DNA from: a virus
Virus record (IMG/VR): IMGVR_UViG_3300009147_000001
Coordinates: 1 to 64,000 of that record
Length of the DNA stretch: 64,000 nt
Direction: 5' to 3' (one strand)
Shown here: positions 1-64,000 of the stretch, one piece after another
How the letters are laid out: each line of letters opens with the position of its first letter
Position numbering within the stretch: position 1 is the stretch's first letter
The notes under the pieces: generated by a model
Seen by the model: the letters and a program-made list of their open reading frames with translations, nothing else
Told to the model about the DNA's origin: nothing
Database searches by the model: none
Program-made: the position numbers and the translations under genes

Positions 1-6436: not shown

Positions 6437-8071
6437 ATGTCTAAGGCATTACAGGGATTTTTGGATGATGCAAACAAGCCGATCCCACAGAGCAAAGCTG
6501 CCGACGAACGTCAGGTAGCAAACAACGCTGGTGGTTTCACCTTTACCGTGGATGATCGCGCTCGGCTAGAGCGGTTCCTCATTCTCGGTACTGATGGGGG
6601 CACCTATTACGTAGATCAGAAGACGCTGACTGAGGACAATGCGACGTTTGTCATTGATCTGATTCAGCGCGATGCCCCACTGGTTATCAACACACTCGTC
6701 GAGATTTCTCGGGACGGTCGGGCACTTCGCCAATCGCCAATTATCTTTACCTTGGCGCTGGTGTTCAAGTATGGTAATGATGAAGCTAAGAGTGTGGCCC
6801 GGAGCATCTTCAACGATGTTATCCGCATCTCTACTCATCTTTTTGAGTTTAATCAGTATATAGAGTCTCTGGGCGGCTGGGGCCGGGCGAAGCGCTCTGC
6901 CGTGGCCGGGTGGTACACCGGTCGGGACGCGGCTGCACTGGCCTACCAGGCGGTCAAGTACCGCCAGCGTAACGGCTGGACCCACCGCGATGCCCTGCGG
7001 TTGGCCCACCCCATCGGCGTGGACGCAGCAGTGATCAACTTCATTTTGGGCAAGGACGAGCGGACCGCAGCAGCCACCACTGATGGACCAGCGATAATTC
7101 GTGGATTCAAGTTTGCGCAGGAAGCACAGACTGTTTCTGAACTACTTGGTACTGCATTGACGGATTATCCAAATCTGCCATGGGAGGCGCTGCCCACTCA
7201 ATTCCTTACCGAACCAGAAGTGTGGAAGAAGCTGTTCTACAATGGTCAACTCAACGGTCAGGCGCTTGTGCGTAATATTACTCGGCTCAGCCGTATTAAT
7301 GCTTTCAATGATATGGTGTTCGCTCGGGATTACGCTAATCGCTTGGTTGATGGGGAGATGATCCGCCGCACCCGGTTGCACCCGCTCAATTACCTTAATG
7401 CGCTGGTCGTGCATCAAGTGGGCCAGATCGATCGCAAGAATCATACGTACGGCTGGGGAATTAGCCGTATCAAGAACTGGACCACCGTTCCGGTTATTGT
7501 CGATGCCCTCAATAATGGCTTCTATGCTGCCTTTAAGCACCTCGAATCAGCCAACAAGCGCACCATGCTTGCCTTGGATGTTTCTGGGTCGATGTCGGCT
7601 ATGGCGGGTTCGGGACTAGATCTGAGCTGTGACCAGGTAACTGCGGCGATGTCGATGGCAACTGCTCGGACCGAACCATGGTATCAGATTACCGCTTTTG
7701 ATACTGGTATTAAGGACCTGGGAATTACTCCGGGACAAAACCTAGCTGAGGTGCTACAACGAGTACATATTAACAATGGTGGTGGCACCGACTGCTCATT
7801 GCCCATGACGTGGGCGTTGAAGACCAAGACTCAAGTGGACACCTTTGTGGTGTACACGGACAATGAGACCTGGGCCGGTCGAATCCACCCGCACATCGCT
7901 TTGCAGGAATACCGGCAGAAGATGGGCATTGATGCAAAGCTCGCCGTGGTAGGTATTGCTGCGACAAAGTTCACGATTGCTGATCCGAGCGACCGTGGTA
8001 TGATAGACCTCGTCGGGGCTGACTCGAACCTACCCGCGATTATTGCTAATTTCTCGGCTGGTCGAGTCTAA
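6437..8071 (+). CDS. rsr: Ro60/Rsr TROVE-domain RNA-binding protein with vWA domain
   Basis: QVANNAGGFTF, RLERFLILGTDGGTYY, KYRQRNGWTHRDALRLAHP, LALDVSGSM, GGGTDCSLPM, VYTDNETW; RBS AAGGAG. Confidence 0.97.
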   Translation: MSKALQGFLDDANKPIPQSKAADERQVANNAGGFTFTVDDRARLERFLILGTDGGTYYVDQKTLTEDNATFVIDLIQRDAPLVINTLVEISRDGRALRQSPIIFTLALVFKYGNDEAKSVARSIFNDVIRISTHLFEFNQYIESLGGWGRAKRSAVAGWYTGRDAAALAYQAVKYRQRNGWTHRDALRLAHPIGVDAAVINFILGKDERTAAATTDGPAIIRGFKFAQEAQTVSELLGTALTDYPNLPWEALPTQFLTEPEVWKKLFYNGQLNGQALVRNITRLSRINAFNDMVFARDYANRLVDGEMIRRTRLHPLNYLNALVVHQVGQIDRKNHTYGWGISRIKNWTTVPVIVDALNNGFYAAFKHLESANKRTMLALDVSGSMSAMAGSGLDLSCDQVTAAMSMATARTEPWYQITAFDTGIKDLGITPGQNLAEVLQRVHINNGGGTDCSLPMTWALKTKTQVDTFVVYTDNETWAGRIHPHIALQEYRQKMGIDAKLAVVGIAATKFTIADPSDRGMIDLVGADSNLPAIIANFSAGRV

Positions 8072-8211
8072 TGTCTCGTCAGGTCACCTACGTCTCACTT
8101 GATCCACGGGCCAGAATGCATGCGGCATTTTTCGTCGCAACACTGCTAACCTGCGGACTGGGCGCCATCCCGTGGATCATGTGGGCCATAGCCACAAGGA
8201 AAAAGAATTAA
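8071..8211 (+). CDS. Small membrane protein
   Basis: My translation MSRQVTYVSLDPRARMHAAFFVATLLTCGLGAIPWIMWAIATRKKN; start overlaps the Ro60 stop. Confidence 0.6.
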   Translation: MSRQVTYVSLDPRARMHAAFFVATLLTCGLGAIPWIMWAIATRKKN

Positions 8212-8396
8212 TAGAGTTGCTATCGGGATAACATGGGCAGAAGCGGCATGCATCTTCGAACCCAGCAGGAGTAGCTACCCTGTTCAGACAGTGTGGAATC
8301 TACTGGATACGCATGATTAGTCGAATAAACCGATAGCTTCGTAGCTGAAAGGTTATCATGGACGTTTAAAGAAAAACCACAAGATAAGGTATAGGT

Positions 8397-8525
8397 ATGG
8401 CAACATGTGGCACGTGTAGTGGTAGTGGCAGTGTCAATAATGGTGGCTTGATATTCACCTGTCCCGCATGTGGCGGCAGCGGTAAAACTCCTGATCCCAA
8501 ACCACCACCGCCGAAAAAGAAGTAA
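8397..8525 (+). CDS. Mini DnaJ-type zinc-finger peptide
   Basis: My translation MATCGTCSGSG...CPACGGSGK...PPPPKKK (two CxxCxGxG). Confidence 0.65.
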   Translation: MATCGTCSGSGSVNNGGLIFTCPACGGSGKTPDPKPPPPKKK

Positions 8526-8916
8526 AAAATCCCTTCCAGATGAAAGGTCTGGCGTTGAAGAGGGCAGTTTTCGCTAAGCGACTAGCCCGAACTCTGGGAG
8601 CAGCGATGGTCGCCACCCGCCTGTTGACTGACGAGGGACCTAATATGGTAGTGTATCGGAGTTGGCCCAAGTACTTCTAATCCTGGTTGAATGATAACGC
8701 CAGTGGTGAACTGGTACACTACCATATAAGGACAACACGTGATGAGTGAACAAACCCCAGCAGCGCGTGATGCTTTCGCTAAAGCCATGAAATGGAATTG
8801 GGTCGAGGAGGATCGCGTTTACTACTGTTCACATGGTGATTGTGTCTGGTACGGAGTATGTCAAGAGCCAGATATTCAACGAGAATATCACTGTAAACCA
8901 GCAGGTTCGAACTGAT

Positions 8917-8989
8917 GTCCATATAGCCCAAAGGCAGAGGCATCCGATTCAAAATCGGATTAGTGTAGGTTCGACTCCTACTATGGACA
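8917..8989 (+). tRNA. tRNA-Leu(CAA), short variable loop
   Basis: GTCCATA/TATGGAC, TCCGA-TTCAAAA-TCGGA, GTAGG-TTCGACT-CCTAC. Confidence 0.92.
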
Positions 8990-9098
8990 CATGAAAAGGG
9001 ATGTGACATTTAATATACACACAGAATTCTGGAAAGTATTCATGTTCTTGGATATCCCAGACGCGGGATATGTCAATATAATTTTGGAGTAACCAATA

Positions 9099-9386
9099 AT
9101 GTGCTTTGATCCGTGGGAAGAATCAATTTATACATTTGCCGCTCTCTACCTCGATGCCGTACGGGAAAGTCAAGACGAAAACCGCACCGACCTTCATCGC
9201 CATCAGTGGGCGGGCAAGGCTGAATTCTTTGAACAAGGTTATAAGGATAAGCTAACCGAACTGGATCTCGACGAGCTAGACGACTTTATCAGCGGACTCA
9301 TTGAGGACGAGTCGGATGAGCGATTGCTGAAACCAGCCGAGGCAGAGCAAAAGCGTCGAGCCGAAGAGGGCGAAATGGCAGCGTGA
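9099..9386 (+). CDS. Acidic hypothetical protein
   Basis: ORF with GGAG RBS. Confidence 0.55.
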   Translation: MCFDPWEESIYTFAALYLDAVRESQDENRTDLHRHQWAGKAEFFEQGYKDKLTELDLDELDDFISGLIEDESDERLLKPAEAEQKRRAEEGEMAA

Positions 9387-9406
9387 AAGAACGTATAACT
9401 GAATAT

Positions 9407-9481
9407 CGGGATATAGCTCAGTTAGGTTAGAGTGCTGCGTTTGGGGCGCAGATGCCGTAGGTTCGAATCCTACTATCCCGA
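9407..9481 (+). tRNA. tRNA-Pro(TGG)
   Basis: CGGGATA/TATCCCG, CTGCG-TTTGGGG-CGCAG. Confidence 0.95.
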
Positions 9482-9629
9482 CGAGTGAGATCTCGTGTGC
9501 CCAGTCTAAATGCATGTGTACCGAGTAAACATGCTATACTAAAGAGGCGATCAAGGAATCTGCACGCCAGCCACTCGGTAGTGCTGGCTGTGGGATTGTA
9601 GTGGACGATGGGTTGCCACAACTCACTCG
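9482..9629 (+). ncRNA. Unknown structured RNA with 8-bp loop-loop pairing
   Basis: CGAGTGAG/CTCACTCG closing stem; hairpin loops TACCGAGT (9519-9526) and ACTCGGTA (9573-9580) are exact complements. Confidence 0.6.
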
Positions 9630-9899
9630 CCAAATGATAATGGATTGGCAAGATGATCTGTTTGAACTATGTGCCGCTGCTGAACATGATCGCTGGGCTG
9701 AATGGCAGCGTTATCTGCATAGTCGTTGTATTTCCAACTCAGATGGTTCATTAACTATTCCATCCGACCTCGTAACCCGATGGAAACGCCAGTTCTCTAC
9801 TCCATATCACGAATTAAGTGAGGGAGAAAAGGATAGTGATCGTAAACAAGTTGCTCGATATTGGCCATTCAAAAAGCATAAGAAGACTACATAAGAGGA

Positions 9900-10169
9900 T
9901 TGATGGCAGGAACACCAAAAGAACGTCGAGCTGAAAGGCCTGGCATTTTCGTACCAAACCAAGGCAAGGTGTACTACTTTAAAGATGATCGTGAAGTACG
10001 ACGAGTAATGAACTTTTGGCAAAATAGCGGAGAAATTAGTGGCGCTAAGGCCATACGCAAAGGTGACAAACTGCCTCTCGGTGCTACCACGGTGATGGGT
10101 AACGTTCATCAAGGCCCAGGTACAAGAATAGCACATTGGCTCATTGATAAATTTTTGAAAGGTAAATAG
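9900..10169 (+). CDS. Hypothetical protein
   Basis: ORF with GAGGA RBS. Confidence 0.5.
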   Translation: MMAGTPKERRAERPGIFVPNQGKVYYFKDDREVRRVMNFWQNSGEISGAKAIRKGDKLPLGATTVMGNVHQGPGTRIAHWLIDKFLKGK

Positions 10170-10175
10170 CGATAT

Positions 10176-10248
10176 GGGCCTATAGCTCCAATGGTAGAGC
10201 ATCTGATTTGCAATCAGAGGGATGGCGGTTCGAATCCGTCTAGGTCCA
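10176..10248 (+). tRNA. tRNA-Ala(TGC)
   Basis: GGGCCTA/TAGGTCC with G3-U70, TCTGA-TTTGCAA-TCAGA. Confidence 0.95.
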
Positions 10249-10604
10249 CCCATACAGTGGAGACCACAACTATGACAATTGACTGTCCACGAACCAAAAG
10301 CTTGTTGACACCCTGCGTACTACGAGACGGCATACACGCAATCGGCTACTATAGTGAGTGTATAGAATGTAAACAGCTTGTCGGTGATCTATTAAAGGAT
10401 CTTGCAGAAAAGTATGCCTTTCTGAAGGCATCCTACGAGGAGATGGTCGAAAATGGATGAGAAGGAGGCAGCCAGGATTCGTGATGAGACAAAAAGAAAA
10501 ATTGACGAGGAGTTGGCAAAGATTACCCAGGAAGAGAAAGCAGCAGCTAGAAAATTAGCTGACGACATTGCAAAAGCCAGAAAGAGTGGAAGAGAAAACT
10601 AGTT

Positions 10605-10796
10605 ATGCCGGTAATCTGGATAAAGCGCAAGTATGCCGAGCCTAAAACAGCAGGTCGATATCGTAGTAGTCACGGAGATAGCAACAAAAAGGTCAAGAAG
10701 ACCGGTAACAAGGTTGGTGTCAGCAATCCACCACGAGGAATACGCACCCTCGTCATTGATGGGACGAGCGGGAAACGGCGTTGGGTTTGGAGGTAG
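10605..10796 (+). CDS. Small highly basic protein
   Basis: K/R-rich 63-aa ORF. Confidence 0.5.
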   Translation: MPVIWIKRKYAEPKTAGRYRSSHGDSNKKVKKTGNKVGVSNPPRGIRTLVIDGTSGKRRWVWR

Positions 10797-10987
10797 GCCA
10801 TGGTGGCGTACAACTCTACTGGTTCAGATAATACCCATACCCCAAAGGTCATTTCCAAAGGGAAAGCTCAGACTAAGGTAACGCCCGCCAAGGTTGTGAA
10901 GAAAGCCAAAAAGAAGAAGAAGTTACCGGATGAATAAGACCATACAGTTGATTAACGAAGGGCAGATCTGTTGTACGGAGCTGACTA

Positions 10988-11058
10988 GGGTGTGCGGATT
11001 GGTGTCCAGCGTTGACTGTAAATCAATAGCCATGGTGGTTCGAATCCATCCATGCCCA
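10988..11058 (+). tRNA. tRNA-Tyr(GTA), short variable loop, atypical D arm
   Basis: GGGTGTG/CATGCCC, GTTGA-CTGTAAA-TCAAT, GGTGG-TTCGAAT-CCATC. Confidence 0.88.
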
Positions 11059-11134
11059 CGGTATTGATTATGTCTCCTAGCATAATCCGCGAGAGAGGAA
11101 AGCTATCGCCTCTATACCACAAAGGATAGCATAT

Positions 11135-11208
11135 GGTCCGTTAGAGTAATTGGTGATCTCACTTCCCTCTCACGGAAGAGACTATCGGTTCGAGTCCGAT
11201 ACGGACTG
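11135..11208 (+). tRNA. tRNA-Glu(CTC)
   Basis: GGTCCGT/ACGGACT, CTTCC-CTCTCAC-GGAAG. Confidence 0.93.
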
Positions 11209-11425
11209 CATGTATATCAATGTAGAACTGCCAGAACCAATAACCATTGTCGATGATCAGAAACTAGAACTATTTGTTGGTCCAGGAATGGATACGGTTA
11301 TCGTCCATGGTAGTGGAGTAATAGAATTTCGTGGGAATGGTGGCAATGCTCCTCAGTACAGTATAGACTTATGTGACATTGCGCGCAAAATAAAAAATTC
11401 CGTGACAAAACAGACATAACGGTCG

Positions 11426-11454
11426 TTGACAACGGACTGACACGCTGCTATACT
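11426..11454 (+). promoter_or_regulatory. Sigma70/HrdB-type promoter
   Basis: TTGACA-N17-TATACT upstream of tRNA-Asp. Confidence 0.8.
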
Positions 11455-11475
11455 AGTACTAGATACGTAAAACTT

Positions 11476-11547
11476 GCGATCATAGTGTAGAGGTCTGCAT
11501 GTTGCCCTGTCAAGGCAAAGGTCGGGGATCGTTCCCCCGTGGTCGCG
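11476..11547 (+). tRNA. tRNA-Asp(GTC)
   Basis: GCGATCA/TGGTCGC, TTGCC-CTGTCAA-GGCAA; non-canonical T loop (GATCGTT). Confidence 0.88.
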
Positions 11548-11870
11548 CGTATAAAGGACGAAGGACATGGCCAAGCGTATTATATTGCACGGCATAAGTG
11601 AAGAAGATGCGTATGAAATTCAGTGGGACATAGATCATGGCAATGGCATCTTCTTCCACGCTTTCGCTAGTGAGAACTGGAAGTTTGACGACATCACAAT
11701 AGAGGATGAGCCACCTACAGAGAATGCAAATCCTGTGTAACACATAGATAGCTAGCCAGCATCGTGCTGGTTTCTATAATCCTCGGAACACGAATTTATA
11801 AATGAGACGGATGCGGTAGTGGTCGTTTAGGACGGTGCTGTGTCTCGTCACGGTTACGGTTTCGAGGTTT

Positions 11871-11942
11871 GGGCCTATAACTCAACGGAAGAGTGTCTTC
11901 CCTACAAGAAGATGGTTGGGAGTTCGAATCTCTCTGGGCCTA
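11871..11942 (+). tRNA. tRNA-Val(TAC) with C33
   Basis: GGGCCTA/TGGGCCT, TCTTC-CCTACAA-GAAGA. Confidence 0.9.
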
Positions 11943-12006
11943 CGGTGGGTATGCGATGTTCGGAAGTCCAGTTCTGACGCCCCGCGTCGCATACCCGTCC
12001 TTTTAA

Positions 12007-12080
12007 TCGGGTGTAGCTCAATCAGGCAGAGCCGATGATTGTTAATCATCTGGTTACAGGTTCGAATCCTGTCACCCGAG
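12007..12080 (+). tRNA. tRNA-Asn(GTT)
   Basis: TCGGGTG/CACCCGA, GATGA-TTGTTAA-TCATC. Confidence 0.95.
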
Positions 12081-12219
12081 CGTTGGTTTCGGTGTAGTGT
12101 AACAAGATACGATCCATAAATTAGCACACTCAACCAGTTACGATATGGGAGTCTAGCCGTAAACTAGACAGAAGAGAAGTGTCGGTGGAGAATCGGGATT
12201 CCGACCATCGAAACCAATG
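12081..12219 (+). ncRNA. Enlarged tRNA-like RNA
   Basis: 14-bp closing stem CGTTGGTTTCGGTG/CATCGAAACCAATG, TA-GTGT...GCAC D-like stem, GTCGG/CCGAC T-like stem, all with oversized loops. Confidence 0.55.
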
Positions 12220-12449
12220 GAGGTGTACGTGACGAGCGAGAATGCATCATACGAGTACATCCTTGATAGTGCGGCAGACAAGCTTGAGCGCAACCCTAGT
12301 ATTCTCCAATCGAAGGAAGCAGCTCAACTGTTAGTAGCATGGTTGCGTAAAGCACGTGATTGTGAAAGGGATAATTTCTATCCACCACCAACTGATACAT
12401 CACCTGGAATCATCATGGCCAAATATATAATAGATACAGAATCGTCGGT

Positions 12450-12782
12450 ATGGTGACAATGATGGTTACCAAATTAGTGAGAAACAAAGTACCTCAAGCT
12501 ATTCGAGATCGTGGAGAACAACCATTAACGTGGATTGCCGTGGACGGCGAATATAAAAAGCTACTACGGGCAAAATTACTCGAAGAGGTCAAAGAACTCC
12601 TTGACTCGAATGAAGTGGAAGAATTAGCTGACATATTAGAAGTTGTTTGGACAATAGCTCACGATATTTTTGATATCAGCAACAATGAACTAGAACAAAT
12701 TCGCGTGAATAAGTCGCTTGAATGGGGCGACTATAGCGATCGACACGTTCTATCATATGAAATCAACGGATCGGTACCATAG
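12450..12782 (+). CDS. MazG-like nucleotide pyrophosphohydrolase (PRA-PH-like)
   Basis: KLVRNKVP...KLLEEVKE....EELADILEV. Confidence 0.88.
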   Translation: MVTMMVTKLVRNKVPQAIRDRGEQPLTWIAVDGEYKKLLRAKLLEEVKELLDSNEVEELADILEVVWTIAHDIFDISNNELEQIRVNKSLEWGDYSDRHVLSYEINGSVP

Positions 12783-12842
12783 TGGCAATGGGTCAGACTC
12801 TTAATCTGGAAGTCGTAGGTTCGAATCCTACCCGATCCACCA
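12768..12842 (+). tRNA. tRNA-Lys(CTT), encoded CCA
   Basis: GGATCGG/CCGATCC-ACCA, TCAGA-CTCTTAA-TCTGG. Confidence 0.95.
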
Positions 12843-12851
12843 GCTCAACCA

Positions 12852-13118
12852 ATGAAGGGTATCATGGACAGCAAGGAAAGAGCGCAACTGAAGAGAATCA
12901 GGTTGCGGCGAGATGTTCCAATGGAAGAACTCGCTGCTGCAATGGGTGTTAAGCCATCACACCTCAAACTTACCGAAAACAAATCTGTAGAAGCAGTTAC
13001 CATAGACACACTTATAAAATACGTCGAAGCATTAGGTGGTGAGGTAAAGCTCATCTTTGAATTTCCCGATCGACGGTTTGCTTATAAGCCAATACACAAA
13101 AGTCATATAAAGGTGTAA
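12852..13118 (+). CDS. XRE-family HTH protein (HigA antitoxin-like)
   Basis: ELAAAMGVKPSHL...TIDTLIKYVEALGGEVKLIFEFPD. Confidence 0.85.
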   Translation: MKGIMDSKERAQLKRIRLRRDVPMEELAAAMGVKPSHLKLTENKSVEAVTIDTLIKYVEALGGEVKLIFEFPDRRFAYKPIHKSHIKV

Positions 13119-13123
13119 TCCAA

Positions 13124-13196
13124 TCTCCGGTCGACTAATTGGGCAGGTCCTTAGATTTTGGTTCTAAGTGTTGAGGTTCGAGTCCTCACCGGAGAG
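13124..13196 (+). tRNA. tRNA-Gln(TTG)
   Basis: TCTCCGG/CCGGAGA, TTAGA-TTTTGGT-TCTAA. Confidence 0.93.
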
Positions 13197-13265
13197 CATG
13201 TATCATATTGCATATGTAAAGGATGACTTCTTATAGGGCACTTTCGCCTTACTAAGGAGTCACTC

Positions 13266-13631
13266 ATGTCACGAACAGATAAAGATAAACCATATTGGCT
13301 GGGCGATCGTTACGATCCTAATCATGACTGGCGCTGTCGTAGCAATCATAGAGATTGTGACCTACCGGAATTAGACCCAAAAACTGCTGATCGTGCCTTC
13401 CACAAATCTACTACACGATGCTACTGGCAAGCTATTCACAACAACCACCGTACTTGGTGGCAAGCACCACCACCCAAGTGGTATACCGATCACGACTGGA
13501 ACAATCCACAGCGCGTCAAAATCCGGGACTACGCCCGGGAAGCGATCAAAGAGTACAACGCTAATGGAGAACTAGACAGTACGTTCCAGAATGAACAGCA
13601 CCGACACCGTTCAACGCGGCACTATTGGTGA
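13266..13631 (+). CDS. Hypothetical His/Trp/Arg-rich phage protein
   Basis: AAGGAG RBS; MSRTDKDKPYW start. Confidence 0.65.
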   Translation: MSRTDKDKPYWLGDRYDPNHDWRCRSNHRDCDLPELDPKTADRAFHKSTTRCYWQAIHNNHRTWWQAPPPKWYTDHDWNNPQRVKIRDYAREAIKEYNANGELDSTFQNEQHRHRSTRHYW

Positions 13632-13823
13632 GGTCATGAAAGTAACATGCGTTGACCGATACGTAGCGGACCTGATAAGCAAATATGGTTTTATCTTTCA
13701 GGCTCCTGCGACGAAAATAACACTATACCTGGACCAAACCGAAGAAAACTGGCGCAAATACGAGATTGGAAAGGAGTACACTCTTACTATCGAGTAAGAG
13801 TTCTATCGCAGGGGAGAGCCCAG

Positions 13824-14246
13824 ATGTTCAAGCGCGCACTCATAATCGTACCATTAGCGATCATTGCGCTGGTACTGAGCCCACAGGCGGCATTTGCCGG
13901 TAGTCCACACTTTATCAACTCGGACACTCAGGTTACGCGCGCTGACAATACACTAACGGTATCTGGCAAAGAAGCTGGTCTTGGTGGTGAACTACAGGTA
14001 CATATTGTTCTGACCGCCACGGCTCTGTGCATTAACCCAGGTGGTAATCACCCCAAGGCAAATAACAAAATGGACGTAACGGCATCTGGTGATTTTCCAG
14101 TACAAAATGGTAAAGCGGATTTCTCCCTAAACGTGACCGCAGTGTTTACTCCAGATTGCAGTCCGCCGATGACAGTTGAGTTTACCAACATAGTTATCAC
14201 GGACACTACTAATGATCTTACCATGAACATACCAGGAACACTCTAA
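13824..14246 (+). CDS. Secreted hypothetical protein
   Basis: Signal peptide AAFA/G, two Cys, beta-rich. Confidence 0.7.
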   Translation: MFKRALIIVPLAIIALVLSPQAAFAGSPHFINSDTQVTRADNTLTVSGKEAGLGGELQVHIVLTATALCINPGGNHPKANNKMDVTASGDFPVQNGKADFSLNVTAVFTPDCSPPMTVEFTNIVITDTTNDLTMNIPGTL

Positions 14247-14321
14247 CCTGTTGATGGTCGAGCTGGCGGTAATGCCCGTACCTGCTAATAATGCTAGTGT
14301 ATGCTTGCGGGAACCATTTAC

Positions 14322-14395
14322 GTCCATATAGCTCAGTGGAATAGAGCGCTACCCTCCGAAGGTAGAAGTCGTTGGTTCGAGTCCAACTATGGACG
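14322..14395 (+). tRNA. tRNA-Arg(CCG)
   Basis: GTCCATA/TATGGAC, CTACC-CTCCGAA-GGTAG. Confidence 0.95.
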
Positions 14396-14600
14396 CGTCA
14401 ATAACATGCCATTGAATGTATATGGCAGGAGAATTACATGAGTCGTGAAGCAGTTAAATTCCTCTGGTTGCTCATGGCATTTTTACTTGCCCTTCTGGGC
14501 ATCGATTGGCTCATCACGAATATGGCATATGGTATTGCTCCGTGGTGGCTAGCACCTACGATGATTGCCGTGGCAGTAGGACTCTATAGCACTAGGGAAT

Positions 14601-14673
14601 GCCTCTATAGCTCAAAGGATAGAGCAGGGCCTTCCTAAGGTCCAGGTTGTAGGTTCGAGTCCTACTAGGGGCG
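14601..14673 (+). tRNA. tRNA-Arg(CCT)
   Basis: GCCTCTA/TAGGGGC, GGGCC-TTCCTAA-GGTCC. Confidence 0.95.
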
Positions 14674-14708
14674 CCTATACACCAACATTAACATATTAAA
14701 GGAATGTT

Positions 14709-15194
14709 ATGGAATCAAATTTTAGTCTCCGTGACTTGGTTCGCCAAATATTGGACGAGACCAATCTGACTAACCCTACAGATATTGCCAACGCAGTAGC
14801 TGATCGGACTCCCGATGAGGAAGTCATGTCGGCATACAAGATTGCCCTTACACAATACGTGCGTGTTATCAATAATGATGGACGTCGTGAAAATATCATC
14901 ATCAACCCACGCTTGGCACAAAAGTTCAATCCATCAGCCAAGGTAGTTGCCATTCGAACTGCCCATCAACGTGCCCTGCACGATCGGGTATTCATGGGTA
15001 GTGACTCGAAGCTGCTTGGGGACTGCGGGTACGATGATCTGGTCAAGGCGGCTAAGTTTCGCCGTGAACTGGCAGATCGCAACCTCATCATCGCCCAGCG
15101 ATACCAATACCTAGCCCAACTACTGCTTAATTTTGGTGTGGCAACGGTATCACAACTTCCCCCAGAAGCATTCGAATGGAATGGCAATGACTGA
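14709..15194 (+). CDS. Helical hypothetical protein translationally coupled to the Nop-domain gene
   Basis: AAAGGA RBS; stop overlaps ATG 15187; KLLGDCGYDDL motif. Confidence 0.75.
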   Translation: MESNFSLRDLVRQILDETNLTNPTDIANAVADRTPDEEVMSAYKIALTQYVRVINNDGRRENIIINPRLAQKFNPSAKVVAIRTAHQRALHDRVFMGSDSKLLGDCGYDDLVKAAKFRRELADRNLIIAQRYQYLAQLLLNFGVATVSQLPPEAFEWNGND

Positions 15195-24614: not shown

Positions 24615-24797
24615 ATGACCAAGAACACATGGACAAAGAGTACATACAGCGCGAATACCGGTGCCTACTGTCTGGAAGTTCGACACAATTCGGACAATTC
24701 GGTCAGTGTACGTGACTCTAAAAATCCAGACGGCGGTCAGCTAGAACTATCTGCTGATAGTTGGTCTGAATTTGTTGAGTTCGCCAAGAATAACTAA
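24615..24797 (+). CDS. DUF397 (BldB-like) protein
   Basis: WTKSTYS....CLEV.....VSVRDSKNPDGGQL.....W.EF. Confidence 0.92.
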   Translation: MTKNTWTKSTYSANTGAYCLEVRHNSDNSVSVRDSKNPDGGQLELSADSWSEFVEFAKNN

Positions 24798-24891
24798 ATA
24801 CACGTAGTGGGGAAGACCTCGTGATCAGACGTGGACTCAATCGTGGCGGGGTTAAGACGGTATGAGGGTTAGGCCGTCGAGTCAGCATTCG

Positions 24892-24965
24892 GCTCCCATA
24901 GCTCAACCTGGCAGAGCACCGTCCTTTTAAGTCGTAGGTTGTAGGTTCAAATCCTACTGGGAGCA
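24892..24965 (+). tRNA. tRNA-Lys(TTT), weak anticodon stem
   Basis: GCTCCCA/TGGGAGC, CCGTC-CTTTTAA-GTCGT (two mismatches). Confidence 0.85.
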
Positions 24966-25645
24966 CGTGGTAATACTTACCTGTGAAGAATGCGGTTACC
25001 ATCGAAGTTCCGAGCAAGATGGTAGACAGTTCGTAGAAATATGTGTTCAATGTAATCAACACATTGATGATTGCTTCGGTCATGAAGCAACTAACTTTTT
25101 TCTTGCCTGTGACTCCTGTGCAAAGATGCGGCAATGAATAAGAAAAAACACAAACACTCTCATTGTATTCCCGAGGTTTGTGTACCATACTTGCGCAGTG
25201 TAGGATACACAGACATAAAAGACAACGAGTGTTGCATCTGTTATTTTCAGAGTAAGATCGATTGGTCAACTGCGGTAGCTATACCGCCCTGGCGGCCCGC
25301 TCGTGCCGATAAGCGAGAATCTGATGAGTGAGGAACACATCCACGAGCACGACATTCAATTTAAGAGACTAGATTTTTCCCAATTTCATGCCACTAGCGA
25401 TCACTGGCCCTTTACTAAATGGTGTCGGACCTTCTATCCGTTTGGATGGAAGTCCGGCTTTCATCATATGAGTCTGGCCTGGGAATTCCATCGCCGTGAA
25501 CAAGCACTCACTCCATTATATTGGATCCTATGTCGGATCAACCGACACGCTTGGCAAACCTGTTACATAATAGGAACGGAAGACTATGAGACCAGGTGCA
25601 TCTATTGTCGAGCAGAACGGGAGACAAAACCAGAAGAGAGATTCT

Positions 25646-26170
25646 ATGCTCCCCGTTAACAAACTAGGTTGGATGGCTGGGGTTATCGATACCAAAGCGA
25701 GAATTCAACATATAAACAACAAAACACGCGCTACGAGTCAAATTAGAATATATGTCCGCACGATGAATCATAATGTAGTACAGGAATTGTGTTCACTAAC
25801 TGGTATTCGTCCACGCTATGAAGAACGAAGATCATCAAAAGAGTGGATGCGCCGCGCTTGTAGTCAACATTGCCCAGAAGCACATGTGCACATAAGTGTT
25901 GGCTATGAGGGGTATATGCCGGCAATGGCGGAATGGATGATTAGTGGTGCGGCACTGGCAGTAGTCATCTACAACATAATGCCATTCCTTACCGATGCGA
26001 GCAAGTATCTTCCTTTAATTGAAGAACTATTTGCAAACGCTGTCCTTACTGGTCAAGGTCGAGGAATGACAGTATCATCCATTCGCCGACTTCATAACAT
26101 GGGTTGGGAGATTCCAGTACCTCTTCGCTCAGCTCTAGAGGACATTAATAATGAATCACCAGATGAGTGA
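25646..26170 (+). CDS. Degenerate LAGLIDADG-like protein
   Basis: KLGWMAGVIDTKA helix lacking the terminal acidic-Gly; CSQHCPEAHVH insert. Confidence 0.55.
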   Translation: MLPVNKLGWMAGVIDTKARIQHINNKTRATSQIRIYVRTMNHNVVQELCSLTGIRPRYEERRSSKEWMRRACSQHCPEAHVHISVGYEGYMPAMAEWMISGAALAVVIYNIMPFLTDASKYLPLIEELFANAVLTGQGRGMTVSSIRRLHNMGWEIPVPLRSALEDINNESPDE

Positions 26171-26983
26171 AGAACTGGCATACATGAAAAAGTATGGCCG
26201 GTTTCCGCCAGGATCAGATATACTTGGATTATGGTTTAGCTCAGCGCTCATCGGTAAAAGAGAATATTACTATATTGACAAAGATGGTAATGAAATCGTT
26301 AATGGTGGAATAAAAGTTCCGGGCAGTTATTCAATTGGCTATCGTGGGGATAATGTCGATAACCCACTGACCGAATGTGTACAAGAAATTAAACTGCATT
26401 GGGATCAATGGGTTGCCTGCTACATTACCTGCGATCACGGTAGATTTAAGGGAGTATCAGACTTTCTTAACTTTACTGAATCAATCGTGCGAGCCGTTAT
26501 TGAATTTAACGAAATAGAACACCCTGGCCCACATGGAGAAAACGGATGACTGAACAGGACAACGAAGAGGTTGTGGTGACCAGGACTATCACCTGGTCAT
26601 ACAAGCTTCCAGTGCCGATGTACGGTGATGAGACCACGGCATTGGAGGAAGAAAGACAGTGGGATCTTAGAGATCATATTATAGCTCTCAGTGTACGACC
26701 AGAAGATAAGGTCGTAACTTCCGTTGAGTTTCGACGGGAGAAGAGTGGCATCATCGTAGATTGATAGGACTATTAATGAGTGGTGGTCGTGAGATAGCCG
26801 TATTGGAGGCTTTGCGAAAGCTAATAGAAGCTGAAGATAGCGTCGTGGAAGCCCGCATGTACGCGGGTAAAATGTTGAATGAACCAGATAGTCCACTCAC
26901 CCCCACTCAACTAGCCGAAATTACTGGAATGACACGCTCGAAAATCTATTGGTTAAAGAAGATAGGCGAACAAAGGGAGAACA

Positions 26984-27835
26984 ATGCATACTGAGATTGA
27001 GGTCATTAATGCCGCCCGAGCGAAGGAATATCTTGAGCGCAACCCGTCCTTCACCTACGGGGCAGGCGACACGAATCGACCAATCAGTATCAGTGTAGTT
27101 AACAACTATGCCGCAGCAATGCTCAGAGGTGAATGGCGACTGACCCACCAGGGTCTTGCCTTCACGTCCAGTGGTCGCCTGCTTGATGGTCAGCACCGTC
27201 TTCAGGCGATTATCCAAGCAGCCGAGACAGGTGCCAACGGTCTACCACCCAAGGAAGATCTCGCTATCGAGTTCAGTGTTACTCGTGACGTGGACCAGGA
27301 TGTCTTCGATGTATTGGACATACATCGCATACGCGGAGCAAATCAGATTCTCGCCATGAGTGGCATGACCAATACCACGGTACTGGCAGCTTCAGCTCGA
27401 CTGCTGTATCTGTACGATAATCACCCATTCAAGCAGTGGAATAAGATTAAGGTCAGCAATCATCAAATCAACGAATTAGTTCACCATAACGAACTGGTAC
27501 AGTTCATGGGTACAGCCTCAGCCCTACGCCCCATTGGTCTGATGATGTCTGCGGGATTGGTAGGACTGTTCGTTACCTACCGAGCCTACCCCGAAGGCCC
27601 ACACGAGCAGTTCCAGGAGGCACTGCGCCATGGTGTCGGTCTTGAAGTAAATGACCCCAGACTGGTGCTACGTAACTACCTGATCAGATCGAAGTCGATC
27701 GCGGGGTATCGCCGTGATTCCTTTGCTCATCTTGCCATTTTCATAAAGACATGGAACGATTACGTGCTTGGCCGCAAGCGCAATGCTATTTCGTTCCGTT
27801 CTGGTGAGGAGATGCCGAGGCCAGTAACGAAATGA
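26984..27835 (+). CDS. ParB/Srx-like domain protein
   Basis: NRPIS...Y...M..GEW....GL.F...GRLLDGQHRLQAI. Confidence 0.8.
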   Translation: MHTEIEVINAARAKEYLERNPSFTYGAGDTNRPISISVVNNYAAAMLRGEWRLTHQGLAFTSSGRLLDGQHRLQAIIQAAETGANGLPPKEDLAIEFSVTRDVDQDVFDVLDIHRIRGANQILAMSGMTNTTVLAASARLLYLYDNHPFKQWNKIKVSNHQINELVHHNELVQFMGTASALRPIGLMMSAGLVGLFVTYRAYPEGPHEQFQEALRHGVGLEVNDPRLVLRNYLIRSKSIAGYRRDSFAHLAIFIKTWNDYVLGRKRNAISFRSGEEMPRPVTK

Positions 27836-28314
27836 CCGAAGATCAGCGACCGAAAATTAGGTCAGTCATCTACCAATATTCGGTAGACTTATACGATCAA
27901 CTCGTCAATAAAGCAAAATATGTAGAGCCAGCAGAGCTGGCTCGATACGGTTGGTCAGACACTAGCGAGTTGGTGTTGGTCTACTATGGTAATGTCGCCA
28001 CGGTGGCTGATCAACTCGGACTCTCGCGAAATATTAGAACAAAAGCTGCATCGTTACTAGCCGCAATGAAGTGTATTATCAAACTACAGGGCGGTGGCGG
28101 ACACAGTACAAGTGTTTACGCATTGTTACGTCCACCAACCGAAGAAAGGTATCTCACATACCGCGCTTCTCTCTCAACGATAACCGCTAGTTTACATCCC
28201 ACTGAAAGACAACTGATAATTCGTGACTTACGAGAATTACAGCGCCGAGTGGGTAGAATAGAACAACTACTCGCGGAAGATGAGAAGGGCAGGCCGGATG
28301 GACACCACCTTTGA
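27832..28314 (+). CDS. Hypothetical, possible winged-HTH with C-terminal coiled coil
   Basis: ATVADQLGLSRN helix pair; overlapping start/stop with neighbours. Confidence 0.5.
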   Translation: MTEDQRPKIRSVIYQYSVDLYDQLVNKAKYVEPAELARYGWSDTSELVLVYYGNVATVADQLGLSRNIRTKAASLLAAMKCIIKLQGGGGHSTSVYALLRPPTEERYLTYRASLSTITASLHPTERQLIIRDLRELQRRVGRIEQLLAEDEKGRPDGHHL

Positions 28315-28603
28315 GCACGCTCGACGGTGTCCGCGTTGTGAATCCCCGGGTGTGGAAGGTGCTTCCCGCCCGGGGCCACATCGTAGCGTAATGCATACAT
28401 TCCACTGTCACAATGAGCGATGTCGTTGGTACACCACATCTTGGGTGGTACAAGTCAATGCAGATGGTAGTATTCCACCACCGGATGCATATCGACCTAA
28501 ACAATTTCCTGTACTACCAGATCAAACTGATGCAGTGAACGCACAAATGCAAAGACTCCTCCAAGACACCGCCAAGAAGGGCAGTGAGATTCGTGGGAGG
28601 TGA
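28298..28603 (+). CDS. Zn-ribbon hypothetical protein
   Basis: RCPRC...CHNERC. Confidence 0.6.
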   Translation: MDTTFEHARRCPRCESPGVEGASRPGPHRSVMHTFHCHNERCRWYTTSWVVQVNADGSIPPPDAYRPKQFPVLPDQTDAVNAQMQRLLQDTAKKGSEIRGR

Positions 28604-28608
28604 TGCAA

Positions 28609-30033
28609 ATGTCGTCCCTTAGTCTCTTTCCCTTTCAACGTGAGACTGTCGATAAGTTCCACAATGTACATAATGTTCTTATCGGGGACGACATGTAGCT
28701 GGGTTTAGGTAAAACTGCTCAGGCCATTGCACTTGACCAAACCAGGCGAAGTAATACAGGAGTCTATCATTGTCAAACCTTAGTGGTAACTCCACTGACT
28801 ATGGTAGATACGTGGGCGCGCGAGTATAATCAGTGGGCGCCGGACCTTCGGGTTATGGTAATTAACAACAAAAACCGACAACCATTCCTGGATGCCATTA
28901 CCAATCGCACCCATGATGTGTATATATGTCACTGGCCTGTTCTTCGACTCATGCCAGAACTATCTGAGCAAATGTGGTTCCATTTCATTGCTGACGAATG
29001 TCATGCACTGCAAAATAGAAAAGCAAAACAGACGCTTGCCGCGAAAAAGATTAAGGCTTACTACAAAACTGGACTTTCTGGCACACCAGCTTTTGACAAA
29101 CCTGACGATCTCTGGTCGATCCTCAATTGGCTGTATCCTAAGCATTGGTCCTCATACTGGCGATATTTCGACAGGCATGTATTATGGGTGGACTACAACG
29201 GATACAAACAAATCATTGGTATTGCGAATAAAGAAGAACTTCATAGTCAAATGTCTGGGTTCTATATTCGGCGGCGTAAGGAGCACGTGTTAAAAGAGCT
29301 ACCAGATAAGTACTACACCGACATTGAAGTGGATCTGAGCCCACAGCAGGCACGGGCCTATGAATCTATGCGTCGTGACATGATTGCTTGGGTGGGCGAA
29401 CACGAACATGAAGCAGTGGCCACCTCAGAAGTCATTGCTCAACTCGTCCGATTGCAGCAATTTGCATGCGCCTATGGCGAAATGGTGGAAACGAAGATAC
29501 GTAGTCGAGACACGGGCGAAGAGACGACTGTTCAAAAACTTAAACTCACCGAGCCGTCAACCAAGATCGATGCTGTTATTGAGATTATTCGCAACAATCC
29601 ACCCAACAAGCAATTTGTTATTTTCTCGCAGTTCTCCCAAGTTATCAAAATTCTAGAAAAACGACTGGCCGACGCAGGCATCAGTTACGGTATATACATT
29701 GGTGAAACTCCCGCAGACGAGCGTAGCCGCATCATTGATGACTTTCAAAATGGACTAATACAAATCTTTGCTAGTACAATCTCTGCCGGCGGCGTTGGCA
29801 TTACCCTGACCGCATCAGACACTGCAATATTCATTGATCGATCATGGTCGCCAAGTATTAATCGTCAAGCCGAAGATCGACTTCATAGAATAACCCAAAA
29901 GAACGCTGTTCATGTTATTGACATTCTGGCCAAGCAGACAATTGACGCTAAGCGTATTCAACAGATTTTGCAAAAATGGTCCTGGATTCGTCAGCTCATC
30001 GGTGATGACCGAGATAATTGGGTGGTTGATTAA
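28609..30033 (+). CDS. SNF2-family helicase with in-frame TAG at 28696-28698
   Basis: RBS GGAGG; LFPFQ (Q motif), GDDM*LGLGKT (motif I), DECH, SGTP, GVGITLT, QAEDRLHR. Confidence 0.9.
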
Positions 30034-31532
30034 ATGGGTCAGCAAATTATTCGTCAACCCAACGGAAAGTACGCAGTATTCTCATCCGGTACGGATACCA
30101 TTATCGTTTACGATGCTACTGCTGAAGAGATCATCGACTATTTTGTTAATCGTGCCGTTGAAGACACGCGACTCAGTGTGCAATCTACATTAGATAAGAT
30201 AGCCAACGGGGAACGCCCATACTATCAGTTCACGATGACGTGGGAAACGGCATTGGAGTTAGACCGTGCACACGGCGGCACCGCCTGGAGATCGATAGAG
30301 CAGTCGGTACAATGGGATTAGACGAACATCCCGACTATCGAGTATTGCTGAAAACACTGTTCCTACGAGGTAAATACCGCGAAAAAGGCATTGAATTAAA
30401 TTGGACAGAAGCTTCACGAATGGCAGTCGAGGAGTTAGCAAAAGTGAACAACATTCCCACCGAGACGTTATCTGATCTTACTATCATAGAACGCCTTCAG
30501 CAACGGCAAGAGGATCTTATCAGAACCATCAAAAGTGCAGAATCCGGACTATACAAAAGTGAGCTACTGGCTCGACTGGACGAGGTGGAGTCTATTATAG
30601 ATTGGTTAACCGCGTAAATGAATTGGGAAAGCGGTTGGCCTGCGCTCGTTAAACAAATAGATTATTCTTACATACTTCTCGAATTGGAGTGTGGTGATCG
30701 TGTGACAGAAGCTTTTGATAATCCACTCCAGTTATTTCAGCAACTACTAGAGCTTGAGTGGTATCAATTAGTTACGTGTATTAGCTGTCAAGATCTTACC
30801 GAGACGCCAATCTTCATTGAAATGTTAAAATCTTACTTCGGTAAATCCTTCCTCGAAGTTATCGAGTGGTATCACCAGCGACAGCATCGACTGTGGACTC
30901 AAACCAAAGGAGTGTGAACGTTTCAATGATCACTGATGAAGGTTGGCTAGAGTTTATTGGCAACTTCTTCGGCGTGGACATTGAATGGATCAGTCATGTT
31001 ATGGCTAATTGGAATCATCTCAAACAAGAATCTGGATGCGGCTGCTATTTTGTAGAAAATGATCCAAGACTTGCGCATGATAGTGTCGACCCAGATGCCA
31101 ATTATTGTACCGGTTGGCTGCGAATAAAGGTATTCCGTGAACAAGCTACCGCTTAGTATCGCCACCCACTTACTGGCCATTGCCGTGGGAATGGCCATTG
31201 CAGTTGCGACGTACACCATCACGGCGAAAGTGAAACATTACTGTGATGCCGAGAATATGGTCTACCTTTATCAAGGCAACATTGCGGTGGTAGCCTATGA
31301 CCCTCGGTGTGTTGACATCGATGTACCTAGCTGGGATGGATAATGCACCCACATGATGACCTATCGAGATATTCCGAGATTGACATAGCGTCTACCAAAA
31401 GGTTGTACCTGTTCACGACAGGTAAGACTGAAGAGGACTGGTCCACGTTGACGGAGGTAGAGAAGGCCAGATTGGTATATTTTGCCCTGGAAGTTGGTCG
31501 GCAAATTCTAGAACATAACAAGACGGAGTAAT

Positions 31533-33686
31533 ATGATGGACGTCCAGGACTATATTGACAAGAAATTGACGCATCAGATACATACGTCTGAACGACGGGC
31601 ATTTCGTAGCTGTCGACGTCGATGGGACTGGACGTATCGAGATATGTGGTATCCAAAAGTCACCCCTGAACCATTGGAGTTCGGGGTGGCTTTCCACAAA
31701 GCCATGGAATACATGTACGCGCCAGAGAACTGGCATGACAAGTTCACGGCCAAAAATCTCGCCATTGTGGCTTTTCGTCGCGAGACTGAGCGTCAGCTCA
31801 AGGACTTTATTAGACTAAACGGTGAGCCCGAGGCTGACGTGCTACAAAATCGCCGAGATCGCATCGAACTCGGCATCAACATGATCCGCTATTATGCCGA
31901 AGACGTGGCCTCCATAGAAGATCGGAACTTTACTCCATTAATGGTAGAAGTAGGATTTGAAGTTCCCATAGAAGACCATAACACTGGTGAGCAGCTCTGG
32001 TGTACGTGTAACCAATGTTATGCCAGGTTCGAATCGCAAAAAGTCGTTTCTAACATGTGGCGTGGACTACCAGTAACATATGGTGGTCGCATTGACATGA
32101 TAGCTAAAGACCAGATTGGGAGAGTATGGTGCTATGACTGGAAGACAACTTCCCGAATTCTTGATGAAGATGCGGAATCATCATTCTTACAGCTCGATGA
32201 TCAGATCACTTGTGTTCCAATGAACACTGAGGCATTGACTCCAACTGGATGGAAGAGAAGATCTGAACTAGAAGTAGGAGAACTCGTACTTGCATATGAT
32301 CAAAAATCAAAATCGAATAAATGGACGCCCATTCTTGCGTTCCACGATTTTGATAATGCAGAGCTATTTCAACTAAGTGACAAGACTAAATCATTCTGTG
32401 CAATTACTACTGCCAACCATAGGTGGATGGGGGAGAGACCATCGTCACATGGTAAATATGCAAAAATTATCGACTGGGAACCCGATACACAAAAGATAGA
32501 TGAATATAACAGTAAAGCCGCCATCTATGTTAGTGCCAACAGTGAAGTAGACGGATCACTTCCAATAACACCAGATGAGGCAGCACTAATCGCATGGATT
32601 ATTACCGATGGATCTCTCACCATAAGGGGAAATTCATACCAGGCTGCTATCGCTCAGGCAAATCATAAATATGCCAATGAAATACAAGCACTAATTGATA
32701 GAATAGGAATTAAGCACTCAGTGCGAGAGTATCCTGGATCGAACTTATCAAATAGACCGTACTTCAAGTGGTACCTCTCCCAGCCATACATTTCTGATCT
32801 GTGGGATCGAGCTGGTATCATGGGTAGACATGGCAACTTGGATGAATTCGTTCTAGGATTGTCAGCTAAGTCCAGAACAAGTTTTGTTGAAGCTGGAATG
32901 AAGGCAGAAGGATCACTTAGAAAAAACGGTAGTGGAACATTCTGTCAAAATGATGGTGAAGTAAAGGAAGCCTTTAGACTAGCAATGTTCCTGGAGGGTC
33001 GACGTCTAAGTATAGGAGGTCCCAAATACTTTGGGGTTCGCGTAGGTCGACCAGTCGCGGACGTGCGTACACTTAACACCACTAAAGTGGAGGGCAAACA
33101 TCGTGTATGGTGTATTTCCACCAAATATAACTCCTGGGTTATGCGTCAGGGTAAACAAATTACCATCACGGGCAACTCTTATTGCTGGGCTCTCTGGCAG
33201 CTTGGCTATGACATTGCTGGGTTTGTATATGTGGAAATTAAGAAAACGTACCCAAAGCCACCAGAACGACTCAGTCGACCATACAAAGGACGACTCTTCA
33301 GTACCAACAAACAACATCTGACTGATTACCGAAACTTTGTCGACACAGTGGCAGTTCAGGACGGACAAGGCTTCCAGACTGGACTCTACGACGAGTACAT
33401 TGATTGGCTCAAAACCGAAGGGCCACGCTTTACTCAACGCCATGAGATTGCGCGCAATCATCATGAGCTAGTAAATGCTGGTCGTAACATCGCCCTAGAG
33501 GCCATGGATATGACGCAAAACCCCCGGATCTACCCACAGCCAGGGCGGTTTTCGTGTCCAACCTGCCTGTTCCGACAGCCATGTCTAGGAATGAACATGA
33601 ATGAGGATGTCCAATATCTACTGGATACCTTGTTTGAGAAGCGAACACATCACTACTGGGAGGACAAACCAGTAAGCACTGATTAG
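31533..33686 (+). CDS. PD-(D/E)XK (Cas4/RecB-like) exonuclease with intein
   Basis: SCRRRW, GVAFHKAME, GRIDMI..DWKT, C-terminal CPTCLFRQPC. Confidence 0.9.
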   Translation: MMDVQDYIDKKLTHQIHTSERRAFRSCRRRWDWTYRDMWYPKVTPEPLEFGVAFHKAMEYMYAPENWHDKFTAKNLAIVAFRRETERQLKDFIRLNGEPEADVLQNRRDRIELGINMIRYYAEDVASIEDRNFTPLMVEVGFEVPIEDHNTGEQLWCTCNQCYARFESQKVVSNMWRGLPVTYGGRIDMIAKDQIGRVWCYDWKTTSRILDEDAESSFLQLDDQITCVPMNTEALTPTGWKRRSELEVGELVLAYDQKSKSNKWTPILAFHDFDNAELFQLSDKTKSFCAITTANHRWMGERPSSHGKYAKIIDWEPDTQKIDEYNSKAAIYVSANSEVDGSLPITPDEAALIAWIITDGSLTIRGNSYQAAIAQANHKYANEIQALIDRIGIKHSVREYPGSNLSNRPYFKWYLSQPYISDLWDRAGIMGRHGNLDEFVLGLSAKSRTSFVEAGMKAEGSLRKNGSGTFCQNDGEVKEAFRLAMFLEGRRLSIGGPKYFGVRVGRPVADVRTLNTTKVEGKHRVWCISTKYNSWVMRQGKQITITGNSYCWALWQLGYDIAGFVYVEIKKTYPKPPERLSRPYKGRLFSTNKQHLTDYRNFVDTVAVQDGQGFQTGLYDEYIDWLKTEGPRFTQRHEIARNHHELVNAGRNIALEAMDMTQNPRIYPQPGRFSCPTCLFRQPCLGMNMNEDVQYLLDTLFEKRTHHYWEDKPVSTD
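32211..33176 (+). mobile_element. Intein (322 aa) with LAGLIDADG endonuclease
   Basis: CVPMNTEALTPTGW...TANHRW...LIAWIITDG...VWCIST...ITITGN/S. Confidence 0.93.
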
Positions 33687-34245
33687 TGGCGGAGACTACT
33701 AAAAATGCTATAATAGTCTTGGTCAGCGGATAAGGAGGTATGAGTGTCAAGGACAGGTAATCCATACTATGAAATAGCCCTGGCACTAGAAGGCATAAGG
33801 CAAAAAATCTGCCCATACTCTCTGGACGATGACACTCAGTCTTGTGGCTGTAAATTTGGAATCAACTCATCATCTTCTATGTACAGTGAAGAGAATGGGT
33901 GTCCTGAACTACAGGAAATGATGACCTTCTATCGTCGCTGGGGAGAAGCACTTGAACAACACCAAAATCCAGGTACAAACGTGGCGCATTCCACTACTAC
34001 CAACCGCTAAATGTATTAACTGTCATACGCTAAACGGATTCTATACCGAAAATGCCCACGATATAGGCCGCATACATGCGACGACAACTGGGCATTTAGT
34101 ACTAGTGGAAGAGGTACGCCAGACGTGGTTCTCGACCAAGGACTAGTCTTTGTCTGCAATCCTTGCACAAAAGGCGATCACTGCAATGCACAACCAGGTC
34201 CGGGCACATGGTGTGACTGTCAACACAGAAGGGACGACATCAAGA

Positions 34246-34344
34246 ATGACACAGCCTGATGAGCAGTGGACTGAAGATGAGCCTGAGGAAGATGATTTTG
34301 ACGAAGAGTATGAAGAGAACGAAGAGGACGACTTAGAAGAATAA
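34246..34344 (+). CDS. Very acidic micro-protein
   Basis: MTQPDEQWTEDEPEEDDFDEEYEENEEDDLEE, 20 of 32 residues D/E. Confidence 0.5.
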   Translation: MTQPDEQWTEDEPEEDDFDEEYEENEEDDLEE

Positions 34345-34488
34345 CACTCATAGATACATCTCGATCAATTAGAGCAGTTGCGCTGGGCAGACAGCGATGC
34401 TAGACTGAAGTTCACTTCCCTTTCACAACCAAGTTTGGTTATTATTCGAATAAAAATTCGGACAAATTGGTACAAAGAGGGTGAATCA

Positions 34489-36141
34489 TTGTCGATAACG
34501 AGCATTGCTGGTCTGCCCATTCGCAAAGTAACCGAAGTACCGCCACATTTTAATATGTTGGTGTATGGTGAGAGTGGTGCAGGAAAAACCCGATTAGCAG
34601 GCTCCTGTGACGCCATCCCAGAGATGCGCCGAGTCCTGTTCATAGACATTGAGGGTGGCACACTAACACTTCGGAATACCTTTCCCAATGTCGAGGTTGT
34701 CCGAGTCCGCAATTGGCAAGAAATGCAATCCGTATACAATGAACTCCATGCTGGACAACATGACTATACTACAGTAGTCGTAGACAGTTTAACAGAATGC
34801 CAGAAATTATGCTATTCTTCCGATACTGAGGTACTAACTCCAAGTGGTTGGAAGTTAATACCAGATCTAGCAGAAAATGTCGATCTTATTGCCCAATACG
34901 AAATGGGCACCGAGTTAATATCCTTTGCTCAACCGTCGCTGATAATGAATTATCACCATCATGGTAGTATGGTAAACATCGCATCCAAGTCGTCTGCACT
35001 ACTTGTTACTCCTAATCATAGAGTACTTACTAAGACTCCCGCTGGGTCGATTGAAGTTCGAAAGGCTGAAGACCTTCGATCAAAACTGTTACTGCCAACC
35101 GCTGGTACACTACTTTCTATTGGTGGTCCTACCCCCGAACAGGGTAGACTATTAGTTGCTTGGGCTGCTGATGGACACCGTAATTTTAATGGTATGAAGT
35201 TCCACTTGAAGAAACAAGAAAAAATCGACCGTGTTAAGAAACTTATCATCGACTGTGGATTAACATACGAGGAGCCTGACTGGAAAGACGATGGAACTTA
35301 CATAATTGTGAGAAATGCTCAGTCAGTGACAAAATTCATGCCTGACCGCATGTGGCACATTGAATCCATGATGTGGTCATTGCAGACACGTGACGCTATC
35401 ATGTCGGAAATGCCTCTCTGGGACAGTACACCACAACCATCAGGATCTGGCTCATTCAGTTATAGAACTAAATATAAATCAAATGCAGACGCAATTTCTG
35501 CTCTCGCTGCTCTTACTGGATGGAGTGTCAATATTGCAATTGACACTACAAGAACTACTATTTACCGACTTAACTTAATTCGCACTTCATGGAGAACACA
35601 ATCAGTTATTGAAAACGTAGATTACAATGACAGCGTATGGTGTGTCTCTGTACCTTCAGGATTCATTGTCACTCGCCGTCAAGGTAAAATTACAATCTGT
35701 GGTAACTCTATGGACCGTATAATGCGTAAACTCGTAGAAGAATACGAGGAACGTGATGCAGACGTTCCAGGCATTCGGGAATGGAACATCAATATAGAGC
35801 AAACACGCAAATTCGTTCGAGCCTTTCGTGACTTGCCCGTAAATACGATCTTTACTGCTTTAGTTAAAATGGACAAAAATAATCGGACTGGAGCCATAAA
35901 GCGTAAACCATCGTTAAGCGGCAAAGTAGCCGACGAAGTTGCCGGTTTCCTTGACATTGTTACATATCTATATACCAAGGAGGTTGAAGGAGAATACAGA
36001 CGTATACTGTTATCCGGAGCCACTGAAGACACGGTAGCCAAAGATCGCACCGGATTGCTACCAATGTTGATTGAGTCACCTACCATGGTTGAGATCTGGA
36101 ATGCAGTCAAGGAGATAAAGACGGATGGCCAGTCCGCTTAA
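34489..36141 (+). CDS. AAA_24/Sak4-like ATPase (recombinase) with intein
   Basis: LVYGESGAGKT, IDIEGG, TVVVDSLTE, AKDRTG; RBS GAGGG before TTG 34489. Confidence 0.9.
   Translation: MSITSIAGLPIRKVTEVPPHFNMLVYGESGAGKTRLAGSCDAIPEMRRVLFIDIEGGTLTLRNTFPNVEVVRVRNWQEMQSVYNELHAGQHDYTTVVVDSLTECQKLCYSSDTEVLTPSGWKLIPDLAENVDLIAQYEMGTELISFAQPSLIMNYHHHGSMVNIASKSSALLVTPNHRVLTKTPAGSIEVRKAEDLRSKLLLPTAGTLLSIGGPTPEQGRLLVAWAADGHRNFNGMKFHLKKQEKIDRVKKLIIDCGLTYEEPDWKDDGTYIIVRNAQSVTKFMPDRMWHIESMMWSLQTRDAIMSEMPLWDSTPQPSGSGSFSYRTKYKSNADAISALAALTGWSVNIAIDTTRTTIYRLNLIRTSWRTQSVIENVDYNDSVWCVSVPSGFIVTRRQGKITICGNSMDRIMRKLVEEYEERDADVPGIREWNINIEQTRKFVRAFRDLPVNTIFTALVKMDKNNRTGAIKRKPSLSGKVADEVAGFLDIVTYLYTKEVEGEYRRILLSGATEDTVAKDRTGLLPMLIESPTMVEIWNAVKEIKTDGQSA
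34810..35706 (+). mobile_element. Intein (299 aa) with LAGLIDADG-like endonuclease
   Basis: CYSSDTEVLTPSGW...VTPNHRV...LVAWAADG...VWCVSVPSG...ITICGN/S. Confidence 0.93.
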
Positions 36142-36583
36142 AGTAAATTTTACCGAAGACGAAGCTACCTCAAAGCCCCGCGAAGTTTTGCCTACTGGCG
36201 AGTATCTGTGCAACGTTGTGGAAGCCAGCGACGAGGTAGTACGCCCAGGCAAGAAGAACACGGGTAAGCCTTATTGGAAGGTCCGGTTTGTTGTTCAAAC
36301 CGGAGCTTATGAGGGTCAGAACATCTACGCAACCGTAATGCTATTCGACGGTGCCCTGTACTCACTAGCCCAACTCATGTCGGCCTTGGGCCAGGACATC
36401 AATAGCGGCGAGTTTATTGTACCGGAAACTGACTGGCTGATTGGCAAGCCAGTTATCGTACGTGGACAACGCAAGCCCGCAGAAACTAAGGATAATCAAG
36501 ATCTTCCTGAGCGGTTTGAAGTCAAGGGATATAAGGCAGTAGACGCATCTAAGAAAGCCGTAAGTTCTTCACTCCTTCCATAA
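36125..36583 (+). CDS. ssDNA-binding protein (DUF669-like)
   Basis: LPTGEY...GKPYWKVRF...G.YEGQNIY; follows the Sak4-like gene. Confidence 0.75.
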   Translation: MASPLKVNFTEDEATSKPREVLPTGEYLCNVVEASDEVVRPGKKNTGKPYWKVRFVVQTGAYEGQNIYATVMLFDGALYSLAQLMSALGQDINSGEFIVPETDWLIGKPVIVRGQRKPAETKDNQDLPERFEVKGYKAVDASKKAVSSSLLP

Positions 36584-36597
36584 ACTAGCGTATAGTT

Positions 36598-36650
36598 GAA
36601 GCCGACCGAACCAATAATTATCATCGGATAATTGGTTCTGGGTCGGCTTC
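36598..36650 (+). other. Long intergenic hairpin upstream of the primase
   Basis: GAAGCCGACC/GGTCGGCTTC outer stem with GAACCA and AATTATC/GATAATT inner stems. Confidence 0.7.
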
Positions 36651-36672
36651 TTCCATCCTTGGAGGAGGCCAA

Positions 36673-38880
36673 TTGACAACAACCTTCCGGGATGCAGTAG
36701 AACATACTGAGGAACGGCGGAGCGATTTCTTTAAACTGATTTTCGGTAATGCTCAGGGTTTTGTCTGCATCGCCTTCAAGCCTCACACCGAACGGACAAT
36801 GGAAGAAGAGTACTTTCACTACCCTAGTGAACTGGCTCAAATGTGTAAGAGGATAGATCAAAAAGCTGGTACACTGACACATTTGTACTTCTGTCCAAAT
36901 CTACTCCACACCAGAAAACGGAATAAATCAAACGTCAGTCTGTGTACTGTCATCTGGTCAGACCTTGATACCTGTAATCCACAACTGATGCAAGTCCCAC
37001 CGTCAATTGTCGTTCAAACCTCTAACAAGCGCTGGCAAGCACTGTGGCGATTGGAAAGCCCTATTGCCCCCATAGAGGCAGAGGCAATCAGCCGGCGAAT
37101 CGCCTATTACCATGCTGATCAGGGTGCAGATAAGAGTGGTTGGGATCTCGGCCAACTCCTCAGAGTTCCGTATACACCTAACTATAAATACGGAGACATT
37201 AACACTGCACCATTAGTGGTCGTTGATGGTGTAACATCTGGTTTGTATCGGCCAAGTGACTTCAACATATACCCAGAAGTAGAAGCATTAAGGTTCGCCG
37301 CTGACCCCATCCCCGTAGACCTACCCAAAGAAGATCCAGTAGATATTCTGCAACGCTATCGGCAAACACTAAATCCACAAGCCTTTGATCTTTATACCTC
37401 CACTCCTACGCAAAACCAGGACTGGAGTGCTAGAATGTGGAAGCTACAAAAACTCTGCGTTGAAGCTGGAATGTCACCGGACGAAATCTTTGTTATCTGT
37501 AAAGCTGCTAAATGCAATAAGTACATTCGAGATGGTCGACCGAACGAGCAACTCTGGACAGAAGTTCTGCGGGCCTGTATTAAAAACGTTGAAGTACACA
37601 ATCTAGCACCAACAGCGACCTCCAGCATTCCAGAATTCCTAACCAGAGATGAAATGAGTCTAGTACAGGAGCAAGAGACCTTTGTTGAACGATATATAAG
37701 GTGGGCGTCGGAACTCACCGATGCCCCGAAACAGTACCACCAAGCTGGTGCCTTTATTATCCTCAGTTCCCTACTATGTGGCAATTGTCATCTGCCAACG
37801 TCGTTCGGCACTATCAATCCCAACCTGTGGTTTATGCTATTAGCCGATACTACTATTACTCGCAAGACCACAGCAATGAACATTGCCATGAAACTACTCT
37901 ACTCCGTCGATGAGGAAGCCATGATAGCCACCGACGGCTCTGTCGAAGGCATTCTGGCCGGACTTATTGATCGAACGAGAAGGCCATCAGTATTACTACG
38001 AGATGAGTTTTCCGGACTGCTTGAAGCAATGGCTCGCAAAGACTACCTAGCCGGCATGATGGAATCTTTGACTAAACTCTATGATGGTGAAGACGTCAAG
38101 CGGCTACTCCGCAAAGAAACTATTCACATTAAGAGTCCTCGGTTTATTCTATTTGCCGGTGGACCGAAAACCAAAACCCAAAGCATTCTCACCGAAGAAC
38201 ACATTTCTAGCGGGTTCATTCCGAGATTTATCGTCATTACTGCCGATGCAGATCCGAGTCTTATTAAAGACGTTGGGCCACCTCGACCAGTAGACTATGA
38301 GTCTCGCGAACTCATTATGAATGAGCTCCATGACTTGTGTGGGCACTACACCCGACCCCGACCGGCTATCATGGCCAACGGTGAGGCATTAGGTACGATT
38401 CGTCCTGAATTTGAAGCTAACTTGACACCAGAAGCCTGGCGCAGGTATAATCATTTCGAGCGTTCACTAACTAAAACTGCACTTGATAGTGAACTATTTC
38501 ACCTGACTCCGGTTTATGACCGACTGGCCAAGTCCACTCTTAAAGCTGCTATTCTTATTGCTGCTTCGCGTCAACGCGGTGAAGGAATTACAGTCGAACT
38601 ATCTGACCTCCTGCATGCCATGTACTACTGTCGATTCTGGTATATCTACGTTAGTGAAATAGTAAATGGTATTGGCAAGACCACAGATGAAAAACTTATT
38701 GATCAGATAATGAATGTTATTCACCGATCAAAGGAGGCAGGCGTTTCCCGAGCTGAATTAATGCGACTGTTCCGACTAGATGCCAGGCGGGCTGATTTGA
38801 TATTTACTACCATGATACAACGACGATTGGTATATCCAATTATGTATCAGGGTCGCGCACGTTATGTTGAGGTGACGTAA
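36673..38880 (+). CDS. RepB-type primase fused to DUF3987-like helicase/ATPase domain
   Basis: LYFCPN, WSDLD, VQTSNKRWQALW, LLRVPYTPNYK; C-terminal RKTTAM, LRDEFSG. Confidence 0.8.
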   Translation: MTTTFRDAVEHTEERRSDFFKLIFGNAQGFVCIAFKPHTERTMEEEYFHYPSELAQMCKRIDQKAGTLTHLYFCPNLLHTRKRNKSNVSLCTVIWSDLDTCNPQLMQVPPSIVVQTSNKRWQALWRLESPIAPIEAEAISRRIAYYHADQGADKSGWDLGQLLRVPYTPNYKYGDINTAPLVVVDGVTSGLYRPSDFNIYPEVEALRFAADPIPVDLPKEDPVDILQRYRQTLNPQAFDLYTSTPTQNQDWSARMWKLQKLCVEAGMSPDEIFVICKAAKCNKYIRDGRPNEQLWTEVLRACIKNVEVHNLAPTATSSIPEFLTRDEMSLVQEQETFVERYIRWASELTDAPKQYHQAGAFIILSSLLCGNCHLPTSFGTINPNLWFMLLADTTITRKTTAMNIAMKLLYSVDEEAMIATDGSVEGILAGLIDRTRRPSVLLRDEFSGLLEAMARKDYLAGMMESLTKLYDGEDVKRLLRKETIHIKSPRFILFAGGPKTKTQSILTEEHISSGFIPRFIVITADADPSLIKDVGPPRPVDYESRELIMNELHDLCGHYTRPRPAIMANGEALGTIRPEFEANLTPEAWRRYNHFERSLTKTALDSELFHLTPVYDRLAKSTLKAAILIAASRQRGEGITVELSDLLHAMYYCRFWYIYVSEIVNGIGKTTDEKLIDQIMNVIHRSKEAGVSRAELMRLFRLDARRADLIFTTMIQRRLVYPIMYQGRARYVEVT

Positions 38881-39379
38881 TGCCCTATCTCGGGGTTAGA
38901 ATAATGCGAGACACTAGACTTATCGAAGCCAAACTACATGGATTAGATATTCCAGAAAATATAAATGTAGATGAATTTAAACAACATGTAGACAAAACAG
39001 TATCACGGGGCAATGTCATTGGATTAACCAATGCCGAACTCTGCCAGACTATTGCCGATAGCTTAGTCGTACTATATAGTGATAAAAAAGAGATTCGATG
39101 GGCTGAATGCCACATCATCAATGCTGACGGAATAATGTATGGTTTTGCGGCTATAGATGAGGATAACGATGAGTAATCATAGTTATGCCAATGCATTGGG
39201 AAATTCGTTCCTGATGGAAAGCCGTTGGCTACAGCGAATGCTATACCGAGGTCGACACGTAAGGAACCAAATATCAGAAGAGATCGTCGCAGATATTAAG
39301 CAATCACTTCGTCATTTATGTCACAAGATTATAGGGTAAATCTAAGAATTGCTACACCCAGAACCACGCCATGTAAAGG

Positions 39380-41689
39380 GTGGACGCAGTGACAGAGCAG
39401 ACGGCTAAGGCGCCAGGGGCACGATGCTGGGAATGTCCATTCAAGGACGAACCATTTGTTCCATCGCAGAACCTATTCCCCATCTCTCGAATAGCTGTCA
39501 TTGGCGAGGCACCTGGTGCACACGAAGCAACTCGGGGCATTCCATTCACTGGACCATCTGGGAAATTACTTGATCAAGTGCTTAGTCATCACGGTATACA
39601 GCGCGACGAGGTTCTTGTTAGTAACATCTGCTTGTGTCGACCAGAAAATAATGATGATCCACCAAAATCAGCCATCGCTGCCTGCAAACCACGACTTGAT
39701 CGCGAGATCGCCCAATCTGGCGTTAAAAAGATCCTAGCTGTCGGTGGCACCGCTGCTAAAGCACTGCTAGATAGCAGCAAAACCATTACCAACTTAAGAG
39801 TTGGTGCACCGAAACCCTATGTAGAAGATCCAGATATTGAAATAATTGCCTCCTGGCACCCTGCCTACTGTTTGCGGTCTCCCGACTCATTCCCATCATT
39901 CGTTAAAGATGTCGCTAAACTCAACGGCTATGATCCGCCACCCTGGCAGGAGCCGGTATACAAGGAATATCGCCAACCACAAGTAATACTAGCTGTCATT
40001 AAGAAACTTGCTACACTGCCCGGACCATTTGTTATCGACATCGAATGTGGTGTGGATAAGGATGTTTCCTACGTCCACCCCGACCACTATGAGATGTTAT
40101 GCATAGGCATTTGTTGGGAACCGGGCCGGGCAGTGGTGCTTGGCCGAGGTATTAATGAACCAGCCGTAAAATTAGCTCTTGGTGATTTACTCCGTAAAAA
40201 GAAACTCATTGGCCACAATGGTAAGTTTGATTTAAACGGGTTGTATCCAATTGTCGGGCCGCTTGAGCTGTGGGCAGACACTATGCTCATGTCCTATGTG
40301 TTAGACGAGCGACCTGGCCAACATGGACTTAAGAAACTGTCCATCGAACTATTAGGAGCCCCGGATTATGAAGCGGAGATCCGAAAGTTTGTACCTCGCG
40401 GCGGCAATTACGCTGACATCCCAGTTGATGTCCTCCATAAGTACAATGCCTATGATGTTGTTTGCACCTGGGCGCTCTATGAACGATTCTTTGCCGAGAT
40501 GGGTGACCGGGAACACCGAGTCCACGACTTCCTCATTAAAGCCTCCAATGCGGTCATGCACCTAGAACGTGCCGGTATCACCATAGATCTTGATTATAAC
40601 GATGAACTAGCCTCACAATTCATTGCAGAACTTGATCTGCTCGAAACGGAAATCTGTGAAACGGTTGGACAAAAACTTAACCCCCGCTCCCCACAGCAGA
40701 TCACTCGCTACATGGCTGATCAAGGCTATATGTTTGAAACGACTGAGGCTGATTTTCTCGTAGAAGTACTGCCTAAACTAGATGGCAACGTTGCTACGTT
40801 TATCGAGTTACTTCTCAAGCATCGCCGATTGGCCAAACTTTATGGCACTTATGTTAAAGGATTTAGAAAGCGCGAATATCAAGGAAAGATCTACACGACC
40901 TATTCGTTACACGGAACGACCTCCGGACGCCTAGCATCGAAGAATCCCAATCTACAAAACGTGAAACGGGACAAACGAATCAAACGTCAATTCACTGTAG
41001 AGAAAGAAGATCATGTTCTCGTTCACTGCGATTATAAACAGGCTGAAGGCCGAGTTATTACTACTTTGGCTCAGGACGATTACCTCGCTAGCATCTTTCG
41101 TGACCCAACTCGCGACATCTTCGACGAATTATGCAACGACACGTATGGAAAAGGAAATTGGACTCAAGAAGACCGAGTAAAAATGAAGTCGGTCTTCTAT
41201 GGTAATGCCTACGGCAGAGGCATTAACGCTATAGCCGTTGAATTGAATATCAGCACCGAAGAAGCAAGGACTATCATTGGCAACTTTAAGAGTTTGGCCC
41301 ACGCGACCGTATCATGGCAGGCATCGGTCACCCATCAGGTCCTATCCGGTCAAGACCTCATCACCAAGTTCGGCCGCAAACGCTCCTTCTGGCTTATCAC
41401 CGAACAGAATAAATCCGACGTTGTCAATGAGGCCCTATCCTACCTACCTCAAAGTACCGCCTCAGATATCTGCGTCTCCGCTCTTATTGAACTGCAACCG
41501 CGACTACGGGACCTGGCCACCCCAAGACTCACCATCCACGACGCTCTTATTGCCGAATGCAAGGAACAAGATCAAGATGAAGTCGCTGGTCTCATGGTCG
41601 ATACTATGGTGGCGGCAGGCTTAAGATTCACTGACTACGTGCCGTTCGCTGTCGATACTAAATTTGGAAAAGCCTGGAGCGAACTATAA
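39380..41689 (+). CDS. Family A DNA polymerase with N-terminal uracil-DNA glycosylase-like domain
   Basis: C..CP, IGEAPG, PFTGPSG, CLCRP, HPAY (UDG family 4); DIE, HNGKFD, YNAYD (3'-5' exonuclease); TSGRLAS, DYKQAE, K...YG..YG, IHDAL. Confidence 0.95.
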   Translation: MDAVTEQTAKAPGARCWECPFKDEPFVPSQNLFPISRIAVIGEAPGAHEATRGIPFTGPSGKLLDQVLSHHGIQRDEVLVSNICLCRPENNDDPPKSAIAACKPRLDREIAQSGVKKILAVGGTAAKALLDSSKTITNLRVGAPKPYVEDPDIEIIASWHPAYCLRSPDSFPSFVKDVAKLNGYDPPPWQEPVYKEYRQPQVILAVIKKLATLPGPFVIDIECGVDKDVSYVHPDHYEMLCIGICWEPGRAVVLGRGINEPAVKLALGDLLRKKKLIGHNGKFDLNGLYPIVGPLELWADTMLMSYVLDERPGQHGLKKLSIELLGAPDYEAEIRKFVPRGGNYADIPVDVLHKYNAYDVVCTWALYERFFAEMGDREHRVHDFLIKASNAVMHLERAGITIDLDYNDELASQFIAELDLLETEICETVGQKLNPRSPQQITRYMADQGYMFETTEADFLVEVLPKLDGNVATFIELLLKHRRLAKLYGTYVKGFRKREYQGKIYTTYSLHGTTSGRLASKNPNLQNVKRDKRIKRQFTVEKEDHVLVHCDYKQAEGRVITTLAQDDYLASIFRDPTRDIFDELCNDTYGKGNWTQEDRVKMKSVFYGNAYGRGINAIAVELNISTEEARTIIGNFKSLAHATVSWQASVTHQVLSGQDLITKFGRKRSFWLITEQNKSDVVNEALSYLPQSTASDICVSALIELQPRLRDLATPRLTIHDALIAECKEQDQDEVAGLMVDTMVAAGLRFTDYVPFAVDTKFGKAWSEL

Positions 41690-42820
41690 GTGCATACTAA
41701 GGTTAACTATACCGTTGATGATAGACATGTCACGTGGGAAGGCGAATTGCCATTGGTCCAACCAGGTATGATGTTATATGCGCTTCCTCAGCGGGCGTCG
41801 GTAATAGTTGAGCGGGTAGGGATTATAGTTGGTGACAACAACCAACACGTACAAATGGTCGTAGGAAAATAATTGGGGCGAGATCGCAAATGACGAAATT
41901 CCGGAGCTACGCTCGGTATTTAAATCGGAATGATCCGGTTCCACAATACGCTCTCCATCCAGGCTGGATCGTCTCCAAGACTGACGGTCAACGACACTTC
42001 ATTAGTTCCACTAAGCTGGCACGACTGTACGAACTACGACACAATGAATATATAGTCTGGGACGAACAGGCTACAAAAGGTAGGAACTATGACGATTATA
42101 TTCACTTGTTTCCTAACTACCATGGACTATACGGACGACCAAAATGAAAATTAGTCCACCCTGGACCATGGAACAAGTGGAAAGCCTGATGGCTTATCAA
42201 GAGTATGGCGCCCTTAGAGGACTACACCCATATACCTGCGGAAACTACAGCGGACATCCTAAGCTTATTGCTACTATGGGCGGATGGGTCTGTCAACGCT
42301 GTGAATACCGCCAAGATTGGGCACACGATTGGACTGCCAACTTCAATTGGATTATGGATAAGAAATGACAGACTTAGAGTTTACCGATCGATATGATGCA
42401 CTAAGTCTATCACTACCAGATCCAAGGACAGTATGCCCTGGTCCGTGCGAAGGCACCGGCGTAGTACCAGTAAAAGCCGTCGATGAAACTGACTTATATT
42501 ATATCAATCAGTGGAATCAAGCAGAAGCACGCCATCCAAGCGACGACGGCTGGCACTTTGTTATCTGTAAAGATTGTCAGGGGACAGGATTAAGGAATGG
42601 CTAAGGTCACTGTCATTATGGAGGCTCGGGGCACTACCATCACCATCGAAGAAGAGGACACTCAACCAACGAGCACTGCCGGTGATGTGCGAAAACTACC
42701 AGTGCTGTTAGCCCAAGCGGCCGGTCGAGGCGCAGGACTGCTAGAAAATGAAATTAAACAGACCATTGCAGCGGGAGTGGCGCAACTTGCCACAATGGTC
42801 GACATATTGAAGAAGGAATA

Positions 42821-43483
42821 ATGCACATTATACTGTCTGGCGTGGTAGGTTCGCGTGCATATGGTCTAGATAACGAACAATCTGATACTGACCGTCTTGC
42901 CATCTTTGCTGTCAACACCAACGATCTGTTTGGACTAAAACCAATAAAAGAAACTATGGTGTCTACTGCCCCAGATATCACCTCACATGAGATCCGTAAG
43001 TATTGTCGACTAGCGATCAATGGCAACCCTAGTGTACTCGAATTAATGTACCTACCTCAATATGAAGTGAAAACAAGTTTTGGTCAAGAACTCATTGCCA
43101 TTCGCAGCAGCTTTTTGTCCCAGAAGGCTGTCAAAAACGCTTATCTTGGCTATGCCGCACAACAATTTCGAAGAATAGAAACTCGTGGCGATTATTCCTT
43201 TAGTTCAGACCTGCGCGGACGTACAGCTAAACATGCGCGACATCTGGCTCGGCTCGTCACCCAAGGGCTAGAACTGTATACTACTGGTACAATGACATTA
43301 TATCTGGAGAATCCACAATGGTATTTTGCTTTTGGCGAACGTGTCGCTAATGGAGACTTGGAGCATGCCCGGACCTTCCTCACCGACATGGACCATAAAT
43401 TCACCAACTCATCACTACCGCTGACTCCAGACCTTCCGACCATAGAACACTGGATGGAACGAGTGAGACGTGCGTACCTATAG
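42821..43483 (+). CDS. Pol-beta-superfamily nucleotidyltransferase (RlaP/YcgL-like)
   Basis: VVGSRAYGL...SDTD, GNPSVLE, KHARHLARL. Confidence 0.88.
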   Translation: MHIILSGVVGSRAYGLDNEQSDTDRLAIFAVNTNDLFGLKPIKETMVSTAPDITSHEIRKYCRLAINGNPSVLELMYLPQYEVKTSFGQELIAIRSSFLSQKAVKNAYLGYAAQQFRRIETRGDYSFSSDLRGRTAKHARHLARLVTQGLELYTTGTMTLYLENPQWYFAFGERVANGDLEHARTFLTDMDHKFTNSSLPLTPDLPTIEHWMERVRRAYL

Positions 43484-43491
43484 GAGTTAGC

Positions 43492-43743
43492 ATGTTTACC
43501 AGAAAATTTTGGATACGCACTATAGAACGCATGATTCGCGCCTTCTTCGTTGTCCTATCTCCTACCTTGGGTTTACCTCAATTAGGAGAAGCGATAGGAT
43601 TGGATGTCCGCCATGTTGGCTGGCTAGATGCGTTATCCATGGCTGCCGGGGGGATGGTCGCGTCACTGGTATTATCGATCATCGGCTCTGGCATTGGTAA
43701 CCCTGATTCGCCATCAATATTACCAAAAAGTACAGACACATGA
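43492..43743 (+). CDS. Holin (r1t-like)
   Basis: MFTRKFWIRTIERMIRAF, two hydrophobic segments, SPS near the C-terminus. Confidence 0.8.
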   Translation: MFTRKFWIRTIERMIRAFFVVLSPTLGLPQLGEAIGLDVRHVGWLDALSMAAGGMVASLVLSIIGSGIGNPDSPSILPKSTDT

Positions 43744-44262
43744 CCGAATCAGAAACCGTACTCACTCGGCTCATCGTAAAAATAGATGAGCGAATTGCCA
43801 AGTTAGAAGCCCTAAGGGAAAGGATACAGCGAAAAATCAATGAGGAATCAAGAGATAAACCGGGCGATAGACGAGTTGAGTGATGGCGAATGGGATATTC
43901 TTGGTCGTGCCAATGATAAACTCTGGGATGATCAGCCAGATGCGTACCGTAATTACTGGCGTACGAACTACGGTCGACTAGTAGCAATTGGCTACGTTAT
44001 CGGTCGACGCCTATCCCTGGAGGAATTAATAATTGAATATTCAGCAAGATTGGATAAACTAGCAGAAAAGGAGGGTACAATTGAACAGTTCTCACCAACT
44101 GATAGTACTATGTCCTAACTGCATATGTTGCGTCTACATCGAGGACGAAGTACACCACTGCTATCATTGTCACACTGAGCAACCACTAGAAGACTTATGC
44201 CAGTGTGTGGACAAGACCTGTGTTAAAAAACGAGATCTCGCCATGTCAGCCGGAGAGCAATA

Positions 44263-44718
44263 GTGATAATAGCTTTTGACCCAGGTGCCATAACCGGTAT
44301 CGCTAGTCATGGTGGCGCACACTATCTATGGCTACTGAATCAGTTCGATTCTAGTAGGTACGTCAAGCCAAAGTCCACCTTCTATACAATGTTGTGCAAT
44401 CTAGATAAACCAGATGTTATTATAGTCGAAAAGTTTTTGCATCGAAATCAAACCAATGCCAACTATGAAGGGCTTACCTACCAAGGAATCATTGAATTGT
44501 GGGCAGAAGATAATGGAATACCGATTGAATGGCAGAAGCTTTCCGACTGTAATAAATTCTGGGATGACAAGAAGATAAAGGCACTCCTTCTGTGGAAGCC
44601 TAGTAATGAGCATGCCATGGACGCACTTCGACATCTACTTCATTACCGTATGAAATACGATAAAGACTTTGAGCATTCTACATTACAAGAGCTTAAGGAA
44701 GCTGGTATCGGACAGTGA
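44263..44718 (+). CDS. RuvC-like Holliday junction resolvase
   Basis: IIAFDPGAITG, IIVEKF, HAMDALRH. Confidence 0.85.
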   Translation: MIIAFDPGAITGIASHGGAHYLWLLNQFDSSRYVKPKSTFYTMLCNLDKPDVIIVEKFLHRNQTNANYEGLTYQGIIELWAEDNGIPIEWQKLSDCNKFWDDKKIKALLLWKPSNEHAMDALRHLLHYRMKYDKDFEHSTLQELKEAGIGQ

Positions 44719-45272
44719 AGATTTTCTATGATACTGAATTTCTCGAACGTGGTTCACAGTATCCTATTGATTTGATCTCTATTGGCATGATAAACGAACG
44801 TGGTGAAGAACTATACCTAATTAACAAGGATGCACCATTAGATGACATAATGGCGCATCCTTGGCTATTCAAAAACGTTGTGCCATACTTACCTATATTT
44901 CATGTAGAACACGAAAGTGGAGAACTTGGTCTATACTATTGGGATGGAGACATGCCCGACGGACACCTGCTGGTATCTCGGACTGAACTACGAGATTACG
45001 TATATAAGTATATATTAGACCAAAAAGAAGAAATAGAATTATGGGCCTGGTATGGTGCTTATGACCATGTGGTATTAGCCCAACTGTGGAACACCATGGC
45101 CGAACTACCAGCAGAAGTACCCATGTGGACTAACGACATTCGACAAGAAATGCAATACGTTCCCGTCGAACTTAGACAAGGTAGCCCAAAGAAAGAAAAC
45201 GAACATCGTGCCATTGATGATGCTCGCTGGAACAAAAAACTATACGATTATATTAATCAACGACAACTTTAA
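44715..45272 (+). CDS. DEDDh 3'-5' exoribonuclease (Rv2179c/RNase AS-like)
   Basis: IFYDTEF, LISIG, AWYGAYDHV, HRAIDDARW. Confidence 0.9.
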   Translation: MKIFYDTEFLERGSQYPIDLISIGMINERGEELYLINKDAPLDDIMAHPWLFKNVVPYLPIFHVEHESGELGLYYWDGDMPDGHLLVSRTELRDYVYKYILDQKEEIELWAWYGAYDHVVLAQLWNTMAELPAEVPMWTNDIRQEMQYVPVELRQGSPKKENEHRAIDDARWNKKLYDYINQRQL

Positions 45273-47472
45273 TCAACCTACTACCAACCGTGGCATCAGT
45301 CGTGCCTGGTGCAATCCACCGAACAATCCGCGTACCGACCGTAATCGTGACATCTATGGTTACGGTCGGTCCTATATGTGGTGACCCAAATACTTCAAGA
45401 CTCGGTATACCGTACATGACAACAGTGCCAGCCGGCGGGCCGACGAGTAGATTAACAAGGCCCACAGCCGCAGCGGACGCGATGCCATGTGCGGATATAG
45501 TGACTTGACCGGCTGTGATGGTAACTGCGCCGAAACGCTCAGCACTAGGAATTGATCCGGGTGAAACTGATACGACCGTCCCGACATTGACAGCGCCGAA
45601 TCTCTCTCCAGGGGGGACTGAGCCGGTGGAGAGGAACAGCGACGTGGTGATGGCGCCAACGCCCTGCCCTGAGGGCACTCCACCAGCCGTAATCGTCGCC
45701 GAGCTGGTGAGGGTAGGCCCACCAATAAATTCTGCACTAGGTATGCCATTGGGACTAATTACACTGATCGTTGCGGCGTTGGTATTACCTAGTAGCTCGC
45801 TACTAGGTATACCGCTGGCAGCGATCGTTGCCGTAGCAGATACCGTAGCGGCGCCGAGTTTCTCCTGGCTGGGAATACCAAACAGTGCAACAGTAGTGGC
45901 TGTCTGAACGTTAGCGTTACCACTTGTTTCACTTGATGGGATGCCACCGGCATTAATTGTGGCAGTGGTGGTTACACTGAGTGCACCCAACTTTTCTTGA
46001 CTTGGAATGCTATTTGCGTTTATAGCAGTAATAACTGTGGTAGTGACCCCACCGAACTGCTCACCGGTGGAAACACCCAGCGCTTGTATGGTGTAACTGT
46101 TAGTGAGTTGATTATCACCAACTCGCTCGCCACTTGGAATACCACTGGCTGAAATGCTAGTGGTCGCCGAAATAGTAGATGAGCCGAATTTTTCTTGGGT
46201 TTGAATACCAGCAGCGGTAATTGTGCTAGCCGTAGCTATATTTGGACTACCTGTAGTTTCACTACTAGGAATTCCACCAACGGTTATAGTATATGTCGTG
46301 GTTAAACTAGAAGCGCCAAACTTTTCTTGTCCAGGAATTCCACCAGGGTTAATCGCGGTAACGACCGTGATGCTTGGGCTACCAACAGTTTCACCAGAGA
46401 CAATACCATGTGCGGTGAGATTGAGCGTAGTGGAAGTGGATCCGACCGTCTCCTGGCTTGGTATGCTACCAGCACTAATTGTGTATGTAGCGGAGACAGT
46501 AGACGAACCTAGCTTTTCACTTGATGCAATGCCGCTAGCTACAATGTTTTGAGCCAGTACTGCCGCACCAAGTTCTTCACCACTCGGTATTCCGCCAGTG
46601 GTTACGGTGTACGTTGTAGTAACTGCACTAGCACCAGCGGTCTCACTGCTTGGAATACCATTAACAGTAACGGTCTGATCGCCCGCACCAGTGGCAGATT
46701 TTATCTCTACCGCAACCGCAGCCCAGTTGAATAGTGCTCCACCACCAGCACGCAAATCTACCCAATCGACGCTTGTGGACGCCGATCCGGTTCGTATTTC
46801 AGACTCTAATCCACCCCAAGTAGTATTAGTGGTGTCACACAGTTCGGTCCAGCCAGAACCGGGAGTCGATGAAGCGGTATCCTTATCTATACCAACAACA
46901 GCAAACACTTCTGATGACGTAGCTGGCGCCGCGCTAAGTGTCAGTGAGGCGGGATTCGGTGGACCACCGCTGATGGTGGTCTCCGAGGCTGCCCCGGTCG
47001 CACCAATGGGCGTTCCGGTATCATATCCGGTATAGGCAACGACCGACACTGAATATTCACCGATACTGCGGGTGCCACAGTCCAACGTCAGCGTCATAGA
47101 TGCACCAGTAGTTACTGGAGCAGTATAAATACGAGTGCCAGTAAAGAAACTGCCACCCTCATCGATGGATGAATCTATTCGACCAGTATAAGTCCAGCCG
47201 CCACCTGATATAGTTAAGTCAGTCAGTGGCGTATTCGCGCCACCATTTTCGATGAGACTGACACCAACGACGAGAAGGCTACTACTTGGTGGGGTAAAAC
47301 TTGATGTAGTAAATGCACCAGTACCAAAGGTACCCGACGCACCACTAATGGCACATAGTAAGTCCGTACGGGTAAGATTGCCCGCCACCGACGCGGGTGC
47401 GCGTAATATCCGCGAACCCAGTCGACCTCGGGGTAGGCGAGGTCGAGTTGGCGCTCGGCGTACTGCTGGCAC
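45253..47472 (-). CDS. Virion fibre-like protein with about 20 GIPSxExxG repeats
   Basis: S/T/G-rich beta domain then 20-22-aa repeats; end of tail module. Confidence 0.75.
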   Translation of the reverse strand: MPAVRRAPTRPRLPRGRLGSRILRAPASVAGNLTRTDLLCAISGASGTFGTGAFTTSSFTPPSSSLLVVGVSLIENGGANTPLTDLTISGGGWTYTGRIDSSIDEGGSFFTGTRIYTAPVTTGASMTLTLDCGTRSIGEYSVSVVAYTGYDTGTPIGATGAASETTISGGPPNPASLTLSAAPATSSEVFAVVGIDKDTASSTPGSGWTELCDTTNTTWGGLESEIRTGSASTSVDWVDLRAGGGALFNWAAVAVEIKSATGAGDQTVTVNGIPSSETAGASAVTTTYTVTTGGIPSGEELGAAVLAQNIVASGIASSEKLGSSTVSATYTISAGSIPSQETVGSTSTTLNLTAHGIVSGETVGSPSITVVTAINPGGIPGQEKFGASSLTTTYTITVGGIPSSETTGSPNIATASTITAAGIQTQEKFGSSTISATTSISASGIPSGERVGDNQLTNSYTIQALGVSTGEQFGGVTTTVITAINANSIPSQEKLGALSVTTTATINAGGIPSSETSGNANVQTATTVALFGIPSQEKLGAATVSATATIAASGIPSSELLGNTNAATISVISPNGIPSAEFIGGPTLTSSATITAGGVPSGQGVGAITTSLFLSTGSVPPGERFGAVNVGTVVSVSPGSIPSAERFGAVTITAGQVTISAHGIASAAAVGLVNLLVGPPAGTVVMYGIPSLEVFGSPHIGPTVTIDVTITVGTRIVRWIAPGTTDATVGSRLIKVVVD

Positions 47473-47505
47473 GACTCACCTACCCTCATCGTTTGATTTT
47501 AAATA

Positions 47506-47961
47506 TTAGGCGTCCCAGCTCCAGTACACATCACAAATTTGGCCCGTTCCGGTGAGTGCAATCAGCCCCACGCCGTTGGCGGTGCCGGACGGGATAAACA
47601 GACCACGACCGCCAAAAGTCCAGATGATGCCGGAACCAATCGAGGCGCCAATGGATGCCCGACGAATTTCTGTACCCAAAGTGGGAGCCGTACTGCTGTG
47701 AGAGTTGCGCGCGGTGCCTTTGGACGTGAAGTTAACGTCAGACTCCTCGTAGGTACCGGTTACCGCTGATGATGTGCCAGCGGTGGAAAATCGAGCTAAC
47801 GAGAGTTCGAATGCGGTAACGGTAGTGTTGGTGGCACCGACCTCGACCAGCCACAATCCACCCGTTGCTTCAGAGTAGAGACTAGCCATGGGCAGGGTCG
47901 TCGATCCTGCGTTGGTGGTGCGATATGCAGCAGCCTGACGTGCCATTGGCTTAACCTCCAA
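47506..47961 (-). CDS. Virion-associated protein
   Basis: T/G/A-rich beta protein in the tail operon. Confidence 0.6.
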   Translation of the reverse strand: MEVKPMARQAAAYRTTNAGSTTLPMASLYSEATGGLWLVEVGATNTTVTAFELSLARFSTAGTSSAVTGTYEESDVNFTSKGTARNSHSSTAPTLGTEIRRASIGASIGSGIIWTFGGRGLFIPSGTANGVGLIALTGTGQICDVYWSWDA

Positions 47962-48721
47962 TAATTGCAGATTGACCTAACGACCCATACGGACCATATG
48001 GTGAGGTAATTTCACTGGGACGTGCACTCCGAATAAGTACGTGCTTGGGTTCCGGATCGGCTGGTACTCCTCGCAAGGCAATACACATGAGTGCCTTGAA
48101 GTTGGCCGTCAGAGCGAGAGTGGCCGTCATGGCTCCGGTCGCACCAGCCGTGGCCTTCTCACCTGTGGCCATGGCAAAACCGCCACCAAGGCCAGAGGTG
48201 GTCCAATCATCCATTCGTTCGGTCACATTGACCAATGATGCATTAGCCCATCCAGTGGCTCCTGCGGTCGATGCGATATCCTGACCGGTGGAAAATGCAT
48301 ACAAAAGGAGACGATCAGCATCAGAAGTGGTAACTCCCGGAATTGACACTGATGTGTCGGAAACCAACTCTGTCGACGTGGCGAAAGTATCCCACGGATT
48401 GCCGTTGGTGGCACATCCGTTCACCACGATCATCCTGGCTACTATGTGATTACCAGCGTCGGCAATGGATGGTGCAGTATCACCAGCTTGCACCCGACGC
48501 CAAATCGCCCACAGCCGAGTCACCGTACCCGACGATACGGTGACATTGGTGATGGCAGCCCATCCAGTCGGTGCAACAACGGTGTCGGTAGCTTCTGTTT
48601 CAATAAGTGTGATGGCAATGTCATCATTCGTGGCAGTGTAGCCATTCGGAAACGCCGGTGTCACTGCCGCGACCCCATTGGCGTTGGCCGCCGATACCCC
48701 AACGACGGTTGGCATTGCCAT
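47951..48721 (-). CDS. Virion-associated beta-sandwich protein
   Basis: APTGW motif, A/T/G-rich; tail operon. Confidence 0.65.
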   Translation of the reverse strand: MAMPTVVGVSAANANGVAAVTPAFPNGYTATNDDIAITLIETEATDTVVAPTGWAAITNVTVSSGTVTRLWAIWRRVQAGDTAPSIADAGNHIVARMIVVNGCATNGNPWDTFATSTELVSDTSVSIPGVTTSDADRLLLYAFSTGQDIASTAGATGWANASLVNVTERMDDWTTSGLGGGFAMATGEKATAGATGAMTATLALTANFKALMCIALRGVPADPEPKHVLIRSARPSEITSPYGPYGSLGQSAIIGG

Positions 48722-48732
48722 CGCACATTCCC

Positions 48733-50937
48733 CTATACCGTTGGATCCGGAGTCATGCCGACTGCGGTCACCTCAGCGATACTACTGGCATCAATGACCT
48801 TCTCGTATGTGGTGTTCGGACCGACGTACTGCGACCAGTCGACACCACTAACGGTACCGTACATGGTCATACCTCTCGTTCCACTTGGTGTTGTACCCAG
48901 ATACGATGCTACTGACGATGACAATGGGTCTTGACGAGCATAGACCTTAAAGGCACTATCCTCACCATCAAGAATACCAACGACATCTGCTGGACTATAA
49001 GCAACTTCAACCAATACAGCATGCACACCGATGTCAGGCGAAGCGTCAGTGGAGAAGCCAACCAAACACTCAAGTGCATCCAGTCTCGCTTTAGTAACTT
49101 GCCAGTAGCGGACGGGCGTACCACGTGATGGACGAACCACACCACATATCCAAATGAGATTAGTATCGTCTTGACCATGATCAGCAGCAGTCACCAGAAA
49201 AATCGTCTGTCCTGATGCAATCACCTGTATGCCAAGAGTGGCGGTGGTGGCAGATGCTGCCCATGGTGCAAATGACCATTTGACTGCCCTCGGCACCTTG
49301 TCGGTGAGCGTCAACGTTTCCATGGGAATCTTCACACTTTCACCACTGGCAGTGGTTACCTGCATAACACCATTCGATGAGGCCCCAATAGTTGGTGGTA
49401 TATCACGCAGATTGTTTTGACAGGTGGTACCATTGAATGCAGTACCCGTGCCATTACTAGAAAATGTCTGGAAATTGGATGTGGTGCCCTGCACGGACGC
49501 TGGGTCTGTGGCATCAGGTAGTAGTGGAACAATCTTATCTTTGCCAATAGGATAGTTGCCCCGTAGTTTGGAGACGATGGGATCATCATAATACACAGTG
49601 GCGGTTTGACTACTCTTCCAGCCAATGACCAATGCCGTAACCCGGGCGGAGGTCATGCTCGACGTGGTAGCTGTCGTTTGAGCTACCATTGATGTCACAG
49701 CAAGACTGTCATAGTCCATTGACCACTCGAACGTATGCGTCGTACTGGTGGACCAGTACCGACCAGTAACACCAATCCACTTGTTCGCCGCAACGGTGGC
49801 ATCGGATACCTGCTCCGTTCCAGAACCGATCTTTACCCCAATTTTTTGCGACGCATTAATGTACCGGACCACAACCCCATTCGCTGCCGAGCCTACCTCC
49901 ACCGACCATAATACTGTATCGGCAGATGGAAGTGACGTATCAAAGTAGAAGTTGACTCGTGGAATGAAAAAGTAGTCACTGCCAACTGACACGTTCGGCT
50001 GGAAATAACTCAGGACACCAGGGTCGGTCCACGCCACCCATTCAGCAGCCGCCGTCGACGATAGCTTTAAAGCGTAATTGCCAGAGCGCTTGATAGTGGA
50101 TACGATTTCCGGAGAGCCGGCTGAGGAATCGAACTGTTTTACCCCAGCATCGGCGGCAATACTCCCGCTGGTCAATCCAGTTGCCGTGCCGAATTCAAAG
50201 CCGGTAAACGCATCGTATAAAGGTGCCCACTTGCTATCCTGAGTATAGTGAATAATCAAGTCACCAATAAATGGACAAGACGGAGACACATCGGCCGTGA
50301 TACTAAAGCGACCAACGTCCCAGAACGCATTGACCGCCACTGCGAGAGTCAGCGAGAATCCACTTCCAGTGACCGGGACCTGAGCTATCTCTTGGAGGCT
50401 CGATGTATATCCAGAAATGACTGGCTGAGTAGTAGACGCGTTATAAGCGCCGAAATAGGCCAACGCCATCGAGCTGTACGCCAAGGTGGTATCGTTAGAA
50501 TTCTCGGGTACACTCGTCGTGGTCGTCGATGACACCGAACCAGGCGCCGAAGCACCAGAGGCTGCCGTAATGTACTGTGGTGTACTTGCCTGGGCAACCT
50601 CCAACCCTTCGACTTCCAGCGCTGCCCAACATCCAACAGAAGCCACACTGGTCACGATGGGAAACGTGTACGTAGTCTCCCCACCGGCCACGTTCTCCTT
50701 AAACCACGACATAAGGCTGCTGTTTGTATCAAGACTAACGTTACGAGTATCGTATTGATTAAACGTTCCCGCCCCACCGGTTGGTGCCCAGAATCGCGCA
50801 TCCCCGGATCCACTAGATGCCCGAGACAGACCAAGTATGACGACAGTCGTCCCAGCAGTGGTAGCAGTATCAAATGTTACGGTAGCGCTCGTCGCACCAT
50901 TAATCGTGCCCGTTTTGACCTGGAGAATGTTAAACAT
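48733..50937 (-). CDS. Large minor tail / receptor-binding candidate
   Basis: 734-aa S/T-rich multi-domain beta protein. Confidence 0.65.
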   Translation of the reverse strand: MFNILQVKTGTINGATSATVTFDTATTAGTTVVILGLSRASSGSGDARFWAPTGGAGTFNQYDTRNVSLDTNSSLMSWFKENVAGGETTYTFPIVTSVASVGCWAALEVEGLEVAQASTPQYITAASGASAPGSVSSTTTTSVPENSNDTTLAYSSMALAYFGAYNASTTQPVISGYTSSLQEIAQVPVTGSGFSLTLAVAVNAFWDVGRFSITADVSPSCPFIGDLIIHYTQDSKWAPLYDAFTGFEFGTATGLTSGSIAADAGVKQFDSSAGSPEIVSTIKRSGNYALKLSSTAAAEWVAWTDPGVLSYFQPNVSVGSDYFFIPRVNFYFDTSLPSADTVLWSVEVGSAANGVVVRYINASQKIGVKIGSGTEQVSDATVAANKWIGVTGRYWSTSTTHTFEWSMDYDSLAVTSMVAQTTATTSSMTSARVTALVIGWKSSQTATVYYDDPIVSKLRGNYPIGKDKIVPLLPDATDPASVQGTTSNFQTFSSNGTGTAFNGTTCQNNLRDIPPTIGASSNGVMQVTTASGESVKIPMETLTLTDKVPRAVKWSFAPWAASATTATLGIQVIASGQTIFLVTAADHGQDDTNLIWICGVVRPSRGTPVRYWQVTKARLDALECLVGFSTDASPDIGVHAVLVEVAYSPADVVGILDGEDSAFKVYARQDPLSSSVASYLGTTPSGTRGMTMYGTVSGVDWSQYVGPNTTYEKVIDASSIAEVTAVGMTPDPTV

Positions 50938-50955
50938 TTCTTTTAGCCTCCATCC

Positions 50956-51003
50956 TCAGAGCTTAAAGATGCGATTTACACCATTATCCCAGGTCACCAT
51001 GAT
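50956..51003 (-). pseudogene. Orphan duplicate of the 3' end of gene 51464-52327
   Basis: Encodes IMVTWDNGVNRIFKL* versus IVVTFDNGPNKIFKL* at 51464-51511. Confidence 0.85.
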
Positions 51004-51467
51004 ACGTCGGCTGCCGTTTTGCCAACTCGATATGCTCTGGCCCGTGCATTTATACATTCCTTGCATCGCCTCCTTTCCTCCCTGATTACTAGATTGTTTC
51101 CAACTAATAGGTGACCGTGCTGACATGTTGGTGAGGTTCCGCGCTTCGGTGCCAATGCCTTCCATTTATCCAACACTTCTTCGGCCTTTAGTTTTCTGCG
51201 CTCACATAGATGTGGCAATATTAGTTCTATAAATTTTCCCGCATCTTCTCTGGCATAGATGGCCCAACGCCATACCCGCTTACCAGTAATAGTGCGCTCA
51301 TTTGCCTCAGATACAACACCAACACCGGACCATTCTAGCATTCTATATATGACATCCATGTCAGTAGATGCAACCTGAATTTTTGGTCTTCCTCCTTTGT
51401 CACTACCAATCCAGCCTTCACCCTCAATTATTCCAATAATCCAACCAAGTTTCAACTCTTCAATCAT
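50994..51467 (-). mobile_element. Free-standing LAGLIDADG homing endonuclease with C-terminal Zn finger
   Basis: LGWIIGIIEGEG, IQVASTD, TCQHGH...RRCKEC; flanked by the duplicated host-gene 3' end. Confidence 0.85.
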
Positions 51468-52327
51468 AGCTTGAATATCTTATTTGGACCGTTATCAAAC
51501 GTCACCACGATGTTTCCGCCATTCGGTGTTACCGGCAATCCAGACCCCGTAGCCGGTGCCAGTGCTCGGGAGTTGGCCGTAATAATTGCGGCAGTCGACG
51601 TGACTGCAATGGACCGATCTCCAGCATTAGCCAGCGCAGATAACGTCGCGGAGGCACCATTGCTAAAGGCGAGTACCGTGCTATTGGGAATGGCGTAGGT
51701 TAGCGGGTCGACCACAATCGACGTCGATGAGGCAGCCGCCTGCACTGCGCACGTAACAATATGCTTACCGGTAATAAGAGCGATCATCTGGGACGTCGAT
51801 GCGGTGCCGGTGTCCTCGAAGATAGCCACCGCTTCTACTGAGTTACCGGTCACCGAGGTAAACGTCACGTCGTTGGCATCGGCGACCCCAGCCGTCACCG
51901 TCTTACCGGCGAGGTTGACCGGGGTGCCCACCACCGCACCATTAAAATCGTCCCAGTTATCTCCGGCCGCCGATGGTCCGTAGTTAACGGCATACCCGGT
52001 AGCACCGCCCACTCCATTGCCAACTGCATTAGCCGCCGTAATCGGATTGGTCAACTCAAAGGTGTTAGCTGCCTGGTTAGCGATTTTCCAAAAACCATTA
52101 GCTGCTGTATTGGTGGCGTGACCATCAATAAACACCAAGTCGCCGTTGGCAAACCCATGCGACGTAGACGTTACTACAATGGGCGTGGCGTTAGTGGATG
52201 AGGTAATCGCTTTAATCCCAACATCTGTGGTGCCAAGGTCTAATAGGGCCGCACTGATTGTGGCAGTATCCCAGTCAATCGAGTTCTCCAGGAAGCCCTG
52301 CCGGCCCAGCTCAAACAACCCGTTCAC
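51464..52327 (-). CDS. Virion structural protein
   Basis: GVADANDVTF...LPVTPNGGNI core with inserted ITSSTNATPIVVTSTSHG domain. Confidence 0.7.
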   Translation of the reverse strand: MNGLFELGRQGFLENSIDWDTATISAALLDLGTTDVGIKAITSSTNATPIVVTSTSHGFANGDLVFIDGHATNTAANGFWKIANQAANTFELTNPITAANAVGNGVGGATGYAVNYGPSAAGDNWDDFNGAVVGTPVNLAGKTVTAGVADANDVTFTSVTGNSVEAVAIFEDTGTASTSQMIALITGKHIVTCAVQAAASSTSIVVDPLTYAIPNSTVLAFSNGASATLSALANAGDRSIAVTSTAAIITANSRALAPATGSGLPVTPNGGNIVVTFDNGPNKIFKL

Positions 52328-52680
52328 GGTCGGGTAACCTCCAAACTTAATGTGGCAAAGCCTTCGGCAAGTCTAACTACCTCGGCAGGGTTTGACGTGA
52401 AAACCTCTAGATCGTATACCCCCGTCTTCCACGTATACGCAGCGGTGATATCCGCGCCAACAGTCACCGTTACTATCCCGCCCGGAGCATTGATAGAAAC
52501 TCTGCCATTGCTGGTGGAAGCATCCACTAAGATATTCGTGTCGTCTATATTGCTCCGCACCTGCATGCGGCCAGAGTATCCAGTTAAGTCAAATACCGTC
52601 TTATCTTGATGTAATGCTTGTACAGCAAATACAAACTTAGCACCTTGTTCAATGACGATGTCTCGGTGTACTGCGGGCAT
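52324..52680 (-). CDS. Small tail/baseplate-associated protein
   Basis: DIVIEQGA...DLTGYSGRMQVR...GVYDLE pattern. Confidence 0.7.
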   Translation of the reverse strand: MPAVHRDIVIEQGAKFVFAVQALHQDKTVFDLTGYSGRMQVRSNIDDTNILVDASTSNGRVSINAPGGIVTVTVGADITAAYTWKTGVYDLEVFTSNPAEVVRLAEGFATLSLEVTRP

Positions 52681-52734
52681 ATGATATCACCTCCTCGCCA
52701 CAATAATGAGTATACGAATGCGATCCTACTTATT

Positions 52735-53532
52735 CTACAAAAGATCCAATCCGGTCATTCCAACGACCATAGCTCGGGCTGATCCAGCCCCACTTGCACG
52801 CCGATGCTGAATGGCTAACCACACGGACTTACCATTTTGTCCATCCCCATCGGTACACAACATACGATCAACAAAAATATCGTTGAATTGCTGGGTATTT
52901 GCCGGGGTTGTTATAGGATTGACAATAACATTGTTGTTGTTTAATAAATCTAATACTCGTAACTCACCAGTCGTGGTAGCGTCGTTATTGGACAACACGG
53001 TAACCCTTAAGGCTGGGTGATACATATACCAGTATGTTTGCGCTAAGTCAGTAAAACTAGAACTCGTAGTTGTTATTATTTCTGCAACATTCCACCAGGT
53101 GTAAGAGAGTTTGGGGTCACCGAAGCCATGCCGCTGATTAAAACAATCTGAAATGAGCGTATTTCCCGCTTTGTCATAGATGGCAAATGATGGGAAGGTA
53201 CCAGTTTGCAATCCACCTACCCCATCGTCAATACCTCGAACAGTAATGGTATATGGATTGAATGACCCAACACCAACCGTTGGATCCTTCTTTATATATA
53301 GTCCAACTCCTTGACCAAATACCGTATTAACGTTACCATCTAGGAGTATCTCACCACCATCGACGGTGGCATCTGGACCATTACGAATAACAATACTACC
53401 GCCTTCCACGACAAATCCATCGCTGTCAATCGAGGTCGACGGTAACTGCGGAGTACGCTCTAATCGAGATAATCTATTTTCCAAATCCCTAATTACAGTT
53501 AATAAATCATCGTCTTGTCTATACTTAGACAT
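52735..53532 (-). CDS. Minor tail protein
   Basis: N-terminal coiled coil IRDLENRLSRLER; position. Confidence 0.7.
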   Translation of the reverse strand: MSKYRQDDDLLTVIRDLENRLSRLERTPQLPSTSIDSDGFVVEGGSIVIRNGPDATVDGGEILLDGNVNTVFGQGVGLYIKKDPTVGVGSFNPYTITVRGIDDGVGGLQTGTFPSFAIYDKAGNTLISDCFNQRHGFGDPKLSYTWWNVAEIITTTSSSFTDLAQTYWYMYHPALRVTVLSNNDATTTGELRVLDLLNNNNVIVNPITTPANTQQFNDIFVDRMLCTDGDGQNGKSVWLAIQHRRASGAGSARAMVVGMTGLDLL

Positions 53533-54613
53533 TCTCGTCTCCTTCTAGTATAATCTCATATTCATCCGTATTGGATGATTCGCCTGGACGCAGAGTCCAT
53601 GCTACTATTCGCGCTGACTGTTGTAAAGTATGTGGAAAACGGGGATCGCGAATAATCAATTTACAATAATCACCGAGACCAAAACTACCAAATTCTGGTT
53701 GTGCATAAGCAATCAGCGACGGTTTAAGCGTTAACATGGGGGGCCGACGCTTCAGTCCTTCTTGAACACCAATGGTGTTCAATAGTGCTTGACTTGTTAT
53801 ATCTTTACGAGACACGTCAATATCCCAACGAGGCCACCCACTAGCTAACATGTCGTCATTAGCTTGCTCATACTCGATCATTGCGGCACCCTCACCAGCG
53901 CCTAACACAAAGGTATTGGTGGCTGCCCCAACCATACTTTCTGTGGCATAGTAATTGACGATACTACCAGGATATTCGAAGTTTATCGAAGTGTTACTCG
54001 TTGGTGCTCCCAGCGTGGGATAGCCAATAGCCAAATTTTTCATATAGTTTCCACCACTTTTGGTAACACCAATATACCAGTCGAATCCATCGGATGAGTC
54101 TGCTAAACTTGACATTACTTCGCCATAGTATTTTCTATCTTCTCGATTAATCACAACAGTTTTGGTAAATGCCACCGGGAAAACTGGCGGCACATTAATA
54201 TTGATGTTTCGTCCGTTCACACTCTGCATTGCCATCCAAAGGTCACGAAAGATGTTTCTTTGATCACCAGTTGTGTTAAGACTACTCAAAACTAATTGTC
54301 GATTAGGATAATTTTCAAAACTTTGTGCATATATTTGTACTACCTTCGCTTGACTTTGATACGTCCGCGACCACACATAACCAATCCAAATAGCAGTATT
54401 GTTGCGCTCAACCGCAACAAAGGTTCGACCAGGAACCGTAGCAGCAATAAGATCTTCGTTGCGTTTACCTGTCATGTCCAATTGAAAAGTACCATTAAAT
54501 TGCCCTCCAGTATTTAGTGCTAAGTCCATATAGACGCCATACATCGGAACCTCTTCAATAACTCGTTCGTCACGAAGAGACCCAAAAACGTAGCGATATT
54601 GCGATGACGCCAT
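53525..54613 (-). CDS. Minor tail (hub/Tal-like) protein
   Basis: WIGYVWSR, FEYPGSI, GAGEG, LGDYC; position. Confidence 0.75.
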   Translation of the reverse strand: MASSQYRYVFGSLRDERVIEEVPMYGVYMDLALNTGGQFNGTFQLDMTGKRNEDLIAATVPGRTFVAVERNNTAIWIGYVWSRTYQSQAKVVQIYAQSFENYPNRQLVLSSLNTTGDQRNIFRDLWMAMQSVNGRNININVPPVFPVAFTKTVVINREDRKYYGEVMSSLADSSDGFDWYIGVTKSGGNYMKNLAIGYPTLGAPTSNTSINFEYPGSIVNYYATESMVGAATNTFVLGAGEGAAMIEYEQANDDMLASGWPRWDIDVSRKDITSQALLNTIGVQEGLKRRPPMLTLKPSLIAYAQPEFGSFGLGDYCKLIIRDPRFPHTLQQSARIVAWTLRPGESSNTDEYEIILEGDENV

Positions 54614-55452
54614 TAATCTGCTATCTGATCAAGTTCTGCGTCCACTGCATCTTTTACTTGCTGAACACCTTCATCAGAAAGCTTCACTTCAGTAGCCACA
54701 CTAACACCACTAGTAAGCACATCTCGTAGTTCAGCTATCGACTTTTGCATATCTTTGACTGCTTGAGCTAGTAGGTTTGGCTCTTTACGATCAACTGATT
54801 CACCAGGAACCCGAAAGACAATTGGGTCTTCCATGTTCTCTAGTCCTTGCACCCGCTCAATGAGTGCTTTGCCATCTGGATCGTCCTTTAACGCCACGTC
54901 GTCCTCCTGAAATAGTTTAAGAACGTAATCGAAGGGGAAATTCGGACCAGGATCGGTATGAGTAGTCCCACCAAAACAGATCCGCAATTGATTGTGAGTA
55001 GTCATACCTGGAGTAAAAGACTTAACTTGAGCATCAGTCAACCAGCGAAGCGGAATATTGTAAGATTTCATATCTCGTAAACAAATTCGCTTCATCTGAT
55101 TGAACATATTGATGCCAAAGGTATCTAACCACTGGCTGCGAACTTGACCAGCAAATCCCGACAGTTCCCAGTTTATTCCACGATAGTTTCCTGGCCGGTT
55201 ACCCACTGTCCATGCTGAATCTTTAAGTCGAACGCATTGTACCACACTATTATCGTCCACACAATAGTGACTACTCACCCGCCGACCGTCCCCCGGATTA
55301 GCAAAGTAGGCAGCAGTTGCCTCCGCTCGACTGGAAGTCTCAGACGCTTCCATGTCGTGAAACACAATCCAAATAGGTGGACCGTCTGGTCGACCAGACG
55401 TATAGCCGGCGGCTTGAATAAACTGTACGTCAGGATGATCACCCATAGCCAT
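54613..55452 (-). CDS. Endolysin, N-acetylmuramoyl-L-alanine amidase
   Basis: IVFHDME, SSHYCVD, AWTVG, INWEL, H..HTDPGPNFP. Confidence 0.92.
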   Translation of the reverse strand: MAMGDHPDVQFIQAAGYTSGRPDGPPIWIVFHDMEASETSSRAEATAAYFANPGDGRRVSSHYCVDDNSVVQCVRLKDSAWTVGNRPGNYRGINWELSGFAGQVRSQWLDTFGINMFNQMKRICLRDMKSYNIPLRWLTDAQVKSFTPGMTTHNQLRICFGGTTHTDPGPNFPFDYVLKLFQEDDVALKDDPDGKALIERVQGLENMEDPIVFRVPGESVDRKEPNLLAQAVKDMQKSIAELRDVLTSGVSVATEVKLSDEGVQQVKDAVDAELDQIAD

Positions 55453-55455
55453 TTG

Positions 55456-56568
55456 TTATCTCCCAATCCATGTCAACATCAATTTTGGATTCTGCGCATC
55501 GCTACCCGCATCAATATTCAAGTTACCCCCAGATCCCTGGAAGACCGTAATCTGGACGGTATCAGTGGCAGCCAACAATACCATTGCCGTAGCATGCAAG
55601 TCAGTGGGCTGGGTACCGGCTGCGGTGGTGGGATCACGTCGATCTTCTGTTACCACGGCACCGTTGACCAAAATTGACATTACTCGAACACCAGTGGTGT
55701 TATTGGCAAATTTAACAAATGAATCGATGTGCCATACACCATCATAATTAGTGGGACAGGTAAAGGTATCAGATGTAGCGGAGAACAAACCAGAACGGTC
55801 AGAGACTTCCGATGTCCAACTGACGGCTGTTGTAGTACCTGTGGTAATACTTTGGGTTGTCGTACGACGAACATAGACATATGGCTGAGTACCCCAAGCC
55901 AAAGCACGCCAGTTAGTACCGTCATAGCCGACTAGTCGGCCACCACCGACATCCGTTTCCCAAATCGCTGTCCCACTCAATACAATGGACGGTCTGGTAG
56001 TGGAGGTACAAATCTCTACCCCACCTAATGCTGTTAACCACACCCGCTTGTCGGTAATATTAGCATTGACAATAGACGTAACTGCCGCTGCTACGGCAAT
56101 GTGCGCCAACGTAATAGAGTTAGCCGGTGCGGTCGGTGGAGAAGGCGAACCTGCTGGCGTCCCGGCAACTACCTCAAGCAGACTATCATTATTAGCCCCA
56201 GAATAGGCAGTGTCACGAACTCGAAAAACGACAATATCAATTCTGGCTAATGTCGCATGAGCCGCAGTAACGGTCAGCGTGACATCCGCATCGTTGCCGA
56301 CGAAGTACGTACCCTGCTTGGTACCCTCTGTTCCTGGTATGGCAGCATAGCCAGCTCGAACAATAACCGCCATTGATGGTGAGCCAGTTTGGGTAACCTG
56401 AAGTTTATTACTAAGATAGGGATTTACTCCACCACGAGCAATATGAGCACTCGCCGACTGACCATTGAGCATAAGGTTCAACCAGTCACGCGTCTGCTCG
56501 GCTGTATGGGTAGCCCCCGCATTCTGAAGGAATCCCGGAGGATTGAGAACGGTCACTACTACCTCCAC
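55456..56568 (-). CDS. Minor tail protein
   Basis: SPSMAV.V, RIDIVV.RV.D, ITDKR; follows Dit. Confidence 0.75.
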   Translation of the reverse strand: MEVVVTVLNPPGFLQNAGATHTAEQTRDWLNLMLNGQSASAHIARGGVNPYLSNKLQVTQTGSPSMAVIVRAGYAAIPGTEGTKQGTYFVGNDADVTLTVTAAHATLARIDIVVFRVRDTAYSGANNDSLLEVVAGTPAGSPSPPTAPANSITLAHIAVAAAVTSIVNANITDKRVWLTALGGVEICTSTTRPSIVLSGTAIWETDVGGGRLVGYDGTNWRALAWGTQPYVYVRRTTTQSITTGTTTAVSWTSEVSDRSGLFSATSDTFTCPTNYDGVWHIDSFVKFANNTTGVRVMSILVNGAVVTEDRRDPTTAAGTQPTDLHATAMVLLAATDTVQITVFQGSGGNLNIDAGSDAQNPKLMLTWIGR

Positions 56569-57419
56569 GCATCCCGGAATGCATAGTCCAAGGTACTACT
56601 AGTTCCAGTAGCTGCACCGAAACCAATAAAATTATTCCCAGGTACTAAAAAGAACCAATCTGGATCGATTAAACTAGAGCGAACGTTACTAACACCATCA
56701 AGAAGTACCGTACGATTCCCCGTGTCCACCACCAACTCTTGACCAGTAGTCAGAGTAATATTCTTAAATGACAAGATGGAATCAGTAGTTTCGTTGGTAA
56801 TAACAGGATCAGTAATTGGGCCATTGATGGTAAATACTACTGGAGTAGGCCGGTTACCCCCCACAGACAGGGTGGCCGAGGCTGGTACCTGGCCACCACC
56901 AAAATCCAAGTTAAATCCTAGATTAAAGCCAATACCATTAATAGTAATACTACCAAATGGGAGCGTACCAGTAACCAAGTCGGAAGAATATATTCGTGGG
57001 TCCTCGGCAAACATTAAGAATTGAATGGCGGTCATCCCCGTGCGACGCAGTCGTTCCCAGTCATACCGAACCCCTCGTGGTTTGACGAACAGAATGCGCT
57101 CCGCTACCCCAGGACCTTTAAAGTAGAAGGCTTGTGCACTAGTAGCCGGAGCAAAGTTATACTTCAGGGTGTCCATAAAACTTTCTACTGTGGTCGTATC
57201 ACAGTAGGCAATACCCTCTAGAATAATCTCACGACCCTTTTCAAACTCTGCATCAAAAAATCCGCCATCGGCACCCTCGTGATCGCGAATAGTTTCCCGA
57301 AACGGCGCAGAGTCGAGCCCAGAGACGCGATCTATATCAATGAACGGGACAGAGATAGTATCGGCATTCAGGACGACCCCGGTACTGGTTAACTGGAAAG
57401 TATAATTCGCTAGTGTCAT
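56559..57419 (-). CDS. Distal tail protein (Dit)
   Basis: Follows tape measure; AEDPRIYS, GPITDP, WFFLVPGNN. Confidence 0.8.
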   Translation of the reverse strand: MTLANYTFQLTSTGVVLNADTISVPFIDIDRVSGLDSAPFRETIRDHEGADGGFFDAEFEKGREIILEGIAYCDTTTVESFMDTLKYNFAPATSAQAFYFKGPGVAERILFVKPRGVRYDWERLRRTGMTAIQFLMFAEDPRIYSSDLVTGTLPFGSITINGIGFNLGFNLDFGGGQVPASATLSVGGNRPTPVVFTINGPITDPVITNETTDSILSFKNITLTTGQELVVDTGNRTVLLDGVSNVRSSLIDPDWFFLVPGNNFIGFGAATGTSSTLDYAFRDAWR

Positions 57420-60400
57420 TATGGCCTCGCTCCTAACAAGAAGCCAAGCTCAGCTGCATGACGCCGTGGATTTATTTCTTGAGTATAAATAGTAAAATTC
57501 TGGTTAGTCCCACCAGCTTGGCTTCCACCCATGAGCCCAGGCAGGGCAGTAGCCGGACCGGTCCCCATCATCGAAGCCACTCGACTGGAAGCCTTAATCA
57601 AAGTACCTAATTGACTCGTCATACCTTGCGCAATCAACTTAACAATTGACTGACCTGAGTAGTACGGATTGCCTCGACCAGACAACGGTCCAGTTTTAGC
57701 TGGTGAGAACGGCAAGTGGTCGCGAATCTTTTTTGTGATACTATCAATTTTGTTAGTAACTTTATCCACCATCGATGTCATACCGTCAATAAGTCCCCTA
57801 ATGATCCGTGCACCGGCATCAAAGAGCCACGTACCTGCATTAGCAAAGAAACCGACAATTTTTTCAAAGATTCCAGCGATTTTATCATAAATTCGTTGTA
57901 TCCAAGTGCTAATAGTGGTATAGACGGTACTCCACACTGAACTGACTGCCGAACTCACAGATCTCCAGATACCAGCAAGAAAGTCTCGAATACCTGAGCT
58001 AGTCCCCTTAACCCGTCCACCAATTTTGCCCCAAATGAAGTCCATAAAGGCCGAGATGCCGGTCCAGATGGCTTTGAATGATCCCGAGATAGCCGACCAG
58101 ATAGTCTTAAAGAAGCTAGCAATGGCAGTCCATACCGCAACAGCGACTAGCTTTACCGCTTGCCACGTTGCACTCCAGGCATCATAGAGAATCTTCAAGC
58201 TAACGAGGACGAGTGCCAAAATGATAGTAAAGGCAAGCCGAATGATGGCTACAATGAGACCCCAAACAGACTTAATCAAACCACCAAAGACACTCCAGAA
58301 CGTCTCCCATATGCCCCGGAGGAAACCTAAAGCACCTAAAATGATACCAGTTATAATAGCCCAAGCCTGACTGAGAAAGTCAATAATATTCTGCCATACC
58401 CCAATAAAGAATTCGGCAACAGAGTTCCAGATACTAACGAAGAAATCAGCCACTGCGTGCAATGCTTTTGGTATTTCCGTCTTAAACCAATTTATTAGCT
58501 TTCGAATCCACCCAATAACGGTATTAATAACTATTATCATTGCGGTAAAGGCTGCACCAACAGCAAGAATGGCTAATACTAGTGGTCCAACCATGACCAC
58601 CACGAGGACACCAGTAATAACCGCCGCAATAATAGCAAACCACTTAGCTAACTGGATAATAATTGGCATAAACGCCCTAATGTTATCCTGATTACTTTTT
58701 ATCCAATTATTGAATAGTCGCCAGGCAGGAATAATAACATTATTCAACACACTACCAATAAGAGCGAATCCCTTGCCGATCAAATCAGCAATAATTCGCG
58801 CAGTTTCCTTTACTTTAGGCAAAACCTGGGTGAACATAAATTTCACCCAATCAGCAAAGGCTGGAATCACTTCATCCTTAATAAGCTTCCATAGCTTACT
58901 GAGGGATGGAACTAAATTCTTCTCAAACTCACTGACTATATCCTGAACGAATGGGACAATAACATCTTTCCATAGCGTAACTATCGCGTCTTTAACTGAA
59001 ATGAGCATGTCACGGAATTTGGCACTGCGTTGCCACGCGATGATTATGCCCGCACCCAGCCCAGCAAAGGCAGCAATAACCCCAGCGAGCACGCCACCAA
59101 CAATGAGTAACGACGTTCCAGCCGTCGCCACCACTGCAATAAATGCCGCTAGTCCACCCACCAGCAGTAGCACCACTCCGAGCAATGCGGTAAAACCGGC
59201 CGCGATCGCTGCCCCCACAGCCAAGAGCTTTTGCTGCTGTGGTGATAGTTTATTGAACCACTCTAGAACCTGGCCGACGGCGTTTACTACCTTTATGAAG
59301 GTTGGAATGAGTGCCTCACCGGCCATTTCCTTAACTGCTTTCCACCGATTGGACAGCAGTTGACTGGAAGATGCAGCGGTATTGGCCATCTTTTTATAAG
59401 CTGCTTCGAACTGACCACTAGCCCCGGCCATGTCGGTAAGGAATCCCTTGAACTCCTCCAACTCACCTGGTTTCAGCAGAACCTGTTCAATGAACCGTCT
59501 AGCTTGAATAGTTCCACCGGCACCCTTTAGTATTTCTACTAATGTCTTAACCCGATCGGCTGGTGGCATCTGGTTGAGCTTAACACGCAACTCACTTAAA
59601 ACATCAACAAGCGGTCGGAAGTTTCCCTTGATATCTCTAACCTGAACACCAAGCTCCCCCAACCGTTCTACAGTCTTGGGATTGGACATCGCATCCAAGG
59701 CCCGCGCCCCTGATGCTGCCGCCATCGCCGCAGTCAAACCATTACGGGTAAGGAAAGCCAACATGCCCGCAACAGTTTCAAAGCTTTGGCCGGCTCGGTT
59801 GGCCGATGGAGTAATTCGACCAAAGACTCGGGCGAACTCCTCATAGGTACCGACACCCTTACGAACCAACTGGAATTGTATATCTAATACTTTATTAACA
59901 TCCTTTAATGGTATATTAAGCGCGTTCATAATGGCAATGGTGCCGCGCCCAGCCGCTTCAATAGTAGTTTGGCCAGCTACCGCAGCCTTGGCAAATCCAA
60001 TAAGAAGTAACTCAGATTCCGCAAGGTTCGCCTTAGTGGACGAAAAAATATCAAATAGCGCTGGTTGAATTTGCTCGAATGGCACGGCGATGTTACGTGC
60101 CACTTTTAGTCCAATTTGACTCAGCTCCTCCAGAGTTGCCTTAAAACCATCCACCTGGGTACTCGTGAGGGCAACTTGACGTTGATATTCTACTGCTGTC
60201 TTCACCATATTATTCATGGCAGCGACAGTAATAACACCAACGCCCGTGAAGACAAAGCCCATAGATGTGGCAACTTGGCTGACCGTAGTCATCGAGTGGG
60301 ATAAATATTGTAATCGTCGAGCGTGCAGATCGGCCGCATTGGCATTGAGTTGCAACTGCTGAGCCGCACGTTCCAGCGCTACCTGTTGACCTCGTAGACT

Positions 60401-60685
60401 ATTAATATGGTCTCGGTTAGCCAGCATTTCTAGCCGCATGGCGCGAATGGAATCTTCCGAGGCGCCGAGCAGTCGGGCGCGCTGAATAGAAGTACCCATC
60501 ATGGACTGATTGAGTCGTGCCTCAGCCAATGCCGAAGCAACGCTTGCCCGCGCCGCCTGATTATGCGCCATCGCCACTGCGTCACCTGCACCCCGAACAT
60601 TGCGTGTGAATGATCGAAGCGCGCGATTAGCTTCATCACGCGCTTTTAAGACCAGCCACATGTCTCGGGTGGCACTGAATGGCAC
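57419..60685 (-). CDS. Tape measure protein
   Basis: 1088 aa, TP901-type core, Trp-periodic amphipathic repeats, LPFSPAKTGPLSG. Confidence 0.95.
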   Translation of the reverse strand: MPFSATRDMWLVLKARDEANRALRSFTRNVRGAGDAVAMAHNQAARASVASALAEARLNQSMMGTSIQRARLLGASEDSIRAMRLEMLANRDHINSLRGQQVALERAAQQLQLNANAADLHARRLQYLSHSMTTVSQVATSMGFVFTGVGVITVAAMNNMVKTAVEYQRQVALTSTQVDGFKATLEELSQIGLKVARNIAVPFEQIQPALFDIFSSTKANLAESELLLIGFAKAAVAGQTTIEAAGRGTIAIMNALNIPLKDVNKVLDIQFQLVRKGVGTYEEFARVFGRITPSANRAGQSFETVAGMLAFLTRNGLTAAMAAASGARALDAMSNPKTVERLGELGVQVRDIKGNFRPLVDVLSELRVKLNQMPPADRVKTLVEILKGAGGTIQARRFIEQVLLKPGELEEFKGFLTDMAGASGQFEAAYKKMANTAASSSQLLSNRWKAVKEMAGEALIPTFIKVVNAVGQVLEWFNKLSPQQQKLLAVGAAIAAGFTALLGVVLLLVGGLAAFIAVVATAGTSLLIVGGVLAGVIAAFAGLGAGIIIAWQRSAKFRDMLISVKDAIVTLWKDVIVPFVQDIVSEFEKNLVPSLSKLWKLIKDEVIPAFADWVKFMFTQVLPKVKETARIIADLIGKGFALIGSVLNNVIIPAWRLFNNWIKSNQDNIRAFMPIIIQLAKWFAIIAAVITGVLVVVMVGPLVLAILAVGAAFTAMIIVINTVIGWIRKLINWFKTEIPKALHAVADFFVSIWNSVAEFFIGVWQNIIDFLSQAWAIITGIILGALGFLRGIWETFWSVFGGLIKSVWGLIVAIIRLAFTIILALVLVSLKILYDAWSATWQAVKLVAVAVWTAIASFFKTIWSAISGSFKAIWTGISAFMDFIWGKIGGRVKGTSSGIRDFLAGIWRSVSSAVSSVWSTVYTTISTWIQRIYDKIAGIFEKIVGFFANAGTWLFDAGARIIRGLIDGMTSMVDKVTNKIDSITKKIRDHLPFSPAKTGPLSGRGNPYYSGQSIVKLIAQGMTSQLGTLIKASSRVASMMGTGPATALPGLMGGSQAGGTNQNFTIYTQEINPRRHAAELGFLLGARP

Positions 60686-60694
60686 AATTGCTCC

Positions 60695-60922
60695 TCAGTG
60701 AGTTTTCTTACTATCCAACTCCGCTCGTTGCGTCCGCCATACCAGAATGTAGTTTAGAAAGTAGACAAATAAAGAATCTTGGTCCAATAATCCGCCAGCA
60801 CGTGGTAAAGTATGCAACTCCAAACATATACCGACGATTTCAAAAATTAACTCAGCTTCTCGGGATACTCTTACTCGATTAGGTACGAATATTGCCTTCC
60901 GTACCTCTTCTAAGAGTTTTTT
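60695..60922 (-). CDS. Tail assembly chaperone -1 frameshift extension (gpGT-like)
   Basis: Slippery A AAA AAC at 60922-60916 just before the TAG; -1 frame open to 60695 with LPRAGGLLDQDS. Confidence 0.85.
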   Translation of the reverse strand, partial: KKLLEEVRKAIFVPNRVRVSREAELIFEIVGICLELHTLPRAGGLLDQDSLFVYFLNYILVWRTQRAELDSKKTH

Positions 60923-61287
60923 ATTTCTGGTTTCTCCTCAAAGTTGTTTACCTCATCGATATAGCGACCAATCTCTTCACCCACTCTGATATCCAGTCGC
61001 CGAACATCAACTTGATTCTTAAAATTGAGTAGTTTACCATTTTCATCAGTCAAATTGTGTTCAACAACACAATTGGCGAAGTCCCAGAGTGTAACCTCTT
61101 CCTGGTTCATTTCTACTTCACCGGAGAAGTCTCGATTGGTAGGATTACCACCAACCAAGAATTTAGTCATCATACCCGTACGCTTTAACGATTCGCCGTA
61201 GGTCATCCGTCGGACCACAACATACGCTTCAGGTAGCGTCTTTAGGTCAAATCGCTCAGTATCACTCGTAATAGTCGCAACAGGCAC
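60910..61287 (-). CDS. Tail assembly chaperone (gpG-like)
   Basis: Between tail tube and tape measure; GGAGG RBS before GTG 61287 (a second RBS precedes in-frame GTG 61380). Confidence 0.8.
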   Translation of the reverse strand: MPVATITSDTERFDLKTLPEAYVVVRRMTYGESLKRTGMMTKFLVGGNPTNRDFSGEVEMNQEEVTLWDFANCVVEHNLTDENGKLLNFKNQVDVRRLDIRVGEEIGRYIDEVNNFEEKPEIKNS

Positions 61288-61403
61288 CAGTGCCCTCCAA
61301 TATATTCTGAAGATAATATAGCCAATAAAACTTTTTAAACTCAGTATTATGGAGTATAGTCCATATACTAGGTAGTTCACATATCATCCTCCAGCGACTA
61401 TTT

Positions 61404-62669
61404 CTATAGTATGTCTTCCTGTGTCTTCAATGTAATTTGCCATGACTTACCAGTGCTGTCAATAACGTTCTGATAGGCAATACTAGCCCGAACAATATCG
61501 CCCTGACCAGACAAACCAACCTCAAAGGTATCTTTGATCGCCACTGGAGCAAGAATAACAATATTATTGTTTACACCCTTAGTAGCCGTCAAAGTAACAC
61601 TCTGCGAGGTAACCGACTTAAACAAATCATAATCAGTCCGAGCCTCGAAATCACGTTCCATATTCATTGTCGAATTACGCTCACCAAACTTCATAAACTG
61701 CGCGCCACGACCAGTATCCTTGAGGCGGAACTGTGCCTCTGCGTTGTCTTCTACGGCAAACTCGAAGGTATCAGTATCAAAAACCTGTGTGCCGGTGGGG
61801 ATTTCAATTTTGAACATGCCAGCGCCGAATGGAGTAGTGGTTGGCCACGTTGGCGTGGGTAGCGACTGCACTGCCTCGTCTCGGCCCATCATACTGGTGT
61901 TAAATGTTAAAATTCCATCCGCGATACCAAAAGTGAAGCTTGACGTCACACAGCCAGTATAGCCAAATACCAAACCGTTACGCACAAAAGTCAACGACAG
62001 GGTTCGTACTGGCACGGCTGCCGAGGTAGGAGTAAACGTGTAGGTAAAGTTTGGTGATGTACCGGTTTTAGCAATAGATGTGCGGGAGGCGTAGAGGAAG
62101 TAGGCAATAACGTCTTCCAGTGACTCCATATCTAAGTCGCCTTCGACATGGTAGTTGCCCGCTACTGCCCCGATAACATCGGCATTCTGTCGAATTGGTC
62201 GACGCCAAATGGTGTCTTGCTGAACCACCAATGACTCAGAGTTAAAGGGAAAGAATTTGGTTGGTGCATAATAGGTACCTGAGTTAGCAGCGGTGTTCTG
62301 CGCAGGAAAAGCGCCTGCCGGTGAGCCAGGTGAGGTATCAATATCAGACGTGACTGCACCCACTGTCTTATACAGTAGTTCGGTGCCAGTTGCGCCACCT
62401 GCGGCAGTCTTATACAGTTTATATCCAGTTGCACCAACAACGGCAGCCCAGGTAACAGTCACCGTAGACGTGGAACCGGTAGTAACAATCGTCTGTTCGT
62501 TGCTCGCGGTGGTTTCACCATTAGTATTAATTGCTGTCACCACATACTTGTAAGTGCCTGCGGTAATGGTGCCACCAGTGGCTGCGGTGGCTAATGCTGA
62601 TTGTACTGGCGGAGATAACTGCTCAAAGGCAAGACCACCTATACCACCCGCGCCAATTCCAATAGCCAT
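61404..62669 (-). CDS. Major tail tube protein with inserted Ig/Fn3-like domain
   Basis: YTFTP, YTGCV tail tube motifs; YKYVVTAIN..GET...VTWAAV.GATGYKLY insert. Confidence 0.85.
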   Translation of the reverse strand: MAIGIGAGGIGGLAFEQLSPPVQSALATAATGGTITAGTYKYVVTAINTNGETTASNEQTIVTTGSTSTVTVTWAAVVGATGYKLYKTAAGGATGTELLYKTVGAVTSDIDTSPGSPAGAFPAQNTAANSGTYYAPTKFFPFNSESLVVQQDTIWRRPIRQNADVIGAVAGNYHVEGDLDMESLEDVIAYFLYASRTSIAKTGTSPNFTYTFTPTSAAVPVRTLSLTFVRNGLVFGYTGCVTSSFTFGIADGILTFNTSMMGRDEAVQSLPTPTWPTTTPFGAGMFKIEIPTGTQVFDTDTFEFAVEDNAEAQFRLKDTGRGAQFMKFGERNSTMNMERDFEARTDYDLFKSVTSQSVTLTATKGVNNNIVILAPVAIKDTFEVGLSGQGDIVRASIAYQNVIDSTGKSWQITLKTQEDIL

Positions 62670-62672
62670 AGT

Positions 62673-62867
62673 TTACTTTTCACCTCCCTCATCCAACACG
62701 GCAACGATACTTACAAAACGTGGGAATTTTGCCTCAGTGATGGAAACATTGTTCATAGCCTGAAACAACTTCAGATCGTCATCGTCCAGTACGACCGGAG
62801 CGTTCACAGGTAGTAGCCCAATCCCATCAATCAGGCATTCACGATCGGAAACTATTTCGAAATGCAT
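62673..62867 (-). CDS. Small hypothetical virion-module protein
   Basis: ORF with AGGAG RBS. Confidence 0.55.
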   Translation of the reverse strand: MHFEIVSDRECLIDGIGLLPVNAPVVLDDDDLKLFQAMNNVSITEAKFPRFVSIVAVLDEGGEK

Positions 62868-62875
62868 GAACGCTC

Positions 62876-63340
62876 CTAAACTGGTGCTGCTGGTGGCGAG
62901 AGATAAGTATGGGTTTTTCCCTCATACGTCATAATAACAGTGCGAAACATACCACCAGTGCTTACCGTTGTTTCCCCTCGCTCTACACTAGAAATAAATC
63001 CATGAATTATTATACCATTCAGCGTTGTATCCTTATGAATCAACTTTTCTAATTCGTAAGCTCGGTCATCCACCCTTTTCCGCTCTGTTGCTTCATCTCC
63101 CACTCTACTCCAGTGTAGTTGAATAGAAACCATGAGCCTATTTTCCGTACGTCCACCCGGTTGAGACACTCCAACAAGTGCCCGAACTTTCCCCTGTGGC
63201 GACACTACTGCCACGGCATTTGCAGGAATTAAGGTATGATTCCCATATAATACCATTTCCAATTCCAGATCGACCAGATTATTACTAATAATATCATAGA
63301 TAGCCTGAGCAATCGCTTCATCACGATCAGTATGAGTCAT
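62876..63340 (-). CDS. Tail terminator/completion protein
   Basis: Size and position upstream of the tail tube gene. Confidence 0.6.
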   Translation of the reverse strand: MTHTDRDEAIAQAIYDIISNNLVDLELEMVLYGNHTLIPANAVAVVSPQGKVRALVGVSQPGGRTENRLMVSIQLHWSRVGDEATERKRVDDRAYELEKLIHKDTTLNGIIIHGFISSVERGETTVSTGGMFRTVIMTYEGKTHTYLSPPAAPV

Positions 63341-63996
63341 ATATTATCACGACCCCAATGTTTATCCACTCGTTCTGACAACCAGGTAAAGAATATACTA
63401 TAGATTTCTACTTCTTCTTCCAATGTTAATTGAATAAATGGTCGAGGAGGAAGCTTACCAAAACCACGACCAGATTGAACACTACTAACATCAATTACCG
63501 GACCAGCGCGAACACCAGGAGGTAATTCACCAATACCAAACGGACCAGGTGTCGGCCTGTCAAATCTTCTAATATGGGTTTCCAGCCGTTGAGCCATACG
63601 AGTACCTGGCTCACGAGCACCAAATTGATGAAATCGTGCATATGGTATCTTTTGCGTGAAATAACTAACACGTAACTTCAACTCGCTGTTGCGGACATCC
63701 CAAATATTTTTTCTCGTAGCACCACGTTTTAATCGACCACTCTTATCCAAAATTGGTCCACGGGGATATCCTTCTATCAACCTATTATAGATAGTTTTCT
63801 TACTGAGCTTTTTCCATGGTGGACGACCTTGTGCGGCAAAATTTTTAATAATCGACGGAACTACAACAAAATTTAATGACCTAACTAATGGTTCCCTGAA
63901 TGTAAGGAACTCCATGCTAAGCTTATCAATCGACCGTGCAGTTACCGCAACTCCATGCTCAAAAGCATAGTTCGGATTTATTTCGATCATTGGCAA
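63337..63996 (-). CDS. Phage virion morphogenesis (neck) protein
   Basis: NFAAQGRPPWKKLS, IL..SGRL, YARFHQFG, LPPRPF. Confidence 0.8.
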   Translation of the reverse strand: MPMIEINPNYAFEHGVAVTARSIDKLSMEFLTFREPLVRSLNFVVVPSIIKNFAAQGRPPWKKLSKKTIYNRLIEGYPRGPILDKSGRLKRGATRKNIWDVRNSELKLRVSYFTQKIPYARFHQFGAREPGTRMAQRLETHIRRFDRPTPGPFGIGELPPGVRAGPVIDVSSVQSGRGFGKLPPRPFIQLTLEEEVEIYSIFFTWLSERVDKHWGRDNI

Positions 63997-64000
63997 CTCT

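Follow-up and report, generated by a model that had tools for sequence, protein, structure and literature searches.

A stop-containing six-nucleotide insert in motif I of a viral SNF2 helicase gene: a candidate short translational bypass associated with a start-codon stem

Few natural cases of translational bypassing are known: they comprise T4 gene 60 with its homologs, the byps of yeast mitochondria and, as a candidate, the Hau3 terminase. In Streptomyces phage Hau3, the terminase gene carries 7–10-nt inserts led by UUA at conserved junctions, with a proposed 5′ stem-loop, and the junction peptide was detected by mass spectrometry in E. coli (PMC10732093). T4 gene 60 contains a programmed bypass of 50 nt, which is part of the MobA homing-endonuclease cassette (bioRxiv 10.1101/2022.08.31.505936; PMC5009743), and pairing of the exiting mRNA was proposed as the forward driver (bioRxiv 10.1101/2024.12.09.627546). 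The byps of Magnusiomyces capitatus mitochondria, as summarized in PMC5009743, span 27–55 nt and are scattered over many genes translated by mitochondrial ribosomes with relaxed decoding. Secondary accounts of the E. coli stop-hops of Weiss et al. 1987 (PMC5009743, PMC10732093) describe a +6 hop over a stop codon, so that a single amino acid is specified by nine nucleotides. According to the review PMC5009743, in-frame stop-hops had not been known from nature.

Here, we describe a viral SNF2 helicase gene whose Walker A motif is interrupted by a stop-led gap of 6 nt. The Hau3 terminase candidate bypass is the closest known case, followed by T4 gene 60. The Hau3 gene, which is essential, and the helicase gene both carry short frame-breaking inserts in a highly conserved junction whose flanks are contiguous in relatives. 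In both, a 5′ stem is proposed as a stimulator, and the same argument from invariant spacing applies. The UUA-led Hau3 insert resembles the TTACCTG and TTACCTCG forms found in relatives of the helicase, which likewise begin with a potentially slow codon. In contrast to Hau3, the gene is an SNF2 helicase interrupted in Walker A and not a terminase, the gap in the gene studied here is led by a stop, and the stem is long-range, its 5′ arm including the start codon of the helicase gene itself. The helicase inserts also occur in many more lineages, with gaps in all three frames.

Like T4 gene 60, the helicase is a conserved replication gene with a non-coding gap, in a phage group rich in mobile elements; as at T4-type sites, the flanks are contiguous in homologs, and a stop or potentially slow codon lies 3′ of the take-off codon. 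However, the helicase gap is 6–8 nt instead of 50 nt, leaving no room inside for a take-off stem-loop or a Shine–Dalgarno (SD) sequence, and the stem precedes the gap on its 5′ side. Take-off is proposed at AUG and landing at CUG, unlike the matched GGA/GGA of T4, and no endonuclease gene adjoins the helicase, as it does in the mobA/gene 60 cassette. With the byps, the helicase would share the toleration of short inserts and the acceptance of imperfect take-off/landing matches at two of three positions, but it has a single site in a single gene, with a dedicated stem. The arrangement ATG-TAG-CTG has the exact geometry of the Weiss stop-hops, which were engineered or adventitious and inefficient, whereas the helicase site is natural. 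A literature search returned no account of such gaps in helicase genes.

The window analyzed is the stretch of 64,000 nucleotides at positions 1–64,000 of the virus record IMGVR_UViG_3300009147_000001, and the helicase gene lies at 28609–30033 on the + strand. The whole virus genome is complete (110,163 bp, with terminal repeats). A blastn search against cultured phages gave no match, and tblastn gave only matches of ~30% identity, to actinophage helicases. A single in-frame TAG (28696–28698) interrupts a frame that is otherwise open from the ATG at 28609 to the TAA at 30031–30033 (Table 1). Positions 28687–28716, re-read in the window, are GAC GAC ATG TAG CTG GGT TTA GGT AAA ACT, exactly as quoted in a preliminary description of this DNA. 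The contiguous motif I, D(D/E)MGLGKT, is therefore absent from the DNA, which encodes DDM-stop-L-GLGKT; skipping 28696–28701 alone restores DDMGLGKT. A Pfam search of 28699–30033 identified SNF2-rel_dom (PF00176, 1.2e-37) and Helicase_C (PF00271, 2.8e-16), and of the 84 columns that are invariant in an alignment of 31 sequences, none is lost. These columns, the SD sequence GGGAGGTGA and the 29 codons before the stop bear out the earlier statement that the ribosome-binding site, the Q motif and the rest of the gene are intact. The TGA (28601–28603) ending the upstream gene of 107 aa sits within the helicase SD, which suggests that the helicase may be translationally coupled to that gene. Other interrupted alleles also have an SD of the GGAGGTGAT type.

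Table 1. Features of the interrupted helicase gene, in window positions.
Feature	Position	Strand	Basis
Shine–Dalgarno sequence GGGAGGTGA of the helicase gene	28595–28603	+	sequence
Stem 5′ arm ATGTCGTCCCT: start codon and next 8 nt (protein MSS...)	28609–28619	+	
ORF part 1: 29 codons (MSSLSLFPFQRETVDKFHNVHNVLIGDDM), Q motif and strand beta-1; last codon is the proposed take-off codon	28609–28695	+	N-terminal homology to uninterrupted relatives
Stem 3′ arm GGGGACGACAT, ending at base 2 of the take-off ATG	28684–28694	+	
Proposed take-off codon ATG, Met of DDM	28693–28695	+	inferred from junction in relatives
6-nt insert (coding gap) TAGCTG: stop TAG 28696–28698, proposed landing codon CTG 28699–28701	28696–28701	+	sequence, relatives
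Resume codon GGT and remaining Walker A (GLGKT)	28702–28716	+	
ORF part 2: 444 codons and stop TAA, SNF2 ATPase core and Helicase_C, intact	28699–30033	+	

The motif was compared with that of homologs. A protein search gave 1750 homologs, and most of the best 120 of these 1750, which were inspected, read ..(G/A)D(D/E/Q)MGLGKT. DNA loci comprised an unbiased set of 80 fetched by homology; further loci came from pattern scans, which covered viral and metagenome contigs. In IMG/VR, the closest relative for which DNA was available (L002, 56% identity) reads GGT GAC GAC ATG GGC TTA GGT AAG ACA without interruption, and the window allele thus has exactly 6 extra bases. The spacing between M and GLGK was zero in 93/93 full-length uninterrupted proteins and in 43/43 distinct uninterrupted D[DEQ]M loci. 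The junction that results when the 6 nt are removed, as already proposed in the preliminary description, matches that of about 140 uninterrupted relatives.

Inserts at the same phosphodiester, directly after GACGACATG and before GGN YTN GGN AAR AC, were found in at least nine diverged lineages: three with TAGCTG, at least four with TTACCTG, and others with AGACCTG and TTACCTCG. At the DNA level, TAGCTG (6 nt) is present in the window allele, L031/L131 and L147; TTACCTG (7 nt) in L098/L117 and L140; AGACCTG (7 nt) in L006; and TTACCTCG (8 nt) in L005/L017/L153. Four of the best 120 protein homologs (P0015, P0019, P0037 and P0095) begin ..TTCYLGLGKT, the +1-frame reading of GACGACATGT.., indicating a 7-nt insert T-TAY-CTN at the same site. 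The insert lengths of 6, 7 and 8 nt place the downstream gene in all three reading frames. Directly 3′ of the take-off ATG, where the A-site codon would lie, stands TAG, TTA or AGA. The gap closes with CTG in all three types of 6 or 7 nt known as DNA, and with TCG in the 8-nt form.

A check of relatives for a stop-containing insert, as the preliminary description had advised, returned the identical TAGCTG in two further lineages, with 47% (L031/L131) and about 60% protein identity; L147 belongs to another clade. TAGCTG is identical amid differing flanks (GGT TTA GGT AAA ACT, GGC CTC GGT AAA ACG and GGT CTT GGC AAA ACG), and this combination of identical inserts with scrambled flanking synonymous sites indicates that the 'non-coding' bases are constrained. 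The record is a metagenome-assembled genome, in which a sequencing or assembly artefact might be suspected. However, the identical insert in independent contigs from other samples (L031/L131, L147) argues against assembly error, and contigs that derive from several samples and several assemblers, unrelated to one another, show the same or related inserts, always accompanied by the co-varying stem described below. An artefact is hardly credible, and the interruption in helicase motif I is confirmed.

In the 80 unbiased loci, no frameshift or stop was found elsewhere in the helicase gene. The remaining interruptions among these loci were two inteins, in L023 (GLGK|T) and L025 (DE|CH), a 7-nt insert GGT-TGA-A-GGA within GTG|K in L030, and, in L078, the replacement of a K codon of the P-loop motif by TAG; three of these four lie in or beside motif I. 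The interrupted alleles within the 31-sequence alignment retain every invariant residue, and dN/dS between the interrupted L017 and its relative L013 is ~0.05. As judged from these comparisons, the helicase gene is conserved, and the insert appears to reflect neither faulty assembly nor random decay of the gene. Proteins starting with 'MGLGKT' were considered as further breaks and rejected as start-codon miscalls, P0043 being the uninterrupted L012. P0078, P0093 and P0097 are N-terminally short calls. Loci L088–L096, retrieved with a relaxed pattern (GAYGANATG followed by 6 or 7 nt), were chance matches in non-helicase genes.

We examined whether the gap might be translated through rather than skipped. 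ARAGORN predicted 20 tRNAs in the window and 29 in the 110-kb genome, and none of the 29 has a CUA anticodon. The preliminary description was therefore right that there is no amber suppressor, although its count of 21 tRNAs differs by one from that of ARAGORN for the window. TAG terminates 17/71 long + strand ORFs in the window, which indicates that it is a working stop here, and among the genes of the genome the helicase alone is interrupted by an in-frame stop. Genome-wide TAG recoding or reassignment was rejected on these three grounds: the missing CUA tRNA, the many ORFs ended by TAG, and the helicase being the sole stop-broken gene. Local recoding without skipping would mean that UAG is read through in the 6-nt form and that ribosomes shift frame by +1 or −1 in the 7- and 8-nt forms, adding 2–3 residues ahead of GLGKT. 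The readthrough product xLGLGKT would retain GxGKT, and TTA and AGA are classic shift-prone 'hungry' codons. However, this explanation requires three separate mechanisms at one site, lacks both a suppressor tRNA and a slippery motif, treats as readable a codon that is a stop elsewhere, and predicts extra residues at a position where none of about 140 uninterrupted homologs has any. It is decidedly improbable. Since the inserts occur in all three frames, readthrough or one frameshift would be insufficient, and a hop can explain them.

The 5′ end of the gene offered a candidate signal. All six interrupted lineages with 5′ end sequence open with ATGTCGTC(N), encoding MSS, often as an extension ahead of the usual start (MSS-MELYEFQ, MSS-MGLFPFQ). 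An MSS start occurs in 4/93 uninterrupted proteins (P0011, P0072, P0103 and P0107). The reverse complement of ATGTCGTC(N) is exactly (N)GACGACAT, which lies 87–90 nt downstream and terminates at base 2 of the take-off ATG. In the six interrupted lineages, the stem is 9–11 bp long, with perfect complementarity over 8–11 nt. The window stem has 11 bp including one G.U (duplex dG −18.4 kcal/mol), and duplex dG ranges from −13 to −19 kcal/mol across interrupted alleles. Pair 9 is C:G in the window allele, L031 and L147, U.G in L098, and A:U in L005 and L006; it joins two synonymous third codon positions, and these vary jointly, as compensatory changes do. Stem pairs were counted by position, because MAFFT misaligned a 3-nt length difference at the start. 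The stem was predicted in the MFE fold of 6/6 interrupted alleles and in the RNAalifold consensus, and the fold z-score of the window allele was −2.4.

The stem is present in 6/6 interrupted lineages and in 1/65 distinct uninterrupted alleles (Fisher p = 4.9e-8), the exception being L014, and background complementarity among the 65 is 4–6 nt. Thus, a gap without the stem was never seen in the six interrupted lineages with DNA, whereas a stem without the gap occurs. GACGACATG is used by 6/6 interrupted lineages with DNA compared with 21/43 uninterrupted D[DEQ]M alleles, and its presence in all six is accounted for by the stem pairing. The insert can also pair with the SD or with GGTAA downstream, but only in single alleles; such pairing is not conserved and was rejected as a signal. 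Hits to the stem-plus-motif pattern in bacterial genomes were chance matches in uninterrupted cellular Paracoccaceae SNF2 genes, in which GATGTCGTC encodes an internal D-V-V. An unrelated, larger SNF2 gene (L084) contains GGC-TAA-GGC, a perfectly matched 6-nt stop-hop site, and a 12-bp hairpin (CCCAUGUUGUCG/UGACGACAUGGG) that ends inside the first GGC codon; by its sequence, this appears to be the same design in local form.

We consider that a short programmed translational bypass of the 6-nt gap, aided by the stem, is the best explanation, with a probability of roughly 0.6. Because gaps of 6, 7 and 8 nt must all yield DDMGLGKT, bypassing is the simplest single mechanism. In the proposed mechanism, the ribosome would decode 29 codons up to the AUG for the Met of DDM, placing UAG in the A site; in relatives this would be UUA or AGA, both potentially slow to decode. 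The peptidyl-tRNA-Met would then unpair while the mRNA slides by 6 nt (7 or 8 nt in relatives), and the tRNA would re-pair on CUG at 2/3 positions. Decoding would restart at GGU, giving the DDMGLGKT P-loop and the full-length SNF2 helicase, with the predicted tryptic junction peptide FHNVHNVLIGDDMGLGK. The signal would be the 9–11-bp helix between the first 9–11 nt of the ORF (AUGUCGUCCC) and GGGACGACAU, which consists of the bases just 5′ of the take-off codon plus its first two bases. Forming on the mRNA that exits the ribosome, this helix may withdraw the take-off codon and bias movement forward, and after landing its end would lie 4–6 nt 5′ of the new P-site codon, the usual place of an SD helix. 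The proposals of exiting-mRNA pairing for T4 and of a 5′ stem-loop for Hau3 agree with this stem model.

The preliminary description had already suggested a hop of peptidyl-tRNA-Met from AUG to the near-cognate CUG; it had also supposed that the hop may limit helicase levels, and had pointed to a TTA codon two codons further on. The reading as a hop gains support, as an inference, from the recurrence of 6-, 7- and 8-nt inserts at one phosphodiester, while the stem between the start-codon region and the take-off site had been missed. Several points speak against bypass. The take-off and landing codons are unmatched: AUG matches CUG at 2/3 positions in the 6- and 7-nt forms and faces UCG in the 8-nt form (the corresponding codons are GGC/GGC in L084 and GGU/GGA in L030). 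In addition, the 3′ arm of the stem would be inside the ribosome at take-off, and its aid to a 6–8-nt hop is conjecture. Spontaneous stop-hops in E. coli, of the kind described by Weiss et al. in 1987, are said to be inefficient.

A link of the hop to initiation, or to coupling with the upstream gene, is also conceivable, since the 5′ arm is formed by the start site of the helicase gene itself. Moreover, because this arm contains the start codon and the upstream stop lies within the SD, the stem could instead, or also, be an initiation regulator. A further, tentative reading, which we regard as possible but doubtful, is that these loci form a natural family of minimal (6–8 nt) bypass elements. 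Their sole dedicated signal would be the start-codon/take-off helix, which would drive the hop by forming on exiting mRNA, set the hop length like a ruler, with its end 4–6 nt from the landing codon, and make strict codon matching unnecessary, and the hop would take place only with an empty start site. An initiating ribosome would occupy the 5′ arm, so that hop efficiency would be inverse to ribosome loading. If true, this would be a natural in-frame stop-hop without precedent, governed by a regulatory logic of a new kind.

The position of the stem also raises the possibility of expression in pieces from an internal start. By looping out the first 87 nt, the stem would bring the SD beside the gap and allow initiation at the CUG at 28699, giving an N-terminally truncated helicase, whether or not helped in trans by the 29-aa peptide. 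In the folded state, the SD would lie about 8–11 nt from the CUG in the window allele, L098 and L006, and in all three types of 6 or 7 nt known as DNA, CTG is in frame and immediately followed by GGN. CUG start codons are rare in bacteria, however, and the 8-nt form has TCG, which is no start codon. The N-terminal 29 codons, comprising the Q motif and beta-1, are intact and conserved in every interrupted allele, and a P-loop at the extreme N-terminus without beta-1 would be unlikely to fold. We therefore regard an internal start as improbable.

Removal of the gap at the nucleic-acid level, whether by stem-guided RNA editing or splicing, by transcriptional skipping, or through DNA heterogeneity in the phage population, would be in keeping with a stem that, like a guide structure, terminates precisely where the gap begins. 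No bacterial or phage system is known to excise 6–8 nt from an mRNA, however; a search of Rfam gave no match in the region, and the insert is fixed in several independent assemblies. This explanation is highly improbable.

Interrupted alleles are dispersed over the whole tree, each beside close uninterrupted relatives, and neighboring genes are syntenic in interrupted and uninterrupted alleles alike. L006 and the uninterrupted P0032 are identical at 431/437 positions after the gap and at 22/25 in the N-terminal segment, a contrast which suggests that an N-terminal cassette has been exchanged or lost by recombination. The very close uninterrupted relatives imply that the inserts may be young, and the intact downstream ORF is then weaker evidence of selection. 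An origin of the insert as a template-switch copy of sequence 5′ of the start codon was rejected upon sequence inspection, since such copies did not reproduce the inserts.

The existence of these near-identical uninterrupted relatives also bears on whether the interrupted alleles are functional at all. The short inserts might have been left behind as scars, or as selfish 'immunity' patches, where the DNA is a hot spot, for instance a P-loop site cut by an intein or homing endonuclease; the phage would then make no full-length helicase and would manage without it or with the help of co-infecting phages. The P-loop is a known intein site in the family (L023, at GLGK|T), the exonuclease and Sak4-like genes among the replication genes of the window carry intein and LAGLIDADG signatures, and the change in L078 is a plain K-to-TAG in the same motif. 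However, scars would not recur with the same sequence amid scrambled flanks, nor would they associate with a compensated RNA stem 87 nt away, and the interrupted genes are otherwise undamaged. The ORFs flanking the helicase gave no HNH, GIY-YIG or LAGLIDADG matches, and a homing-endonuclease gene traveling with the insert was rejected, none being found beside the interrupted alleles. Non-functional alleles are thus unlikely. As inteins occupy the P-loop site in relatives, it is plausible that the insert protects the P-loop DNA from a homing endonuclease. More broadly, these loci hint that phage replication genes can accommodate short inserts in their conserved motifs, and such inserts may act as a defense against homing nucleases.

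If programmed bypassing operates here, the helicase family would offer natural 6-, 7- and 8-nt gap variants at one site, along with close uninterrupted controls. The 10-bp stem, with its natural compensatory changes, would be a simple and mutable RNA signal, and reporters built on this family could be used to test what drives short hops and in which direction. The interruptions also affect annotation, as gene callers split or truncate such helicases. Examples are the 416-aa call with a GTG start in the window and the public 'MTTCYLGLGKT' proteins.

Stop-led gaps were present in SNF2 genes beyond the window helicase. Locus L084 (IMGVR_UViG_3300044802_000094) carries a distant and larger SNF2 gene with the motif I DNA GAC GAC ATG GGC TAA GGC CTC GGG AAA ACA, in which a 6-nt gap lies between matched GGC codons. 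A 12-bp hairpin (CCCAUGUUGUCG/UGACGACAUGGG) lies 5' of this gap and ends inside the take-off codon. The Q-motif ORF of L084 stops ~55 nt upstream of the hairpin and gap (..CFGEI-TAA), its TAA overlapping an ATG (TAATG), and is followed by a frame change; this sequence arrangement makes a second interruption at that point possible. Locus L030 (IMGVR_UViG_3300020020_000042), a relative with a GTGKT-type motif I, reads ATG GGC ACA GGT TGA A GGA AAA ACG; its insert is 7 nt long and lies one codon later, and the order is Gly codon, stop, putative Gly landing codon. At a third locus, L078, TAG replaces the Walker A catalytic lysine codon (GLG-TAG-T) in a helicase gene that is otherwise open, which would fit a pseudogene, an error or a further case of recoding.

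Coordinates of the features discussed
Feature	Location	Remarks
tRNA genes, n=20	window 437-24966	first 25 kb
tRNA genes, n=9 more	genome 101025-108683	near right end
tRNA-Met(CAT)	genome 102019-102093	
Helicase SD region	window 28595-28611	
TGA of 107-aa gene	window 28601-28603	
PD-(D/E)XK exonuclease, 717 aa	window 31533-33686	LAGLIDADG_3 domain
AAA_24/Sak4-like protein, 587 aa	window 34378-36141	weak, sub-threshold intein-splicing domain match (E 0.0024)
L014 MSS start and stem	L014:1417-1503	
L030 motif I	L030:1480-1520	
L078 motif I	L078:1026-1060	
L084 motif I and sequence upstream	L084:4180-4345	

Among alleles lacking the insert, locus L014 and the homologous proteins P0011, P0072, P0103 and P0107 retain the MSS start of the interrupted alleles, and L014 also contains the ATGTCGTCAC/GTGACGACAT stem. 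These uninterrupted MSS-start alleles may be revertants after gap loss, or gap precursors. The helicases of L006, an interrupted relative, and P0032 share 98.6% identity after the gap and 88% in the 25 residues before it. This drop, together with their differing N-terminal extensions, suggests that the N-terminal cassette was exchanged by recombination.

In the window, the helicase SD contains the TGA that ends an upstream zinc-ribbon-like gene of 107 aa, and 5 nt separate this stop codon from the helicase ATG. The overlap suggests translational coupling between the two genes; such coupling would also melt the 5' arm of the stem. The tRNAs of the genome include Leu(UAA) and Arg(UCU), the readers of TTA and AGA, which are the codons opening the gaps of the helicase relatives. 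A tRNA-Met(CAT) looks initiator-like: its 1:72 pair is mismatched and its anticodon stem is rich in G:C pairs.

Inteins occur in the helicases of two further relatives, after GLGK/T in L023 (..HN/TVTAIALD) and at DE/CH of motif II in L025; an intein was also found within the downstream ORF of L084, and P0087 (644 aa) contains a Hint_2 domain. The replication module of the window shows signs of homing elements, judged from the LAGLIDADG_3 domain of the exonuclease and the sub-threshold match in the AAA_24/Sak4-like protein.
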